Positions 1 through 64,000 of a DNA stretch of 64,000 nucleotides are shown in pieces (the stretch's first letter is position 1; every line of letters starts with the position of its first letter). Made by a program: the position numbers and the translations under genes. This stretch comes from an uncultured Eubacteriales bacterium (GTDB lineage Bacteria; Bacillota; Clostridia; Christensenellales; Aristaeellaceae), in NCBI GenBank assembly GCA_902801165.1, contig CADCHI010000007.1:17302-81301 (forward strand), read 5' to 3'. The notes under the pieces were generated by a model. The model worked only from the letters and a program-made list of their open reading frames with translations. It made no database searches and was not told the origin of the DNA.

Positions 1-2074
1 CGGGGATGATCTCGCCGTCAGCGGTCAGCACGTGGCGGTCGGTGTCCACCACGATGCCGCCCATGGTGTGGTGGGTGGAGGGCGCCATCAGGCGGATGGT
101 CAGCAGCGCGTTGTCCAGGTCATAGGACTCCACGTTGTAGCTGCCGTCCTCGTTCTTCTCGACGTTACCCACGGTGCGAGAGGCGATGGCCTTGCCGCAG
201 TCGGGGTACTCGCCCTGGCCCATCACAGCCGCGTCATAGTCGCGGATGGTCTGGATGACGACCTCGGGATCGGCGGTCACGCCCAGCTCCTCGAACAGCT
301 CGGGCAACTCGGCGATGGTGCGGCGATAGTAGCGGCCCGGATAGTCGCCCTCGGCCAGCTGCATCGGCGCGGGCATCATCTGCTCCTTGTTGTAGAACTC
401 CAGGAACACGCCCTTGGTGCCGTTGACTTCCATGCCGTTCTTGAACTCGGCCAGGGACAGCACGTCGCGCTCGGAGCCCTCATCCACGAAGCGGTGGCCG
501 GTGGTGGGGTTGATCCAGCAGGCGTAGTTGCCGCCGCCGAAGGCCAGGTTGCCGTTGTCCACCCAGGAGATGGGCATCAGCGCGCCGACGGCCTCCGCCA
601 TGGCGATGCCGTTGCCCTGCATGGAGGAGCGGTTGGTGGTCTTGGTGGCCTTGGACAGGTACTCGGTGGACCAGTAGACGTTGTTCTCCAGCACCATGTC
701 GATGTTCGCGGCATAGCCGCCGGTGGTCAGGATGACGCCCTTGCCGGCCTTCACGGTGATGGGAGTGCCGTCATAGTGCTCGGCCTTGACGCCGGTCACG
801 CGGCCGTCCTCGACGATCAGGTCGGTGACGGTGGTGCGGATCATGATGTCGTTCTTCTCGTTGGCGGCGTACAGGGTGCTCATGGGAGCGGCGAAGTAGC
901 TGCCCCAGCGGCCCATCTCGTTCTCGCCGTCGCCGTCCAGGTCGATGGTGGAACCGATGAACTCGTTTTCACGATACCACAGCGCGCCGATCAGGGTCTG
1001 CTGGCTGTCCTCGTGGAAGGTCGCGCCCTGGTCCTCGAGCCACTCCTTCAGGCCCTGGCCGTCGTTGATGAACTGGCTGACCAGGTCCACGTCGCCGTAG
1101 ATCCACTGGGTCTTGTCCGCGCTCTGGCGCAGGCCGCCGTAGTAGGTCTGGAAGATGTGCAGGTTCAGGGTGGAGAACAGGGTCAGCTGGCCCTCGGGAA
1201 CGCCGGCGTCCAGCTGGGGCTGCGCCCAATCCAGGTACTCCTGGATCTCGGCCTTCAGGGCCTGCAGCACGGGCAGGTACTCCTCGTGCACGCCGTGCTT
1301 GGAGAGCTCGGCGGCGTCGCCGGCCACGAACTCGTTCTCGACGTAGTAGTCGGCGTCGAAGGGCTCCTCGGACCAGTTCAGGATCATCTTCAGCTCGTCG
1401 ATGCAGCCCTGCACGGACTTGACCTTGTCGTAGGTCTGGCCGTCGTACTCATAGACGCCGGTGGTGGCGTCGGGATCGGCGGGATCCCACACCAGGTAGG
1501 GCATCACGGACTGATACTGACCGCCGGAAACCAGCGTGTTGCCGCCGACCTCGGCGTTCTTCTCAATGACCAGCACGGTGTTGCCGTCCTGGGCGGCCTG
1601 GGCCGCGGCGGCCATGCCGGCGCCGCCGGCGCCGACGACGACCACGTCATACTCGAGCTCCACGGGATCGCCCGCGGCGTGCTCGACCTTGGCGGCCTTG
1701 AAGGCATCCATATTGGTGCAGGCAGCCTGCTCGGCGGTGTCCAGCACCGCGTTGCGCAGGGCGCGGGTGGTGAAGGTGGCGCCGGAAACGCCGTCCACGC
1801 CAGCGCCGTTGGCTTCCAGCATCTCGGGGATCATGATGTCGTAGGCGACGGTGCCGACATGGCCGGTCTCGGCGCTCTCCACGACCTCGATGGCCTCGAT
1901 GGCGGTGTCGCTGTAGGTGACCTTCACGGTCACGGGGCCGTTGTAACCCTCGGTGGTGGCGGTGTACTCGCCGGCGGTGAAGGCCAGCTCGGCGGCCTCC
2001 GCCGCGTCGGCGGATTCGCCGCGGGCGGCGGCCAGGGCGTTCTCGACGGCTTCCTTGATGCCGTCGCGGGTCAT
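1..2074 (-). CDS. FAD-dependent flavoprotein reductase (fumarate reductase/flavocytochrome c family) with an N-terminal FMN_bind domain; the 3' end runs off the window
   Basis: My own minus-strand translation. It is absent from the ORF track because there is no stop in the window. Motifs: ELAFTAGEYTATTEGYNGPVTVKV (FMN_bind), ELEYDVVVVGAGGAGMAAAAQAA (GxGxxG, near 1660-1590) and LMAPSTHHTMGGI (family signature, near 91-53). The frame is consistent at 2074, 1660, 91 and 31. The first in-frame ATG at 2074 overlaps the stop of 2071..2580 (ATGA). Confidence 0.8.
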   Translation of the reverse strand, partial: MTRDGIKEAVENALAAARGESADAAEAAELAFTAGEYTATTEGYNGPVTVKVTYSDTAIEAIEVVESAETGHVGTVAYDIMIPEMLEANGAGVDGVSGATFTTRALRNAVLDTAEQAACTNMDAFKAAKVEHAAGDPVELEYDVVVVGAGGAGMAAAAQAAQDGNTVLVIEKNAEVGGNTLVSGGQYQSVMPYLVWDPADPDATTGVYEYDGQTYDKVKSVQGCIDELKMILNWSEEPFDADYYVENEFVAGDAAELSKHGVHEEYLPVLQALKAEIQEYLDWAQPQLDAGVPEGQLTLFSTLNLHIFQTYYGGLRQSADKTQWIYGDVDLVSQFINDGQGLKEWLEDQGATFHEDSQQTLIGALWYRENEFIGSTIDLDGDGENEMGRWGSYFAAPMSTLYAANEKNDIMIRTTVTDLIVEDGRVTGVKAEHYDGTPITVKAGKGVILTTGGYAANIDMVLENNVYWSTEYLSKATKTTNRSSMQGNGIAMAEAVGALMPISWVDNGNLAFGGGNYACWINPTTGHRFVDEGSERDVLSLAEFKNGMEVNGTKGVFLEFYNKEQMMPAPMQLAEGDYPGRYYRRTIAELPELFEELGVTADPEVVIQTIRDYDAAVMGQGEYPDCGKAIASRTVGNVEKNEDGSYNVESYDLDNALLTIRLMAPSTHHTMGGIVVDTDRHVLTADGEIIP

Positions 2075-2123
2075 GGTCGCGCCGGCCACGGCGTCGATGT
2101 CGCCGTCCGTGCGGCCCACCAGC
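2025..2123. repeat. 99-nt perfect direct repeat, copy 2 (partner at 2279..2377), inside the FMN_bind modules
   Basis: Base-by-base comparison shows identity at an offset of 254 nt. Similarity continues at 2125-2225 versus 2398-2498 at an offset of 273 nt, so there is a net 19-nt difference at 2124. Confidence 0.9.
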
Positions 2124-2580
2124 TGATCTCCACGGCGGTGATGGCGCTCTCGTCCACGGTGACCTGAACGGTCACGACGTCGGTCTCGCTGTAGCCCTTG
2201 CCGGTGCCCTCATAGGTGCCGGGGATGAAGGCGCCTTCAGCGACGGCCTCCTCGGCGGGCGCGGCCTCGCCGGCAGTCGCGGCGGCCAGGGCGTTCTCGA
2301 CGGCTTCCTTGATGCCGTCGCGGGTCATGGTCGCGCCGGCCACGGCGTCGATGTCGCCGTCCGTGCGGCCCACCAGCGGGACCTCGCCGTCGCCGACGAT
2401 CTCCACGGCGGTGATGCCGTTCTCGTCCACGGTGACCTTCACGGTCACGGGGTCGGTCTCGCTGTAGCCCCTGCCGGTGCCCTCATAGGTGCCGGGGGTG
2501 AACACTGCGCCTTCGGCGACGCAGGCCATGGAGCCCAACACCAGGCACAGGCTCAGAAGCAAAGCAAAGATTTTCTTCAT
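2071..2580 (-). CDS. Secreted FMN_bind repeat protein; probably the frameshifted 5' part of the downstream flavoprotein reductase gene
   Basis: Signal peptide MKKIFALLLSLCLVLGSMAC. Two near-identical modules FxPGTYEGTGxGYSETDxVTVxVTVDExxITAVEI. The first module continues ...DAVAGATMTRDGIKEAVENALAAA, while the second goes out of frame after AVEI. RBS GAGGAGG lies upstream of the ATG. Confidence 0.7.
   Translation of the reverse strand: MKKIFALLLSLCLVLGSMACVAEGAVFTPGTYEGTGRGYSETDPVTVKVTVDENGITAVEIVGDGEVPLVGRTDGDIDAVAGATMTRDGIKEAVENALAAATAGEAAPAEEAVAEGAFIPGTYEGTGKGYSETDVVTVQVTVDESAITAVEISWWAARTATSTPWPARP
2279..2377. repeat. 99-nt perfect direct repeat, copy 1
   Basis: Identical to 2025..2123. 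Confidence 0.9.
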
Positions 2581-2631
2581 GATACTCCTCCTCGCTTGTT
2601 TTGCCGATATTACGGCTAATCTAACAAAAGC

Positions 2632-2660
2632 ATCATATCAAAAACACAAATTTTTGTCAA
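2632..2660 (-). promoter_or_regulatory. Sigma-A type promoter for the FMN_bind/flavoprotein gene
   Basis: On the minus strand: TTGACA, 17-nt spacer, TATGAT. Confidence 0.6.
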
Positions 2661-2714
2661 TTGTTAAAGTATAGTTTTGCCCCAAAGAATCAAGATTTTA
2701 CCGTTGGCGACGTA

Positions 2715-2743
2715 TTGATTCCACCTGTACAAATGAATATAAT
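2715..2743 (+). promoter_or_regulatory. Sigma-A type promoter for the NusG-II/Gx/ApbE operon
   Basis: TTGATT, 17-nt spacer, TATAAT. Confidence 0.6.
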
Positions 2744-2834
2744 AAAATAGTGGAAATGTTTTCAGCCGGTGCGCCGACGGCCGCGGAGATTCCCGGGGCC
2801 GCACGGGGTGCGGGGCCGGCAAAGGAGCAAGCGA

Positions 2835-3263
2835 TTGCGAAACAAGAGATGGCTCAGGGCCACCCTGGCGGCGGTTTTACTGTGTGCCTGCCTGGCGCTG
2901 CCGGGATGCCGCGCGCCTTCAAGGGGCGGGGCAACCGTGCTGCTGGACGGGAAGCCCCTCCAGGAGGCGGCGGACCCGTCCCAGGACGCGGGCGGGCTCA
3001 GGGTCTACATCACCCTGGACGGCGCGCCGCTGGTCGACCTGCCCTTTGGCGAGGCGCACACCGTTTCCGTGCGACAGCCGGACGGCGAGGAAAACGTCGT
3101 GCGGCTCACCGGGGACGCGGTGTACATGGAGAGCGCCAACTGCGAAAACCAGGACTGCGTGGAGATGGGCGAGGTCACCCGCGATAACCTGGAGCTGCGG
3201 GTAATGGGCGGCTTCATCATCTGCCTGCCCCACAAGCTGTCCGTGGAGGTGCGGGGCGAGTGA
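2835..3263 (+). CDS. NusG domain II-containing lipoprotein
   Basis: Lipobox LALPGC. Conserved core VYMESANCENQDCVEMGEV...GGFIICLPHKL. The likely start is TTG at 2835, preceded by AAAGGAG. The track ORF from 2769 adds an Arg-rich extension. Confidence 0.75.
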   Translation: MRNKRWLRATLAAVLLCACLALPGCRAPSRGGATVLLDGKPLQEAADPSQDAGGLRVYITLDGAPLVDLPFGEAHTVSVRQPDGEENVVRLTGDAVYMESANCENQDCVEMGEVTRDNLELRVMGGFIICLPHKLSVEVRGE

Positions 3264-3295
3264 TCCCCCCCTGCGGGTCTGTTGGAGGATAGAAT

Positions 3296-3973
3296 ATGAA
3301 ATCATCTGCGCGGGGCGTCGCCCGCTTCGGCCTGCTCACGGCGCTGGCGCTGGTGCTGGGCTACTTCGACCGGGCCATACCGATCACCGCCCTGCTCAGC
3401 GGCGCGGTGCCCGGCATCAAGCTGGGACTGGCCAACACGGTGCTGCTCTATGGCGTCTATCTGATGGACTGGCCCAGCTGCGTGCTGCTGATGCTGGCGA
3501 AGGTACTCCTCTCCGGCTTCATGTTCGGCTCGCTGAGCGCCATACTCTACAGCCTCTCCGGCGGCGCGCTCAGCCTCGCGGTGATGCTGCTGGTGCGGCG
3601 TCGGCCCCGGGCCGGGGCGCTGGCCATCGCGGTGCTGGCCGCGGCCAGCGACGCCGCGCTGCTCTGGCGGCACCCCTCCCCCAAGGGCCAGCTGCTCTGG
3701 TGCGCGATCCTCATCGCCCTGGCGTGCGTGGCCGCCGTCGCGGTGTTCGCGGTGCTGGGACGCAGGCCGCAGTACGGGATCATGGCCACCTCGCTGGCCG
3801 GGGCCGTGGCCCACAACGTCGGGCAGATCCTGGTCGCAAGCTCTGTGCTCAGGACGCCCCAGTTGCTGTACACCTACCTGCCGGTGCTGGTGGGCCTGGG
3901 CGCGGCGGTGGGCTGCCTGACGGGCTTCGTGGCCCAGCGGGTGTTCAAGGCGCTCCGGCTGAGCGGGACATGA
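3296..3973 (+). CDS. Gx transporter family membrane protein (heptaprenyl diphosphate synthase component I-like)
   Basis: Polytopic membrane protein with GIKLGLANTVLLYGVYL. RBS GGAGGA. Typical neighbour of NusG-II and ApbE genes. Confidence 0.8.
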   Translation: MKSSARGVARFGLLTALALVLGYFDRAIPITALLSGAVPGIKLGLANTVLLYGVYLMDWPSCVLLMLAKVLLSGFMFGSLSAILYSLSGGALSLAVMLLVRRRPRAGALAIAVLAAASDAALLWRHPSPKGQLLWCAILIALACVAAVAVFAVLGRRPQYGIMATSLAGAVAHNVGQILVASSVLRTPQLLYTYLPVLVGLGAAVGCLTGFVAQRVFKALRLSGT

Positions 3974-3975
3974 GT

Positions 3976-4141
3976 TCAGAGTCTGTTTCTAAATGCCTGA
4001 AGCGCATTTTCGGCGTATTAGACTGCATTTCTGCGTTGATTTCCCTTGACTTAGGCTCCCCTAAGCCTGCGAGAAATCGCCTTGAAATGCAGCCAAATCC
4101 ACTCGAAACTGCATCTCCCAGCATTTAGAAACACACTCTAG
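3976..4141 (+). repeat. Family-1 palindromic TIR element (MITE-like), copy A
   Basis: Ends are AGAGTCTGTTTCTAAA ... TTTAGAAACACACTCTAG. About 165 bp. Near-identical to 15862..16027 and the reverse complement of 9325..9488. Confidence 0.9.
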
Positions 4142-4158
4142 TTTCTGGAGGAAAGAAC

Positions 4159-5151
4159 ATGAAAACAAGGCGCTTGACTGCGCTGACGCTGGCCCTGGCT
4201 TGCCTGGCGCTGTGCCTGGGCGGCTGCGGGGCCGCGGAGAAGAAGGAATCCGCCGTGGGCTTCTACCTGGACACCGTCATCACCCTGACGGCCTACGTGC
4301 AGGATGTTTCGGTGCTGGAGGATGCCCTGAAGGAGTGCGGCCGGTATGAAAACCTGCTGTCGCGCACCGTGGAGGGCAGCGACGTTTGGCGTCTGAACCA
4401 CGCCGGGGGCGAGCCGGTGCAGGTGTCGGAGGACACCCTGCGCATCCTCGAGGCCGCGCGGCAGGTCAGCGAGCGCTCCGGCGGGGCCTTCGACGTGACC
4501 ATCGCCCCGGTCTCCACGCTGTGGGACTTCACCTCCGGCGCGGCGGTCCTGCCGGACGCCGAGGCGCTGCGGCAGGCGGCGGAGCGGGTGGACTACACCC
4601 GCGTGGCCGTCGATGGCGACAAGGTCACCCTCCCCGAGGGCATGATGATCGACCTGGGCGGCATCGCCAAGGGCTACATCGCCGACGCCGTGAAGGCCTA
4701 CCTCGTCAGGCGCGGCGTGAAGAGCGGCATCCTCTCCTTCGGCGGCAACATCGTGGCCATCGGCAAAAAGCCCGACGGCACGCCCTGGAAGGTGGGCATC
4801 CAGGACATCGACAAGCCCACCGGGGCCTACATGCTGGTGGTCCGCAGCGAGGGCGGCTCCGTCGTCACCAGCGGCATCTACGAGCGCGGCTTCGAGCTGG
4901 ACGGCGCGTACTACCACCATATCCTCGACTCCGGGACCGGCTGGCCGGTGCAGAACGAGCTGGCCTCGGTGACGATCCTCTCCGAGGATTCCATGCTAGG
5001 CGACGCGCTGGCCACTGCTGCCTTCGCCCTGGGCACCGAAAAGGGCCTGGCGCTGATCGAGGGCATCGACGGCGTGGAGGCGCTGTTCATCGCCCGGGAC
5101 CGCACCATCACCGGCACCTCCGGCGCGAAGGACTTCGTGCTGGACGAGTGA
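4159..5151 (+). CDS. apbE: FAD:protein FMN transferase (ApbE family lipoprotein)
   Basis: Lipobox LCLGGC. ApbE hallmarks FYLDTVITLTAY, FDVTIAPV, IDLGGIAKGY, VTSGIYERGF, HHILD. RBS GGAGGA. Confidence 0.9.
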   Translation: MKTRRLTALTLALACLALCLGGCGAAEKKESAVGFYLDTVITLTAYVQDVSVLEDALKECGRYENLLSRTVEGSDVWRLNHAGGEPVQVSEDTLRILEAARQVSERSGGAFDVTIAPVSTLWDFTSGAAVLPDAEALRQAAERVDYTRVAVDGDKVTLPEGMMIDLGGIAKGYIADAVKAYLVRRGVKSGILSFGGNIVAIGKKPDGTPWKVGIQDIDKPTGAYMLVVRSEGGSVVTSGIYERGFELDGAYYHHILDSGTGWPVQNELASVTILSEDSMLGDALATAAFALGTEKGLALIEGIDGVEALFIARDRTITGTSGAKDFVLDE

Positions 5152-5203
5152 GCCGATATAACCCTGCTTTTCCCCAATCCAACGACCAACGGAGGACACT
5201 GAT

Positions 5204-5722
5204 ATGATGAGACGCCTTGCTGCGCTGCTGCTCGCGCTGTGCGTTTTCGCGCTGTCCGGCGCGGCCCTCGGCGATGTCGCCGGGACGGATGCCCCGACGG
5301 CAGCCGAAGCCGCAGAGGAAGCGCCTGACGCCGGCGCGGATGAAGGAGAAACCGGAACGAACGACGAAGCCGGTGAAGATGCGTCCGCCCCCGCCCCGGG
5401 CTACGTGCTGGTGACCGCCTCGGGCCTCTCCGGCTGGCTCCCGCTGCCGGCGGAGGGCGAAAAGACCTTTCCCCTCCCCCAGGTCCTGCCCGACGGCACC
5501 CAGACGCTGAACATCATCCACCTGACCCCGAACAGCGTGTACATGGAGGACTCCACCTGCGAAAACCACGACTGCGTCGACCAGGGGATCGTCTCGTTTG
5601 AGAACAAGGAGGAGCGCATCCTCGGCAACATGATCGTCTGCCTGCCCAACCAGGTGCTGCTGGAGCTGTACACCGCAGAGGAGGTCGCCGAGCTGGTCCG
5701 CATGGGCATGCCCGCGCCGTGA
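5204..5722 (+). CDS. NusG domain II-containing protein (second paralog)
   Basis: Signal peptide, then VYMEDSTCENHDCVDQGIV...NMIVCLPNQV, parallel to 2835..3263. RBS GGAGGA. Confidence 0.75.
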   Translation: MMRRLAALLLALCVFALSGAALGDVAGTDAPTAAEAAEEAPDAGADEGETGTNDEAGEDASAPAPGYVLVTASGLSGWLPLPAEGEKTFPLPQVLPDGTQTLNIIHLTPNSVYMEDSTCENHDCVDQGIVSFENKEERILGNMIVCLPNQVLLELYTAEEVAELVRMGMPAP

Positions 5723-5905
5723 CCAGAAACGGCAGCGCCTTCCGGAATACCTTCTCCGGCATGCGAATGCCGATCTCCTCCGGGTCATTGTCCAGCCCCA
5801 CGCAGATGATGCGCAGTCCGCCCGGTGTCAGGATGCGACCATTCAGCTTGTCAGTCCGGTACTGCCGGTCCTATTCATATTCTTTTTTGGATACCAGGTT
5901 CATGA
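5723..5905 (-). pseudogene. Unidentified gene remnant with an in-frame stop
   Basis: Minus strand reads MNLVSKKEYE*DRQYRTDKLNGRILTPGGLRIICVGLDNDPEEIGIRMPEKVFRKALPFLV. It then runs antisense into the NusG-II gene. The family is not recognised. Confidence 0.3.
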
Positions 5906-5949
5906 TGACTATGCGATCCTCTCGGCAATCTGGAATAGGTGCTTTCCCG

Positions 5950-6747
5950 TCATGCTTTTCCCGCCCTTGCAAAGATCCTTTCGTACCTCATCACAGCCTC
6001 TCCTGAGAAATCATCTTTCAAATCATTCAAAACCACGTTAAAAAAGCATTCCTTTTCTTCCTTGTTCAGCGGAGCAGCCAATAACTCCAGTCCCACAGAT
6101 ATGAAATGCTGATAAACCACCTCGGCCGACGGAAAAGAGAACAGACCGGACTTCATTGAAACTTCTACATTGGAAAATCCGGCCTTTTTCATCATATCCT
6201 CAAACTGCTCCCCGCTATCCGGAACATACCATGGGAATTGCCATTCTTCATACCGTGCATCATAGCCAAGCTCGTCGATCGCTCGTCCGGCGTACTTGAT
6301 CAGCGGGTGCTCAGCATTCAGCACCGGGAACTGCAAAATGATGTCGCCTCCCGGTTTCAATGCCCTGAACAGACGGCATAAACCATCCGCTGTCTCAACG
6401 ACCCAGTGAAGAACAGAATTTGAGAATATCAAATCAAACTGTTCTTTGAATTCGATCTCATTGATCGCGCACTTCCGGAATTCCAGATTCGACACGCTTT
6501 GTAAACCCATCAATCCTCTTGCTTTTTCGATCATGGATTCGGAGGAATCCACCCCCAGAACATGTCCGTTGGGGACTTTCTTCGCCAGCAATGCCGTCAG
6601 ATTCCCACTTCCGCATCCGGCGTCCAGCACGGACATATCCGGCGAAAAGCGGACTGAATCGATCAGGGCTTCACCCACAGAGGATTGAATGCTGTTCGCC
6701 GCCGCATATGTTTCGCCATTCCAATTGAACTCGCTCATCATATACAT
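5950..6747 (-). CDS. Class I SAM-dependent methyltransferase
   Basis: Motif I VLDAGCGSGNLT and post-I GVDSSESMIEKA. Start taken at MYMMSEF, preceded by GGAAAGTGAGG. Noticeably lower GC than its neighbours. Confidence 0.8.
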   Translation of the reverse strand: MYMMSEFNWNGETYAAANSIQSSVGEALIDSVRFSPDMSVLDAGCGSGNLTALLAKKVPNGHVLGVDSSESMIEKARGLMGLQSVSNLEFRKCAINEIEFKEQFDLIFSNSVLHWVVETADGLCRLFRALKPGGDIILQFPVLNAEHPLIKYAGRAIDELGYDARYEEWQFPWYVPDSGEQFEDMMKKAGFSNVEVSMKSGLFSFPSAEVVYQHFISVGLELLAAPLNKEEKECFFNVVLNDLKDDFSGEAVMRYERIFARAGKA

Positions 6748-6952
6748 CCTCACTTTCCGTTCATCGAGCGGAAGAAGTCGCCTTGATGCGGCGTGCGCTT
6801 GGGCAGGGGGTCGCCCGGTTTGAAAAACGGGCACGGACCGGATTTGAGATCGATCAGAAATGCTTGACCCCGGATCTCAGCTCTTCACCCTCTGTCAAAG
6901 ACAGTCAGGCTTACAGCTGTCCATCCCGGTCGACTGCCCCGGCAGCCGCCCA

Positions 6953-8047
6953 TTACTTCCCGAAATAGGCGCGGATCTCCTCCATCCGGGCGCTCTGCGC
7001 CACGTGGAAGGGACACCGACCGTCGCAGTGGCCGCAAGCGACGCAGTCTCCCGCGGTGCGTTCGAGTGCCCTGTAGTGCTCCGCCGCCATGCCGTCCCCG
7101 GTCCGCGCCAGGTCATAGTACTTGTTGATCAGGCCGATGTCCAACCCCATCGGGCAGGGCTGACAGTGATTGCAGTACACGCACCGTCCCCGGGCGTCCG
7201 CCGGGGCGAAGGTGCCCAGCACGCCGTAGTCCAGCGCCTCCTCGGGCTGGTCGCAGTAAGCCAGCAGCTGCTCCACCTCGCCGATGTCCTTGAAGCCGGG
7301 CAGCACCGTCAGCACGCCGGGCTTGTCCAGCGCGTAGCGGAGGCATTGCCAGGGCGTCAGCGCCCGCCCGAAGGGCGAGGTGGCCGCGTCCAGCATCTGC
7401 CCGCCGGAGAAGGGCTTCATCACCGATATGCCCACCCCCAGGCGCTCGCACTTGCGGTAGAGCTCCGCGCGCTCGTCCACGCCGCCGTGGGCGTACTCGC
7501 CCTGGCCGTAGTCATAGCCGGGGTTGATGGAGAACATCAGCATGTCCGGCTCGGCCTCGTCGATGATCCGGCTGGCCACCGCCGGGGTGTGGGAGGACAC
7601 GCCGATGTGCCGCACCACGCCGGCCTTCTTCATGGACAGCAGGTAGTCGTACACGCCGTTGGCCTTGTAGGTCTCCCAGTCGGAGTCCTCGTCCTGGCAG
7701 TGGATGAAGCCGTAGTCGATGTAGTCCGTCCGCAGGGCCTTCAGCTGCCGCTCCAGCGAGCGCTTGACCGGGTCCAGCTCCAGCGACCAGCCGTACTCGC
7801 CCTTGCTGTAGTCCGCGCCAAAGTGGATCTGGTAGAAGATGCTGCCGCGCACGTCGCTCAGCGCCTCGCCGTAGATGGGAAAGCTGTCGCCGTGGCCCGC
7901 GGCCAGGTCGAAGTAGTTGACGCCGCCCTCGTAGGCCCGGCGCAGCGCCCGGACGCCCTCGTCCATTCCCGCCTCGTGGGTATAGGACGAGCCGAGGCCG
8001 ATTTCGCTGATCCTGTCCCCCGTGCGCCTGTTCACCCTGTACTTCAT
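6953..8047 (-). CDS. Aldo/keto reductase fused to a C-terminal 4Fe-4S ferredoxin-type domain
   Basis: GVNYFDLAAGHG and HIGVSSH (AKR motifs). CVYCNHCQPCP and CVACGHCDGRCP (Cys clusters). RBS GGGAGGA. Confidence 0.85.
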   Translation of the reverse strand: MKYRVNRRTGDRISEIGLGSSYTHEAGMDEGVRALRRAYEGGVNYFDLAAGHGDSFPIYGEALSDVRGSIFYQIHFGADYSKGEYGWSLELDPVKRSLERQLKALRTDYIDYGFIHCQDEDSDWETYKANGVYDYLLSMKKAGVVRHIGVSSHTPAVASRIIDEAEPDMLMFSINPGYDYGQGEYAHGGVDERAELYRKCERLGVGISVMKPFSGGQMLDAATSPFGRALTPWQCLRYALDKPGVLTVLPGFKDIGEVEQLLAYCDQPEEALDYGVLGTFAPADARGRCVYCNHCQPCPMGLDIGLINKYYDLARTGDGMAAEHYRALERTAGDCVACGHCDGRCPFHVAQSARMEEIRAYFGK

Positions 8048-8297
8048 CTGGATGTCCTCCCGTCTCTTTCGCGTTGGGTCTGAATCCCCCGGCCGCCGCG
8101 CCGGGGCAGTCTGCCGTTCCTTCCACAGCCATTATAGCTCAAATGAGCCTGCGTTGCAAGGCTCGTCCCTCCACTCGATGGGGACCGCTTCGCGCCGCCG
8201 CAAAAACCATTGGACAGGCTGCGGAAAATATGATAGTATAAGGGGACGGGATATCGCTCCCGTTCTGTTGAGAATATGCAATTCGGGGGATGAAAGC

Positions 8298-9257
8298 ATG
8301 ACGGCAGCAAACGAGCGCTTCGAGGCCCGCGTGCAGGCGCTGGCAGACCGCATATTGGACGATTACGGCAACGAGAGGGTCATCGACCGGCTGGAGATGT
8401 TCACCCAGCCCGACCGGCAGATCATTGAGGGGCTGATCGGCAAGCTGCTGCGCCTGGTGTTTCCCGGCTACTTCCGGGACTACACCTACCGCATCTACAA
8501 CCCGAAGAACAACCTGTCCGCGCTGATCGAGGACATCGCCTTTCACCTGAACCGCCAAATCGGCATCGCGCTGAAGGACGGCGACCCGCGGGAGGACGAG
8601 TCGATCCAGCGCCGGGCCGAGGACATCACCGCCGCGTTCCTGGAGAAGCTGCCGGAGATCCGCGCCCTGGTGGAGACGGATCTCCAGGCCGCCTACGACG
8701 GCGACCCCGCCGCCTCCAGCAAGGCGGAGGTCATCATCGCCTATCCCGGCATCTACGCCATCACGGTGAACCGGCTGGCCCACGCGCTGTACCAGCTGGA
8801 GGTGCCGCTGATCCCCCGCATCATGACCGAGTTCGCCCACAGCAAGACGGGCATCGACATCCACCCCGGTGCGCAGATCGGCAAGTACTTCTTCATCGAC
8901 CACGGCACCGGCATCGTCGTGGGCGAGACCACCGTCATCGGCGACAACGTGAAGATCTACCAGGGCGTCACCCTGGGCGCGCTGTCCACCCGGGGCGGCC
9001 AAAAGCTCCACGGCAAGCGCCGCCACCCCACCATCGAGGACAACGTGACCATCTACGCCGGCGCGTCCATCCTCGGCGGCGAGACCGTCATCGGCCACGA
9101 CTCCGTGATCGGCTCCAACGTGTTCATCACCCACCCCATCGCCCCCGGCACCCGGGTGAGCATCAAGAACCAGGAGCTGCAATACAAGAACGGCCAGGGC
9201 TACGTGCTCCAGTCCGACATCCCCGAGGGCGACCCCGCCTGGTTTTACGTGATCTGA
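8298..9257 (+). CDS. cysE: Serine O-acetyltransferase
   Basis: GIDIHPGAQIGKYFFIDHGTGIVVGETTVIGDNVKIYQGVTLGA hexapeptide-repeat core. Start at MTAANERF. The track ORF from 8022 overlaps the divergent AKR gene. Confidence 0.85.
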   Translation: MTAANERFEARVQALADRILDDYGNERVIDRLEMFTQPDRQIIEGLIGKLLRLVFPGYFRDYTYRIYNPKNNLSALIEDIAFHLNRQIGIALKDGDPREDESIQRRAEDITAAFLEKLPEIRALVETDLQAAYDGDPAASSKAEVIIAYPGIYAITVNRLAHALYQLEVPLIPRIMTEFAHSKTGIDIHPGAQIGKYFFIDHGTGIVVGETTVIGDNVKIYQGVTLGALSTRGGQKLHGKRRHPTIEDNVTIYAGASILGGETVIGHDSVIGSNVFITHPIAPGTRVSIKNQELQYKNGQGYVLQSDIPEGDPAWFYVI

Positions 9258-9324
9258 CGGGCAAAATCCGGCTTTTCCGTAATGCTTCAAGCTGAAAAAG
9301 GCTCTTCGCGGATAGTTGGGGGAT

Positions 9325-9488
9325 TAGAGTGTGTTTCTAAATGCAGGGAGATGCAGTTTCGAGTGGATTTTGCTGCATTTCAAGGCGATTTCCTGCAGGC
9401 TTAGTGGCGCTAAGTCAAGGGAAATCAACGCAGAAATGCAGTCTAATACGCCGAAAATGCGCTTCAGGCATTTTAGAAACAGACTCTA
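9325..9488 (-). repeat. Family-1 element, copy B
   Basis: Reverse complement of copy A. Confidence 0.9.
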
Positions 9489-9515
9489 ACGCTACTCACT
9501 TATTCGACGCTATGT

Positions 9516-9588
9516 AAAGATCCTTCGCTCTGCTCAGGATGACACCGAAACGATGTCCTGTCAACCTGAGCAAAGCGAAGGATCTTTT
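9516..9588. repeat. Family-2 long hairpin repeat, copy 1
   Basis: AAAGATCCTTCGCTCTGCTCAGGATGAC ... TCAACCTGAGCAAAGCGAAGGATCTTT. Imperfect stem of about 28 bp. Confidence 0.9.
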
Positions 9589-9600
9589 GCGCTTTCTTAA

Positions 9601-9754
9601 CTAGAGTGTGTTTCTAAAATGAGGCATGTACAGTTTCGAGCGGATTGGGCTGCATTTCAAGGCGATTTCCCGCAGGCTTAGTGGGGCTAAGTCAAGGGAA
9701 AATGCAGCTTAGGACACCGAAAATGCATTTCGCCGAATTTAGAAACAGACTCTA
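9601..9754 (-). repeat. Family-1 element, copy C (shorter variant)
   Basis: Same termini as copy B, with a divergent and shortened interior. Confidence 0.85.
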
Positions 9755-9893
9755 ACAGTGTTGAAAGAGACCTCTCATGGATCGTTGCATTTCATTCCCC
9801 AGTTTTCCATGATGAGCCTGTATTTTTGTCGCCATCCGCAATCGCCTACGCGCGATCAAACAGATCCGTATCAGGCCGATCGATCGGGATCTC

Positions 9894-11564
9894 TCAATGC
9901 CTGCCGCGTCCCGCGCCGCCGCCAGAGGAATGGCCTCCCCCGCCGCTGCCGCCACCGAAGCCGGAAGAATGCGAGGAAGAACCGGAGGAGCGGGAGGATG
10001 AGCCGGAGGAGCCCCAGCGGTCGTCGTCCCGCTCGTGTTTCTCTTTAAAAGCGCCAAGTTTGAATACCAGGAACAGCAGCAAGCCCACCACCGGTACCAG
10101 GAGAATGATCAGCAGGATCTGCCCGACCTTCTCGCTGTTCTTCCTGCCCCTCCTCCTGGAATCCTCCTCTTTGATCTTGGCATATCTTTCTTCGGCGGCA
10201 CTGCGTCCCGTGACGAAGCTGTCGGCAACACCGCCGCCGCCCTCCGCCTTGAGCTTTGACCAATCGCCGTCCGACTCGGCCCAGTGTCCGTATTGCCACT
10301 TAGCGCTGGATATGCTGGGTTCCGGGCCCAGCACACTTTCAATATATGCGTTATAATATAAGGATTCGGGAACATCTGAACGGAATATATTCTGGACCGC
10401 CGCGGAATAGCTCGAGGCATAGGTATGCGCAGTAAAGAAGCTTTCATACGCGCCTTTATCATAGTCGCGTTTTTTGAAATGCGGCACCATTTGGGCAAGG
10501 GACTGGGCCATCGTAAAATCATTGCATTCGCTCGCCGCGCCCCGCACCATGCAGTAATCACCGTCGTCGATCGCCATCAGGATCAGCATGCCTTCGTTTC
10601 GCGCGTCGCCAATGCCCCATTTGTTGAACAGCGCGTAGGCGTAATCCTCAATGGGTATGCCGCCGGTGGTCTTTACCGTCGCCACGACCAGCTGAACGCC
10701 GCAGTACTCATACAGCGCCCGGCTTGCGAAGAATATGGTTCCCCGCGTTTCTTCGGAAAGGACGTCCGCCAGGTCCGTGAAGTAAAACCACTGGCTGGGT
10801 TCAGGCAGGTCCATTTCCACGTCGAGCGGTTCGCGGGTGGGCGAAGGCGTCCGGGTCGGCATGGGCGTGCCCGTGGCCCTGGGCGAAGGCGTCGGGGTCG
10901 GCACGGGCGTGCCCGTGGCTTCGGGCGAAGCGCTGACGGATACCGGGGCCTCTTCGGCATTCACGGCGATTCCCCCGCCGCCGGCGCTGGCGGTCATGGC
11001 GTCGGGATTCGCCTGCCCCTTCCAGGCGAGGTAGTCCTCGATGCCCTGCTCCACGGTCACATCGGCGTTGTAGGTGTCCGCGATGCGCTTGAAGACGACC
11101 TCGTAGAACTTCTTCACGCCGTCCTCGTAGCGTTTCGCCGCGAATTCCGCCTCCAGATATTCGTCCAGATACGCCTTGAGCTGGCCCGCGCCCAGCTTCG
11201 GCTGGAGGTTGTCGCCGCAAAGGGCATAGTAATTTTCGTCCCCAACGGCCAGCAGCAGCAGGAAGCCGTTGTTGGCCTCCCTGTCGCCGATGCCCCATTG
11301 GTTGAACAGCTCCACGGCATATTCCGAAATCTCCCGGCCGCCGGTGGAGTCGATGGTCACGACGACCATCTGCGCGCCGCAGGCGGCGCTCAACCGCTTG
11401 TTCGAGAAGTAGATTTCGCCTTCCAGTGCCTCGGAAAGCACGTTCGCCTCGTCCAGGAAGTAGAATTCCCGGCCCGGTTCCTGCACCGCTGCCAAGGCGG
11501 GCAACGCCGAAAGCATCATCAGCAAGAGCGCCAGCGCCGCGCACAGTATCCGCCTGATCGCCAT
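9894..11564 (-). CDS. Tandem TPM-domain protein with a C-terminal TM helix and Gly/Ser-rich tail
   Basis: Two TPM units (YFLDEANVLSE...WGIGDREANNGFLLLLA and YFTDLADVLSE...WGIGDARNEGMLILMA) joined by a Pro/Thr linker. Start at MAIRRIL, preceded by AAGGAGG. Confidence 0.8.
   Translation of the reverse strand: MAIRRILCAALALLLMMLSALPALAAVQEPGREFYFLDEANVLSEALEGEIYFSNKRLSAACGAQMVVVTIDSTGGREISEYAVELFNQWGIGDREANNGFLLLLAVGDENYYALCGDNLQPKLGAGQLKAYLDEYLEAEFAAKRYEDGVKKFYEVVFKRIADTYNADVTVEQGIEDYLAWKGQANPDAMTASAGGGGIAVNAEEAPVSVSASPEATGTPVPTPTPSPRATGTPMPTRTPSPTREPLDVEMDLPEPSQWFYFTDLADVLSEETRGTIFFASRALYEYCGVQLVVATVKTTGGIPIEDYAYALFNKWGIGDARNEGMLILMAIDDGDYCMVRGAASECNDFTMAQSLAQMVPHFKKRDYDKGAYESFFTAHTYASSYSAAVQNIFRSDVPESLYYNAYIESVLGPEPSISSAKWQYGHWAESDGDWSKLKAEGGGGVADSFVTGRSAAEERYAKIKEEDSRRRGRKNSEKVGQILLIILLVPVVGLLLFLVFKLGAFKEKHERDDDRWGSSGSSSRSSGSSSHSSGFGGGSGGGGHSSGGGAGRGRH
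10839..10932. repeat. 42-nt tandem repeat (2.2 copies) encoding the SP(E/R)ATGTP(V/M)PT(P/R)TP linker
   Basis: GGGCGAAGGCGTCSGGGTCGGCAYGGGCGTGCCCGTGGC repeated head to tail. Confidence 0.85.
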
Positions 11565-11595
11565 GTTGTCCTCCTTATAGCCCAAGTTTGTTTTA

Positions 11596-11624
11596 ATAAT
11601 AGATAAAGATAACTGGAAAGTCAA
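11596..11624 (-). promoter_or_regulatory. Sigma-A type promoter for the TPM gene
   Basis: On the minus strand: TTGACT, 17-nt spacer, TATTAT. Confidence 0.55.
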
Positions 11625-11679
11625 TATGGCAGGACCGCCGGTGGCGAAAAAAGTCCCTTGATTAATTTACCGCCATCCC

Positions 11680-11708
11680 TTGAAAGTCGTGCTCCCTATT
11701 GATATAAT
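11680..11708 (+). promoter_or_regulatory. Sigma-A type promoter for the Rrf2 regulator gene
   Basis: TTGAAA, 17-nt spacer, TATAAT. Confidence 0.65.
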
Positions 11709-11739
11709 GGGAATAGCGAATGAATGGGGAGGGTGAACG

Positions 11740-12144
11740 ATGATCTCAACAAAGGGACGCTATGCGCTTCGGGTAATGATCGACCTCGCCGAACAGCAGT
11801 CGGAGGGCTATGTGCCGCTGAACGAGATCGCGGCGCGCCAGGAGATCTCCGTCAAGTACCTGGAGCTGATCCTGAAATCGCTGGTACAGAACAAGCTGCT
11901 GGAGGGCCAGCGCGGCAAGGGCGGCGGCTACCGCCTCACCCGCGCGCCGGAGGACTATACCGCGGGGGAGATCCTGGAGCTGACCGAGGGCACGCTGTCC
12001 CCCGTCGCCTGCCTGGCTCCCGGTGCGAAGCCCTGCCCCCGCTGCGACGGCTGCCGGACGCTGCCCCTGTGGCAGAAGTTCGACGCGACGGTGCACGACT
12101 TCTTCTACGGGGTCACGCTGAGGGAACTGATGCGTAAAGATTGA
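11740..12144 (+). CDS. Rrf2 family transcriptional regulator (CymR/IscR-like)
   Basis: MISTKGRYALRVMIDLA, wHTH ISVKYLELILKSL, GGGYRL. C-terminal Cys cluster CLAPGAKPCPRCDGC. Confidence 0.85.
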   Translation: MISTKGRYALRVMIDLAEQQSEGYVPLNEIAARQEISVKYLELILKSLVQNKLLEGQRGKGGGYRLTRAPEDYTAGEILELTEGTLSPVACLAPGAKPCPRCDGCRTLPLWQKFDATVHDFFYGVTLRELMRKD

Positions 12145-12163
12145 GTTACGCGCTATTATCCTA

Positions 12164-12192
12164 TTGACACGATGGGTTTATTGCGGTATACT
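12164..12192 (+). promoter_or_regulatory. Consensus sigma-A promoter of the cysK leader
   Basis: TTGACA (12164-12169), 17-nt spacer, TATACT (12187-12192). Confidence 0.7.
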
Positions 12193-12220
12193 GTACAAAA
12201 ACAAACGGGAGATGAACGCC

Positions 12221-12313
12221 ATGCGCCGCGCGTCCTTCATGCACCTCAGCCGCGCCTGTTATATGGACAGGTGTTGTTGTCGTGGAAGAATGCCGCGTTT
12301 CTCCTGCCTGTAG
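12221..12313 (+). CDS. Candidate Cys-rich leader peptide [30 protein letters not shown] (regulatory uORF)
   Basis: GGGAG lies 9 nt upstream of the ATG at 12221. TGT TGT TGT occupies 12272-12280. There are 5 Cys in 30 codons. The stop at 12311-12313 is 38 nt before an intrinsic terminator. Confidence 0.4.
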
Positions 12314-12350
12314 GCGTGCCCTTGCCGGCGCGCCAGGTTCGCCCCACATT

Positions 12351-12383
12351 ACAGGAGATTCGCAAGGAATCTCCTGTTTTTTC
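12351..12383 (+). terminator. Intrinsic terminator (attenuator) in the cysK 5' leader
   Basis: ACAGGAGATTC / GAATCTCCTGT is an 11-bp stem with loop GCAAG, followed by TTTTTT. It lies 35 nt upstream of the cysK ATG. Confidence 0.8.
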
Positions 12384-12417
12384 AATTCGATTATGCAAGG
12401 ATGAAAGGAGTTTCACC

Positions 12418-13350
12418 ATGACCAGGATCTTCAAGAGCGCCGATCAGCTCATCGGCAACACCCCGCTCGTCGAGTTCACCCACATCGAAGCCGCCGAGGG
12501 CCTGAAGGCCACGCTGCTGACGAAGCTGGAATACCTCAATCCCGCGGGCAGCGTCAAGGACCGCATCGCCCGGGCCATGATCGACGACGCCGAGGCCCGC
12601 GGCGCGCTGAAGCCCGGCGCGACCATCATCGAGCCGACCTCCGGCAACACCGGCATCGGCCTGGCCGCCGTGGCCGCCGCCAGGGGCTACAGGATCATCA
12701 TCGTCATGCCGGAGACCATGTCCGTGGAGCGCCGCCAGCTGATGAAGGCCTACGGTGCGGAGCTGGTGCTCACCGAGGGCAGCAAGGGCATGAAGGGCGC
12801 CATCGCCAAGGCCGAAGAGCTGGCCGCCACCATCGAGAACAGCTTTATCCCCGCCCAGTTCGACAATCCCGCCAACCCGAAGGCACACTTCGACACCACC
12901 GGCCCGGAGATCTGGGCGGACACCGACGGCAAGGTGGACATCTTCGTCGCGGGCGTGGGCACCGGCGGCACCATCACCGGCGTAGGCAAGTTCCTGAAGT
13001 CCAAGAACCCCAACGTGAAGATCGTGGCCGTGGAGCCCGCCACCTCCGCCGTGCTGTCCACCGGCGTGGCCGGCGCGCACAAGATCCAGGGCATCGGCGC
13101 GGGCTTCGTGCCCAAGGTGCTGGACACCCAGGTCTATGACGAGATCATCGCCGTTCCTAACGAGGAAGCCTTCGCCACCGGCAAGGCCATCGGCCGCCAG
13201 GAGGGCGTGCTGGTGGGCATCTCCTCCGGCGCGGCGGCCTGGGCCGCCATCCAGCTGGCCAAGCGGCCGGAGAACGCGGGCAAGACCATCGTCGCCCTGC
13301 TGCCGGACACCGGCGACCGCTACCTCTCCACGCCGCTGTTCAGCGAATAA
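12418..13350 (+). CDS. cysK: Cysteine synthase A (O-acetylserine sulfhydrylase)
   Basis: [25 protein letters not shown] (PLP lysine motif), [32 protein letters not shown]. Confidence 0.9.
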
Positions 13351-13362
13351 ACCGATAAAACC

Positions 13363-13413
13363 AAAAAACGCCCGTGGCCGGGATCGCATTGCGGTCCCGG
13401 CCACGGTTTTTTT
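13363..13413. terminator. Bidirectional intrinsic terminator between cysK and hsp20
   Basis: CCGTGGCCGGGA / TCCCGGCCACGG is a 12-bp stem, flanked by an A-run upstream and a T-run downstream. Confidence 0.85.
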
Positions 13414-13416
13414 CAG

Positions 13417-13869
13417 TTACTGGATCTCGATCTTCCGCGCCTCGGGAAGGGCCTGCTTTTCCTGCTTGGGCAGGTTCAAGGTCAGCACGCCGTCCTTGAA
13501 GGCGGCGGTAATGTCCTCCTCTCGGATGCCCTCCACGTTGAAGGAGCGGCTCACGCTGCCGCAGCGGCGCTCGCGGTAGATGTAGCGCTCGTCCTCACCC
13601 TTGTCCTCCTTCTCCTGGTTGTAGTGGGCGGAGATGGTCAGCACGTCGTTATGCAGCTCCACCTGCACGTCGTCCTTGGACGCGCCGGGGATCTCTGCCT
13701 CCAGCGTATAGCGGTCGCCGTCGTCGCGGACATCCACCTTCATGGGGCGATCGGCCCGCGCCATGCCGTCAAAGAACGGCCGGAAGAAGCTGTCGCCGAA
13801 GTCGTCAAAAAAGCTCCTGGGGGCAACGCTGCGATTGCTGCGATAGGGAATCATTCCAAACATATTCAT
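13417..13869 (-). CDS. Hsp20/alpha-crystallin family small heat-shock protein
   Basis: VDVRDDGDRYTLEAEIPGASKDDVQVELHNDVLTISA and AAFKDGVLTLNLPK. RBS AAGGAGG. Confidence 0.9.
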   Translation of the reverse strand: MNMFGMIPYRSNRSVAPRSFFDDFGDSFFRPFFDGMARADRPMKVDVRDDGDRYTLEAEIPGASKDDVQVELHNDVLTISAHYNQEKEDKGEDERYIYRERRCGSVSRSFNVEGIREEDITAAFKDGVLTLNLPKQEKQALPEARKIEIQ

Positions 13870-13970
13870 ATCCTCCTTTTCTGTCCGCGGGGCCGTGCCC
13901 GGCGCGGACGGTCGGCATTGCTATTATCCTCAGCGGGGCGTCGCTCTATGCCCTCCCGCTGACATCTATC

Positions 13971-13998
13971 ATTATAGTCAAAGGTCAAAGATAGTCAA
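13971..13998 (-). promoter_or_regulatory. Sigma-A type promoter of hsp20
   Basis: On the minus strand: TTGACT, 16-nt spacer, TATAAT. Confidence 0.6.
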
Positions 13999-13999
13999 T
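13976..13999. promoter_or_regulatory. CtsR-like operator (three RGTCAAW heptads)
   Basis: AGTCAAA GGTCAAA GAT AGTCAAT compared with the consensus RGTCAAA-NAN-RGTCAAA. It spans the -35 to -10 region of the hsp20 promoter. Confidence 0.5.
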
Positions 14000-14046
14000 A
14001 TCTTATTCTGTGAGTTTACCGACGTTTAACAATTCACTATTTCACC

Positions 14047-14075
14047 TTGACATTTCTCTCCCGCCGGCATAGAAT
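14047..14075 (+). promoter_or_regulatory. Sigma-A type promoter of the NUDIX gene
   Basis: TTGACA, 17-nt spacer, TAGAAT. Confidence 0.6.
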
Positions 14076-14165
14076 GGAGGTTGAGCCCGAATCATGCCAG
14101 CCCTCGCGGGAGGCGATGCGCCGCGCCCGGAGGGGCTCCATCCCCTACGGAGGAACAACGACGCC

Positions 14166-14663
14166 ATGAAGCAGACCACGCTGTGCTACATCGAGCGCGA
14201 CGGCCAGTACCTGATGCTGCACCGCACGCGCAAGGCCCACGACGACAACCACGACAAGTGGATCGGCATCGGTGGCCACATCGAACCCGGAGAGACCCCC
14301 ATCGAGTGCATCCTGCGGGAGACCCGGGAGGAGACCGGACTGACCCTCGCGGACTGCCGGTATCGGGGCGTCGTCCACTTCCGTTCGGACGCCTATCCGG
14401 ACGAGGACATGCACCTGTTCACCGCTACGCGCTTCACCGGCGAGATGATCGACTGCGACGAGGGCGAACTGGCCTGGATCGACAAGGACAGGCTGCTGTC
14501 CCTCACGCTGTGGGAGGGCGACCGGGTGTTCCTGGCGCTGCTGGACCGGCGGGAATCCTTTTTCGAGCTGACCCTGGAGTACCGGGGTGAGTCCCTCGCC
14601 CGGGCCGTGCTGGACGGCGACGCGCTCGCCCTGCCCTTCGATCCGGACGCGGCGGGGCTGTAG
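14166..14663 (+). CDS. NUDIX hydrolase (MutT/8-oxo-dGTP diphosphatase-like)
   Basis: Nudix box GIGGHIEPGETPIECILRETREETGL. Start at MKQTTL, preceded by GGAGGA. Confidence 0.8.
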   Translation: MKQTTLCYIERDGQYLMLHRTRKAHDDNHDKWIGIGGHIEPGETPIECILRETREETGLTLADCRYRGVVHFRSDAYPDEDMHLFTATRFTGEMIDCDEGELAWIDKDRLLSLTLWEGDRVFLALLDRRESFFELTLEYRGESLARAVLDGDALALPFDPDAAGL

Positions 14664-14741
14664 CACGGGTATAGAGCTGGTTGCCGAAGGGCCCCATCCC
14701 CTGCTGTTTCAAATTGAATTACATATAAGGAGGCGGCGTAT

Positions 14742-15002
14742 ATGCGCTGCAGCTGTCACAACTGCGACACCTACATGGTACATTCCGAGGGCCTGGAGTT
14801 GGGCTGCGTCTGTCCCCAGTGCGGCTACCGCTGCAAGGCCTGCCTGGGCACCAACAGCGTCGTCAGCCGGGAGGCCCTCTCCGGCCTGAAGGACAACGCG
14901 CTGCTGATGCAGGACATCTTCTCCAGCTTCGACAGCCAGGACGAGACCCCGGACCTGGAGGACGACCCCACCAAGTGGGGCGACAGCCAGTGGGAGGATT
15001 GA
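14742..15002 (+). CDS. Small zinc-ribbon protein with an acidic tail, function unknown
   Basis: CSCHNC...CVCPQCGYRCKAC. Strong RBS AAGGAGG. Codon third positions are GC-rich, as in neighbouring genes. Confidence 0.55.
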   Translation: MRCSCHNCDTYMVHSEGLELGCVCPQCGYRCKACLGTNSVVSREALSGLKDNALLMQDIFSSFDSQDETPDLEDDPTKWGDSQWED

Positions 15003-15032
15003 ACGAAACCAAACCCAACCCACCAAAATTGT

Positions 15033-15098
15033 CTGTTCCCGCCATGATGCGGCACTCCGTTCGTCGAGCGCCGCCAGGCGGGAACAGTACTTTATTCT
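15033..15098 (+). terminator. Long hairpin terminator after the zinc-ribbon gene
   Basis: CTGTTCCCGCC ... GGCGGGAACAG outer stem with an inner GCGGC/GCCGC stem, followed by TACTTTATTCT. Confidence 0.5.
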
Positions 15099-15269
15099 AT
15101 GCGCGTCCCGGGGTCCGCATTCGCGGGCCCTGTTCTATTTCTCCAAACCCCTTTATCCATTTCTTCCGAAACCCTTTGTCCATTTTTTTCTTGCGTGTTT
15201 CCAACGTTTGTGCTATGATTGCGTTAAGGCATTGTCAAGCATCCATAACCACTCATGGAGGAACGACGC

Positions 15270-15815
15270 ATGAACAAGATCATACAAAAGCTGAGGGATC
15301 ACCGCCTGGTCTATCTGTCAGCGGCCGTCGGCCTGCTGCTGATCCTGTTTCCCAAGGAGTTCACCGGAATCGCGCCCTACGTGATCAGCGCGGTGCTGAT
15401 CGTTCGCGTCATCCTCACTGTATTCATCAAGCGCGGAAACGACAAGTTCGCGAAGCGGCTCGTGCTCGGTCCCGCCACCCCCGGCGACTGCTTCGTGTCC
15501 CTCGTGCTGTGCGGCATGATGATCGCCTACGGCGCGGGCTCCATCGGACCCCTGGGCAGCATCTGGGCCATACTGTCGCTGCTCGAGGCGGGCAGGGAGC
15601 TGGACGAGATGGTCCACGAGCACCGCTATCCCCCCATTCGGTTGATCATCATGCTGATCATGACGGTGCTGGCGATCCTGCTGCTGTTCGACCCGGAGGA
15701 GCACTTCGCCTTCCACGTGCGCATACTGGGCATCGAGATCATACTGTCCGCGTGCCAGTGGCTGGGGCTGTTCAAGCGCTTCGGGATCAAAGAGCACACC
15801 GAGGGCGGCGAATGA
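15270..15815 (+). CDS. Polytopic membrane protein, function unknown
   Basis: About 5 hydrophobic helices. Start at MNKIIQKL, preceded by GGAGGA. Extended -10 promoter TTGCGT-17-TGcTATGAT at 15191-15219. Confidence 0.6.
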   Translation: MNKIIQKLRDHRLVYLSAAVGLLLILFPKEFTGIAPYVISAVLIVRVILTVFIKRGNDKFAKRLVLGPATPGDCFVSLVLCGMMIAYGAGSIGPLGSIWAILSLLEAGRELDEMVHEHRYPPIRLIIMLIMTVLAILLLFDPEEHFAFHVRILGIEIILSACQWLGLFKRFGIKEHTEGGE

Positions 15816-15861
15816 ACGGCGATATACGATCACACGGGAATCCTTCGCTCTGCTTATACCG

Positions 15862-16027
15862 CTAGAGTCTGTTTCTAAAATGCCTGAAGCGCATTTTCGG
15901 CGTATTAGACTGCATTTCTGCGTTGATTTTCCTTGACTTAACGCCACTAAGCCTGCGGAAAATCGCCTTGAAATGCAGCCAAATCCACTCGAAACTGCAT
16001 CTTCCTGCATTTAGAAACACACTCTAG
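15862..16027 (+). repeat. Family-1 element, copy D
   Basis: CTAGAGTCTGTTTCTAAA...TTTAGAAACACACTCTAG. Near-identical to copy A. Confidence 0.9.
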
Positions 16028-16050
16028 ACCATTCATACGATTTCATACCG

Positions 16051-16131
16051 AAAGATCCTTCGCTGCGCTCAGGATGACGGGCAACCTGCCGATGTCACCC
16101 TGAGCGAAGCGAAGGATCTTTATCTGTGAAG
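16051..16131. repeat. Family-2 hairpin repeat, copy 2
   Basis: AAAGATCCTTCGCTGCGCTCAGGATGAC...GTCACCCTGAGCGAAGCGAAGGATCTTT. A half copy lies at 15838-15858. Confidence 0.9.
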
Positions 16132-16182
16132 CATTGCGCTGACTGTTTCCCTGAATCGCGCCATGCCCGATGCCGCAAGGCG

Positions 16183-18291
16183 CTACCGCCACCGTGCGCC
16201 TTCGACGATCAGCGCGCCGCAGGCGTCGTCCCGGAAGAACTGGGACACCGTGCAGCCCGCCTGGTTCAGCAGGTCAAAGAATCCCGCCCCGCCGTCGTCG
16301 CAGAGCCGCCGGTAGCAGTCCTCCGGGCAGTAGGCGCGGAAGTCGGCGATGCCCGCCTCCCGGCAGCAATCCAGGTACCCGCGCAGCGCCGCCTCGTCCG
16401 CCACCCGGGCGAATTCGGGGTAATAGGTCACCTCGTCCAGGGTCATCCGCCGCCCGTTGGCGCGCCAGACGAAGTTTTCCACGCCATAGGCATAGACGAA
16501 CGGGGACAGCTCCTCCGCCACGGCCTCGAACGCCATGCCGTCGGGCAGCAGGAACTGGACCGAAGGACTCATGGCCTCCAGCGCCTCCGCCAGCGCGGCG
16601 CGCACGGCGTCCAGGTCCGTCGGGGCCTCGACGGCCTCGCCGTAGCCGGCCTCCGAGATGAGCACCATGCAATTCGCCTCGTCGTAGCCGTAGGACACGT
16701 TCTCCAGTCGGGAGGCGCTCAGCAGCGCCACCAGTCCGGCGTGATCGTTTTCAAACAGCACCTGGGCCAGCTCCGGGGAGAAGTAGACGGCGAACTCGCC
16801 GACCCCGTCCTCGGCGCAGGCCTCGATCCAGGTGGAGACCTCCTCGGCGGTGTCGCAGATGGCGAAGTGTTCCCGGTATTCCAGGTCGGCCAGCTCCACG
16901 ATGCCGTTCTGGACGTACCAGCCGCAGGCGGTGACGCCGGTGGAGTACAGCAGCGCCTTCACCCGCTCCTCGTTCACGGCGCCTCCGGACGTCTCGGGAA
17001 CCAGCAGCGCGATGCGCTCCTGGCGCTCTGCGGCCTTTTCCCGGAACAGCGCGTAGAGCGCGTCCCAGGAGTCCGTGGCGTGCAGCGCCAAATCCCCGTC
17101 CCGCAGTTCGTCGGGCGTATCCGGCTCCAGGGCCACCGTCAGCGCTCGCCCGTCCCAGGCGTGGGACTGCCCGATGCGCGCGCTGCCCAGGTTGTAGTTG
17201 CAGTAGAGGATGCCCGGGTCCTGGTCGTCCCAGGTCACGTCCACGGACACCCAGTGCCCGTCGACGTTCACGAGATTCCACAGGTGGCTGCCGTCCTCCC
17301 CGTCCTCCTGGGGGACGGCCTCCCCCGGGGCCTCGATGGAATAGCCGTGGATGAAGCGTGCCTCGAGCCCCGCCAGCCCGCAGCACAGGGAGAAGGCGTC
17401 GCTGTAGCCGTCGCAGTCCGCCCGGCCGTCCAGCAGCGCGCCGACGGCGCAGTCCTTGCGGCCCAGCGGATCGTCCTCGGCGCTGTAGGCGACAATTTCA
17501 CACAGCGCGTCGTGGATATGTCGCTCGCGCTCCAGCGCGGTTCCCGCCGCGCCCTCAGCCACCGCCAGCGCCGCGTCAAGGGTCTGGTGCTCCACATCAG
17601 TCAGCGATTCAACGTCGTTCGACAGCCAGGCATGCAGTATGCGCTGGCCGGCATAGTAGGTCGGTGCGTCGAACACGGACATGGAGAGCTCCTCCACCCG
17701 GTATTCCCGGAAGTCGATGACGCCGCAGTTCACGGCGATGTCCGCCAGCAGCGGCGCGTCACCCACCGACGCGCTCCGATGCACCTCGTCCCGCAGGTCG
17801 TCCCCGCAGAGTATGAAGAAGGTGTCCATCTGCGCCCGGGCCGCGGCGTCGAAGGCCTCCGCGAAGGCGGCGACGTCCGTCGCGGGCAGCAGGTGGTGCT
17901 TCGCCGCGACGGCGAGGTCCTCCGGGCCGAAGGGCGTCGCCACGTCCGATTCCCGCAGGCTGCCCGCGGCCTGGATCAGCAGCGTCCCGGCGCGCTTGGC
18001 TGCCGCGTCGCCGTCCTCGTCCAGGGCGGCCAGCGCCTCCCGGATGTCTCCGGCGGCGGCGCTGTTCCCGTCCAGGAAGCCCAGCAGCTCCTCCAGCGCC
18101 TCCGGGATGGCCCCGCCGCGCTGGCTGACACCGGGAAAGCTGCTCAGAGCGTTCCCATACACCGCCAGGCAGGAGACCGCCGTGGACGCCGGCGTCTCGT
18201 AGTTCAGCTTGGACTCCGCCCCACCGGGGATGCCCGCCGCCAGGGCGATCATCAGCGCCAGCATCGCCAACGCCGTCAGCATTTTCTTCAT
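16183..18291 (-). CDS. Secreted transglutaminase-like (cysteine protease fold) domain protein
   Basis: Signal peptide MKKMLTALAMLALMIALAAG. Core GRADCDGYSDAF ... SHLWNLVNVDGHWVSVDVTWDD (Cys-His-Asp). Confidence 0.75.
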   Translation of the reverse strand: MKKMLTALAMLALMIALAAGIPGGAESKLNYETPASTAVSCLAVYGNALSSFPGVSQRGGAIPEALEELLGFLDGNSAAAGDIREALAALDEDGDAAAKRAGTLLIQAAGSLRESDVATPFGPEDLAVAAKHHLLPATDVAAFAEAFDAAARAQMDTFFILCGDDLRDEVHRSASVGDAPLLADIAVNCGVIDFREYRVEELSMSVFDAPTYYAGQRILHAWLSNDVESLTDVEHQTLDAALAVAEGAAGTALERERHIHDALCEIVAYSAEDDPLGRKDCAVGALLDGRADCDGYSDAFSLCCGLAGLEARFIHGYSIEAPGEAVPQEDGEDGSHLWNLVNVDGHWVSVDVTWDDQDPGILYCNYNLGSARIGQSHAWDGRALTVALEPDTPDELRDGDLALHATDSWDALYALFREKAAERQERIALLVPETSGGAVNEERVKALLYSTGVTACGWYVQNGIVELADLEYREHFAICDTAEEVSTWIEACAEDGVGEFAVYFSPELAQVLFENDHAGLVALLSASRLENVSYGYDEANCMVLISEAGYGEAVEAPTDLDAVRAALAEALEAMSPSVQFLLPDGMAFEAVAEELSPFVYAYGVENFVWRANGRRMTLDEVTYYPEFARVADEAALRGYLDCCREAGIADFRAYCPEDCYRRLCDDGGAGFFDLLNQAGCTVSQFFRDDACGALIVEGARWR

Positions 18292-18426
18292 TGTCGCACC
18301 GCCTCCCGCAGTCCTTCGCGTCCTCGTTCATCAAAGCCATTGATTTGGGGAATACTATCTGCCGAAAATGCCGAAGGATGAATCCGCTCGGCACCCATTC
18401 ATGTTTTTGCGCAGGGAGGGAACATC

Positions 18427-19245
18427 ATGGAGCGAGTCGCGCGCCGGGTCAAGCGCGTCCTTGCGGCCTATCGCGAAAGCGGCGCGCCGACGGCGGCGGC
18501 GTCCCTGGCCTACTTCCTGCTGTTGAGCCTGTTCCCTGTGCTGCTCTGCGTCAACCACGTCGTCGGAAGCTTCCACAGGGACCTCCGGACCCTGATCGAG
18601 CCGGTGGTCCCCCTGCTGCCCGGGCCGCTGCCGGAGCTCCTCTTCGCCTTCCTGGACCGCGCCGCCGAGGGACGCTCGCCCCTCCTCTTCTGGGCGTCCC
18701 TGCTGGCGGCGATCTCCTCCGGCTCCGCGGGGCTGCGTGCCATCCTCCGGGTGATGGACGGCCTCTATCGCCGCCCCGCCCCCGCGCCGGTCAAGCGCGG
18801 CATCCAGAGCGCGCTGCTGTCGCTGCTGCTCCTGCTGGCGGTCTACCTGTCCGTGGCGGTGATCCTCACCGGCGACTCGTTCTTCGCGCTGCTGCAAGCG
18901 CGGCTTCCGACCCGCCTGGCCTCGGCGCTGGCCCTCGGAACGGTCTCCCGGCTGTGGGTCCCGCTGCGCTACGCGCTGCTGTTCTGCGCGGTGCTGCTGC
19001 TGGTGCTGACGGTCTACCGGGCCGGGACGCCAAGGGATGTGCCTATGATAAAACTGCTGGCCGCCGCGTCGCTCTCCGCGCTGGCGATGGCGGTGTGCTC
19101 GGCGCTGTTCAGCGGCTTCGTGGGCATGAGCGCCCGCTATGCGCTGCTCTACGGGGCCCTCGCCTCGCTGGTCACGGTGATGGTCTGGCTGTACTGGTGC
19201 GGCTACATCCTGCTGTTCGGGGCCTTGGTCACCAGCTGCCTGTGA
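18427..19245 (+). CDS. YihY/BrkB family membrane protein
   Basis: AASLAYFLLLSLFPVLL and a polytopic C-terminal half ending LLFGALV. RBS GGGAGGGA. Confidence 0.85.
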   Translation: MERVARRVKRVLAAYRESGAPTAAASLAYFLLLSLFPVLLCVNHVVGSFHRDLRTLIEPVVPLLPGPLPELLFAFLDRAAEGRSPLLFWASLLAAISSGSAGLRAILRVMDGLYRRPAPAPVKRGIQSALLSLLLLLAVYLSVAVILTGDSFFALLQARLPTRLASALALGTVSRLWVPLRYALLFCAVLLLVLTVYRAGTPRDVPMIKLLAAASLSALAMAVCSALFSGFVGMSARYALLYGALASLVTVMVWLYWCGYILLFGALVTSCL

Positions 19246-19354
19246 TCGTTTTCCCCATTATACCCTTCCCCTCTGCCCGTTGTAAATACCCGTTTTGCCC
19301 GCCTGCCATAATCGAACACGGCATGTCAAAACCGTGAAATCTCCTCCGTTTGCC

Positions 19355-19384
19355 TTGACAAGAACATATGTTCGATATTATAAT
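19355..19384 (+). promoter_or_regulatory. Sigma-A type promoter of the DUF1273 gene
   Basis: TTGACA (19355-19360), 18-nt spacer, TATAAT (19379-19384). Confidence 0.65.
19361..19374. promoter_or_regulatory. LexA (SOS/Cheo) box
   Basis: AGAACATATGTTCG matches 13 of 14 positions of the Bacillus-type consensus CGAACATATGTTCG. It contains the perfect palindrome GAACATATGTTC and lies exactly between the -35 and -10 elements. Confidence 0.65.
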
Positions 19385-19432
19385 CAAGGCATCAAGGGCG
19401 CGCCATGAGAACCGGCGCGCCGGGGAGGAACC

Positions 19433-19999
19433 ATGAAAGACATCTTTGGCAACGCGATACAAAAGAAGCGGCGCGGCCTGTGCAAGCGCTGCGCCTTTAC
19501 GGGCTACCGGCCCCAGAAGATGCCCTGGGGCTTCGACGAGATGGACCCCACCTGCCTGGAGTTCAAGTTCCGGCTGCGGGAGTCCCTGGAGTACCTGATC
19601 GGCATGGGCTACGCGGACTTCCTGTCCGGGGCGGCCCTGGGCTTCGACCTGATGGCCTCGGAGATCGTGCTGTCCCTGCGGGAGAAGTACCCGTGGGTCC
19701 GGCTGATCATGGTCATCCCCTTCGACGGCCAGGCGGACCGCTGGACGCCGGAGCAGCGCAGCCGCCGGGAGGCCATCATCGAGGCATCGGACAAGGTCGT
19801 GCGCATCAGCCACGCCTACGACAAGGGCGTGTTCTTCCGGCGCAACCACTTCCTGGTGGATTCCGCCGACCTGCTGCTGGCGGCCTACGACGGCCAGCCC
19901 GGCGGCACGGCGGCCACCGTGGCCTATGCCCACGCCCGGGGCGTGCGGGTGCTCCGGCTGCCCCCGGTGCGGCGGGCTGAATCGCGCGCGGCGGGTTGA
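19433..19999 (+). CDS. DUF1273 / YpsA-like SLOG family protein
   Basis: FTGYRPQKMP, LSGAALGFDLMASE, MVIPFDGQADRW, NHFLVDSADLLLAAYDGQPGGT. These parallel the B. subtilis YpsA motifs (ITGYKP, ISGQLGVE, VITPF, N.F..D.SD.LL..YD). Confidence 0.8.
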   Translation: MKDIFGNAIQKKRRGLCKRCAFTGYRPQKMPWGFDEMDPTCLEFKFRLRESLEYLIGMGYADFLSGAALGFDLMASEIVLSLREKYPWVRLIMVIPFDGQADRWTPEQRSRREAIIEASDKVVRISHAYDKGVFFRRNHFLVDSADLLLAAYDGQPGGTAATVAYAHARGVRVLRLPPVRRAESRAAG

Positions 20000-20140
20000 A
20001 GGGCCCCCGGGCCGTGAGTTCAAGGGCGGCCCGTTTATTACAGCACTGTTACACACTTGACTTTCCGCCGGATTACTGGATTTTGGGGCGAGCCTGCGCT
20101 ATAATGACGCTGCGTGCCCCGGCAAAGGAGGAAGAGCGCC

Positions 20141-20269
20141 ATGGACGACGGCGAGATCCTCGCGCCAAGCGACGATCGGCCCCCGGTCGAGGACATGCAG
20201 ATTGCCAATATGGATGGCATCGACTACGTGACCCTGCTCATGGAGAGCAGGATCATGCAGCTTACATAG
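20141..20269 (+). CDS. Possible 42-aa acidic small protein
   Basis: ATG preceded by AAAGGAGGA at 8-nt spacing. Sequence MDDGEILAPSDDRPPVEDMQIANMDGIDYVTLLMESRIMQLT. No recognisable family. Confidence 0.3.
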   Translation: MDDGEILAPSDDRPPVEDMQIANMDGIDYVTLLMESRIMQLT

Positions 20270-20292
20270 TATCAATCGGAGGAACGGTCGCC

Positions 20293-21678
20293 ATGCGCAT
20301 ACTGATACTGAACGGCTCCCCCGCCGGAAAGGACAGCATCACGCTGTTCACGGCGCAATACATCGAGTCCCGCTTCCCCGCCCACAGCTTCGAGACGCTG
20401 CACGTGGGCCAGCGCATCCGCGCCATGGAGAAGGACTTCGCGCCCTGCAGGGAGGCGCTGGAGCGCGCGGACCTGATCCTGTTCTGCTACCCGGTGTACA
20501 CCTTCCTGGCGCCCGCGCAGCTGCACCGGTTCATCGAGCTGATGAAGGCCAGCGGCGTGGACTTCACCGGCAAGTGGGCCACCCAGCTGACCACCTCCAA
20601 GCACTTCTACGACGTCACGGCCCACCGGTTCATCCAGGACAACTGCGAGGACATGGGCCTGCGCTACGTCCGCGGGCTCTCTGCGGACATGGACGACCTG
20701 CTGAGCGAGAAGGGCCGTGCCCAGGCGCTGGACTTCTTCCGCTTCACGCTCCAGAGCATGGAACGGGGCTGGCAGGAGCCGGCGCTCCGCCGCGCTTCTC
20801 AGTCCGCCCCGGTTCGGCTGGCCGACGCCGCCGCCGACGCCTACGAGATTCCCTCCCCGAAGCGCGTGGTGATCGTCTCCGACCTGCCCGAGGACTCCGC
20901 CGACCCGGCCCACGCCCGCCTGCGAGCCATGCGGGACCGGCTGGCGGCCCGGCTGGGCAACGCCGAGGTCGCCCTGATGGATGTCAGCGCCTTCCCCTTC
21001 GCCGGGGGCTGCCTGGGCTGCTTCCACTGCGCCGCGGACGGCCAGTGCGTCTACAGGGACGGCTTCGACCGCTGGCTGCGGGAGAACATACAGACCGCCG
21101 ACGCCATCATCTACGCCTACGTCATCCGGGACCACTCCATGGGTAGCCGCTTCAAGCTGTTCGACGACCGGCAATTCTGCAACGGGCACCGCACCGTCAC
21201 CATGGGCAAGCCCGTGGGCTACCTGGTGGACGGGCACCTGGACGACGAGCCGAACCTGCGCATGCTGATGGAATCCCGGGCCCAGGTGGGCGGCAACTTC
21301 CTGGCGGGCATCGCCACGGACCAGGCCGACCCCAACGCCGAGGTGGACCGCCTGGCGGGCACGCTGCTGTGGTCCCTGGAGCACGACTACCAGCCGCCCC
21401 AGAACTTCTTTGGCGTGGGCGGGTTGAAGATCTTCCGGGACCTGATCTACCAGATGCGGGGCATGATGCGGGCCGACCACAAGTTCTACAAGGCCCACGG
21501 CTTCTACGACTTCCCTCAGAAGCGCCGGGGCCGCATCGCCGCCATGTACCTGGTCGGCGCGATGATGAACAACAAGAAGCTCCGGGGCAAGCTGGGCGGC
21601 AAAATGACCGAGGGCATGACCATGCCCTACCGGAAGGTCCTCGAGAAGGAAGCCGGGGATGCCGACAAGCAAGGTTGA
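20293..21678 (+). CDS. Tandem flavodoxin-like NAD(P)H-dependent FMN reductase family protein
   Basis: MRILILNGSPAGKDS...LILFCYPVY in the first half. A second flavodoxin-like half carries AGGCLGCFHCAADGQC. Start preceded by GGAGGA. Confidence 0.75.
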   Translation: MRILILNGSPAGKDSITLFTAQYIESRFPAHSFETLHVGQRIRAMEKDFAPCREALERADLILFCYPVYTFLAPAQLHRFIELMKASGVDFTGKWATQLTTSKHFYDVTAHRFIQDNCEDMGLRYVRGLSADMDDLLSEKGRAQALDFFRFTLQSMERGWQEPALRRASQSAPVRLADAAADAYEIPSPKRVVIVSDLPEDSADPAHARLRAMRDRLAARLGNAEVALMDVSAFPFAGGCLGCFHCAADGQCVYRDGFDRWLRENIQTADAIIYAYVIRDHSMGSRFKLFDDRQFCNGHRTVTMGKPVGYLVDGHLDDEPNLRMLMESRAQVGGNFLAGIATDQADPNAEVDRLAGTLLWSLEHDYQPPQNFFGVGGLKIFRDLIYQMRGMMRADHKFYKAHGFYDFPQKRRGRIAAMYLVGAMMNNKKLRGKLGGKMTEGMTMPYRKVLEKEAGDADKQG

Positions 21679-21689
21679 CCCAACGCAGA

Positions 21690-21741
21690 GCGGAGGCCGC
21701 GATGAGATTTCATCGCGGCCTCCGCCCATTGTTGTGTTTTT
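21690..21741. terminator. Hairpin terminator between convergent genes
   Basis: GCGGAGGCCGCGATGA / TCATCGCGGCCTCCGC is a 16-bp stem, with a T-rich tract downstream. Confidence 0.6.
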
Positions 21742-21812
21742 CATAATTTGGAAGGCAGAGTCCTTCCGGGCCGGCGGGCTTTAGCAAAACGCACCGCCGT
21801 TCCTTTCAGGGG

Positions 21813-23015
21813 TTATCCCCGATTTTTCCGCCCCGGGGCCATTCGGCCACAGGCCAGCACGCCGACCATCAGCAGCACCGGGAAGCCCACCGCCGCCAGG
21901 ATGCCCAGCTTCAGGTTGTCGGAGAAGGCGCTGGACACCAGGCCCACCAGGGTCGGTCCGCCGGAGCAGCCGATGTCTCCGCCCAGGGCCAGCAGCGCGA
22001 ACAGCGCCGTGCCGCCCCGGGGCAGCGCCGCGGCCGCCTTGCTGAAGCTGCCCGGCCACATGATGCCCACGGACAGGCCGCACAGGGCGCAGCCCACCAG
22101 GTTCACCACCGGCGAGGGCACCAGGGAGATGCACAGATAGGAGAAGACGCACAGCAGGCAGCTGCCCACCATGAAGCTGTCCAGGTTGATCCTGTGGCCG
22201 TACTTGCCGTAGAAGGCCCGGGCGCCGCCCATCAGTATCGCGAAGGCCATCGGTCCGGCCAGGTCGCCCGCGGTCTTGGAGATGTTCAGGCCCTTCTCCG
22301 CGAAGGTGGAGGCCCACTGGCTCACCGCCTGCTCGCTGGCGCCGGAGCAGATCATCATGATCAGCAGCACCCAGAACAGCTTCATGCCGAAGAGCTCCCT
22401 CAGGCTCATGCCCTTTTCGCCCTCCTGGATCAACGGCGCGATGGGCACCCGGGCAAAGGCGAAGATGTTCGCCAGGGGCACCAGCGCCCAGATCAGCGCC
22501 AGCAGCTTCCAGTTGCCGATGCCGAAGGCCCGGAAGAACAGCGTGGAGAGCAGCACCACGCCCACGTGGCCCCAGCAGTAGAAGGAGTGCAGCATGCTCA
22601 TGGCCTTTTCCTTGTTGTCCGAGGGGCAGGCCTCCACCACAGGGCTGACCAGCACCTCCAGCAGGCCGCCGCCGATGGCGTAGATGATCACGCAGATCAG
22701 TATGCCGCCGAAGGCCCCGGGCACGATCTCCGGCAGCACCGTCAGCAGTACGAGGCCCGCCGCCGAGAACACGTGGGCCAGTATCAGCGACGCCCGGTAA
22801 CCGATCCTGTCCACAAAGGTGACGGAGGCCAGGTCCACCAGCAGCTGCACGCCGAAGTTCAGCGTCACCAGCAGGGTGATCTGCGCCAGGGGGATGCCGT
22901 AGCTGCGCTGGAAGGTCAAAAACAGCAGCGGCACGAAGTTGTTCACGATGGCCTGCACGATGTACCCCACGAAGCAGGCGACGATGGTCCGGTTGTAGTT
23001 CTTGTTCTTCTCCAT
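21813..23015 (-). CDS. MFS transporter
   Basis: 12-TM-like profile. FVGYIVQAIVNNFVPLLFLTF, DRIGYR motif. The alternative overlapping frame 21781..23022 is Arg/Gly-rich nonsense. Confidence 0.85.
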   Translation of the reverse strand: MEKNKNYNRTIVACFVGYIVQAIVNNFVPLLFLTFQRSYGIPLAQITLLVTLNFGVQLLVDLASVTFVDRIGYRASLILAHVFSAAGLVLLTVLPEIVPGAFGGILICVIIYAIGGGLLEVLVSPVVEACPSDNKEKAMSMLHSFYCWGHVGVVLLSTLFFRAFGIGNWKLLALIWALVPLANIFAFARVPIAPLIQEGEKGMSLRELFGMKLFWVLLIMMICSGASEQAVSQWASTFAEKGLNISKTAGDLAGPMAFAILMGGARAFYGKYGHRINLDSFMVGSCLLCVFSYLCISLVPSPVVNLVGCALCGLSVGIMWPGSFSKAAAALPRGGTALFALLALGGDIGCSGGPTLVGLVSSAFSDNLKLGILAAVGFPVLLMVGVLACGRMAPGRKNRG

Positions 23016-23055
23016 AGTTCAATACCTCGACAGACTTTGGTCTGTAATAGCCCCA

Positions 23056-24453
23056 TCAGACCGAAGTCCGGGAATCCTTCAGCGCCCGGTTCAGCAGGAA
23101 CAGCGCAAACAGCGCGCCGCAGGCCTCGCCCACCGGCAGCGCCGCGGCCAGGCCCACCTCTCCGAACAGCCTGTCCAGCAGGAACATGAAGGGGATGTAG
23201 AACACCAGCTCCCGCACGAAGGCGTGCAGCATGGTCTCCTTGCCGCGGCCCATGGCCTGCATGCAGTAGGAGGTGTGGTAGTTGATGAACTGCACCGGCG
23301 AGGCCACACAGCGTATCCTCAAAAACAGCGTGGCGTAGCCCACCGTCATCAGGGCCAGCTCCACGTCCCCCGCCGAGGTGCTCAAAAACAGCCGCGCGGC
23401 CTGACTGGCAAACACCTCAAAAATCGCGATGCAGGCCACAGACACCAGCAGGCCCGTGCGCCGCGCCAGGTCGATGACGTCCTTCATGCGGCGGTGGTTG
23501 CCGGAGGAGTAGTTGTAGGCCACGATGGGCAGCATGCCCTGGCAGATGCCGATGTTGATGGCGTTGGGCACCCGCTCCACCTTCATGACGATGCCCATGC
23601 CCGCCAGCACGAGGTCGTTGTGGGCGGCGGCGATGATGTTCACGCAGATGTTCGCCGCGTCGAACAGCCCGGTCAGGATCGCCGAAGGCACGCCCACGGC
23701 GAACAGCGCCTTCACCTGCGCCTTCTCCAGGGCGCGGGCCCCCTTGAAGCTCAGGCTCAGGGGCGCGTCGCCAGAGGCCCTGCGGTAGGCCAGCAGCAGG
23801 TACAGGCAGGCCACAGTGTTGGACAGCGCCGTGGCGATGGCCGCGCCGGTGACCTCCTGGCCCCGGGGCAGCAGCACGAACATGAACAGCGGGTCCAGCG
23901 CCACGTTCAGCAGGCCGCCCATGCTCAGGCCGATGCTGGCCTGGCTGGAGAAGCCCGCGTTGCGCAGCAGGTGCGCCAGCGTCATGGACAGTATGCTGGG
24001 CAGGCTGCCGAGCACGATGACGATCAGGGCATAGCTGCGGGCATAGCCCAGGGTGTCGTCGGAGGCGCCGAGGAAGCGGAGGATCGGGTCCAGGAACAGC
24101 CCGATCAGCGCCGAATAGACCAGCGCCACGCCCAGCGCACCGTAGAAGCCGAAGGCGCTCACCTTTTTCGCCGAATCCAGCTCCTGCCGGCCCATCAGCC
24201 GGGCCACCAGGCTGCCGCCGCCAATGCCGAACAGGTTCGACAGCGCCACGTTCATCATCACCATCGTCAGCGTCAGCGTCGTGGCCGCCATCATGTAGGA
24301 GTTGCCCGTCCGACCGATGAAGAAGGCGTCCACCATGTTGTAGATCAGGTTGATGATCTGGCTGATGATGGTGGGAATCGCCATGGCAAACAGCGCCCGT
24401 CCCACCGGCGCGTCGGCGAAGAGCTCCTGCTTGCTCATATTCTGTCTTTTCAT
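23056..24453 (-). CDS. MATE family efflux transporter
   Basis: GRALFAMAIPTIISQIINLIYNMVDAFFIGR, the typical MATE N-terminus. 12-TM profile. Confidence 0.85.
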   Translation of the reverse strand: MKRQNMSKQELFADAPVGRALFAMAIPTIISQIINLIYNMVDAFFIGRTGNSYMMAATTLTLTMVMMNVALSNLFGIGGGSLVARLMGRQELDSAKKVSAFGFYGALGVALVYSALIGLFLDPILRFLGASDDTLGYARSYALIVIVLGSLPSILSMTLAHLLRNAGFSSQASIGLSMGGLLNVALDPLFMFVLLPRGQEVTGAAIATALSNTVACLYLLLAYRRASGDAPLSLSFKGARALEKAQVKALFAVGVPSAILTGLFDAANICVNIIAAAHNDLVLAGMGIVMKVERVPNAINIGICQGMLPIVAYNYSSGNHRRMKDVIDLARRTGLLVSVACIAIFEVFASQAARLFLSTSAGDVELALMTVGYATLFLRIRCVASPVQFINYHTSYCMQAMGRGKETMLHAFVRELVFYIPFMFLLDRLFGEVGLAAALPVGEACGALFALFLLNRALKDSRTSV

Positions 24454-24635
24454 ATATATCCCGCCGTTTCCTGTCTGGATGCGGCCGCCGCGTTTGCGGT
24501 CCGCATGGCGTTATTATAGCAAACAGGGCGGCGAAATGTCTGTAACGGCGATTTTAAATCTGGCTGAAAATCAGAGACTTCGCCACCCACCGAAGCGTCG
24601 TGAGCGCAATATACCATATGGTAACATCAGCGGCC

Positions 24636-24664
24636 TTGACAGCCCCATACACGCATAATACAAT
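24636..24664 (+). promoter_or_regulatory. Sigma-A type promoter of the second MATE gene
   Basis: TTGACA, 17-nt spacer, TACAAT. Confidence 0.6.
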
Positions 24665-24706
24665 GGTCGAAAAGACATATTCCGCTGACCTTCAAAGGAG
24701 AACTCC

Positions 24707-26089
24707 ATGCAAAGCAAAGCCCCCGCCGAGAACAAGATGGGCGTCATGCCCATTCCAAAGCTGATACTGAACATGTCCCTGCCGATGATCCTGTCTATGC
24801 TGGTGCAGGCGCTCTACAACGTGGTGGACAGCTACTTCGTCGCCCGCTTCGAGCAGGACGCCCTCACGGCGGTCTCACTGGCCTTCCCGGCCCAGAACCT
24901 GATGATCGGCGTGGCCACGGGCACGGCGGTGGGCGTCAACGCCCTGCTCTCCCGGGCGCTGGGCGAGAAGAACCCGAAGCTGGCCAACCAGATCGCCGAG
25001 AACGGCGTGTTCCTGGCGCTGGTGGGCTACGCGGTATTCCTGCTGTTCGGCCTGTTCGGCGTGCGGCACTTCTTCGCCGCCCAGACGGACGTGGCCAAGA
25101 TCGTGGGCTACGGCATGGACTACCTGACGGTCATCTGCTGCTTCAGCTTCGGCGTGTTCGGCCAGATCATGTTCGAGCGGTTGATGCAGTCCACCGGCCG
25201 CACGATCTACACCATGTTCACCCAGGGCATCGGCGCCATCATCAACATCATCCTCGACCCCGTATTCATCTTCGTGTTCCACCAGGGCGCGAAGGGCGCG
25301 GCCATCGCCACGGTCATCGGCCAGATCATCGCCTTCGGCCTGGCCGTCACGCTGAACCACCTGAAGAACGCGGACATCCAGCTGAACCTGCGCAAGTTCC
25401 GCCCGAGCCCGCGCCTGATCGGCCGCATCTACGCCATCGGCGTGCCTTCCATCCTGATGGTGGCCATCGGCTCGATCATGACCTTCCTGATGAACATCAT
25501 CCTGATCTCCTACACCGCCGCGAAGGAGCTCTCCGCCACGGTGTTCGGCGTCTACTTCAAGCTGAACAGCTTCGTGTTCATGCCGGTGTTCGGCCTGAAC
25601 AACGGCATCATCCCCATCATCGCCTACAACTACGGCGCGCGCAACCGCCGCCGGATGATGGAGGCCGTGAAGCTGGCGGTGATCTTCGCGGCCAGCTACA
25701 TCCTGCTGGGCATGCTGGCCTTCATGCTGATCCCCGGTCCGCTGTTGAAGATCTTCAACGCCTCCCCGGACATGCTGAGGGTAGGCATCCCCGCCATCCG
25801 CATCATCGGCAGCACGTTCCTGTTCGCGGGCACCTGCATCGCCATGGGCTCGGTGTTCCAGGCCCTGGGCTACGGCACCTATTCGATGATCGTGTCCTTC
25901 GCCCGCCAGCTGGTGGTGCTGCTGCCCTCGGCGTACCTGCTGGCCCGCGCCGGCCTGAGCACCGGCAACGACACGCTGGTCTGGTACTCCTTCCCCATCG
26001 CCGAGATCGCCTCCCTGCTCACGACGCTGATCCTGTTCCGGCGTCTGTACAAGAACGTGATCGAGCCGATCCCGGAGGGGAACGCGTAG
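24707..26089 (+). CDS. MATE family efflux transporter
   Basis: PKLILNMSLPMILSMLVQALYNVVDSYFVAR. RBS AAAGGAG. Confidence 0.9.
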   Translation: MQSKAPAENKMGVMPIPKLILNMSLPMILSMLVQALYNVVDSYFVARFEQDALTAVSLAFPAQNLMIGVATGTAVGVNALLSRALGEKNPKLANQIAENGVFLALVGYAVFLLFGLFGVRHFFAAQTDVAKIVGYGMDYLTVICCFSFGVFGQIMFERLMQSTGRTIYTMFTQGIGAIINIILDPVFIFVFHQGAKGAAIATVIGQIIAFGLAVTLNHLKNADIQLNLRKFRPSPRLIGRIYAIGVPSILMVAIGSIMTFLMNIILISYTAAKELSATVFGVYFKLNSFVFMPVFGLNNGIIPIIAYNYGARNRRRMMEAVKLAVIFAASYILLGMLAFMLIPGPLLKIFNASPDMLRVGIPAIRIIGSTFLFAGTCIAMGSVFQALGYGTYSMIVSFARQLVVLLPSAYLLARAGLSTGNDTLVWYSFPIAEIASLLTTLILFRRLYKNVIEPIPEGNA

Positions 26090-26119
26090 AGAATACTCCG
26101 CAAAAGCGACCTAAACGCA

Positions 26120-26188
26120 GAAGATCCTTCGCTTCGCTCAGGATGACGCCGATACCCTTGTCATCCCGGGTGAAGCGGGGGATCTTCT
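26120..26188. repeat. Family-2 hairpin repeat, copy 3 (degenerate right arm)
   Basis: GAAGATCCTTCGCTTCGCTCAGGATGAC...GTCATCCCGGGTGAAGCGGGGGATCTTC. It lies between convergent genes. Confidence 0.8.
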
Positions 26189-26262
26189 TCATTTTTCCTA
26201 TTTGAGATTATTGCCGCGCGCTTGTCAAAGGCACAAAGTATATCTCTGTGTTCCGGCCTTCG

Positions 26263-27336
26263 TCACCGCCTGCCGCCGAACAGCCCGCCGGTGAGCTCGC
26301 CGGCGCGGGTCTTTACCTTCTGCCACGCGCCCTTGAAGCTGCCGGTGGAGACCAGGGCGTAGGCCAGCGCCGCCAGCGCTGCGAGGCCCACCGCCCAGCC
26401 GACGCCCCGGGCCACCGCGGAGCCCTTGGCGCTCTTCGCGCCTTCGGCCTTGGCTCCGCCGCCGTAGAGGACGTCGTCCAGCACCTCGGCGATGTAGGCC
26501 GCGGCCTCCTGGGCCTTCTCCTTTTCGATCTCGTGGGTGCCGAACTCCAGCAGCAGGGCGTGGGGATACAGCTCCTGGTTGTAGTTGCCCTTGCCGATGA
26601 AGATGTCCTTGATCAGGCCGGGATACTTCTCGTCCGCGGCGGCCTTGATCTGCTGGGCGAAGGCCTTGTTCTCGGCGGAATTCTGGTTGTTGCGGCCCAC
26701 GAACAGCCGCACCTTGCTGATGTCCTCGCCGTCCACCTCTGTCTCGTACTGCTCAGCGGGCACGGCGTCCCGGTGGATGTCCAGCAGCGCGTCCGGGCCC
26801 TGCTTCAGCAGCTCCTCCGCCGTGCGCCGCGAGCGGCTGTAGGCATCGGCGTCGTGGGGCAGGAAGGTCTCCTTGGAGTAGACCGCCTCGATGCCCCGCT
26901 CCTCGAGGGCCTCCTTCAGGCTGTCGCCCACGTCGTAGATGCCGGCGTCCTCCCACTTGGAGGCCGTTCCATCGCTTGGCTCGTAGCTTTCATCGCTGTG
27001 CGTGGAATACATGGCGATCAGCTTCCTGCCGTCGTCCGCCGCGTCCTCGGCCAGGGCGGCGAAGGCAGCCTCGGCGTCCGCCTCCCGGGCGGGGCCGAGG
27101 TACTCCGCCATGGCGGTCTGGGCGGCGTCGTCCACGCTGACCACGCGGTACCAGCCGTCGTCCCCGGAGATGTACTCATCCCCCTCGTACATGCGCCCGG
27201 CCCGCTGGGTCAGGGCGTTTCCGTCGCCGTCCAGCAGCGTGTACAAGCAGTCGCCGTCCATCTCCGCCAGCGCGGGAAGGGCGGCCAGCGCCATTGCCGC
27301 CGCCAGCGCGGCGATTCTCAGAAGCGCCGGCCTCAT
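26263..27336 (-). CDS. spoIIP: Stage II sporulation protein P
   Basis: IAMYSTHSDESY, LLDIHRDA, VRLFVGRNNQN, ALLLEFGTHE (amidase-like SpoIIP motifs). Start at MRPALLRI, preceded by AGGAGGGA. Confidence 0.85.
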   Translation of the reverse strand: MRPALLRIAALAAAMALAALPALAEMDGDCLYTLLDGDGNALTQRAGRMYEGDEYISGDDGWYRVVSVDDAAQTAMAEYLGPAREADAEAAFAALAEDAADDGRKLIAMYSTHSDESYEPSDGTASKWEDAGIYDVGDSLKEALEERGIEAVYSKETFLPHDADAYSRSRRTAEELLKQGPDALLDIHRDAVPAEQYETEVDGEDISKVRLFVGRNNQNSAENKAFAQQIKAAADEKYPGLIKDIFIGKGNYNQELYPHALLLEFGTHEIEKEKAQEAAAYIAEVLDDVLYGGGAKAEGAKSAKGSAVARGVGWAVGLAALAALAYALVSTGSFKGAWQKVKTRAGELTGGLFGGRR

Positions 27337-27992
27337 CGCTGCTCCCTCCTGACGAAGTCCCCGTTCCTGAACTCCCGGGTGGGCTTGCGGCGGCCCCGGG
27401 AGGCGCGCTCCAGTATCTCGCCCAGCAGCTCGCTGATCAGCACCGCCAGCAGGCCCGCGATCACGATCGCGTCGAAGCCGCCTGCACCGCCCAGCGCCAG
27501 CCGCTGGTGAGCGCCCATGGCGTTGGCGTAGCCCCAGTTGGCCAGGTCCGCCAGCATCACGCCCAACGTGCCCGCGATGAACGCGCCGCGCCGGGAGCGA
27601 CCGAACACGTAGGCGATCAGGCCGGCGGCAATGCCGTAGGCATAGATCGGGTCGATGGTCATGCTCTCCGGCTCGTCCGGCAGCAGCCGGCCCAGCGAGA
27701 ACACCGCCACGCCGGTCAGCAGCGCCGCCAGCAGGCTGCGGGCCCGCTCGATGAAGGTGTCGGCCTTCGCCCACAGGGTGACGCACAGCGCCAGCGGGAT
27801 GAGCGCGCCGCCGATGTTGAAGGCGAAGGTCTCCGTCACCCGGATGTCCGGCACGAAGCCGCCCGCGATGATCAGCGCGATGAACAGTATCGCCTGCCGG
27901 TCCGTCAGGCGCAGCCGGTCCAGCACCCGCTGGCCTACGCCGAACAGGATCAGCAGGCCCGTGAGGATCAGGAGTATAAAGCCGATGGTCAT
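27333..27992 (-). CDS. DUF1614-like polytopic membrane protein
   Basis: Hydrophobic throughout. The stop overlaps the spoIIP ATG (ATGA). RBS GGAGGGA. Confidence 0.7.
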   Translation of the reverse strand: MTIGFILLILTGLLILFGVGQRVLDRLRLTDRQAILFIALIIAGGFVPDIRVTETFAFNIGGALIPLALCVTLWAKADTFIERARSLLAALLTGVAVFSLGRLLPDEPESMTIDPIYAYGIAAGLIAYVFGRSRRGAFIAGTLGVMLADLANWGYANAMGAHQRLALGGAGGFDAIVIAGLLAVLISELLGEILERASRGRRKPTREFRNGDFVRREQR

Positions 27993-28073
27993 GCGATTCC
28001 CTCCGAATCATGAAATGGTGAGGTTTGGTTTCGGAGGTAGTATGAGCCGGCGGTGGGAAAATTATGAACGCTG

Positions 28074-28097
28074 CGAAAAACCGGCGCGCCGCGCCGG
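28074..28097 (-). terminator. GC hairpin plus U-run terminator after the glycopolymer operon
   Basis: On the minus strand: CCGGCGC-GGC-GCGCCGG, followed by TTTTT. Confidence 0.5.
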
Positions 28098-28160
28098 AGT
28101 CAGATGATTGTCGATACGCTTCTTTGGAGCCCGCCATCCTATGTACAATTCCAACACAAA

Positions 28161-28344
28161 GGGACTGTCTCTAAACAACAAATCGCGAAGGAATCATCAG
28201 GCAATGATTCAGAAAACACCGTAGGGGCGCCATAATTGGCGCCCGCAGCGGAAGGTCCGCTCCCAGCGGAAGGTCCGCTCCCAACGGCATTTCTGCCGTC
28301 CCTACGAATGGATTCTGCAATGTTGTTTGTTTTGAGACAGTCCC
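28161..28344 (+). repeat. Family-3 TIR element (MITE-like), copy 1
   Basis: GGGACTGTCTCTAAACAACAAA ... TTTGTTTTGAGACAGTCCC. Internal palindrome GGCGCCATAATTGGCGCC and tandem CGGAAGGTCCGCTCCCA x2. Confidence 0.9.
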
Positions 28345-28374
28345 TTGATTCTACCTGTTTTTCCAAATCCAGAG

Positions 28375-29418
28375 TCAGTTCTTACAGCTCTCAAACGTCT
28401 CCGTCAGGCCCGCCCGCAGATCGTAGCCCGGCCTCCAGCCGAGGGACTCCAGCTTCGCGGGATTGAGCACGGCCCGGGTGACCTGGGTGTAGCCGGCCCG
28501 CTCCGCCTCCGGGGGCAGGTCGAAGGTGACCTTCACGCCGGCGATGTCCGCGAGGATCTCCGCGTACTGGCGAATCGACGCGATCGAGCCGCGGTTTGCC
28601 ACGTTGTAGGCCTCGGCCTTCGCGCCCTTGGCCAGCAGCGTCAGCAGCGCGGCGACGGCGTCGGCCACGTAGCAGAAGGAGCGCACCTGGCTGCCGGCGC
28701 TCTTCATCACGATGTCCTCCCCCGCCAGCGCCTTGCGGATGAACTGGGCGTCCGCGCGGCTGTTGGTGGCCGTGAAGGTGGGCCCGTAGACGTGGCACAG
28801 GCGCGCCACCACCGCGTCCACGCCGTGCTGGGCGGCGTAGGCTGCGCACAGCGTCTCCGCGGCGCGCTTGCTCTCCGGATAGCAGGAGCGGGGCTTCATG
28901 GTGTCGATCCAGCCCTGGTCTCCCTCGGAGAAGCCCTCCTCGAACACCGGGTTCTCGCCGTAGATTTCCCCCGTGGAGAGCATCAGGAATCGCCCATGTC
29001 CCTGGCCGCGCAGGTGTTCCAGCAGCTGCATCGTGCCGAACAGGTTGGCCTGCATCGTGCCCACCGGGTCGGTGGAATAGGCCAGCGGGTGGGCGCTGGT
29101 GGCGGCGTGAACGACGTAGTCCGGCTCAAAGTCCAGCGCGACGTGCTTCGTGGCGTCGTAGGGCACGTAGTGGAAGCAGGGCCACTCCGTCGCCTCGCCG
29201 AAGCGGGCGCGCACCCCCGCCTCGCTGCGCCCCGCGGCGTAGAGCTCGATTCCCGCGCCTCGCGTCGCGTTCAGCCGCAGCAGCGCGTCCATCAGAAACG
29301 ACCCCACCAGGCCGGTGGCGCCGGTGATCAGCACCCGGCTGCCGTAGAGCGCCTCCAGCCCGACGGCCCCGTCCAGGGCGGCGTCCAGGCCGCGCGCGTA
29401 GAATTCCCGATTGAACAT
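28375..29418 (-). CDS. NAD-dependent epimerase/dehydratase (extended SDR)
   Basis: VLITGATGLVGSFL Rossmann motif and STGEIYG. Architecture resembles UDP-sugar dehydratase/decarboxylase. Confidence 0.85.
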   Translation of the reverse strand: MFNREFYARGLDAALDGAVGLEALYGSRVLITGATGLVGSFLMDALLRLNATRGAGIELYAAGRSEAGVRARFGEATEWPCFHYVPYDATKHVALDFEPDYVVHAATSAHPLAYSTDPVGTMQANLFGTMQLLEHLRGQGHGRFLMLSTGEIYGENPVFEEGFSEGDQGWIDTMKPRSCYPESKRAAETLCAAYAAQHGVDAVVARLCHVYGPTFTATNSRADAQFIRKALAGEDIVMKSAGSQVRSFCYVADAVAALLTLLAKGAKAEAYNVANRGSIASIRQYAEILADIAGVKVTFDLPPEAERAGYTQVTRAVLNPAKLESLGWRPGYDLRAGLTETFESCKN

Positions 29419-29448
29419 ATCGCACCTCGCTTGTGATTCACCCCCGGA

Positions 29449-30156
29449 TCACACGTCCATTTCCATTCTCAGGTAGGCCTTGAACAGCTCCAGGTCGTCC
29501 TTGCTGGTTAGCTTGATGTTCTTGTCCGACCCGGCGGCGAAGTACAGCGTCTCGCCCAGGTCCACCATCATGGTGTTGGTGTAGGCAGAGCCGTAGATGC
29601 CGATCTCCTCGGCGAAGGCCCGCTTGTAGGACCTCAGCAGAAGGTCGTAGCGGTAGGCCTGGGGGGTCGCCACCTTGCGCAGGGTCTCCCGGGGGATGTA
29701 CTGCCGGGTGGTGAACTCGTCGGTCTTGACGAAGATCTGCTCGTTGTAGGGGGTGGAGGTCACGCCGTTGCCGTGGAGCCGGCACACCCGCAGGATGTCC
29801 GACAGCACGCCGGAATCCACCATGGGCCGGATGCCGTCGTGGATGATGGCGATGTCGTCGCCCTTGAGCTCGCCCTCGAGGTTGTACACGCCGTTGCGGA
29901 TGGACTCCTGGCCGGTGGACCCGCCGGGGGCGATCCACTTCAGCTTGGTGATGCCGTACTGCTCCGCGTAGTCGCGCAGGGTCTCCTCCCAGCCCTCCAG
30001 GCACACCACCTCGATGGCGTCGATCTCCGGGTGCTTCTGAAAGCCCTCCAGCGTGTAGATGATCACGGGCTTTCCGTAGATGTGGATAAACTGCTTGGGT
30101 ATGTCCATGTTCATCCGGCTGCCCACGCCGCCGGCGATGATGATCGCAACGTTCAT
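29449..30156 (-). CDS. IspD/TarI-family cytidylyltransferase (CDP-alditol synthase-like)
   Basis: VAIIIAGGVGSRMNMDIPKQF and IHDGIRP. Confidence 0.85.
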   Translation of the reverse strand: MNVAIIIAGGVGSRMNMDIPKQFIHIYGKPVIIYTLEGFQKHPEIDAIEVVCLEGWEETLRDYAEQYGITKLKWIAPGGSTGQESIRNGVYNLEGELKGDDIAIIHDGIRPMVDSGVLSDILRVCRLHGNGVTSTPYNEQIFVKTDEFTTRQYIPRETLRKVATPQAYRYDLLLRSYKRAFAEEIGIYGSAYTNTMMVDLGETLYFAAGSDKNIKLTSKDDLELFKAYLRMEMDV

Positions 30157-30231
30157 TCGCCCATCTCCCTCGTATGTTCCTTCGCGTTTCGCCGTCTTTG
30201 CGTATCGGGAAGCGCCTGCCGCGAGGCCCTG

Positions 30232-31404
30232 TCAGTCGGCAAACCGCTTCCGGCTGCCCAGCCGCTCGATGATGTAGTCGCAGGCCGCGTCCGCCGCATG
30301 CCCGGTCTCGTAATAGCCGAAGTATTCCCGGATCGCGGCGCAGTTCTCCCGGGCCTTCTCCGGGGTCAGGCCCTCGATCAGCGCCTCCAGCTCCCCCTGG
30401 TTGTGGGCGAGCATGAACGGCGTGTCGTGCACGTCGAAGTAGACGCCCCGGGTGGCCACGTACTCCTCCCAGTCCGGGATGTAGAACAGCGCGGGCAGGT
30501 CGCGGATGATGAAGTCCATGGCGCAGGAGGAGTAGTCCGTCAGCACCATGTCCGCCGCCAGCAGCAGCTCCGCCATGTCCTCGTAGTCCGTCACGTTCAC
30601 GATCCTGTCCTGCACGGCCTCGAGGTCGATGCCCGCGGACAGGTAGTGGGCCCGGAACAGGCACAGCCACTTTTCCCCGGTCCTGGACTCCAGGCAGCGC
30701 AGCGTGCGGTCCAGGTCCATCTGGGCGCTCTTGGGCAGCACATCGGCGTTGTCCCGATAGGTGGGGGCGTACAGCAGCAGCTTCACGCCCGGCGCGATGC
30801 CCAGCTTTTCCCGCACGCGGCGGATCTGCTCCGGGTCGCTCTTCACCAGGATGTCGTTCCTCGGGGCCCCCGCCTTGATGTACTCGCCCTTGTAGTGGAA
30901 GGCCGTGCGGAACAGGCCCTCGCCGAACTTCGAGCCGGTCATGACCCGCGCACACTGCTCCTCGATGCGCTTATCCCCGGGAATATTCAGATCGTAGCAA
31001 ATCTTCTTGATTGCCCGGTCCCCATGCCAGGTCTGAATGTAAAATTGTCTTCCCTTCGCCAAGCGCAGGAACCCATGCTTTGTAAAGTTGTCCACCCAAA
31101 CCCGCGCCGTGGCCAACTCGTACAGCGATTCCTTTTTCTTGTAATACACGGGGCGCACGTAGTCCGGCACACTGTCCCTCAGCCGCGCCATGGCTTCCTT
31201 GTTGAAAAGCCATACGATCTTGGCCTGCGGGCACCGTTCGTGCAACCGCTCTGAAATGCTTCGGGGGTTGTCGCCATAGGAGCGTCCCCGAAAACAGCAG
31301 AAAACCACCTTGTTGGGATTGATACCCTTGAATGTGCGGCAGTACCAGACCACAAGCCTTCGGTAGTGCTCTGCCAGCCAGGGATAATCATCGATCCTGC
31401 TCAT
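30232..31404 (-). CDS. CDP-glycerol/CDP-alditol glycerophosphotransferase family protein (TagB/TagF-like)
   Basis: QTWHGDRAIKK, LLYAPTYRD, VLTDYSSCAMDF. ATG at 31404 preceded by GAGG. Confidence 0.85.
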   Translation of the reverse strand: MSRIDDYPWLAEHYRRLVVWYCRTFKGINPNKVVFCCFRGRSYGDNPRSISERLHERCPQAKIVWLFNKEAMARLRDSVPDYVRPVYYKKKESLYELATARVWVDNFTKHGFLRLAKGRQFYIQTWHGDRAIKKICYDLNIPGDKRIEEQCARVMTGSKFGEGLFRTAFHYKGEYIKAGAPRNDILVKSDPEQIRRVREKLGIAPGVKLLLYAPTYRDNADVLPKSAQMDLDRTLRCLESRTGEKWLCLFRAHYLSAGIDLEAVQDRIVNVTDYEDMAELLLAADMVLTDYSSCAMDFIIRDLPALFYIPDWEEYVATRGVYFDVHDTPFMLAHNQGELEALIEGLTPEKARENCAAIREYFGYYETGHAADAACDYIIERLGSRKRFAD

Positions 31405-31412
31405 CGCTTTCC

Positions 31413-32285
31413 TCAACCTCTTTGCGCCGGCTTGTATTCATAGACCGAGAAATGATGGTGATCGCCTCGCTTTTCCGGCGGTGGAAGCTGCATATAATCC
31501 CCGTACAGATTTTTCAAATACTGATGCGTATCCGCGGGGGCGTTGTACAGCTTTCCTTCAAACGACACCTTCACAGGATCGCCGTACCCTTCGCGGCGGA
31601 TATACTCTTCCACCGTGTGAAAATTGCTGGTTACGACGCCCACATACTCACATGCGTCATATTTGTACTTCAATGCTGTTTTCAAGAGCAGGCGGTTCCA
31701 AAAGCGATACCCCATCAGCTTCGCCACCGGCCTTGCCATGACCCTGAGCACCTTTGTGTAGTGCATCTTCCCGGAAACCCCCTGGAAATAGGCGAGCTTG
31801 CGCATGGTGATCAGCCCGCTGGCGATCCAGTAATGCCAGCGCACCTTTTTGGGGCTCGTGGGCAATCCTTCAATTGGAAAAACATCGACAAAGAGATTGG
31901 TATAATACGCCGCCTTTCCATCCTTCGAGCGGCTGTAGAGAATATATCGCTTGTCGCAAAGGCGCACAAAACCAGCAGCGTGAGGCACGGGACCAAAGGG
32001 AGAAGCGATCTCGACGTGATCGTTCAAAACGCCCTGAGTCATCTCAATCAGCCTGTCCACATCAGGCCGGGGCATGTTCACATCAATATCATCGTCCCAC
32101 GGAATAAACCCTTTATGACGAACGGCGCCCAGCAGCGTCCCACCGGAAAGATAATAGATCAGCCCGTTTTTTTCGCAGAATTCCACCAGCGTATCCAGCA
32201 TCTCCAGCTGGACCCTGCGCATCTCCTCCCTGCCTATCTCCCGTCCCAGTGTGTTTTTGTCAATCGTCAGGGTATCAACAATCAT
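31413..32285 (-). CDS. LicD family phosphotransferase
   Basis: YYLSGGTLLGAVRHKGFIPWDDDIDVNMPR. Start at MIVDTL, preceded by AAAGGAG. Lower GC than its surroundings. Confidence 0.85.
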   Translation of the reverse strand: MIVDTLTIDKNTLGREIGREEMRRVQLEMLDTLVEFCEKNGLIYYLSGGTLLGAVRHKGFIPWDDDIDVNMPRPDVDRLIEMTQGVLNDHVEIASPFGPVPHAAGFVRLCDKRYILYSRSKDGKAAYYTNLFVDVFPIEGLPTSPKKVRWHYWIASGLITMRKLAYFQGVSGKMHYTKVLRVMARPVAKLMGYRFWNRLLLKTALKYKYDACEYVGVVTSNFHTVEEYIRREGYGDPVKVSFEGKLYNAPADTHQYLKNLYGDYMQLPPPEKRGDHHHFSVYEYKPAQRG

Positions 32286-32320
32286 GCGCCAAACTCCTTT
32301 GGAATATATTCTCACCTATC

Positions 32321-32349
32321 AATTATAACATGACTGCCTACAAAAAACA
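32321..32349 (-). promoter_or_regulatory. Extended -10 promoter of the LicD operon
   Basis: On the minus strand: TTGTTT, 17-nt spacer, TGtTATAAT. The implied TSS lies just upstream of the 32285 start. Confidence 0.5.
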
Positions 32350-32495
32350 AGCCGAATCCTCGATACTGAGATTCTCACAAGAAGCAGATTCGAAACTACC
32401 AACATTAATTACATAGTGCATTAATCATTCCAGGTCATGATAGAATCTGTTGTATTATAATCATCAAAGTTATTAACGGACTCAGCCCACGCACG

Positions 32496-32532
32496 CAAAG
32501 CGGCGAAGGGCAAACCGCCTGCCCTTCGCCGC
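32496..32532 (-). terminator. Terminator hairpin after spo0A
   Basis: GGCGAAGGGCA / TGCCCTTCGCC is an 11-bp stem with a short U tract on the minus strand. Confidence 0.55.
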
Positions 32533-32561
32533 CTCGGCTCATATTTCCCATGCCGACGCCG

Positions 32562-33332
32562 TCACGCCGTCTTTTTGACGGAAATCTTGTCCGACACCAG
32601 GGCGATGAACTCGCCGTTGGTGGGCTTGTCCTCCCGCTTGAACACCTTGTAGCCGTACATCTGGTTCACGGTCTCGAGCCTCCCCCGCGTCCAGGCCACC
32701 TCGATGGCGTGGCGCATGGCCCGCTCCACCTTGCTGGCGGAGGTCTCGTACTTGCGGGCGATGCCGGGGTACAGCTCCTTGGTGATGCGGTTGATCACGT
32801 CGTGGTTCTCCAGCACCATCCGCACCGCCTCTCGCAGATACTGGTAGCCCTTGATGTGGGCGGGGATGCCCAGCGTCAGGAAGAGGTTGGTGATCTGCTC
32901 GTCCACCGACTCCCGCTCCCCCTCCGGGAGGGCGTCGGCGGCGACGGACCGGGGCGCGTCCCGGGCGATCTCCACGATGCGCTCGTAGAGCAGGTTCATG
33001 TCGAAGGGCTTGACCATGTAATAGCTGGCCCCCAGGCGGATGGCCCGCATGATGAAGTCGTCCCGGGCCAGCCCGGTGAGCACGATCACTCGGGGACGGA
33101 CGGCCTCCTCCATCGCGCCCAGGGCCTCGAGGATCATAAAGCCGTCCCGCCGGGGCATGATGATGTCCATCACCAGTATCTCCGGCACGTGCTGCCGCAC
33201 CGCGTCGGGCACCTCCATGCCGTCGGAGACCGCCGCCACCAGCTCGATGTCCGGCTTGCGCTCCAGAAAATCTGACAGCAGGCGCAGTATATTCAGGTTG
33301 TCGTCCGCCAGCATCACGCGTATCCTGTCCAT
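32562..33332 (-). CDS. spo0A: Sporulation master response regulator Spo0A
   Basis: Receiver domain VMLADDN...DIIMPRRDG. Spo0A-specific C-terminus IPAHIKGYQYLREAV, SKVERAMRHAIEVAW, KPTNGEFIA. Confidence 0.95.
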   Translation of the reverse strand: MDRIRVMLADDNLNILRLLSDFLERKPDIELVAAVSDGMEVPDAVRQHVPEILVMDIIMPRRDGFMILEALGAMEEAVRPRVIVLTGLARDDFIMRAIRLGASYYMVKPFDMNLLYERIVEIARDAPRSVAADALPEGERESVDEQITNLFLTLGIPAHIKGYQYLREAVRMVLENHDVINRITKELYPGIARKYETSASKVERAMRHAIEVAWTRGRLETVNQMYGYKVFKREDKPTNGEFIALVSDKISVKKTA

Positions 33333-33489
33333 AATCCCATCATCCTTTCAACGTATGCCGCTGAAACTGTATATGCAGGCACACGCGGGATTATGCGTCA
33401 CAGCCGCCCGGGTTTGTCGATTGACGGCAAACCCAGACGCAAAAGAGGTCCGACTTCCCGGCGGGGAAACCCGCCGCGGGCGGCAGCCG

Positions 33490-33840
33490 TCACCTCCAGC
33501 TTCCGTACAGCCGTCCGTCGCAGCCCTCCCTCCGGGGCGGGCGTGGCCGGCAGGGCTCCGGCGGGCAGGGCGGGGGCAGGCACCGCTCCCGCCGGTCGCA
33601 GGGCCCGGGCCGCCATCCGTCACGATGGACGCACACCGTCAGGTTGCCGCAGTCGTCCACTCCCAGCAGCACCTCGACCCGCTCCCCGGGCCGGCAGGGG
33701 TTTTCAAAGGTTACGCGCTTGCACTGGCCCGGCGGTCCCCCGCGGCCGTGCCCTTCGTCGAACATCGGAAGCCGCACACACCTGTCGCGCTCGCAGGCGG
33801 GCCCGATGGTCGGATACAGCGGCATGGAATCATAATACAT
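33490..33840 (-). CDS. Hypothetical Cys/Pro-rich small protein
   Basis: MYYDSMPLYPTIGPACERDRC...DDCGNLTVCVHRDGW...CLPPPCPPEPC, with 11 Cys. GAGG lies 10 nt upstream of the ATG. Third-codon positions are GC-rich. No family recognised. Confidence 0.4.
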   Translation of the reverse strand: MYYDSMPLYPTIGPACERDRCVRLPMFDEGHGRGGPPGQCKRVTFENPCRPGERVEVLLGVDDCGNLTVCVHRDGWRPGPCDRRERCLPPPCPPEPCRPRPPRREGCDGRLYGSWR

Positions 33841-33941
33841 AGCTTGCACGCCTCACTCTCCCGGCGCGGATCTGCCCGCGCCGCGCACTGACCGATACCG
33901 GTCATGATACCACTATGCCACTGGAAAGCGTTGCGTTCCGG

Positions 33942-33970
33942 TTGAAATCAAGCCCCGTTTGTGCTAAAAT
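33942..33970 (+). promoter_or_regulatory. Extended -10 promoter of the YitT-family gene
   Basis: TTGAAA, 17-nt spacer, TGcTAAAAT. Confidence 0.6.
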
Positions 33971-33998
33971 ATGCGGGCAAACACGGGGAGGGTGCGAC

Positions 33999-34841
33999 AT
34001 GAAGGAAACGCTCCGCTCAGAGCTGAAGAACACGCTGTTGATCGTCACGGGCCTGCTGGTGGCCGCGGTGGCCTATCGGATGTACCTGATTCCCAACCAG
34101 GTCGTCGCCGGGGGCTTCACCGGCGTGGGCCAGCTGCTGAACCACCTGCTGGGCATCAGCGTCGGCACGGTGAACATACTGCTGAACGCGCCGCTGTTCC
34201 TGGTTTCAATGAAGTCCATGGGCCTGAAGTTCGGCATCCGCTCGCTGATCGCCATGTTCGCCCTGTCGCTGCTCATCGACCACATTCCCCTGCCCCCCGC
34301 CACCGACGACATGCTGCTGGCCTCCGTCTATGGCGGCGCGATCAGCGGCATCGGCTTCGGCCTGGTGCTGCGGGGCAACGCCACCACCGGCGGCACAGAC
34401 ATGCTCGCCTCTCTGATGCACAGGCTCATCCCCGTGCTGCGGGTCAGCTACGGCATCTTCCTGTTCGACGGCCTGGTGATCATCGCCAGCGCCTTCGCCT
34501 TTGAGCCCCAGGCCGCCATGTACGGCCTGATCAGCACCTTCCTGTGCAACGTGATGGTGGACCTGGTGCTGGAGGGCCCCAACTCCGCCCAGTCCTACTT
34601 CATCATCTCCGACAAGAGCACCGAGATCGCCGAAAAGGTGCTGAAGGAGCTGGACCGGGGTGTCACCGCGCTGGACGCCATGGGCATGTACAGCCACACC
34701 GAGAAGAAGGTGCTGCTGTGCGTGGTCAACCGCTTTGAATCCATGCGCCTGCGCCGGATCATCTTCTCCGTGGATCCCCGGGCCTTCGTCATCTCCAACA
34801 AGGCCCACGAGGTGCTGGGCGAGGGCTTCAAGTCGGCATAG
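33999..34841 (+). CDS. YitT family membrane protein (with DUF2179 C-terminal domain)
   Basis: YRMYLIPNQVVAGGFTGVGQLL, GGTDMLA, and a C-terminal soluble domain VTALDAMGMYS. Confidence 0.85.
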   Translation: MKETLRSELKNTLLIVTGLLVAAVAYRMYLIPNQVVAGGFTGVGQLLNHLLGISVGTVNILLNAPLFLVSMKSMGLKFGIRSLIAMFALSLLIDHIPLPPATDDMLLASVYGGAISGIGFGLVLRGNATTGGTDMLASLMHRLIPVLRVSYGIFLFDGLVIIASAFAFEPQAAMYGLISTFLCNVMVDLVLEGPNSAQSYFIISDKSTEIAEKVLKELDRGVTALDAMGMYSHTEKKVLLCVVNRFESMRLRRIIFSVDPRAFVISNKAHEVLGEGFKSA

Positions 34842-34922
34842 TGAACGTCGGCCCGTCCCAGCCGAACCCGATCACCGGGAAGCATTTCGTGTTTCCAATT
34901 ATGCACAATTACAGATTGAGCC

Positions 34923-35104
34923 GGGACTGTCTCAAAACAAAAATGCGAAGCAACCATCGGGCGAAGATTCAGAAAACACCGTAGGGGCGCCATAATTGGC
35001 GCCCGCGGCGGAAGGTCCGCTCCCAGCGGAAGGTCCGCTCCCAACGACATTTCTGCCGTCCCTACGAATGGATTCTGCAATGTTGTTTGTTTTGAGACAG
35101 TCCC
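34923..35104 (+). repeat. Family-3 TIR element, copy 2
   Basis: Near-identical to 28161..28344 and in the same orientation. Confidence 0.9.
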
Positions 35105-35122
35105 CTTTATATTGCTTTTCAG

Positions 35123-38100
35123 TCACCGAAGCCTGTTCGGCTTTCGCTCCGGGAACACGACCTCGTGCGTTTTCCCGTCGTCGATCATCCCGATGAAATC
35201 CCCTTCGACCTCCTTGCCGTCCAGCGTCACGCGGGCGGCTTTTTTGTCGCAGACCAGGCGATAGCAACTGCTGCCGAAGGGCACAGTGACGCATGCCCGG
35301 GGCCAGTCGCCCAGCAGGGCGCTCAGCCGCACGCGGTCCTCCCGGCGCTCGTAGCCCAGCAGCCCCAGCAGGCACACATACATCCAGGCCGCGGACCCGG
35401 TGTACCACGTCCAGCCGCCCCGCCCGGGGACCTCGGGCCGGTCGTACACGTCGGCGGCCATCACATAGGGCTCGACCCGATAGCGCAGCACCTTCTCCGG
35501 CGTATCCGCATGATTGAAGGGCAGCAGCATGCGCAGCGCCCGGTGGGCCCGTTCGCCGTCGCCCATGCGGATCATCGCCAGCAGCAGCCACAGCGCGCCG
35601 TGGGTGTACTGTCCGCCGTTCTCCCGCACCCCTGGCGGATAGGCCGCGATGTACCCCGGGTCCAGCCCCGCGCCGTCGAAGGGCGGCGTCAGCAGCCGTA
35701 TGAGGCCGCTTTCCTCGTCCACCAGCAGCTCCCAGGCGGCGTCCATGGCGCGGCGGCAGCGCCAGGGGTCCAGACCGGCCAGCACCGCCCACGCCTGGCT
35801 GATGGCGTCGATCCGGCAGGCCGCGCAGGCGGCGCTGCCCAGCGGCGCGCCGTCGTCGGCATAGGCCCGCAGGTACCAATTGCCGTCCCAGCCGAAGTTC
35901 TCCACCTCGATGCGCAGCCTTTGGCTCACCTCCGACAGCCAAGCCCTCTCCCCGGCGTCCCCGGCGACCTCCCGGTAGGCGTCGGCGCAGGCGATCCAGA
36001 ACTCGGACAGCCACACGCTCTCGCCCCGGCCCAGGTTTCCCACCCGGTTCATGCCGTCGTTCCAGTCTCCCGTTCCCATCAGCAGCAGGCCGTGGCTTCC
36101 GAACCGCGCCGCCCGGCGCAGCGCCTGCATGCAGTGTCCGTGCAGGGTGTCCACGGCGGCTCCGGGCCGCATCGGGCCATAGACGTCCTCGCGCCCCTCG
36201 GGGATCTCCACCGGCTCCAGGTAGGGAATCGCCTCCTCCAGCACCGCCGCGTCCCCGGTCCGGCGCACATAGGCCGCCGTCACCCAAGGCAAAAACAGCA
36301 AATCGTCCGACACCCTCGTGCGCACGCCCGTGAAGGGCTCGTGCCACCAGTGGAGCACGTCCCCCTCCTCAAACTGCCGGGCCGCGCAGCGCAGCAGGTG
36401 CGCCCGCACCCGCTCCGGCTCGTCCTCGAGCAGCGCCAGCATGTCCTGGAGCTGGTCCCGGAAGCCGTAGGCGCCGCCGGGCTGGTACAGCCCCGCGCGG
36501 CCCTGGACCCGGGAGGCGCGGACCTGGTGCAGGAGGAAATCGTTGGTCAGGTGGTTCAGCGCGGCGTCCGGCGTCTCGATGGTCAGGCACTCCTTGCGGG
36601 TATTCCGTCGGATCGCTTCAGCTTCTTCCCCATCAGTACCTCCTGCTTCGCGGCCATCCTCCCGCAAATTCGCCGCCCGCGCGAGGGCCGCTTCCGCGTC
36701 CCCGGCCCAGCCCAGCGCCAGGTGAAGCGCCTTTTCCTCCCCCTGTCCGAGCCGCACCGGCAGAGCCAGCGACCAGCCCTCGCCCCTGGAGGCGGCCGTC
36801 AACCCCATGGGCCGTGGGAAATCGCCGCCGCCCAGCAGCGCCAGCCGACCGGGTCCCGCCTGGGCGCCGGGCTCCGCGAAGGCGAAATAGCCCGCCCCGG
36901 GCATCGCGCCGGTGGCCAGGCAGGCGCCGGCCTCGTGCCAGGCGTTCAGTCGGACGGCGTCCCGGGCGTCCGTGCCCATCAGCCAGTTCACGCAGGCCAG
37001 CAGCCTGAACCGCCCGGAGCGCAGATTGCGGTTTTCAAGCCGCACCTCGATTCGCGTCTCCGGCAGCGCCTCCGCCTGGGCAAAGCGAACCTTCCCGGCG
37101 AGCCGCCGGGTCTCGAAGGCATAACTCGCCGACCGCGCGTCGTATCGGACCTCGAAGGGCATGACCGGTGCGACCCCCGGCAGCAGCGAAAGCGCCTCGC
37201 CGCGGGCCTCGTCCAACAGCCACAGCCCGATCCCCCAGCCCTCCCGCAGGGCGTCGTTGCCGTAGGGCGTCAATCGCCCGCTCCGGCTGTTGCCGCTCCA
37301 GAAGAAGCCGCCGCCCCGCTCGGAGAGCAGCGCCCCGCCGGCGTCATTTGCCAGGATATTGCACCACGGCGCGGGCGGGAGCCGATCCGGGGCCACGTCC
37401 ACGGCATAGCCGCCCGCAGGCAGGAAGCCGCCGAAGCCGTTCCAGCCCAGCCGCTCGCCCCGTCTGAGGGTGGACGCGCCGGTGTCCATGGTTCGAAGGG
37501 ACGCACCCCGAGGCGCGTCCAGCGCCGAGAGCCTGCGGCGCAGCTGGGCATAGAAGTCCCCGCCGGCGTCGAAGGCCGCGCAGGCGCTTCGCTCCAATGC
37601 CCGCCGCTGGTCCTCGGTCAGAGCGCCGCCGTCCAGCAGCCAGACGCCTCCGGGCACCCGGCGCAGCCGGTTCAGGTGGGAGGCGGCAATCATCGCCTCC
37701 ATGGCGTCCCGCAGCGGGCGGGCATAGCCGCCCTCACCGTCGTCCAGCAGCGCCAGGTCCACCTCCAGCCCGAGGGCATGGAAGAAGGCATGGACGCGAA
37801 CGGCCTCCCGGGCGGCGTCCAGGTCCTCCCCGGACGCGCGCACCAGCAGCAGGGGGCGGTCGCCGGAGAGGCCCAGGGGCCAGAGCAGCTCCGGCGGCAC
37901 CTCCGCCTCCCCCGGCCTCGGTCCCCGGGCCTGGGCGGCCAGCCTGCCGTCCACCAACAGCGCCGCCATCCGCTGCAGCAGCGCGTGGCCCTCGTCCTTC
38001 AGGCCAAGGAAGCCCAGCATCGCCCGGGCCTGCATCGACGCCAGTTGGAAGGCCCGCTCCGCCCGATCGGCGCTCCGGCTCTGCTCCAGCCAAGTCCCGG

Positions 38101-41100
38101 CCTCGTGTTCCTCCTCCAGCAGCGCCAGGGCAAACGTCACCCGGGCCCTCTGCCCGGGGGCCAGCGCCACCCGCACCCGCAGGGCACTGACGGGGTTCAG
38201 CGTATCGCCGATATTCCCGGTCAGTACCTCGGCGATGCCGCCCGGGCTGCCGGCGTCCCCGGTCCGCCCGACGAGCGCCTCGTAGTCCGTCTCGAATTCC
38301 GAAGGCGTAGGCGTCGCCGCGTGGACCAGCACCGGGCACTTCTCCTCCGGGCCGCGCAGCCTGCGCCGGAAGAGCAGGCCGCCTTCCGCGAGGCGCATGC
38401 TCTCCACGAACAGGTTCTGGTAGATCGCGTGGGCCCGCCAGTCCCCGTCGGACGCCAGGGCCACTGGCACCGCGTCCGTCAGCGACAGCCGGACCGCGCA
38501 GTCTCCCGCGTTGCGCAGCTCCACGCTTCGGTACAGCGTGCCGTCCTCCGGGGAGACGCACACCCGCAGCGCCGCCTCCACCCGACCGAGCCTTGTCAGG
38601 CTCTCCACGCCGCCGGGCTCGCAGGCCGTTCGGCTGCCCTCGCCGCCCAGCACCGCCTCCACGCCGCGCCCGTCGTCCCGCAGGTGGATGCAGGCCCGGT
38701 CGCTCCGGTCCTGCAAATCCCCGGCGAACCGGGTGGCGCTGACGCCAAATCGGGCGTAGTGCACCGCGCCGTCCGAGGTCCACAGGGCCGTCGCCCCGTC
38801 GCCGTGCAGCAGCCAGGTACCCGGCACGGCGCTGTCGCCGTCCAGCCGGTGCGCGTGTCTCCGCTCGACGCGCCTCGGAGCGGGGAACGCTGCCAGCCTG
38901 TCCCTCCCGCGGGGCGCCGCGTCCTCGCAGGGGCGCTCCTCTAACAGCAGCGACAGCGCCCGGGCCTCCGGCAGGCGCATGAAGTCGGCGCACAGAGAGT
39001 CCCCGGTGAGGACGTTGCACAGCGCGCAGAGGATCATGCCCTGGTGGTGGGCCATGTGGCTCTTCACCAGGGATGGCCGGCCTTCGCCGTCGGCTCGCAG
39101 GTAGTCCGCGGCCTCGTACAGGCCCCACTCGCCGCGCCAGCCCAGCGCGGTCATCCGACGGAGGTTTTCCGCCGCGGCCCGAGGCGCGAGCATGGCCGCC
39201 AGCGCCGTGGCGTAAGGCGCGACCACGCCCTCCACAGCGTTCCCCTCCAGGGCCAGCTCGCCCAGCCCAAAGGCGCGGTACTGATAGTTCAGCGCCGCGT
39301 CGAACGCGCAATAGCCGGATTCCGAGACACCCCAGGGCCTTTTTACACGCCGGCCCTTGGCGCGCTGGGCCTCCACCGCCGCGCGCACGCCCTCGCCCAG
39401 CAGCGTGTTCGCCGGAGCGCGGAGGAACAACTCCGGCATCAGGTATTCAAACATCGTACCGCTCCAGGACAGAGGGACAACGCCCCCCGCCACCTCGGCG
39501 CACGCGCGGCCCAGCCGACGCCAGTGGCGAATGGGGACCTGGCCCAGCATCATCGCCGCAAAGCTGAGCATGCGGGCCTCGGAGGCCAGCAGGTCGTAGT
39601 GGGACGCGCTCAACCGGCCGGCATCCACGTCCATGCCGATGGCGAACAGCTCGAGGTCCGCGTCATATAGGGCGCCGAGGTCCATGCCCTCGGCCAGCGC
39701 CCGCATCCGTCCCGCCAGCGCCGAACCCGTCTCCGGCGCGGACGCGCACAGCAGCAGCGCCGCCGCCAGGTTGCCGCCGTCCACCGAGGACACGTAGCGG
39801 GGCCGCAGCGGCGCGAGGGCGTCGATGTCGTACCAGTTGTACGGGTTCCCGCGCCACTTCTCCAGCGCCTCCAGCGTCTCCACCGTCCGCGCCAGCCGCG
39901 CCCGCGCCTCGGGCACGCCAATGAAGCCCAGCCGCGCCGCCGAGACGCAGCCGAGCATGTACAGCGCGATGTTCGTGGGGGACGTGCGCCGGGCCGGACC
40001 CACGGGCGGGTCCAGCTGCCAGTTGTCCGGCGGCAGCCCGGTGCCCTCCGGGGGCACGACGGCCTCGAAAAAGCGCCAGGTCTCCCGGGCCAGCGCCTCA
40101 AACGCCGCCCGCTCCCTGCCGCCGAGGGCCTTCCGCTCTCCGATGGGCGCGTTCTCCATGTCCCGGACCCAGCCCGGTCCCACGAGAAACAGCGCCATCA
40201 GCGCCGCCGAGGCCAGCGCCCAGCCGGGGTTGAACAGCCCGGGGACGAGCAGCAGCGCCGCGACGAAGCCGGGAAGGAACGTTTGCCTGCCGTCGCCGCT
40301 CCCCTTCTCCGCGTCCGCCGCCGTGACCCACTCCAGAAGCCGCCTGCCGGACACCCACAGCCGCCAGAGCGTGCGGCACACGGCGTCCAGGGCGTACCCG
40401 GCGAAGGCCGGCAGCAGCGCCAGCTCCGCCGTCGCCCTGCGCCATTTCAGCGCGTCCCGGTCGCCGATCCGAAGGGCCGGCTCCAGGTAGAGGACCGCCA
40501 GGGCCGCCAGCAGCGCCCCGGCGTTGCCGGTCCACGCCCCCGCGAGCAGCAGCGCCAGCAGCGCCGGGGCCCGCAGGCTGCGGACCAGGTTGTCCGCCAT
40601 GCGGTATCGCGCCGCGCCGTCCAGCCGCGCTCCGTTGGGCAGCGGTCTTCGGGAGAGGAGCAGCGGCAGCAGCTGCCAGTCGCCCCGCATCCAGCGGTGC
40701 TGGCGCCGCAGCATTGCGGCGAGGGTGCCGGGATAGCCGTCGAAGCACACCACGTCGTTCAGGCGGCCCGCCCCGGCGATGGCGCCCTCAACCAGGTCGT
40801 GGCTGAGGATGCGGCCCTCGGGCAGCGCCTCCTCCAGGCGGCGGTGGAAGGCAGCCACGTCGTAGATGCCCTTGCCGGCGTAGATGCCACAGCCGGTGAC
40901 ATCCTGCCACAGGTCGGAGGCGGCGACGGGATAGGTGTTGAGCCCGCCGGCCCCCGCGAACAGCGCCACGAAGCCATTGACGCAGGCGGAGGGCAGCATC
41001 TCCATCCGGGGCTGGAGCACCGCGAAGCCCCGGCCCTCCCCGGGTCGGTTCAGCGGATGGGCCATCGCGCCGATCATGCGCCGGAGCTCGTCCGGCAGCA

Positions 41101-42814
41101 CCCGAGTGTCGGCGTCCAGCGTCACCACCAGGGCGAAGCGCCCACGCAGGCGCGCGCAGGCGGCATTCTCCGCCGAGAAGGCATGCTCCGCCCCCGGCAG
41201 CCCCAGCAGCAGCCGGTTCAGGTCCATCAGCGCGCCGCGCTTGCGGTCCCGTCCCATCCAGACCCCGTCCGGCTCCAGCAGCGTCCGGCCCCGGTGCAAA
41301 AAGGCATACTTCTCCCGTCCCGCCCGGGCATTCATCGCCGCGATCCTCTCCCTGACCCGAGCCAGCACCGCCGCGTCCCCGGGCTGTTCGGCCCCGGCCG
41401 CGTCCGCGAAGTCCCCCAGGAGCAGGTATTCGATGTTCGGGTCGCGCTCCAGACAGCCCAGCACCTCCAGCCGGTCGCAGGCCTCGTCCACCCGATTGAT
41501 GTCTGAGAGCAGCACCGGCAGCGTCACCAGCGTGCGCAGTTCGTCCGGCACGCGCTCGAATTCCAGCTTCAGCAGCCGCGCGGGCCTGAAGAACAGCGGA
41601 TAAAGTCGCCCCGTGACGGCGGAGGCGGCGGTCCAGGCCGCGGGCAGACAGGGCAGGCACAGCCACGGATTGCCCGCGACGAGGGACAGCCCCGCCCACA
41701 GCAGGGCCGTCAACGCAAGCCGCGCGGCCACGGTGCGCTTTCCACCCGGATCGGGCACAAGCCTGGGCAGGCGCACCTCGCTCCGGCCCAGCCGCGCGAG
41801 CAGCGCCCTTCGGCCTTCGTCGTCGCAAAGCCACCAGCAGGCGTCGCCCCGCAGGCCCTCCCCCTCCCGGGCGGCATCCGCCGCGCATTGGGCCACCGCG
41901 ATCTCCGGCAGCTCCAGCCGCCTGGCGATGCGGGCGACCTCCTCCCGCACGATGCCCCGGGATTCCTCGTCCATCTCCCAATAGCAACCCGCCGAGGAGT
42001 CCCGCAGGACCTGGTCCACCCGGGAGAGGCGCACGAAGCAATCCCGCCAGCGCAAATCCTCCAGCATCCTGCGGGCGTCCAGCAGGTTCGACAGCCGCAG
42101 CTCGTCCCGCGCCGCCGATGCCTGGGCCTGGCGCGCCGCGTCCTCGGCGGTCAATCCCTGTCGGGCAAGCGCCTTCTCCAGCAGCCGGCGGGCCCTGGGC
42201 GAACCCTCGGCCTCGGCGCGGCCGAGGGCCGAGGCGAAAAACGCGGCGTCACTGCGCAGGCCCTTCGCCGTGGGCCTGTGGACCCACGCAGCCGCCCGGG
42301 CGGCGCGCTCCGCCCGCCCCGCGATGGATGCCGCCGCGTCCGCGAGGCCCCGGGACAGCACCACCCGCAGGGCATCCGGCACGGCCCACAGCTCCGAGGT
42401 GGTCAGGGGCTGGGCCGCGTCCAGCGCCTTGAGGGCCGCTATCAGGCCGGACTCGGTCAAGGCGCGGTCGCCTCCGGCGCACAGCGCCTCCAGCGCCGCT
42501 TCGACGCGCGGTTTCCCGGACCAGGCGGTCAGGCGCTGCCCGCCCTCCCGGAAGGCCCTTCGGACGCAGTTCTCAGCCAGCCGCCCGTCCCGCACCAGTC
42601 GGGAGAGGGCCCCGTCTTCTGCCATGCCGCCGCGCTCCAGCCGGCGCGCCCTTACGAGAGCGGACTCCAGGCGGCGCAGCGCGCGCCTCTCCAGGCGCAG
42701 CACGGCCTCCCCGGACGGCGCGTTGAGCCCCGCGAGGCGGCGCATCAGCGCCGCGCCGTCCTCTCCCTCATCCTCGAAGCCAATCCACCTGCCGGCGGCA
42801 AAAAAACGGTTCAT
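35123..42814 (-). CDS. Giant GT84-GH94 protein resembling cyclic beta-1,2-glucan synthase (ChvB/NdvB/Cgs-like)
   Basis: TM segments, GT domain VVTLDADTRVLPD, QHRWMRGDWQ (Q-x-x-RW type), and a C-terminal GH94-type region with TGDWNDGMN. Start at MNRFFAAG (42814), preceded by GGGAGGA. Confidence 0.85.
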   Translation of the reverse strand: MNRFFAAGRWIGFEDEGEDGAALMRRLAGLNAPSGEAVLRLERRALRRLESALVRARRLERGGMAEDGALSRLVRDGRLAENCVRRAFREGGQRLTAWSGKPRVEAALEALCAGGDRALTESGLIAALKALDAAQPLTTSELWAVPDALRVVLSRGLADAAASIAGRAERAARAAAWVHRPTAKGLRSDAAFFASALGRAEAEGSPRARRLLEKALARQGLTAEDAARQAQASAARDELRLSNLLDARRMLEDLRWRDCFVRLSRVDQVLRDSSAGCYWEMDEESRGIVREEVARIARRLELPEIAVAQCAADAAREGEGLRGDACWWLCDDEGRRALLARLGRSEVRLPRLVPDPGGKRTVAARLALTALLWAGLSLVAGNPWLCLPCLPAAWTAASAVTGRLYPLFFRPARLLKLEFERVPDELRTLVTLPVLLSDINRVDEACDRLEVLGCLERDPNIEYLLLGDFADAAGAEQPGDAAVLARVRERIAAMNARAGREKYAFLHRGRTLLEPDGVWMGRDRKRGALMDLNRLLLGLPGAEHAFSAENAACARLRGRFALVVTLDADTRVLPDELRRMIGAMAHPLNRPGEGRGFAVLQPRMEMLPSACVNGFVALFAGAGGLNTYPVAASDLWQDVTGCGIYAGKGIYDVAAFHRRLEEALPEGRILSHDLVEGAIAGAGRLNDVVCFDGYPGTLAAMLRRQHRWMRGDWQLLPLLLSRRPLPNGARLDGAARYRMADNLVRSLRAPALLALLLAGAWTGNAGALLAALAVLYLEPALRIGDRDALKWRRATAELALLPAFAGYALDAVCRTLWRLWVSGRRLLEWVTAADAEKGSGDGRQTFLPGFVAALLLVPGLFNPGWALASAALMALFLVGPGWVRDMENAPIGERKALGGRERAAFEALARETWRFFEAVVPPEGTGLPPDNWQLDPPVGPARRTSPTNIALYMLGCVSAARLGFIGVPEARARLARTVETLEALEKWRGNPYNWYDIDALAPLRPRYVSSVDGGNLAAALLLCASAPETGSALAGRMRALAEGMDLGALYDADLELFAIGMDVDAGRLSASHYDLLASEARMLSFAAMMLGQVPIRHWRRLGRACAEVAGGVVPLSWSGTMFEYLMPELFLRAPANTLLGEGVRAAVEAQRAKGRRVKRPWGVSESGYCAFDAALNYQYRAFGLGELALEGNAVEGVVAPYATALAAMLAPRAAAENLRRMTALGWRGEWGLYEAADYLRADGEGRPSLVKSHMAHHQGMILCALCNVLTGDSLCADFMRLPEARALSLLLEERPCEDAAPRGRDRLAAFPAPRRVERRHAHRLDGDSAVPGTWLLHGDGATALWTSDGAVHYARFGVSATRFAGDLQDRSDRACIHLRDDGRGVEAVLGGEGSRTACEPGGVESLTRLGRVEAALRVCVSPEDGTLYRSVELRNAGDCAVRLSLTDAVPVALASDGDWRAHAIYQNLFVESMRLAEGGLLFRRRLRGPEEKCPVLVHAATPTPSEFETDYEALVGRTGDAGSPGGIAEVLTGNIGDTLNPVSALRVRVALAPGQRARVTFALALLEEEHEAGTWLEQSRSADRAERAFQLASMQARAMLGFLGLKDEGHALLQRMAALLVDGRLAAQARGPRPGEAEVPPELLWPLGLSGDRPLLLVRASGEDLDAAREAVRVHAFFHALGLEVDLALLDDGEGGYARPLRDAMEAMIAASHLNRLRRVPGGVWLLDGGALTEDQRRALERSACAAFDAGGDFYAQLRRRLSALDAPRGASLRTMDTGASTLRRGERLGWNGFGGFLPAGGYAVDVAPDRLPPAPWCNILANDAGGALLSERGGGFFWSGNSRSGRLTPYGNDALREGWGIGLWLLDEARGEALSLLPGVAPVMPFEVRYDARSASYAFETRRLAGKVRFAQAEALPETRIEVRLENRNLRSGRFRLLACVNWLMGTDARDAVRLNAWHEAGACLATGAMPGAGYFAFAEPGAQAGPGRLALLGGGDFPRPMGLTAASRGEGWSLALPVRLGQGEEKALHLALGWAGDAEAALARAANLREDGREAGGTDGEEAEAIRRNTRKECLTIETPDAALNHLTNDFLLHQVRASRVQGRAGLYQPGGAYGFRDQLQDMLALLEDEPERVRAHLLRCAARQFEEGDVLHWWHEPFTGVRTRVSDDLLFLPWVTAAYVRRTGDAAVLEEAIPYLEPVEIPEGREDVYGPMRPGAAVDTLHGHCMQALRRAARFGSHGLLLMGTGDWNDGMNRVGNLGRGESVWLSEFWIACADAYREVAGDAGERAWLSEVSQRLRIEVENFGWDGNWYLRAYADDGAPLGSAACAACRIDAISQAWAVLAGLDPWRCRRAMDAAWELLVDEESGLIRLLTPPFDGAGLDPGYIAAYPPGVRENGGQYTHGALWLLLAMIRMGDGERAHRALRMLLPFNHADTPEKVLRYRVEPYVMAADVYDRPEVPGRGGWTWYTGSAAWMYVCLLGLLGYERREDRVRLSALLGDWPRACVTVPFGSSCYRLVCDKKAARVTLDGKEVEGDFIGMIDDGKTHEVVFPERKPNRLR

Positions 42815-42870
42815 ACTCAATCCTCCCTGCATTGCGCAAGCTGTCATCAGTATGAGCCGTTTTGGGGGCA

Positions 42871-42898
42871 ATTATAATCATTGTGTGCCGTCTGTCCA
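42871..42898 (-). promoter_or_regulatory. Candidate promoter of the giant glucan synthase-like gene
   Basis: On the minus strand: TGGACA, 16-nt spacer, TATAAT. Confidence 0.45.
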
Positions 42899-42995
42899 TG
42901 CGCTGAAAGCGGCAGCGCCGCCCGCGGACGCGCCGCGTCGATCCCGGGATCACCCGCGCGGGCCGGCCCAGATCACGGGCATTTGAGGTCCAAAA

Positions 42996-43030
42996 GTGCA
43001 AAAACCGCCGGGACTTCCCGTCCCGGCGGT
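42996..43030 (-). terminator. Intrinsic terminator after the coiled-coil protein gene
   Basis: ACCGCCGGGAC / GTCCCGGCGGT is an 11-bp stem, followed by TTTTT on the minus strand. Confidence 0.75.
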
Positions 43031-43053
43031 CAAATTCATTGGGTTAATGCGCC

Positions 43054-43695
43054 TTATTCGTTCTCGTCGCCCAGCTCGGCGCGGCGGCGGCGGATGTTCT
43101 TGCAGGCCTCGGTCATCTGGTCCTCCACGGACGCCAGCAGCTGGTAGGCGTCGTGCTGGGCCTTCAGCCGCATTTCGCTGGCCTCCACGCGGGCATCGTT
43201 CTTGATGATGCGGGCCTCCTCGCGGGCCTGGCGCATGATCTCACTCTCGTCGATCATGTGGTCGGCGCGCTCCTGGGCGTCCTCCAGAATGGCGCGGGCC
43301 TCGTTTTCAGCGTCCAGCACCCGCTGCTCGGCGTCCTCGCGGGCGCGCTCCAGCGCGGCGTTGACGCGCATCTCGGCAGAGCTGATGCGATTCATCGCCT
43401 TGGTTTCGGCTTCGGACATGATCCGCTCCTGCTCGGAATACATCTGCAGGCCGTACTGCACGGCGTCGGGCAGGTTCTTCTCCATGTCGTCAATAATCAT
43501 CAGGCACTTTTCCGCATCGATGAGTTTTTTGCCGGTCAGCGGCACGCTGGTGCCCGCGTTGATCGCCGCGCGGATGTGCTTGAGCAGTTCGAGGAAGTAA
43601 CGCATGTCGTTGACTTCATCGTTTTGCTGCGCCTGCGGGGCTTCGCTGTTCTCCAGCTCCTCATCCTCGTAGAACTTTTCCTGATCGCGATCCAT
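43054..43695 (-). CDS. Acidic coiled-coil protein, function unknown
   Basis: Glu/Arg/Ala-rich heptad-like sequence (ALERAREDAEQRVLDAENEARAILEDAQERA). RBS GGAAAGGAAGGG. Confidence 0.65.
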   Translation of the reverse strand: MDRDQEKFYEDEELENSEAPQAQQNDEVNDMRYFLELLKHIRAAINAGTSVPLTGKKLIDAEKCLMIIDDMEKNLPDAVQYGLQMYSEQERIMSEAETKAMNRISSAEMRVNAALERAREDAEQRVLDAENEARAILEDAQERADHMIDESEIMRQAREEARIIKNDARVEASEMRLKAQHDAYQLLASVEDQMTEACKNIRRRRAELGDENE

Positions 43696-43793
43696 CGTTT
43701 AGCCCTTCCTTTCCGCATCCGGCGGCGCCCGATGCAGCTTAGTCCAACCGGCCGAGCCGGTCCATCTGTTCATATGCGTTCACGCTGCGCGGC

Positions 43794-44354
43794 TCACTCC
43801 GCGCCGACCTCGACGAAATCCACCGCCGTGTCGCTGTAGAGGCGGGTATCGATCACCCTGAACGGCTCCGGCAGCACGGGCTGTGCCGACTTCAGCCGCT
43901 CCAGCACGATCAGGCAGCCCGGCGCGAGCATCTCCCCGGCGTGCAGCCGGCCCAGCGCGTCGCCATAGGCCTCCACCATCCTGTAGGGCGGGTCGAGGAA
44001 TACCAAGTCGAACAGCCTGCCCTCCATCGCGCCGATGGCGCTGCGATAATCCTGGCGGAGAATCTGAACCCGAAGCTCAAAATCCTCCTTCAGGACGCTG
44101 CGCGCGTTGCGGTCGATGACCTGCTGCGCGGCGCGGGAGCTGTCGACGATGACCGCGCAGTCCGCGCCCCGGCTGAGCGCCTCCAGTGCCAGCGCCCCCG
44201 TGCCGCCGAACAGATCCAGCACCCGGGCATCCAGCACCCGGGAACCGATGATGTTGAACAGCGACCCCCTGATCTTGTCGGAGGTGGGGCGCGTTTCGGA
44301 GCCTCCGGGCGCGTACAGCGTGCGCCCCTTGGCCTCTCCAGATATGATACGCAT
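43794..44354 (-). CDS. rsmD: 16S rRNA (guanine966-N2)-methyltransferase
   Basis: MRIISGEAKGR, TRPTSDKIRGSLFN, LDLFGGTGALALEALSRGA, FLDPPY. Confidence 0.9.
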   Translation of the reverse strand: MRIISGEAKGRTLYAPGGSETRPTSDKIRGSLFNIIGSRVLDARVLDLFGGTGALALEALSRGADCAVIVDSSRAAQQVIDRNARSVLKEDFELRVQILRQDYRSAIGAMEGRLFDLVFLDPPYRMVEAYGDALGRLHAGEMLAPGCLIVLERLKSAQPVLPEPFRVIDTRLYSDTAVDFVEVGAE

Positions 44355-44426
44355 AGCTTCACCTATGATATTGCCTTAATTGTATCATAATTGTGCAATA
44401 TTTGCAATCGGTTTTTCGAAAAAAAA

Positions 44427-45071
44427 TCAAATTTCAGGCTTTTGTGCCCGAGGGGCGCGCTTTTTGACCACGCGAGACTTCGCCTTGGCCCTGCGCTTGC
44501 CCTGGGCCATGGCCTGTTCGGACTTCGCCCACAGCTTCGGACCCTGCAGGTAGCCCGCGAACAGGCACCCCGGCAGCACAAAGGGTGAGATCATCAGCAC
44601 CGCGGCCACCACGCCGGTCAGCCGGTCGAAGGTGTTATACCAGGGCAGCACCACGGGCCAGTAGGGCGTCGCCAGCACCCAGGAGACGATCCGGGTGGGC
44701 AGCACCAGCGGCTCGATGTTCAGCAGGCTGCACAGGATGTACAGGCACCCGATGATGTAGGGCACCAGCGCGCAGGCGAACAGGCCCTTGAGCCCCTTGT
44801 TCACGCCCCAGGCCCGGTTGATCACCTTCTGGTCCAGCTGGCCGTGGGCGGGGCTTTTGGGGTCGGCGGCCTTCTCCACCGTCTGCAGCAGCCCGCAGGC
44901 GTTGTGGCCGAGGTCCATGCCCTGCCGGTAGGAGAAGAACATCGCCAGCGCCAGCGCGATCAGCCCCAGCACGATCCACGCCGTGTTGTTCAGGCTGAAC
45001 AGCGCCAGGTTCAGCAGCACCAGCAAAAACGTCGTCGTTGCGGTAGCCTTCCACATATCTCCTGTGCTCAT
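44427..45071 (-). CDS. Membrane protein with a Lys/Arg-rich C-terminus, function unknown
   Basis: About 5 TM helices. ATG at 45071 preceded by GGAGG at 8-nt spacing. Confidence 0.6.
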   Translation of the reverse strand: MSTGDMWKATATTTFLLVLLNLALFSLNNTAWIVLGLIALALAMFFSYRQGMDLGHNACGLLQTVEKAADPKSPAHGQLDQKVINRAWGVNKGLKGLFACALVPYIIGCLYILCSLLNIEPLVLPTRIVSWVLATPYWPVVLPWYNTFDRLTGVVAAVLMISPFVLPGCLFAGYLQGPKLWAKSEQAMAQGKRRAKAKSRVVKKRAPRAQKPEI

Positions 45072-45093
45072 ACCCAAATCCTCCAGATGCGGT

Positions 45094-46191
45094 TCAATCG
45101 ATCACTTCGACGGGCACCCGCGCGCCGAACCCCAGCATGATCTCGTAGGGGATGGTCTCGGCGCATGCCGCGAGCTCATCGGGCGTGATGCGCTCGTCGC
45201 CCTGCCTGCCCAGCAGGACGACCTCGTCCTCCAGGGACACGCCGGGGATGTCGGTGACGTCCGCCATGATCATGTCCATGCACACGCGGCCCACCAGCGG
45301 AGCCCGCCTGCCCTGCACCAGCACGCTGGCGCGGTTGCTCAAAAGCCTGGGGTAGCCGTCGCCGTAACCGATGGGCAGCGTCATGATGATGCGCTCGCCC
45401 GGCGCGGTCCAGGTCCGCCCGTAGCCCACGGTGTCCCCTGCGGCGATGCGCTGGATGCGCACGGGCCGGGTGACCAGCGTCTGGGCGCAGGTCAGCCTGC
45501 CCTCCAGCCGGGGCACGCAGCAGCCGTAGAGGCCGATGCCGGGGCGAACCATGTCATACTGCAATTCCGTCTCGAACATGGCGGAGGTGGCCGCCGCGTG
45601 GGCGATGGGCGAAAAGCCCGCCTCGCGCACCCGGGCCAGCGCCGCCTTGAAGCGCTCGTTCTGCAGCGCGGTGAAGGCCGGGTCGTCCTCGGCGGCGCAG
45701 AAGTGGGTGAAGATGCCCTCCATGTCCACGTGGGGGCAGCGCCGCCAGCAGGCCAGCATCGCCGCCAGGTCCTCTTCGTCCCGCACGCCGATGCGGGACA
45801 TGCCCGTGTCGATCTTCAAATGGGCCTTCGCGCGAACGCCGAGGCGCGCGGCCTCGTCATTCAGGATGTCCAACATGCCCGGGGTGTAGACGGCCTGGGA
45901 GACCTGTGCCCGCACGGCCTGGCGCAGCGATTCCTCGCAGCCGCCGCCCAGGATCAGGATCATGCCGTCGATGCCCGCCCGGCGCAGCTGCTCGGCCTCC
46001 TCGACCATGGCCACCGCGAAGGCGTCCGCCCCGGCAGCCTGCAGCTTCGAAGCCGTCTTCACCGCGTCGTGCCCGTAGGCGTCCGCCTTCACGACGCACA
46101 TCATCCGTACCTTTGCCGGAAGCAGCTCGCGCATGGCGCGGGCGTTGGCGGCAATCGCCTCAGTGGAAATCCTCAAAACCGTCGGTCGCAT
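45094..46191 (-). CDS. alr: Alanine racemase
   Basis: VVKADAYGHD (PLP lysine motif), FTHF, GYGDGYPR, VCMDM. Start at MRPTVL, preceded by GAGGAGG. Confidence 0.9.
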   Translation of the reverse strand: MRPTVLRISTEAIAANARAMRELLPAKVRMMCVVKADAYGHDAVKTASKLQAAGADAFAVAMVEEAEQLRRAGIDGMILILGGGCEESLRQAVRAQVSQAVYTPGMLDILNDEAARLGVRAKAHLKIDTGMSRIGVRDEEDLAAMLACWRRCPHVDMEGIFTHFCAAEDDPAFTALQNERFKAALARVREAGFSPIAHAAATSAMFETELQYDMVRPGIGLYGCCVPRLEGRLTCAQTLVTRPVRIQRIAAGDTVGYGRTWTAPGERIIMTLPIGYGDGYPRLLSNRASVLVQGRRAPLVGRVCMDMIMADVTDIPGVSLEDEVVLLGRQGDERITPDELAACAETIPYEIMLGFGARVPVEVID

Positions 46192-46328
46192 GGAGCCTCC
46201 TCGCCGCTCAGGGCTTCGGGAAACCGGCGGTTCTTCACCCGATTTCCCGTAATAATGGATATTATAGTCCATTTTTGCCCGAATTGCAACACGAATGTCC
46301 AATTGCGGTCATTTTTAATACTTGCGTA

Positions 46329-46357
46329 TTGCAAAAGCCCATGGGAATGTGTATACT
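46329..46357 (+). promoter_or_regulatory. Sigma-A type promoter of the YesL-like gene
   Basis: TTGCAA, 17-nt spacer, TATACT. Confidence 0.6.
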
Positions 46358-46399
46358 ATAATATAGTTGATTTTGCGCGTATCGCGACGGAGGTAACCC

Positions 46400-47332
46400 A
46401 TGGGCATTCGCAACCTGATGAACAACTACTTCTACGGCAAGCAGGGCAAGGGAGACTTCACCATTGAAAACCTCCCCCAGAACCGCCGCCAGCTCTTCGG
46501 CGAGGTGCTGAAGGTGCGCTGGAGCGCCATGTTCGGCGTCAACCTGCTGTACATGATCATCTGGATTCCCGCCATCATATGGACGTTCCTGAACGTCGTC
46601 ACCCTGTACAGCATGCTGACCGTCGAGACCGGGATCGACATGGACGGGGTCTCCAGCCTGATCGCCACCTACCTGCTGCTCATGGTGCCCTGCGTCACCA
46701 TCACCGGCCCCTTCAACGCGGGCGTCACCTACGTGCTGCGCAACTGGGCCCGGGACGAGCACAGCTTCGTGCTCAGCGACTTCAAGGACGCCGTGAAGGC
46801 CAACTGGAAGCAGTCGCTGGTGGTCGCGCTGATCGACGGCGCCATCCCCTTCCTGATGTACACCTGCTGGCGCTTCTACGGCGGCCTGCTGAGCCAGAGC
46901 TCGCTCTACCTGCTGCCCACGGCGCTGGTGCTGCTGGTGACCGTCGTCTGGTCGCTGGCCAGCATGCTCGCCTATCCGATGCTGATCACCTACGACCTGA
47001 AGCTGAAGGATGTCATCCGCAACTCCGTACTGTTGTCCCTCGCCAAGCTGCCCTTCTCGGTGCTGATCAAGCTGGCCACGCTGGTGCTGCCGGCCGCGGC
47101 CTTCGGCCTCATGCTGCTGATCCCCTCCATCCAGATGCACATCGTGATGGTGGTCGTGCTGCTCTACCTGCTGTTCATGGTGGCCTTCAACAAGCTGATC
47201 ACCGTCTCCTACGCCAACTGGCTGTGCGAGACCTACCTGAACCCCCGCATCGAAGGCGCGCGCACCAACATCGGTCTGCGCCCGGAGAACTGGGACGACG
47301 TGACCTACATCCCTGAGGACGACGAGGACTGA
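46400..47332 (+). CDS. YesL/DUF624 family membrane protein
   Basis: N-terminus NRRQLFGEVLKVRWSAMFGVNLLYMIIWIP, followed by multiple TM helices. Confidence 0.7.
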   Translation: MGIRNLMNNYFYGKQGKGDFTIENLPQNRRQLFGEVLKVRWSAMFGVNLLYMIIWIPAIIWTFLNVVTLYSMLTVETGIDMDGVSSLIATYLLLMVPCVTITGPFNAGVTYVLRNWARDEHSFVLSDFKDAVKANWKQSLVVALIDGAIPFLMYTCWRFYGGLLSQSSLYLLPTALVLLVTVVWSLASMLAYPMLITYDLKLKDVIRNSVLLSLAKLPFSVLIKLATLVLPAAAFGLMLLIPSIQMHIVMVVVLLYLLFMVAFNKLITVSYANWLCETYLNPRIEGARTNIGLRPENWDDVTYIPEDDED

Positions 47333-47379
47333 CCGCCCGCGTCCCCTCATCCTTGAAAACAATCCAACTCAAACCCTTC

Positions 47380-47421
47380 CGCCGCGGCTGCCGTCGGATA
47401 CGGCAGTCGCGGCGCTGTTAT
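47380..47421 (+). terminator. 15-bp hairpin after the YesL-like gene (weak U tract)
   Basis: CGCCGCGGCTGCCGT / ACGGCAGTCGCGGCG with one mismatch. Confidence 0.4.
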
Positions 47422-47438
47422 GAACTGGAGGAAAAGCC

Positions 47439-48659
47439 ATGCCCGCACGACCCGAGCTGCTCGCGCCCGCCGGAGACCTGGAGCGCCTGGATACCGCCCT
47501 GCGCTTCGGCGCGGATGCCGTCTACGTGGGCGGACCGCGCCTGCAGCTGCGCTCCGGCGGCGTGGGCTTCTCCATGGACGACCTCGCCGAAGCCGCCCGC
47601 CGCGCCCACCGGGCCGGCAGGAAGCTGTACGTCACCGTGAACGCCTTCCCCACCAACGACGAGCTGGACGCCCTGGGGGACTACGCCCAGGCCCTGCTCG
47701 GCGCGGGCGCGGACGCCGCCATCGTAGCGGATCTGGGGGCCATCTCCGTGATGCGCAAAGCCGCCCCGGCGCTGGACATCCACGTCAGCACCCAGGCGAA
47801 CTGCCTGAATCACGCCGCCGCCCGGGCCTATTGGGACATGGGCGCCACCCGCGTGGTGCTGGGCCGGGAGATGACGCTGGAGCAGATCGCCCAGCTGCGG
47901 GCCAAGACCCCCGCCGAGCTGGAGCTGGAGGCCTTCGTCCACGGGGCGATGTGCATGGCCTGGTCGGGCCGGTGCATGATCAGCGCCTTTTTGACGGGTC
48001 GCAGCGCCAACCAGGGTGCCTGCACCCAGTCCTGCCGCTGGCGCTACCACCTGGTGGAGGAGAAGCGCCCCGGCGAGTTCTTCCCCATCGAGGAGGACGA
48101 GCGGGGCACCACCCTGCTGAGCTCCTTCGACCTGAACTGCATCGACTTCCTGGACCAGATCATCGACGCGGGCGTGACCTCGCTGAAGATCGAGGGCCGC
48201 ATGAAGTCCCCCTTCTATGTGGCCGCCGTCACCAACGCCTACCGACGCCGCGTCGACGGCATCCTGAGCGGCAATACCGCGCCGGAGGACCTCGACGCGC
48301 TGCGCCGGGAGCTGGATTCCGTCAGCCACCGGGCCTATGCCTCCGGCTTCTACTTCGGCGAGATGAAGCGCCACGCGCCGGAGGACGGCGTCTACCTCCA
48401 GGACTGCGCCTTCGTGGGCGTGGTCAAACAGCGGCTGGAGGGCGGCCGCGTCCGGGTGGAGGTGCGCAACCCCATCCGGGAGGGCGACGCGCTGGAGGTG
48501 CTCTCCCCCCATAGCCTGGGGCTGCGCTTCCCCGCCGCCCGCATGACCGACACCGAGGGCCAGCCCATCGCTACCGCCTCGGTGCCGCTGTCGGTGTTCG
48601 ACGTAGACGCGCCGGAGGCCGTGGAGCCCGGCGACCTGCTGAGGCTCCGCCTGCGCTGA
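47439..48659 (+). CDS. Peptidase U32 family protein
   Basis: PELLAPAGDLERL...GADAVYVGG, HVSTQAN, and the Cys motif SANQGACTQSCRW. Confidence 0.85.
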   Translation: MPARPELLAPAGDLERLDTALRFGADAVYVGGPRLQLRSGGVGFSMDDLAEAARRAHRAGRKLYVTVNAFPTNDELDALGDYAQALLGAGADAAIVADLGAISVMRKAAPALDIHVSTQANCLNHAAARAYWDMGATRVVLGREMTLEQIAQLRAKTPAELELEAFVHGAMCMAWSGRCMISAFLTGRSANQGACTQSCRWRYHLVEEKRPGEFFPIEEDERGTTLLSSFDLNCIDFLDQIIDAGVTSLKIEGRMKSPFYVAAVTNAYRRRVDGILSGNTAPEDLDALRRELDSVSHRAYASGFYFGEMKRHAPEDGVYLQDCAFVGVVKQRLEGGRVRVEVRNPIREGDALEVLSPHSLGLRFPAARMTDTEGQPIATASVPLSVFDVDAPEAVEPGDLLRLRLR

Positions 48660-48762
48660 CACCTGCCGCGGCCAATCCCCGTGCGAACACGGTCGTTTGA
48701 TCCGGCACGCCTATCGCTGTTTCCCAGATAAGATTCCATCAAAGACGAAAGAGACCGAACGC

Positions 48763-49614
48763 ATGTCTAAGAAATCCAAGGCGGCGCGCGCCGCCGCGAA
48801 GCGCACGGGCCTGGGCCTGCTGGCCGTCGCGCTGCTGGCCGTGGGGCTGTACCTCTCCGGGGGCACCAAGGAATACCGCGGCGCCCAGGGCGTGGAGGCC
48901 CAGCTGGCCGAGAGCCGATCGCTGCTGGAGGCGATGGAGGCCCGGGAGCCCGTCGACCTGAACGCCGAATTGAAGCGGCGGCGGCGGGAACAGCTGGCCG
49001 CCCAAAACGGCATCCTGGTGGACGACCTCGCCGCCGAGCAGCAGAAGATCCTGGCCCTGACCGAATGGAGCGAGGCGGACCTGACCCGCTGGTTCGACAA
49101 CACCGCCATCATGGGCGACTCCATCGTCCGGCAGACCCGGCTGTTCCACTACCTGGACGCGCCGGTGTTCGCCGAGGGCGGCATCCACCTGTCCGTGGAG
49201 CTGGACATGCTGGACCAGGTGGAGGCCGCCGCCCCGTCGGTGATCTTCATGTGCTTCGGCATGAACGACGTGGGCGTGTTCGAGGAGCGGGTGGACCGCT
49301 ACATCGGCCGCTACTCCGCCTGCATCCGGCGGTTTCAAATCAGCATGCCGGAGGCGGTGATCTACGTGCAGGCCATACTGCCGGTCACCGACAAGGCCCT
49401 CAAGGACCACAGCGACTACCAGTACATCGACCTGTACAACGCGGAGATGGAGAAGATGTGCAAGGAGCTGGGGGCCTATTTCATCGACGCCAGCTTCATA
49501 CTGGAGGCCATGCCGGAGCTCTATGCGCCGGACGGCGTCCACCCCCGTCGGGAGTACTACCCGATGTGGCTGACCTATCTTGCCGACATTGCGGGGTTAT
49601 CCAATGAACAGTAA
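48763..49614 (+). CDS. SGNH/GDSL hydrolase family protein (membrane-anchored)
   Basis: TM anchor. Block I IMGDSIV, block III FGMNDVG, block V APDGVHP. Confidence 0.75.
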   Translation: MSKKSKAARAAAKRTGLGLLAVALLAVGLYLSGGTKEYRGAQGVEAQLAESRSLLEAMEAREPVDLNAELKRRRREQLAAQNGILVDDLAAEQQKILALTEWSEADLTRWFDNTAIMGDSIVRQTRLFHYLDAPVFAEGGIHLSVELDMLDQVEAAAPSVIFMCFGMNDVGVFEERVDRYIGRYSACIRRFQISMPEAVIYVQAILPVTDKALKDHSDYQYIDLYNAEMEKMCKELGAYFIDASFILEAMPELYAPDGVHPRREYYPMWLTYLADIAGLSNEQ

Positions 49615-50374
49615 TCACGTTGACCAGCGCCGCGCCGCCGGAACGAGCCGCCCGGTCGGAGCCGCGGGGCGAACCGTGCCGGCCCGGGGATCCTCCCCCG
49701 CCGCCGTCCGTTCCGCCGGCGCAAGCCGCCCGGCCCCCGTCCTGAACCGGGCGTCCGGGGCGCGCGCCTCGGCCCGGCCATCGAATAGAAGCGCGGCACA
49801 GGCTCCATCCAATGGCGCGGCCCGCGCAGGCGCAAGGCCCGCCGCGCGTCCGGCAAGTCGGCCCGCCGCCCTTGCCGGAAGGGGCTGGCTGACTGACCCC
49901 GACCATCGCTATTCCGCCCTCCGCTGGGCGCTGCTGGCCGCGCTGGTCGTCTACACGCTGCTGGTGGTGCGCTCCACCACGGCAAGGGACGTGGACTTCG
50001 GCGAAATCGCGTCCGCCATGGCCGCCGCGCCAGGCATCGGTAATCTGGAGGCCATCGACGCCAACGGCTTCCAGGACCGGCTGGGCATCGCGCCGGAGGA
50101 CTGCGAGGGCTGGCTGCTGTACGGCTCCGGCGACATCATGAACGTGTCCGAGCTGATGGTCGTCAAGGCCGCGGACGATGGCGCGCGGGAGCGCTTCGAG
50201 AGTGCCTGCGCCGCCCGGGTGGAGGCCCAGCTGAACGTCTTCCGCAGCTACGGTGTCGACCAGAAGGACCTGCTGGAGGACGCCATACTCTGGCAGCGGG
50301 GCAGCTATGTGTTCTATGGCGTATCGGAGAACGCGGACGCGTGGGAGGAGCTCTTCCTCTCCTGCATACGATAG
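49604..50374 (+). CDS. DUF4358-like membrane-anchored protein
   Basis: Arg/Ala/Pro-rich N-terminus, one TM helix, then a globular domain (SELMVVKAADDG...AILWQRGSYVFYGVSENAD). Start overlaps the end of the SGNH gene. Confidence 0.6.
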   Translation: MNSNHVDQRRAAGTSRPVGAAGRTVPARGSSPAAVRSAGASRPAPVLNRASGARASARPSNRSAAQAPSNGAARAGARPAARPASRPAALAGRGWLTDPDHRYSALRWALLAALVVYTLLVVRSTTARDVDFGEIASAMAAAPGIGNLEAIDANGFQDRLGIAPEDCEGWLLYGSGDIMNVSELMVVKAADDGARERFESACAARVEAQLNVFRSYGVDQKDLLEDAILWQRGSYVFYGVSENADAWEELFLSCIR

Positions 50375-50386
50375 AGGGGGCGGCCT

Positions 50387-51772
50387 ATGGTATTCAGCAG
50401 TCTGCACTTCCTCTTCATCTTCCTGCCGCTGGTGATGCTGCTGCACACGCTGCTGCCGAAGCGGCTGAAAAACCCGGTGCTTCTGGCGGCCAGCATCTAC
50501 TTCTATGCCTGGGGCGAGCCCGTGTATGTGGGGCTGATGCTGTTCAGCGTGGCCTTCAACTACCTGACGGGCCTGCAGCTGTCGGTGCGACACCGCCCCT
50601 CCGCCCGCCGCGCGGCCCTGGTTTCCGCCGTGGCCGTGAACCTGGCGGTGCTGGGCTTCTTCAAGTACGCCGGCTTCATCGTCGACACCCTCAACGGCCT
50701 GCTGGGGCTCCGCCTGGCCCGGAGGGAGCTGCCCCTGCCCATCGGCATCTCCTTCTACACCTTCCAGGCCCTGTCCTACGTCATCGACGTCTACCGGGGC
50801 AAGGCCAGGCCCCAGAAGCGCCTCGTGTCCTTCGCGGTATACATCACCATGTTCCCCCAGCTGGTGGCGGGCCCCATCGTCAAGTACACGGACATCGAGG
50901 CCCAGCTGGACGACCGCGGCGCGACCCTCGCCCAGGTGGGCCAGGGCCTGGAGCGGGTGATCCTGGGCCTTTCCAAGAAGGTGCTGCTGGCCAACAACCT
51001 GGGCCTGCTGTACGAGACCATCCAGGCAGCCCCCGCCCGCTCGGTCCTGACGGCCTGGCTGGGCGCGGCGGCCTACGCGCTGCAGATCTACTTCGACTTC
51101 AGCGGCTATTCGGACATGGCCATCGGCATGGGCCGCATGCTGGGGTTCACGTTCCTGGAGAACTTCGACTACCCCTACCTGTCCCGCAGCGTCACGGAGT
51201 TCTGGCGGCGCTGGCACATCTCCCTGTCCGGCTGGTTCCGGGACTACGTCTACATTCCCCTGGGCGGCAACCGGGTCGGCGCGGGTCGGCATATGCTGAA
51301 CCTGCTGACGGTGTGGCTGTTGACGGGCCTGTGGCACGGCGCGAGCTGGAACTTCGTGCTGTGGGGCCTATACTACGGCCTGCTGCTGATCCTGGAGAAA
51401 TACGCCACCGGCGCGCTGCTGGAACGCCTGCCCGCCTGGGCCGCCCGGGCCTGCACGCTGCTGCTGGTGACCCTCGGCTGGGTCATCTTCAGCAACACCG
51501 ACTTCTCCGCCATGGGCCGCTACCTGGGCAGCCTGTTCGGCATCGGCAGCGCGGGCTTCGCGGACGCCGCCTTCCTGTACCACCTGAAGAGCAACCTGGT
51601 GCTGCTGATCCTGTCCATCGCCTGCTGCGGCCAGGGCCTGCGCAAGTGGCAGGTGCGGCTGAGCGCCACCGTCCCCGTGGTCGGGTTGGCGCTGAACGCC
51701 GCGCTGCTGCTGGCCTGCGTGGCCTTCCTGGTGTACGGCTCCTACAACCCCTTCCTATACTTCCGGTTCTGA
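50387..51772 (+). CDS. MBOAT family O-acyltransferase (AlgI/DltB-like)
   Basis: MVFSSLHFLFIFLP, ISFYTFQALSYVIDVYRG, FWRRWHISLSGWFRDYVYIPLGGNR. Confidence 0.9.
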   Translation: MVFSSLHFLFIFLPLVMLLHTLLPKRLKNPVLLAASIYFYAWGEPVYVGLMLFSVAFNYLTGLQLSVRHRPSARRAALVSAVAVNLAVLGFFKYAGFIVDTLNGLLGLRLARRELPLPIGISFYTFQALSYVIDVYRGKARPQKRLVSFAVYITMFPQLVAGPIVKYTDIEAQLDDRGATLAQVGQGLERVILGLSKKVLLANNLGLLYETIQAAPARSVLTAWLGAAAYALQIYFDFSGYSDMAIGMGRMLGFTFLENFDYPYLSRSVTEFWRRWHISLSGWFRDYVYIPLGGNRVGAGRHMLNLLTVWLLTGLWHGASWNFVLWGLYYGLLLILEKYATGALLERLPAWAARACTLLLVTLGWVIFSNTDFSAMGRYLGSLFGIGSAGFADAAFLYHLKSNLVLLILSIACCGQGLRKWQVRLSATVPVVGLALNAALLLACVAFLVYGSYNPFLYFRF

Positions 51773-51782
51773 GGGACTTTGA

Positions 51783-52925
51783 ATGAAGAAAAAGCGACTG
51801 TTTTTCCTGCGGGCCACGGTCCTGCTGGTCCTCGCGCTGGTGCTGACGCTGGACGCAGCCTTCCTGCTGACGAAGGACCGCGCCTTCTCCCCCACGGAGA
51901 ACCGCAGCCTGCAGCAGCGGCCGACCCTGACGCTGGCGAGCGCGCTGTCCGGCCGGTATGAGGCCCGCTATGACGACTACATCAGCGACCAGTTTCCCTT
52001 CCGGGACGGCTGGGTGGCGCTGAAATCCGCCATGGACCGCCTGGCCGGGCGCACGGAGTCCGGCGGCGTGTTCCTGGGGCGGGACGGCAGCCTGATCCAG
52101 GACTTCGCCGAGCCCACCGGGGACAACTACGTCCAAACCCTCGCCGCCCTGAGGAGCTTTCTGACCCGCCACGGCGCCCTCGCCCAGTACGTGATGATCG
52201 TCCCCACGGCGCTGACCGCGCGCGCGGACGCCCTGCCCGCCTTCGCCGTCCACGGGGATGAATCCGGCTACCTGGACCGGCTGGCCCGGGATCTGGCGGA
52301 CACCCCTGCCCAGTGGATTGACCTGCGGCCCGCCTTCGCCGCCTCCGAAGCGCAGCTCTACTACCGCACCGACCACCACTGGACCACCGACGGGGCCTAT
52401 ATCGCCTACCTGGAGCTCTCGAAGGCCGCGAACCTCTCCGGCGCGGCCACGGCCTACGAGCGACATCTACTGTCCAACGACTTCAGCGGCACCCTCACCG
52501 CTGCCAGCGGCTTTAGAACCGGCCAGCGGGACGACCTGTACGCCTACCTGCCGCCGGACGACGGCGTCCAGACCGTGGTCACCTATGTGGGTGAGAACGC
52601 CCGGAGCGCCTCCCTCTACCGCGCGAAGCACCTGGACACCCGGGACCAGTACGCCGTGTTCCTGGACGGCAACCACCCGGAGATCAAAATCGAGACCACC
52701 GTGGACAACGGGCGGACGCTGCTGGTCCTGAAGGACTCCTACGCCAACTGCTTCATCCCCTTTCTGACCCGGGATTACGGCAAGATCATCGTCGTCGATC
52801 CCCGCTACTTCACCGGGGACCTGGAGGTGCTGATGGCCGCCGAGGGCATCAATGAGACGCTGATCCTCTACAACGCCACCACCCTCGCCGCCGACCAGGC
52901 CCTGCGCCTGGATATCGGGGAATAG
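51783..52925 (+). CDS. DHHW family protein (AlgJ/AlgX-like acyl-transfer partner)
   Basis: Signal anchor and YYRTDHHWTTDGAY (DHHW signature). Confidence 0.85.
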   Translation: MKKKRLFFLRATVLLVLALVLTLDAAFLLTKDRAFSPTENRSLQQRPTLTLASALSGRYEARYDDYISDQFPFRDGWVALKSAMDRLAGRTESGGVFLGRDGSLIQDFAEPTGDNYVQTLAALRSFLTRHGALAQYVMIVPTALTARADALPAFAVHGDESGYLDRLARDLADTPAQWIDLRPAFAASEAQLYYRTDHHWTTDGAYIAYLELSKAANLSGAATAYERHLLSNDFSGTLTAASGFRTGQRDDLYAYLPPDDGVQTVVTYVGENARSASLYRAKHLDTRDQYAVFLDGNHPEIKIETTVDNGRTLLVLKDSYANCFIPFLTRDYGKIIVVDPRYFTGDLEVLMAAEGINETLILYNATTLAADQALRLDIGE

Positions 52926-52951
52926 CCCTGGGCCTTGCAGCATCCATAGAA

Positions 52952-52994
52952 CAAGCACCATGTCGGCAAGTCCGACATGGTGCTTGGTTTTCTT
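52952..52994 (+). terminator. Intrinsic terminator after the O-acylation cluster
   Basis: CAAGCACCATGTCGG / CCGACATGGTGCTTG is a 15-bp stem, followed by GTTTTCTT. Confidence 0.7.
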
Positions 52995-53015
52995 CATGGG
53001 TTCTTCACAGCGGTC

Positions 53016-54782
53016 CTATTCCTTCACCAGCTCGATGGTTACCTCTCCCCCGCCGGGTTCGGTGGGATATTCCCGCTCGGCATCGAAGGCGTAGCCCTCG
53101 GGGGCCTGGATCACCTTGATGTGGTAGGCCAGCGCCTCGCCCTCGAATTCCGCGACGCCCGCGCCGTCGCCAAAGACAGCGGTGCACGTCGCGTCGGTAC
53201 AGAAGGTGACCGCGCAGTCCGGCACCGGATCGCCGTTCTGGTCCACGAACAGCACCCTGTACGAAGCGGTCCCGGCCACAGCGGACTCCGCGGCGGCCCC
53301 CGCGGGCTCCGCCTCGCTCCAACTCACCGCGATGCCGTAGGAGGCGAGGTAGTCGACGAAGGCGTCCACGCCCTCCGCGCCCTTGAAGAGCAGCGCGCCG
53401 CGCACGTCCTCGCTGCTGCGGACCTCCGGGTCGGCATAGACGTACAGGAAGGTGTAGTCCCAATCGCCGTCCCCCATCGACAGCGCCTTTCCGTAGCCGC
53501 TGCCGTCGGCCTCGAGCAGTTCGGAAACCGGCACGAAGGCGCTGTCCAGGTCAAAGCGGAGGAAGGCGACGTCGGGGTCGATGTCCGGCGTCAGGGTCAC
53601 GAACGCAGAAACGGAAGCGCCGTCGACGATCCAGAACTGGTCCACGGCAAAGCTGCGGGTCAGCACGCCGGCGGGGTCGTCGAAGGCGATCGCCCGGAGC
53701 CCCTCCCCGGTCACGTCGAGGGCAAAGCGCTCCCCAACGGGATAAGCGGGCAGCGCCGCCAGCGCGGCCGCGGCGTCCTCGCCGTGGGCCAGCCGCACGC
53801 CGCTGATCCAGGCCGCGTCCTCGCCGTCGCGGCTGTAGTCGTCCTTCTCATAGCCCAGGGCGATCTCGTGGGTGCCCGCCGCCAGTGGCACCGCCCACGG
53901 GGTCCAGTCCCGCGTGCCGGGGAAGCGCTTCTTCACCTCGCCGTCCACGGACACGAACATGCCGTCGAATATCGCCTCGGCGGAGGTGCGCACCTTGAAC
54001 ACCAGGGCGTCCCCCTCCCGGGCCTCCACGGTTGCGAGCACCTCGGCCACGGTGCTGTCTGCGCCGGCGTTGGTGGAAACCAGGGCCCTGCGCCCCTCGA
54101 TCTCCACCGGCTGCATGAGCCAAAAGCGGGCGTCCTCCGGGTTGCGGAAGGCGATGTCGCTGCCCTCGGCGTTGGCCGCCGCGCTCAGCGCCTCGGCGCT
54201 CGCGCCGACGTCCCCGGGCCGCAGGGTCGGGAAGCCCGTCAGCGGCGTGGTTTCGGTGTAGCTGTCGCTGAGGAAGAAGTCAAACATCTGGGTGAATGCC
54301 GACGTGGAGGACTGCGCGCCCACCTCCACGATGGCCACGTTGCCAAACCGGTCCACCACCACGGTGGTGGGGATGCCCGAGGTGACGAATTTGCGCGCAA
54401 GGCCCACGCCGCTGTCGCTGCCGATGGGGAAGGTCAGGCCGTGCTCCTCGGCGAAGGTGGCCAGCTTCTCATCGTCGTCCGTCGGCTCCGTGGTCAGGGC
54501 GATCACCGCCACGCGGTCGCTGTACTGCTCGTAGGCCTCCTCCAGGTAGGGGAATTCCAGCACGCAGTAGGTGCACCAGGTGGCCCACAGGTTGATGACC
54601 ACCAGGTCGTGGGTTTCGAGCGCCTCGGACAGCGAAAACTCGCCGCCGTCGATGGTCTGCACGGCAAAGTCATCCAGCGGCTGGCCCAGTCCCTCCGCGG
54701 GCTCCGCCCAAGCCGGCGCAGACAGCGCCGACAGCAGGGCCAGCGCCAGGACCAGCGCCAGCCATCGCTTCATTGATCTCAT
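53016..54782 (-). CDS. Secreted TlpA/ResA-like thioredoxin-fold protein with a C-terminal extension of about 430 aa and unknown function
   Basis: Signal peptide, then VVINLWATWCTYCVLEFPYL (CxxC). The remainder shows no recognisable motifs. Confidence 0.75.
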   Translation of the reverse strand: MRSMKRWLALVLALALLSALSAPAWAEPAEGLGQPLDDFAVQTIDGGEFSLSEALETHDLVVINLWATWCTYCVLEFPYLEEAYEQYSDRVAVIALTTEPTDDDEKLATFAEEHGLTFPIGSDSGVGLARKFVTSGIPTTVVVDRFGNVAIVEVGAQSSTSAFTQMFDFFLSDSYTETTPLTGFPTLRPGDVGASAEALSAAANAEGSDIAFRNPEDARFWLMQPVEIEGRRALVSTNAGADSTVAEVLATVEAREGDALVFKVRTSAEAIFDGMFVSVDGEVKKRFPGTRDWTPWAVPLAAGTHEIALGYEKDDYSRDGEDAAWISGVRLAHGEDAAAALAALPAYPVGERFALDVTGEGLRAIAFDDPAGVLTRSFAVDQFWIVDGASVSAFVTLTPDIDPDVAFLRFDLDSAFVPVSELLEADGSGYGKALSMGDGDWDYTFLYVYADPEVRSSEDVRGALLFKGAEGVDAFVDYLASYGIAVSWSEAEPAGAAAESAVAGTASYRVLFVDQNGDPVPDCAVTFCTDATCTAVFGDGAGVAEFEGEALAYHIKVIQAPEGYAFDAEREYPTEPGGGEVTIELVKE

Positions 54783-54835
54783 TTATCTGTGACTCCCTCT
54801 CCGGCCTCGCGCCGGGGTCGTATCCAATGGGGGAT

Positions 54836-55123
54836 TCAATAGTGATCGAAGGCGGCCTTGCAAACGACCTTCTTCTCCAGGTCCCCGTTCAACTTCTCCA
54901 CCAGCGGATGGGCCAGGTAGGCCTTCAGCTGCTCCTCGCCGCCTAGCTCCACTTCGGTCATCAGATCGAAGTCCGAATGCGTCTCCATGCAGCTGCGGCG
55001 GATGACCGGGCGGTTCATCCAATCCAGCTCGTCGTCCAGCTTCTGGAACACCTTCCAGATCTTCTCCTGCACCTTGATGGGGTCCACACCCTCGGCCACC
55101 TTCAGCAGTACGCAGTGCTTCAT
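54836..55123 (-). CDS. Dabb (stress-responsive alpha/beta barrel) family protein
   Basis: MKHCVLLKV... HPLVEKL ... AFDHY, about 95 aa. RBS GGAGGG. Confidence 0.8.
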   Translation of the reverse strand: MKHCVLLKVAEGVDPIKVQEKIWKVFQKLDDELDWMNRPVIRRSCMETHSDFDLMTEVELGGEEQLKAYLAHPLVEKLNGDLEKKVVCKAAFDHY

Positions 55124-55217
55124 AGCAAACCCTCCATTCGCCCGAACCGGGCCGTCGTCGTAATCTGAGCGCAGAAAGCGCCCGATGCCATCATTATAGC
55201 ATCGAGCGCCTTCGCCG

Positions 55218-55934
55218 TCAAACCGTCAATTCTCCCATCACCTGCGCCACGTCCTCCCGAAGCACCAGGTCGGCGCGGGCATCCGCAGGCGTGGGCTCGG
55301 CATTGATCACCACCAGCCGCTTGCCGTGGAAATAGCCCAGGAAGGAGGCGGCGGGCTCCACGGACAGGGAGGTGCCCGCCACGATCAGCGTATCGCAGTT
55401 CGAGATCTCCCGGCAGGCCCCCATGCAGGTGTACTTGTCCGGGGCCTCCCCGTAGAGCACCACCCAGGGCTTCACCACGCCGCCGCAGCGATCGCACCGG
55501 GGAATGCCCTCGGAGGCCAGCACCTTCTCCACGCCGTAGAAGGCGTTGCAGTCCATGCAGTAGTTCTCGTGCACGCTGCCGTGGATCTCGTACACCCGGC
55601 GGTTCCCGGCCATCTTGTGGAGGCCGTCGATGTTCTGGGTCACGATCCCCCGCAGCTTGTCCGCGCGCTCCAGCTCGAACAGCTTCCTGTGGGCGGCGTT
55701 GGGCCGCGCCTCCGGGTGGAGCATGAACTGCCGGTAGAAGCGGAAGAAGCGCTCCGGCTCCATGTAGAAGAAGGAGGCGCTCAGGGCCATCTCCGGCGTC
55801 AGGCCCTCCCACTCTTGGCCGTACAGGCCGCCGGGGCCGCGAAAATCCGGGATGCCGCTGGCCGTAGACACCCCCGCGCCGCCGAAGAACACGATCCGCC
55901 GGGACCTGTCAATGATGCTCTGCAGTTCGGACAT
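55218..55934 (-). CDS. cobB: NAD-dependent protein deacylase (Sir2 family)
   Basis: FFGGAGVSTASGIPDFRG, QNIDGLH, and Zn ribbon CMDC...CDRCGG. ATG at 55934 preceded by GGAGG at 8-nt spacing. Confidence 0.85.
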   Translation of the reverse strand: MSELQSIIDRSRRIVFFGGAGVSTASGIPDFRGPGGLYGQEWEGLTPEMALSASFFYMEPERFFRFYRQFMLHPEARPNAAHRKLFELERADKLRGIVTQNIDGLHKMAGNRRVYEIHGSVHENYCMDCNAFYGVEKVLASEGIPRCDRCGGVVKPWVVLYGEAPDKYTCMGACREISNCDTLIVAGTSLSVEPAASFLGYFHGKRLVVINAEPTPADARADLVLREDVAQVMGELTV

Positions 55935-55979
55935 GGCTGTCGCCTCCGCACGTGCGTTGTTCATGCTTACGCCCTTCAA

Positions 55980-57827
55980 TCAGTCGTAGATCTTCCTGCC
56001 GTGGGCGTCCGGAACGCCGCTCATGCGGTGGAAGAAGGTGTTGATCACGTCCCGCCACTCCCGGGCGTTGGCCTGCTGCATCGCCATGCGGCGCAGCGCC
56101 TCGTCCCGATCCGGCTGGGGCAGGTCGAGCCCCTCCAGGGTCCGGGCCATGGCGTCTACCTCTTCGGCGCCCTGGAAGTGGTCGTCGTAGATGCGCTGGA
56201 TCAGCGTGCGACCGTCGGGCATCTTGTAATCATAGGGCAGCCGGTGGAAGAACAGCAGCAGCCGCTCGGGGCAGCGCTCGAGATCCTCGAAGCCCGCCCG
56301 GATCTCCTCCGGGTACTGGGCCGCGTAGCCAGTGCCCTTTGACGTGCGGTCGATGCCCACGGCATCGCGGTCCGCGCGGTTGTAGGTGCCCCAGCTGTCA
56401 AACTCATACCCCATGGGGCTGGGGCCGTAGTGCAGGCCCGGGCGCACCATCCAGCAGAGGCCCAGCGGCGCGGTGTAGCGCTCGTAGGTCTCCCGGCTGG
56501 CCAGCAGCATGGCCGTCAGCGCGTCCTCCTGGCCTCCCGGCAGGGCGTAGGTCAGCCGGACCCAGCGGCGGATCACCCGCTCCGGGTCCACCCAGGGATT
56601 CCAGGCGTACTGTCCGAACCCGAACAGGTTCACCGCGGCGAAGGGATGGCCGGTGTAGTTCCAGTCCCGGCCCAGGTTGCCCACCGCGGCCACGGCGTCC
56701 ACCGTCTCCGGGGGCAGCTGGTCCGCCAGCTCCCGCCACATGGGGTTCATGGCGTACAGGTCGATCTGGTGGCCGGTGTACTCCTGGGCCAGCTGCACCT
56801 CCATGGCCAGGCGGGTGTTCGGCATGGCGTACAGCGTGGGCGACACGGGCTCCCGCACCTGGAAGTCAAAGGGGCCGTTCTTCACCTGCAGGATCACGTT
56901 GTCGTCAAACTGGCCGTCCAGCGGCGCGTAGGTCTCATAGGCCGCCATGGGCCGGTCGGTCTTGGCGTCCCGCCAGTCCTGCTGGCAGTTGTACACGAAG
57001 GCCCGCCACACCAGCACGCCGCCGTGGGGCGCGATGGCCCGGGCCAGCATGTTCGCGCCCTCGGCGTGGCTGCGGCCATAGGTGAACGGGCCGGGGCGAT
57101 GCTCGCTGTCCGCCTTCACCAGGAAGCCCGCGAGGTCGGGAACGGCCTGCCAGACCGCGTCGGCGCAGTCCCGCCACCAGCGCTGCACGCGCTCGTCCAG
57201 CGGGTCGGCGGTGTCCAGACCGTGAGCCACGGGCCGGGCGAAGTCGATGGACACCATCAGCTTCACGCCGTAGGGGCGGAACGCCGCCGCCAGCCGCGCC
57301 AGGTCTGGCAGGTAGTCCTCGATCAGCAGGGCCGCCTCGTCCCGCACGTTCACGTTGTTGACGCACAGCACGTTGATGCCCACGGAGGCCAGCGCCCGGG
57401 CCAGCTGGCGCACGCGCCCGTCGTCCCAGGCCATGCGGCCGCCCTCAAACCACAGGGACCGGCCGGAGTAACCCCGCTCGATGTCCCCGCTGGCGTCGTC
57501 CCAGCAGTTCAGCATGCGCAGGCCGTAGAAGGGCTTCTGCGTTCCCTCGGGAAGCGCTTCGCCGCAGACCGCGGCCTCCAGCCAGGCATAGGCCCCGTAC
57601 AGCAGGCCGGTGGGGCCGCCGACGATCTCCGGGCCCGCCCCGCCCTCGCGGAAGGCGTAGGCCTCCCCCATGTCCGCGTCCTCGACCAGCGCCGGCGCGG
57701 GCATTCCCAGCGCCGCGCACCCGGCCTTCAACTCATATTCCGCCACGCTTTGCGGCGTATCGCACGCTGCCGGCGCCAGCTCCCCCAGGCGGGGCAGCCA
57801 CAGCCGGCAAGTCTTTTCGCTCATCAT
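55980..57827 (-). CDS. Alpha-glucuronidase (GH67-like)
   Basis: LRMLNCWDDASGDIERGYSGRSLWF and NVLCVNNVNV resemble the GH67 catalytic core. ATG at 57827 preceded by AAAGGA. Confidence 0.75.
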   Translation of the reverse strand: MMSEKTCRLWLPRLGELAPAACDTPQSVAEYELKAGCAALGMPAPALVEDADMGEAYAFREGGAGPEIVGGPTGLLYGAYAWLEAAVCGEALPEGTQKPFYGLRMLNCWDDASGDIERGYSGRSLWFEGGRMAWDDGRVRQLARALASVGINVLCVNNVNVRDEAALLIEDYLPDLARLAAAFRPYGVKLMVSIDFARPVAHGLDTADPLDERVQRWWRDCADAVWQAVPDLAGFLVKADSEHRPGPFTYGRSHAEGANMLARAIAPHGGVLVWRAFVYNCQQDWRDAKTDRPMAAYETYAPLDGQFDDNVILQVKNGPFDFQVREPVSPTLYAMPNTRLAMEVQLAQEYTGHQIDLYAMNPMWRELADQLPPETVDAVAAVGNLGRDWNYTGHPFAAVNLFGFGQYAWNPWVDPERVIRRWVRLTYALPGGQEDALTAMLLASRETYERYTAPLGLCWMVRPGLHYGPSPMGYEFDSWGTYNRADRDAVGIDRTSKGTGYAAQYPEEIRAGFEDLERCPERLLLFFHRLPYDYKMPDGRTLIQRIYDDHFQGAEEVDAMARTLEGLDLPQPDRDEALRRMAMQQANAREWRDVINTFFHRMSGVPDAHGRKIYD

Positions 57828-57855
57828 GATCGTCCTTTCGGTCAAATGCGTTTAT

Positions 57856-58389
57856 TCAGCCTCCGAAGCCGTTGAACCAGGCCCGCTCCTCCAGGGGCTT
57901 CTTGTGGGGCCGCCGGATCTCCTCGGCCGCGACGCCCACGGGCAGCACGCACACCAGCTTGTATTCGTCGGGCACGCCCAGCCGCGCGGCCAGCTTGCCG
58001 CCGAGGTCGTCCTCGTCGGTGACGTGGCCCTCGAACCAGCAGCTCTCATAGCCCAGCTCCACGATGGCCAGCAGCATGTTCTGGATGGCGGCGCTGTAGT
58101 CCTGCACATTGAACACGCGGTCCCGATAGGCCACGATGGGTCGGGTCAGCACCAGGATCCAGGCCGGGGCGGTGTCGCCGATGCGGGGCATCACCAGGGC
58201 CTTCAGCTCGTCCAGCAGCGCGGGGTCGTCCACCGCGATGAAGGATGTGGTCTGCTTGTTGCAGCCGGAGGGCGCGGCGCAGCCCGCCTCCAGTATGGCC
58301 CTCAGATGCTCCCTCGGCACGGGGTCGGCCTTGTACGCGCCGCGATAGCTCGCCCGCGCGGCGATGGTCTCCAGCGTATTCATGTTCAT
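57856..58389 (-). CDS. Nitroreductase family protein
   Basis: RASYRGAYKADPVPREHLRAILEAGCAAPSGCNKQ. The ATG overlaps the GH2 stop (ATGA). Confidence 0.85.
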   Translation of the reverse strand: MNMNTLETIAARASYRGAYKADPVPREHLRAILEAGCAAPSGCNKQTTSFIAVDDPALLDELKALVMPRIGDTAPAWILVLTRPIVAYRDRVFNVQDYSAAIQNMLLAIVELGYESCWFEGHVTDEDDLGGKLAARLGVPDEYKLVCVLPVGVAAEEIRRPHKKPLEERAWFNGFGG

Positions 58390-61300
58390 TCCTCCTCGCC
58401 GTCGATCGGTTCAAATCGGAAGCCTTCAAAGTCAAACCTGCACCCGGGCAGGAACACGAACGTCACGTCGCAGACGCCTCCCGGCGCCGCGAACTCAAAG
58501 GACTGTTCACCGGGCCCGGGCGCGCCCTCGAAGCGGCACTCCCGGGTGGTCTGTTCGCCGTCCCGGGCGGTGAAGCGCACCTGCACAGGGTTCACCGGCA
58601 GCGGCGTGAAGCCCTCCAGGGTCAGCCGCACGGCGCGGTGTTCGCCGAAGTCCATGCCCGAAAACACCAGCGAGACGTTGTTGCCGATGTCCCGCACCGC
58701 GCCGCCGTCCCGGGTGAAGCTGTCGCCGTAGACGGCGTCGGCGTCCCCGGCCCGCAGCCGCAGCCAGGCCCGGCTCTGCCGGATGAAGCGGAAGCCCTTC
58801 AAATGCACCTTGCTCTCCATGGCGAAGCAGACCGTCTGCACGCCGGTGAAGCGCGACGGCAGCTTCCAACGCTCGACCTGGTACACATTCCAGCGGCTGG
58901 GCTTCTGGTAGGGCAGCGTCGCCACCCGCTCCCCGCCCCTGCGGGGATCCCCCCGGTACAGCGCGATCTCATAGGCGCCGCCGTCCAGGGCGAAAACCGG
59001 CAGCTCGATCTCGTCCGAGCCCACCGGGCCGAAGTCCACGTTCTCAAAGCCCGCCATGCTCCAGCCGTCCCGGGCGAAGGCGATGCCCTTCTCGTTGCCC
59101 GGGGTGATCTCGCCGTCGGACAGGCTGTAGAGCCCCGCGGAGACGAATCCGTAGGGATCGAGCCCGGCGCTGCCGAAGCCGCGCGCCTCGATCTCCAGCT
59201 GGGAGATGACCCGGGCGTGGTCCGCACCGTTGCCGCAGACAGCCCGCAGGTACACCCTGCCGTCGCCCACGCCATTCACCCGGACGCCGCCCGGCTCCGG
59301 CGAGAGGGTCGCGCAGGGGCTCTCGATGCCCGCCGCGTTGACGACGCGCCACTGGATCTCCTGCGCCGCCGCGCTCTCCGGCAGCAGCGCCGCCGCGAAC
59401 CGCGCGGTGGGATGCTCCAGCGTCAGCAGCGTGCCTTCCAGCGGACGGATGTCGATGCGCCGCGCCTCGATGGGGCGGGTTGCTTCCCCGGCCTGCGTCG
59501 CGACGCCCATGGCGCGGCCGTGACCGGGCCTGCCCGTCGCGGGAAAGAACTCGATCCGAAGCTCCCCGGCAGCGAGGCCCTCGGCCTCGGCACGCACCAC
59601 CGCCGTGCCGGGTTCGTCTGTCGCGCCGATCATGGCCAGCAGCTTCCCGCTGAACAGCCTGCGGCAGTCGGTCTTGTAGCCGTCCGGGTCGGTGCTGTCG
59701 CCGTTGTCCAGCCCCAGCAGCCGCGCCGGTCCCTCGACGCTCACCCGCACCCGGTCCACCGCGTTCTCCACGGGGTTGCCGAGGGCGTCCAGCGCCTCGA
59801 TGGCGACGAAGCACACGTCCTCCCCGTCAGCAAGGAGCGTCGTCCGCTCCGCCGTCAGCGTCAGGGAAGCGCTGTTCCCGGGGGTACGGCGGATGTCCGA
59901 AGCGATCACCGCGCCGGATTCATCCCGGCACAGGACTTTCAGCTCGCCCGGCTCGAAGGGCACCTGCCACAGCGCCACGCTCTCCTCGGGAACGCGCAAA
60001 TCCAGCGCCCGGACGCCCAGGCTGTTGCCGTTCAGCAGCAGCTCCACGGCCGCGCCATTGGCGTAGACCGGCACGTCGATCAGCTGGCCCCGATTCCAGT
60101 CCCAGCTGACGCCGATGTGGGCCATGGGCTCCGGGTTCCACAGGGCCTTGACCTGATGCCATGCGTCCTTCGGGAAGCCGGCGGTGTCCGCCATGCCGAA
60201 GTAGCAGCTGCGGGTGTGATAGGGCGTGGGCTCGCCGATGTAGTCAATGCCGCTCCACAGGAACTGGCCCAGCGTCCAGGGGGTGTTCAGGTCGTCCACC
60301 AGGCAGCGGCGCATGTCCTGGGTGCCCCAGGAGGTGAGGCTGTTGCCCAGGGCCGAGCACTGCAAATCCTCCTCCGAGAGGATCTTCGCCTCCAACGGGA
60401 AGTGATAGACGCCCCGGCTGGACAGCATCGAGGCGGTCTCGCTGCCGTAGATCGCCCAGTCGGGATGGGCGGCGCGATGGGCCTCGTAGTACTTCTCAGC
60501 GTAGTTGTACCCGGCGATCTTCAGCGCGTCGGCGCACTTCTGCGCGCCATCCCAAGGCATGTAGTTGCTGCCCATGGTCGCCCGAGCGTTGCCGTCGGGA
60601 TCCCAACGCTCCACCTCCCTGCGGATCGCGGCGGTCAGGGCCGGGGCCTCCGGGGAGACGTGGCAGTCCAGGATCTCGTTGCCGATGGACCACAGGATCA
60701 CGCAGGGGTGGTTCCGGTCCCGGCGCACCCAGGAGCGCACATCCGAGCGCCAGTTTTCCTCAAAGAACCGGGCATAGTCGAAGGGGTTCTTGGGGAGGGC
60801 CCACATGTCGAAGGCCTCGTCCACCACCAGCAGGCCCTCCTCGTCGCAGATGTCCAGCGCCCGGGCCGCGGGCGGGTTGTGGGACGTCCGCAGGGCGTTG
60901 GCCCCCATCCGCTTCATCAGGCGCACCTGGCGGCGGAAGGCGGCAGCGTTGAAGGCCGAGCCCAGGGCGCCGAGGTCGTGGTGCAGGCACACGCCGTGCA
61001 GCTTGGTCGGCACGCCGTTGAGCAAAAAGCCCCGCTCCGGGTCGAAGGCCGTCTGCCGCAGTCCGATCCGGACCGTCTCGGCCTGCCCCGCGACCGCGCA
61101 GGTCAGCGCGTACAGCCGCGGCGCGTCGCAGCTCCACAGCAGGGGCCGCTCCACCCGAAGCTCCGCCCTGAGGACGTCTCCGGCATCGGCCACCGAGGTT
61201 TCGCCTACCGGGTTCCCGTCGGGGTCCGCAAGCCGCAGGGCCACATTCCCGCCCCGGGGCGCGCCCTCCAGCTCCACGTCCACCGTCACGCGCCACGCGC

Positions 61301-61790
61301 CGTCCCCCTCCGGGGCGCAGCGGACGTACAGGCCATCCGGCGCGATGTGGCGCAGCGACAGCGCCGACAGCGTGACATCCCGGAAGATGCCCGCGCCGGA
61401 GTACCAGCGGGAGTTGGGCGCGCGGTGGCGCACGCAGACCATCAGGTCGTTCTCCGCCGCCCTGAGCGCCTCGTTCAGGGGCACGTCGAAGGCGGTGTAG
61501 CCGTAGCGGTGAGTGGCCAGCAGGGTCCCGTTCAGCCAGACGTCGCAGTCCATGTAGACGCCGTCGAACCGCAGGGACCAGTCCAGCGCGGCGAAGTCCT
61601 CCGGCGCGACCAGCGCGCGGCGGTACCAGCCGTCCCCGTCCTCGTACAGGGCGTCCGCCTGCCAGATCAGCCAATCGTGGGGAATGTCCACCGCCTGCCA
61701 GGAGGCCTCTGGCAGGCGCTGGACAGCCTCCAGGTCGCTGCCCGGCGCCAGCTTCACGAAGTTCCAGTTGTCGTTGATCAGTCGATGCAT
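58386..61790 (-). CDS. Glycoside hydrolase family 2 protein with C-terminal accessory/carbohydrate-binding domains
   Basis: NDNWNF, GANALRTSHNPP, PCVILWSIGNE (acid/base Glu). Long C-terminal beta-rich region. Confidence 0.85.
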   Translation of the reverse strand: MHRLINDNWNFVKLAPGSDLEAVQRLPEASWQAVDIPHDWLIWQADALYEDGDGWYRRALVAPEDFAALDWSLRFDGVYMDCDVWLNGTLLATHRYGYTAFDVPLNEALRAAENDLMVCVRHRAPNSRWYSGAGIFRDVTLSALSLRHIAPDGLYVRCAPEGDGAWRVTVDVELEGAPRGGNVALRLADPDGNPVGETSVADAGDVLRAELRVERPLLWSCDAPRLYALTCAVAGQAETVRIGLRQTAFDPERGFLLNGVPTKLHGVCLHHDLGALGSAFNAAAFRRQVRLMKRMGANALRTSHNPPAARALDICDEEGLLVVDEAFDMWALPKNPFDYARFFEENWRSDVRSWVRRDRNHPCVILWSIGNEILDCHVSPEAPALTAAIRREVERWDPDGNARATMGSNYMPWDGAQKCADALKIAGYNYAEKYYEAHRAAHPDWAIYGSETASMLSSRGVYHFPLEAKILSEEDLQCSALGNSLTSWGTQDMRRCLVDDLNTPWTLGQFLWSGIDYIGEPTPYHTRSCYFGMADTAGFPKDAWHQVKALWNPEPMAHIGVSWDWNRGQLIDVPVYANGAAVELLLNGNSLGVRALDLRVPEESVALWQVPFEPGELKVLCRDESGAVIASDIRRTPGNSASLTLTAERTTLLADGEDVCFVAIEALDALGNPVENAVDRVRVSVEGPARLLGLDNGDSTDPDGYKTDCRRLFSGKLLAMIGATDEPGTAVVRAEAEGLAAGELRIEFFPATGRPGHGRAMGVATQAGEATRPIEARRIDIRPLEGTLLTLEHPTARFAAALLPESAAAQEIQWRVVNAAGIESPCATLSPEPGGVRVNGVGDGRVYLRAVCGNGADHARVISQLEIEARGFGSAGLDPYGFVSAGLYSLSDGEITPGNEKGIAFARDGWSMAGFENVDFGPVGSDEIELPVFALDGGAYEIALYRGDPRRGGERVATLPYQKPSRWNVYQVERWKLPSRFTGVQTVCFAMESKVHLKGFRFIRQSRAWLRLRAGDADAVYGDSFTRDGGAVRDIGNNVSLVFSGMDFGEHRAVRLTLEGFTPLPVNPVQVRFTARDGEQTTRECRFEGAPGPGEQSFEFAAPGGVCDVTFVFLPGCRFDFEGFRFEPIDGEEE

Positions 61791-61916
61791 TGCTCGCGTA
61801 CTTCCCTTCAAGCCCTAACGCCTCTCGCTTGAGGCGTTTGCGGATGATTGCCGACGCATTCCCGCGGAATCCGTCGGTCCGGAAAACCGTTTCGGCTTTC
61901 CCATTCATGTTAGGTC

Positions 61917-61950
61917 CTAAAAAGGGGGAGCAGTTTGAAACCGCTCCCCC
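61917..61950 (-). terminator. Intrinsic terminator after the solute-binding protein gene
   Basis: GGGGGAGC / GCTCCCCC stem, followed by TTTTT on the minus strand. Confidence 0.7.
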
Positions 61951-61982
61951 AGTTCCGGACGACGGGCGTCGCCCTTCAGCCG

Positions 61983-63596
61983 TTATTCGGCAGTGTAGCC
62001 GTAGTACTGCTCCAGCTTCGCGGCGCGCTCGTCGATGATCTCCTGGCCGCCGTTGGTCAGGTAGTCATCCATGCCCTGATCGTACACGGCGTCGAAGTCG
62101 TCCACGGAAGCGGTGACGGCCTTGTTCAGCAGGCTGTCGCGGAACTCGGGCAGGCGGGTGCCGTACTCCTGCTCGGCCTCGATGGCGCCGCAGTGATAGG
62201 TGGTCACGATGCGGCCGTCGGCCTTGGCAGCGGCGTTGGCAGTGACGATCAGCTCGGGAGAGACCTTCTCATAGCCCATAGCGGTGGTCACGGCAGTGGC
62301 ATCGCCCAGGTACAGGCCGTTCACGGTGATGGTGTAGTCGATGTTGTTCAGGCTGTTCTGCAGATAGTCGCCGGTGGTGGCGATCTTCTCATAGCCGCCC
62401 TCGATCACGTTGTAGGTCTCGCCCTCCTTGCCCAGCTGCAGGAACGCGATGGTCTCGGGATCGGAGATGAAGTCCAGGTACAGCAGGGACGCGAGAGGCT
62501 CCTCGTTGGTGGCCGGGAAGAACACCTTGCGGTCGATGGAGGGAGCCAGGAACTTGCGATGCAGGCCCGCCTCGTTCACGAAGGTATCCACCGCGACGTA
62601 GCAGGCATCCTCGCCCACGTTGCGCTGCAGGTTGGCCTGGATGGAATCCTCGCCGCCGCGATAGGGGTAGTCCCAGTTGTGCTGGAAGGCGCCGACAAAG
62701 CCGGCCTTCATCATGTCGTCCTCGTGGGTGGAGTCAGAGGCATACTCGGCGAAGTCCTTCCAGACCAGGCCCTCGTTGTACCACTTGTTCAGCACGCGGA
62801 CGCCTTCCTTGTAGTTGGGATACAGCAGGTGGCGATCGTCGAAGCCGTTGATGTACAGGTCCTCGTCCTTGGCGTCTTCCGGCACATAGGCCATGAACAG
62901 CAGGTCGTTGCGCCAGCCGATGTCATAGCTGGTGCTGTAGGGGACCATCTTGGAGGCGTCGTCGCCCAGCAGGGTCTCGGCGTTGTCGCGGAAGGCCACC
63001 AGGCAGTTGTAGAACTCTTCCTCGGTGGTGGGCAGCTCCATGCCCAGCTTGTCCAGCCAGTCCTTGCGGATGAAGGTGTTGATGCGGGCGTTGTCGGCCA
63101 GGGTCGCCTCGATGGCCCACAGATCGCCGGAGTCGGGATCCTGGTCCCAGAAGATGTTGGTGTCGCCCAGCAGGTTCCACAGGTTGGGCAGGACGTCCTT
63201 GTACTCCTCGAGGGCCTTGCCACCGATCTCATTCAGGTTTATGATGCCGCCCATGTCGGCATAGGACTGAATGGTGGGATAGGAGTAGGTCACGCACACG
63301 TCGGGGGCATCGCCAGCCGCCAGCGCGGTGTTCATGTCGTCGACCTCGGTCCAACGGCCGATGGAGACGAACTCCACCTCGACGTTGTACTTCTCGAGCA
63401 TGCCGGCCTTGATGTAGTCGGTATACACGTTGTTGGTCGGATCGGTGCCGCCGTCGTTGTTGCGGTTGTAGATCTCAACGGTGATGTGGCGGGTCTCGGC
63501 AAACTTGCCGTCCACGAGCTCCTCAGCGGACGCGGAGAAGGTGCACACGGAAAGCAGCATGGCCAGCGCCAGCACAAGGGTCAAAAGCTTCTTCAT
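61983..63596 (-). CDS. ABC transporter extracellular solute-binding protein (large, LipO/family 1 type)
   Basis: Signal peptide MKKLLTLVLALAMLLSVCTFSASA. About 537 aa. Very strong RBS AAGGAGG. Confidence 0.85.
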   Translation of the reverse strand: MKKLLTLVLALAMLLSVCTFSASAEELVDGKFAETRHITVEIYNRNNDGGTDPTNNVYTDYIKAGMLEKYNVEVEFVSIGRWTEVDDMNTALAAGDAPDVCVTYSYPTIQSYADMGGIINLNEIGGKALEEYKDVLPNLWNLLGDTNIFWDQDPDSGDLWAIEATLADNARINTFIRKDWLDKLGMELPTTEEEFYNCLVAFRDNAETLLGDDASKMVPYSTSYDIGWRNDLLFMAYVPEDAKDEDLYINGFDDRHLLYPNYKEGVRVLNKWYNEGLVWKDFAEYASDSTHEDDMMKAGFVGAFQHNWDYPYRGGEDSIQANLQRNVGEDACYVAVDTFVNEAGLHRKFLAPSIDRKVFFPATNEEPLASLLYLDFISDPETIAFLQLGKEGETYNVIEGGYEKIATTGDYLQNSLNNIDYTITVNGLYLGDATAVTTAMGYEKVSPELIVTANAAAKADGRIVTTYHCGAIEAEQEYGTRLPEFRDSLLNKAVTASVDDFDAVYDQGMDDYLTNGGQEIIDERAAKLEQYYGYTAE

Positions 63597-63647
63597 GTCT
63601 ATGTCCTCCTTACTATATTATGGGCACCCGGCCCAGGGAAACAAGTT

Positions 63648-63689
63648 AATTGAGAATTGGGAATTGAGAATTGGGAATTGAAAATTGGT
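63648..63689. repeat. Heptanucleotide tandem repeat AATTGRR x6
   Basis: AATTGAG AATTGGG AATTGAG AATTGGG AATTGAA AATTGGT, in the permease-SBP intergenic region. Confidence 0.9.
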
Positions 63690-63733
63690 TTCCACAGCAT
63701 TCTCTGATTCCTCATTCCTAATTGCATTCGCGC

Positions 63734-64000
63734 TTAGCCCTTCACCGCGCCCAGGGTGACGCCGGTGACGAAGTAGCGCTGCAGCCAGGGATAGATCAGC
63801 AGGATCGGCACGGTGGCGAACATGACGGTCGCCATCTTCAGGGTCTCGCCCAGGCCGGGAGAGGAGAAGCCCTCCTGCGTGGCCACCTCCACGTTGGTGG
63901 TGTTCTGCAGGATGTTGTACAGCAGCAGCTGGATGGGATACAGGTCCTCCCGCTTCTTCAGGTACAGCAGAGCGTCGGAGAAGCCGTTCCAGCGGCCCAC
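63734..64000 (-). CDS. Carbohydrate ABC transporter permease, C-terminal part (5' end outside the window)
   Basis: ...WNGFSDALLYL...IQLLLYNIL...ATVMFATVPILLIYPWLQRYFVTGVTLGAVKG, a typical MalG/YtcP-type C-terminus. Confidence 0.8.
   Translation of the reverse strand: MGRWNGFSDALLYLKKREDLYPIQLLLYNILQNTTNVEVATQEGFSSPGLGETLKMATVMFATVPILLIYPWLQRYFVTGVTLGAVKG

Follow-up and report, generated by a model that had tools for sequence, protein, structure and literature searches.

A putative leader-peptide attenuator with cysteine codons upstream of cysK in an uncultured Clostridia bacterium

The cysK locus and its leader

The window, that is the whole 64-kb stretch of DNA analysed here, contains a cysK gene preceded on the same strand by a gene encoding an Rrf2-family regulator. 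The leader of cysK lies between them and contains a short upstream open reading frame (uORF) and an intrinsic terminator (Table 1). The transcript probably starts near 12199. The Rrf2 gene has its own promoter at 11680-11708, and cysK is followed by its own terminator at 13372-13406.

Table 1. Features of the cysK leader and the adjoining genes; positions are those of the window.
Feature	Positions	Strand	Basis or remark
Rrf2-family regulator gene, CymR/IscR-like, 134 aa, directly upstream	11740..12144	+	Pfam Rrf2 1.5e-33
Candidate Rrf2 operator CCTATTGACACGATGGG, overlapping the -35 box	12160..12176	.	Near-identical box at the Rrf2 promoter
Sigma-70-type promoter TTGACA-17-TATACT	12164..12192	+	11 of 12 consensus positions matched
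Shine-Dalgarno (SD) sequence GGGAG of the uORF	12207..12211	+	9 nt before the ATG at 12221
Leader ORF (uORF), 30 codons and TAG	12221..12313	+	SD and ATG; homologous copies in related loci
Putative sensor codons Arg17 (AGG) and Cys18-20 (TGT TGT TGT)	12269..12280	+	R-C-C invariant in five homologous peptides
Putative antiterminator strand (segment 2) UCUCCUG	12300..12306	+	Complementary to the 5' arm of the terminator
Intrinsic terminator, 11-bp stem ACAGGAGATTC / GAATCTCCTGT, loop GCAAG, T6 at 12377-12382	12351..12382	+	Hairpin -17.2 kcal/mol
SD sequence AAGGAG of cysK	12405..12410	+	7 nt before the ATG at 12418
cysK, O-acetylserine sulfhydrylase, 310 aa, proposed regulated gene	12418..13350	+	NCBIfam TIGR01139 454 bits (cut-off 351); Pfam PALP

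The regulator passes the NCBIfam rrf2 superfamily model and is below the equivalog cut-offs of both CymR (86 bits, cut-off 195) and IscR (107 bits, cut-off 208). The 17-bp box at the cysK promoter has a near-identical counterpart, CCTATTGATATAATGGG, at 11695-11711, inside the Rrf2 gene's own promoter. Among 65 non-redundant cysK upstream regions, CCTATTGAC occurs 20 times, usually as the palindrome ACCTATTGACAnnGTAGGT. It is probable that the cysK promoter carries an operator for the neighbouring Rrf2 regulator, and the putative attenuator described below is layered on this candidate Rrf2-type operator.

An earlier note on this DNA, made from the sequence alone, had listed a promoter, the GGGAG sequence at 9 nt, the uORF and five Cys codons, three of them in a row at 12272-12280; all of these are present in the sequence. 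The uORF starts approximately 22 nt downstream of the predicted transcript start, and its Cys codons, five of 30, are TGT at 12257, 12272, 12275 and 12278 and TGC at 12305. There is also an in-frame ATG at 12212. We favour 12221 as the start since a block of the form GGAG-N-(A/C)TGAAC-N0-3-ATG is conserved in three related loci (L132, L138 and L140).

Small ORFs this rich in Cys are rare in the window. Only two of 96 small ORFs with SD and ATG encode at least five Cys, the uORF included. The other one (36079-36180, minus strand, 6 Cys) was dismissed, as it lies out of frame inside a large coding sequence. The string TGYTGYTGY occurs 14 times in the window, and the 13 occurrences outside the uORF are TGC-containing strings of the CTG/GCT-repeat type, none of them all-TGT. 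A check of cysE (8299-9257) found no similar leader.

The terminator stem spans 12351-12377, a hairpin of 27 nt, and the terminator ends 35 nt before the cysK ATG. Of the terminator drawn in the earlier note, the 11-bp stem and the T6 stand, and the end at 12383 has to be moved, as the T6 is 12377-12382 and base 12383 is a C. We found no promoter-like site between the terminator and cysK, so cysK must be transcribed through the terminator.

The segment UCUCCUG is located 19 nt past the Cys run and 4 nt before the uORF stop codon. Its complementarity to CAGGAGA (12352-12358) in the terminator 5' arm, which had also been pointed out before, was borne out: the duplex has an energy of -11.7 kcal/mol, with p = 0.01 against dinucleotide shuffles and p = 0.033 against mononucleotide shuffles. 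The pairing leaves the loop-proximal UUC of the 5' arm unpaired. At 7 bp it is shorter and weaker than the 11-bp terminator (-17.2 kcal/mol), which counts against a switch model.

Recurrence of the layout upstream of related cysK genes

The window locus (WIN) was compared with related cysK loci, designated by L-numbers. A uORF of 26-43 codons with SD, ATG and 4-8 Cys, followed by an intrinsic terminator and then cysK, is found in approximately nine uncultured Clostridia/Oscillospirales lineages (WIN/L130, L132-134, L138, L140, L141/142, L004/L007, L006, L021 and L045/L053). SD and ATG are present in every related long-form leader whose contig includes the start of the uORF; the 5' ends of L141/142 are missing. 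The unit is always on the same strand as cysK and immediately upstream of it, 32-63 nt from the ATG, or 103-152 nt where there is extra leader sequence (L140, L045 and L053). The layout is independent of the gene further upstream, which may be a divergent sigma factor (L132), SMC-like (L138) or a cyclase (L140).

The closest relative, L130, has a near-identical uORF in which all Cys are retained. It differs from that of the window by two nonsynonymous changes (A12T and M24I) and no synonymous ones, and its terminator is retained despite a 1-nt deletion. L140 has a hairpin of the same type. Homologous uORFs were also found in L132, L138, L140 and L141. In five homologous leaders the Arg and the Cys run are kept and the Arg codon is either AGG or CGC; since these are synonymous variants, the constraint acts on the reading frame. 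Apart from R-C-C, the leader peptides are very poorly conserved in both sequence and length. The uORFs are also enriched in Met (9.9%), whose positions vary among the homologous leaders.

Cys ranks first among the residues of six independent uORFs (16.4%), and the related uORFs contain 13-23% Cys. TGY triplets in these six are distributed over frames 0, 1 and 2 as 35, 22 and 9 (p = 7.6e-4). A uORF with an RC or CC motif is present in 35 of the 65 non-redundant intergenic cysK upstream regions, compared to 13 on the reverse complement and 7.9 +/- 2.6 in shuffled sequences.

In every member of the class, a segment is complementary to the 5' arm of its terminator, and the scored duplex begins 12-15 nt past the Cys run. 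Duplex energies range from -11.7 to -17.4 kcal/mol, each with p = 0.009-0.04 against shuffles, and Fisher's combined p for the complementarity between uORF and 5' arm is 6.5e-5 over six lineages. The related cysK leaders thus keep what the earlier note had made its reading depend on, namely a uORF with SD and ATG, Cys codons, a terminator and a segment complementary to its 5' arm. The related loci are not assembly duplicates of one sequence, because their leaders differ widely. The elements in the window are suggestive by themselves, and judging from these comparisons their recurrence before cysK in other lineages is more than chance.

Close orthologs of the window leader are limited to L130, and base-by-base covariation is thin for this exact leader. 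A metagenome scan with the Rrf2 protein for sister species gave relatives with identities up to 66%, none with a close homolog of the leader; in most of them cysK is transcribed divergently from the Rrf2 gene or located elsewhere. The leader peptides match no protein family, and a profile search with them against 5.8 billion proteins returned two called uORFs only. In an automated annotation, one uORF homolog (P0121) appears as a gene of 35 aa.

Proposed mechanism and alternative readings

Based on these observations, we suggest that transcription of cysK in the window is attenuated through a leader peptide, as in the trp and his operons, in response to the supply of charged tRNA-Cys, a function to which we assign a probability of roughly 0.77. 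In brief, transcription would start from the promoter, and a ribosome would load at GGGAG and the ATG at 12221 and translate the 30-codon leader. With ample Cys-tRNA, the ribosome would reach the TAG at 12311 and cover UCUCCUG. With this segment covered, the hairpin and its U-run would form, and most transcripts would end before cysK. With Cys-tRNA in short supply, the ribosome would stall at the Arg-Cys-Cys-Cys codons. UCUCCUG would then be free, because the stalled footprint ends before 12300, and could pair with CAGGAGA once this is transcribed; the terminator would be delayed and RNA polymerase would enter cysK. We infer translation of the uORF, stalling and a kinetic competition of the two pairings.

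Folding was followed in snapshots, where the transcript ends before the terminator 3' arm and the ribosome footprint is masked; this replaced equilibrium folding of full-length leaders. In the window, upstream pairing of the 5' arm had a probability of 0.62-0.72 in snapshots with the ribosome at the Cys run, versus 0.03 once it was placed at the stop codon. The earlier proposal that the stop-codon ribosome masks the antiterminator and that the Cys-stalled one leaves it free is thus reproduced by the model. The ribosome-free snapshot transcript still has its 5' arm captured, with a probability of 0.61. Including the window, the shift has the same direction in five of ten leaders, the other four of these being L132, L138, L141 and L007. 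The antiterminator segment of L140, L006, L021, L045 and L053 stays unmasked when a ribosome is at the stop codon. Equilibrium folding of the full-length leaders with ribosome masks gave no consistent switching: the terminator dominates most leaders, and the antiterminator dominates L140 and L006 regardless of the ribosome position.

The whole window leader folds better than shuffled sequences (z = -4.2). In its full-length minimum-free-energy fold, GGGAGA, which includes the SD of the uORF, pairs with UCUCCUG and closes 12206-12311, a possible 1:2 pairing. Such a pairing would promote termination even with a stalled ribosome, except where the next ribosome sits on the SD. In Bacillus subtilis, RNA polymerase runs ahead of the translating ribosome. 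If the same applies to these Clostridia, the timing between ribosome and RNA polymerase would be less favourable to the proposed attenuator.

The uORF might instead encode a nascent arrest peptide in the style of TnaC, SecM or Erm. Such a peptide would use Arg-Cys as its arrest motif to sense free cysteine, the thiol/redox state or a drug, and act through the same RNA switch. The Arg directly before the Cys codon or run fits this, as almost every cysK uORF has it and its codon varies, and many of the short uORFs described below read R-C-R, which resembles the +X+ stalling motif. Beyond R-C-C, however, the poor conservation of the peptides argues against an arrest sequence. The leaders share several Cys codons placed ahead of a gene for Cys biosynthesis, the hallmark of codon-starvation sensing, and it would be of no regulatory use for a biosynthetic gene to be induced by what it produces. 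We regard an arrest peptide as improbable.

A riboswitch or protein-binding RNA of a kind not described before, responding to cysteine, O-acetylserine, sulfide or a regulator protein, would treat the ORF as incidental and the pairing between SD and UCUCCUG as a P1-like stem governing the choice of antiterminator or terminator. This would account for the closed 12206-12311 fold and its z-score, and the layout fits the generic terminator/antiterminator logic of an OFF riboswitch. Against this, Rfam gave no match to the leader at E <= 10 with permissive filters, none in the whole window at the gathering threshold and none in 13 related loci, and the T-box sequence AGGGTGGTACCGCG is absent from the leader at up to 3 mismatches. 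The earlier note had likewise recognised neither a T-box nor a SAM RNA. The sequence elements, their spacing and recurrence, and the absence of a known RNA family are results of computation. RNAalifold found no consensus structure in eight long-form leaders; these share almost no conserved sequence beyond the start codon, a TGT-TGT run and the terminator, and since the alignment is poor this is weak negative evidence against a shared aptamer. The conserved features are those of a coding sequence, namely SD spacing, ATG, an open frame, in-frame Cys and an Arg specified by synonymous codons. We therefore find such an RNA very improbable.

Promoter, small ORF and terminator together resemble a complete small gene, and one homolog has been annotated as such. 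They could thus be a self-contained gene for a Cys-rich micro-protein, either a metal/redox peptide or a cysteine sink, with cysK expressed separately or by leaky read-through. This is hard to reconcile with the lack of a promoter between the terminator and cysK, and with a unit invariably located just before cysK in the same orientation. The peptide varies freely in length and sequence, the only differences between the WIN and L130 uORFs being nonsynonymous, and fits no family, and the complementarity of the uORF to the terminator arm would be left without a role. We consider a micro-protein scarcely credible. Least credible is coincidence, with the hairpin terminating or insulating the upstream Rrf2 gene and a Cys-rich ORF arisen by chance in GC-rich DNA: the second Cys-rich small ORF and the 14 TGYTGYTGY strings in the window could be cited for it, but the promoter sits between the Rrf2 stop codon and the terminator, and the comparative data, with the same layout below divergent or unrelated genes and enrichment beyond chance, already largely refute it.

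Comparison with known systems and short cysK uORFs

The proposed attenuator shares with trpL, hisL, pheL, thrL, leuL and ivbL of E. coli and Salmonella a promoter-proximal short ORF rich in codons for the end product. As in these classical attenuators, a terminator precedes the structural gene, and a segment near the 3' end of the ORF is able to pair with its 5' arm. The distance from regulatory codons to segment 2 is 15-19 nt here, close to that in trpL. The combination of a repressor-controlled promoter with an attenuator resembles TrpR and the attenuator of the E. coli trp operon; as the leader sits atop a candidate Rrf2-family operator, repression and attenuation would be layered in the same way. 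The differences are the amino acid, cysteine; the host, a Clostridia lineage, as the mechanism has been described mainly in Proteobacteria and Actinobacteria; and the lack of sequence homology. In addition, there is no clear 1:2 pause hairpin, segment 2 of the window is anti-SD-like and can pair with the uORF's own SD, and the regulated unit is a single gene, unlike the classical operons.

The earlier note knew of no Cys-codon leader peptide in Clostridia. In a literature search with incomplete journal coverage we found no earlier description of one for Clostridia or for cysK; the novelty is confined to these, as leader ORFs with Cys codons are known from Actinobacteria and before cysS in Rhodobacterales. 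The latter, uORFC-8-2, is a predicted ribosome-mediated attenuator with tandem Cys codons, a terminator stem and a U-run (Brewer et al. 2021, PMC8632094). It is of the same kind and amino acid specificity as the window leader, and both are predictions only. It differs in being alphaproteobacterial, in preceding a tRNA synthetase gene, and in its two Cys codons, which are mostly UGC and occupy positions 14-15 within the first stem.

Actinobacterial leader ORFs with Cys codons were predicted early (Seliverstov et al. 2005, PMC1262725), and polycysteine leaderless sORFs of mycobacteria have been found experimentally to respond to the cysteine supply via ribosome transit (Canestrari et al. 2020, bioRxiv 10.1101/834739). 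These sORFs also have consecutive Cys codons upstream of cysteine-related genes. They differ in being leaderless, with neither SD nor terminator, and in acting on translation, by pairing of the poly-Cys tract with the SD of the downstream gene. The window uORF has a 5' UTR, an SD and a strong terminator, and its Cys run has no complementarity to the cysK SD, UGUUGUUGU not being complementary to AAAGGAG and its surroundings.

In Bacillota, T-boxes, riboswitches and RNA-binding proteins are the controls usually described for amino acid genes, and leader-peptide attenuation of the trp/his type is regarded as rare in this phylum. For cys genes, Cys T-boxes, S-boxes (SAM) and CymR have been described, for example in the ubiG operon of C. 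acetobutylicum (PMC2566862). The window leader has in common with these a sulfur amino acid target, a terminator/antiterminator output, tRNA-Cys as the proposed signal, as in the T-box, and an Rrf2 regulator with a candidate operator. Unlike in the T-box, tRNA charging would be read by the translating ribosome and not by direct binding of tRNA to RNA. The data point to a ribosome-read Cys-codon leader for cysK in abundant, mostly uncultured gut and rumen Clostridia (Oscillospirales). It would add a terminator-type cysteine attenuator to the few known Cys uORF systems, and its compact parts, 30 codons and a 27-nt hairpin, lend themselves to tests of transcription-translation coupling in Clostridia.

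Apart from the long-form leaders, there are approximately 26 short cysK uORFs in which Arg-Cys is fixed as CGA-UGU and which are without terminators. Pairing between their CGATGT box and the SD region of cysK is weakly supported (Fisher p = 0.016; 5 of 26 individually below 0.05). We speculate that the Oscillospirales cysK leaders contain a dedicated Arg-Cys stalling context, in which the nascent peptide or a P-site tRNA-Arg sensitises the ribosome to Cys-tRNA or a thiol signal, and that the family spans transcriptional (long) and translational (short) outputs. We think this unlikely; if true, gut Clostridia would have a cysteine-sensing system that is widespread and had gone unrecognised.

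Small uORFs such as these hardly ever appear in annotations, and a CysK overextended across the leader is possible. The three top CysK matches, P0001-P0003, looked like leader-spanning extensions and were rejected as such, as they are longer proteins with unrelated upstream regions. In the window, the cysK frame is open upstream across the leader from an ATG at 12172, and gene callers might therefore give CysK 82 additional residues.

Anatomy of the cysK leader

The cysK gene is preceded by a leader carrying a Cys-rich leader ORF (uORF) and an intrinsic terminator. Reading of positions 11800-12700 bore out the promoter, Shine-Dalgarno (SD) sequence, uORF, Cys codons and complementary segments from which an earlier note had proposed a ribosome-mediated, trp/his-type cysteine attenuator. 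The terminator hairpin is also present, with the end of its T-run corrected to 12382 (base 12383 is a C), and cysK starts at ATG 12418 behind AAGGAG at 12405-12410, a small correction to that note. The promoter scan gave no promoter-like site between the leader terminator and cysK, and cysK must therefore be transcribed through the terminator. Minus-strand ORFs spanning the leader gave no family match. Upstream of its true start the cysK frame runs on without a stop for 82 codons, back to ATG 12172 and thus across the entire leader and terminator, and the ORF listing gives a 392-aa ORF at 12172-13350; an N-terminally extended CysK annotation by gene callers could hide the leader.

Features of the cysK leader and its surroundings (window numbering)
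Feature	Position	Strand	Basis or remark
cysE/EpsC-type promoter TGGACA-N17-TAGTAT	~8211-8239
cysE/EpsC-type serine O-acetyltransferase gene	8299-9257		3 kb upstream of cysK
TPM-domain protein gene (576 aa)	9894-11624	-	divergent from Rrf2 gene
Putative operator CCTATTGATATAATGGG	11695-11711		inside promoter of Rrf2 gene
Rrf2-family regulator gene	11740-12144	+	family models; directly upstream of leader
Putative operator CCTATTGACACGATGGG	12160-12176		overlaps -35 of cysK promoter
Promoter TTGACA-17-TATACT	12164-12192	+	promoter scan, 11/12 positions matched
SD of uORF	12207-12211	+	9 nt before ATG 12221
uORF	ATG 12221 to TAG 12311-12313	+	read from sequence
uORF Cys codons	TGT 12257; TGT x3 12272-12280; TGC 12305	+	read from sequence
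TCTCCTG	12300-12306	+	exact complement of CAGGAGA 12352-12358
Terminator hairpin, 11-bp	12351-12377, then T-run 12377-12382	+	promoter/terminator scan
cysK SD AAGGAG	12405-12410	+	read from sequence
cysK	ATG 12418 (ORF to 13350)	+	NCBIfam cysK equivalog, 454 bits vs cut-off 351
cysK's own terminator	13372-13406	+	terminator scan
Hsp20 gene	13417-13869	-	convergent with cysK

The earlier note had recognised neither a T-box nor an S-box, and our searches agree. Rfam at gathering thresholds gave no match in the whole 64-kb window, a permissive scan of 11000-14000 returned noise alone (E > 0.9), the leaders of 13 related loci matched no family, and the window leader lacks the conserved T-box sequence. 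As judged by these searches, the leader is no known RNA element. In L006, one of the related loci fetched for comparison (L handles), a sub-threshold glycine-GGAnGA riboswitch match (E = 5e-15; 80 bits, the gathering threshold being 110) was seen at 3300-3447, downstream of cysK, and is unrelated to the cysK leader.

At least five Cys codons are found in 2 of the 96 small ORFs with SD and ATG in the window, the second of which sits inside a large CDS. TGYTGYTGY has 14 copies in the window, the one in the cysK leader being the sole all-TGT copy, and the leader fold is more stable than those of shuffles (z = -4.2). Taken alone, the window is no more than suggestive of an arrangement that is not due to chance; we consider the comparison of sequences between lineages decisive on this point.

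Leaders upstream of cysK in related genomes

The comparison covered 80 cysK loci of GTDB genomes, 46 metagenomic Rrf2 loci and 16 loci (L127-L142) obtained by exact-protein look-up of CysK relatives. Some cysK upstream regions are leaderless and have either a bare promoter or an O-acetylhomoserine-sulfhydrylase-like gene ahead of cysK. Others carry a long form that matches the window layout, or a short form with a uORF of 4-25 codons that contains CGA-TGT (Arg-Cys) and lacks a terminator. A uORF with an Arg-Cys or Cys-Cys motif was found in 35 of 65 non-redundant intergenic cysK upstream regions, compared with 13 for the reverse complement and 7.9 +/- 2.6 for shuffles.

The long form occurs in about nine lineages (the window and L130; L132-L134; L138; L140; L141/L142; L004/L007; L006; L021; L045/L053). 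Each has an SD and an ATG-initiated uORF that is 26-43 codons long and contains 4-8 Cys, and the intrinsic terminator follows 1-37 nt past the uORF stop codon. The terminator stands 32-63 nt before the cysK ATG, or farther away in leaders with a second short uORF or additional sequence in between. The terminator is not part of an upstream gene, since the upstream neighbours differ between lineages: the window has the Rrf2 gene, L132 a divergent sigma factor, L138 an SMC-like gene and L140 a cyclase. Cys makes up 16.4% of the residues of six independent uORFs, more than any other amino acid, and TGY triplets are distributed 35/22/9 over frames 0/1/2 (p = 7.6e-4). The leader peptides matched no Pfam or NCBIfam model, and a profile search of 5.8 billion proteins yielded only two that were called as genes. 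RNAalifold on eight long forms found no common structure.

The leaders of the window, L130, L140, L132, L138 and L141 form a homologous class that can be aligned (alignment A2), as can their peptides. The SD region of the class, GGAG-N-(A/C)TGAAC-N0-3-ATG, is conserved and supports 12221 as the uORF start. Invariant in A2 are the Cys run, the core of segment 2 (the putative antiterminator strand in the 3' part of the uORF, UCUCCUG in the window) and the terminator arm. R-C-C is kept in all peptides of the class while the Arg codon varies (AGG in the window and L140, CGC in the others), which points to constraint on the reading frame rather than on the RNA sequence. L130 is the sole near-identical ortholog (CysK 92% identical); its uORF has two nonsynonymous changes (A12T, M24I) with all Cys codons kept, and its terminator is kept despite a 1-nt deletion.

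In each of the five lineages, pairing of the uORF with the 5' arm of the terminator begins 12-15 nt past the Cys run. The energy of this duplex, with shuffle p in brackets, is -11.7 kcal/mol in the window (0.033), -12.8 in L140 (0.04), -17.4 in L132 (0.009), -16.1 in L138 (0.013) and -15.3 in L141 (0.017). Dinucleotide shuffles gave a p of 6.5e-5 when six independent long forms were combined by Fisher's method. Different bases keep the pairing: UCUCCUG : CAGGAGA in the window, GAAAUCUCC : GGAGAUUUC in L140 and GGGAAUC-U-CCC : GGG-GAUUCCC in the L132 group. The uORF, Cys codons, terminator and complementary segment are kept in related cysK leaders, as seen in A2 and the duplex tests.

The short form was found in about 26 non-redundant loci (L009, L010, L013-L015, L017-L020, L023, L025, L031, L033, L037, L042, L050, L052, L055, L065, L069, L079, L085 and L128 among them); the sources include Vescimonas sanitatis (L023), which is cultured, and the Dysosmobacter MAG L018. 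The uORF lies 40-110 nt upstream of cysK, encodes peptides such as MKRC*, MKYDLHLRCRRADR* and MTRTLVLLTGRC*, and is followed by no intrinsic terminator. Its box CGATGT(C/T)G, encoding Arg(CGA)-Cys(TGT) and often then R, C or stop, is strictly conserved. Support is weak (Fisher p = 0.016) for base-pairing between this box and the region of the cysK SD, on the lines of the translational model of mycobacteria. With few exceptions, long- and short-form uORFs have an Arg codon (AGG, CGC or CGA; 12269-12271 in the window) immediately before the Cys codon or run. The long class conserves the amino acid and the short class the codon itself (CGA). This Arg may reflect an effect of the peptide or the P-site tRNA on stalling. 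In the Oscillospiraceae MAGs L045 and L053 both forms stand in tandem 60-280 nt upstream of cysK: a Cys-rich long uORF (MRRAIVNRMMCCDMCCERRVCFAIPI or MQKIFYIGMICCDARCENRVNCVIPI) with a strong terminator, then a short uORF reading ...KERCC... or MFLLKERC*, then cysK.

Predicted mechanism and relation to known attenuators

Independent comparative evidence across lineages supports ribosome-mediated cysteine attenuation at the cysK leader, to which we give a probability of roughly 0.77. Counted from the first base of the A-site codon, the footprint of a bacterial ribosome reaches back about 15 nt and forward about 12 nt. With a ribosome stalled on 12272-12280 the front edge would fall at about 12284-12292, so that 12300-12306 would be left free; with the TAG at 12311 in the A site, the footprint would extend over 12296-12323. 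We folded a snapshot in which RNA polymerase has passed the terminator 5' arm and loop with the 3' arm still unmade, and masked the ribosome footprints. The mean probability of the window 5' arm pairing with upstream RNA was 0.62-0.72 with the stall mask versus 0.03 with the stop-codon mask; L132 (1.0 versus 0.38), L138, L141 and L007 (0.83 versus 0.0) behaved alike. The masks made no difference in L140, L006, L021, L045 and L053, where either the timing of ribosome transit must matter or the model falls short. Complete leaders folded at equilibrium with ribosome masks gave no reliable switching, as expected since the device would be kinetic. In our models, energetics are no independent proof of the mechanism.

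The model is complicated by a second partner of UCUCCUG, which in the leader fold also pairs with the SD of the uORF itself. In the window, L045 and L053 the four segments amount to a pair of direct repeats, GGAG resembling an SD and CUCC an anti-SD. The SD:UCUCCUG pairing could be a 1:2 element enforcing termination when the leader is not translated; in the ribosome-free truncated window transcript 5' arm capture was 0.61.

The window element would work like the trp, his, phe, thr and leu leader-peptide attenuators, with which it agrees in four sequence-level features. Cys leader peptides without terminators have been predicted before cys operons of Mycobacterium, Propionibacterium and Bifidobacterium (Seliverstov et al. 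2005, PMC1262725). Mycobacterial leaderless polycysteine sORFs were shown to be translational attenuators, and cysteine uORF attenuation was stated to be previously undescribed (Canestrari et al. 2020, bioRxiv 10.1101/834739). In Rhodobacterales, uORFC-8-2 has tandem Cys codons and a terminator before cysS (Brewer et al. 2021, PMC8632094). An SD and a terminator are present in the window element, and pairing of the Cys run with the cysK SD is absent, which on sequence places the element outside the mycobacterial class; it has no sequence in common with uORFC-8-2. Our full-text literature searches, in a collection short of many subscription journals, turned up no description of a Cys leader peptide from Clostridia or upstream of cysK. 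Cys leader peptides as such are known elsewhere, and any novelty would lie in their occurrence in Clostridia and before cysK. We class the cysK leader as a new family of an already known type of regulator. The principle has precedents; the finding is clear-cut, and the layout is widely distributed in a little-studied clade in which leader-peptide attenuation is regarded as rare. It is accompanied by the conserved Arg-Cys context and by the second uORF class, which lacks terminators.

Putative Rrf2 regulation and neighbouring genes

The two window promoters carry near-identical 17-bp boxes, CCTATTGA-N5-ATGGG. The 65 cysK upstream regions together contain 20 copies of CCTATTGAC, which usually takes the form of the palindrome ACCTATTGACAnnGTAGGT, and many short-form leaders have a second palindrome, AACCTAC-N-GTAGGTT, just past the -10. 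These are probably operators of an Rrf2 (CymR/IscR-like) regulator. The window regulator passes the Rrf2 superfamily model alone and fails the CymR and IscR equivalog models. We infer that it represses both window promoters and hence autoregulates; cysK would then be under two layers of control, repression and attenuation, in the manner of the E. coli trp operon.

The short leader of cysE has no Cys uORF and no Rrf2-type box, and a 411-aa cysE ORF from 8022 was rejected as an upstream over-extension. The Hsp20 and TPM-domain neighbours have no obvious link to sulfur metabolism.

In L086, L104, L108 and L121, Rrf2 and cysK are divergent, and two to three tandem units of about 40 bp, each with the palindrome AAACCTACTATAGGAAGC...GCTTCCTATAGT, lie 130-300 nt upstream of cysK. 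These units may form an operator array.
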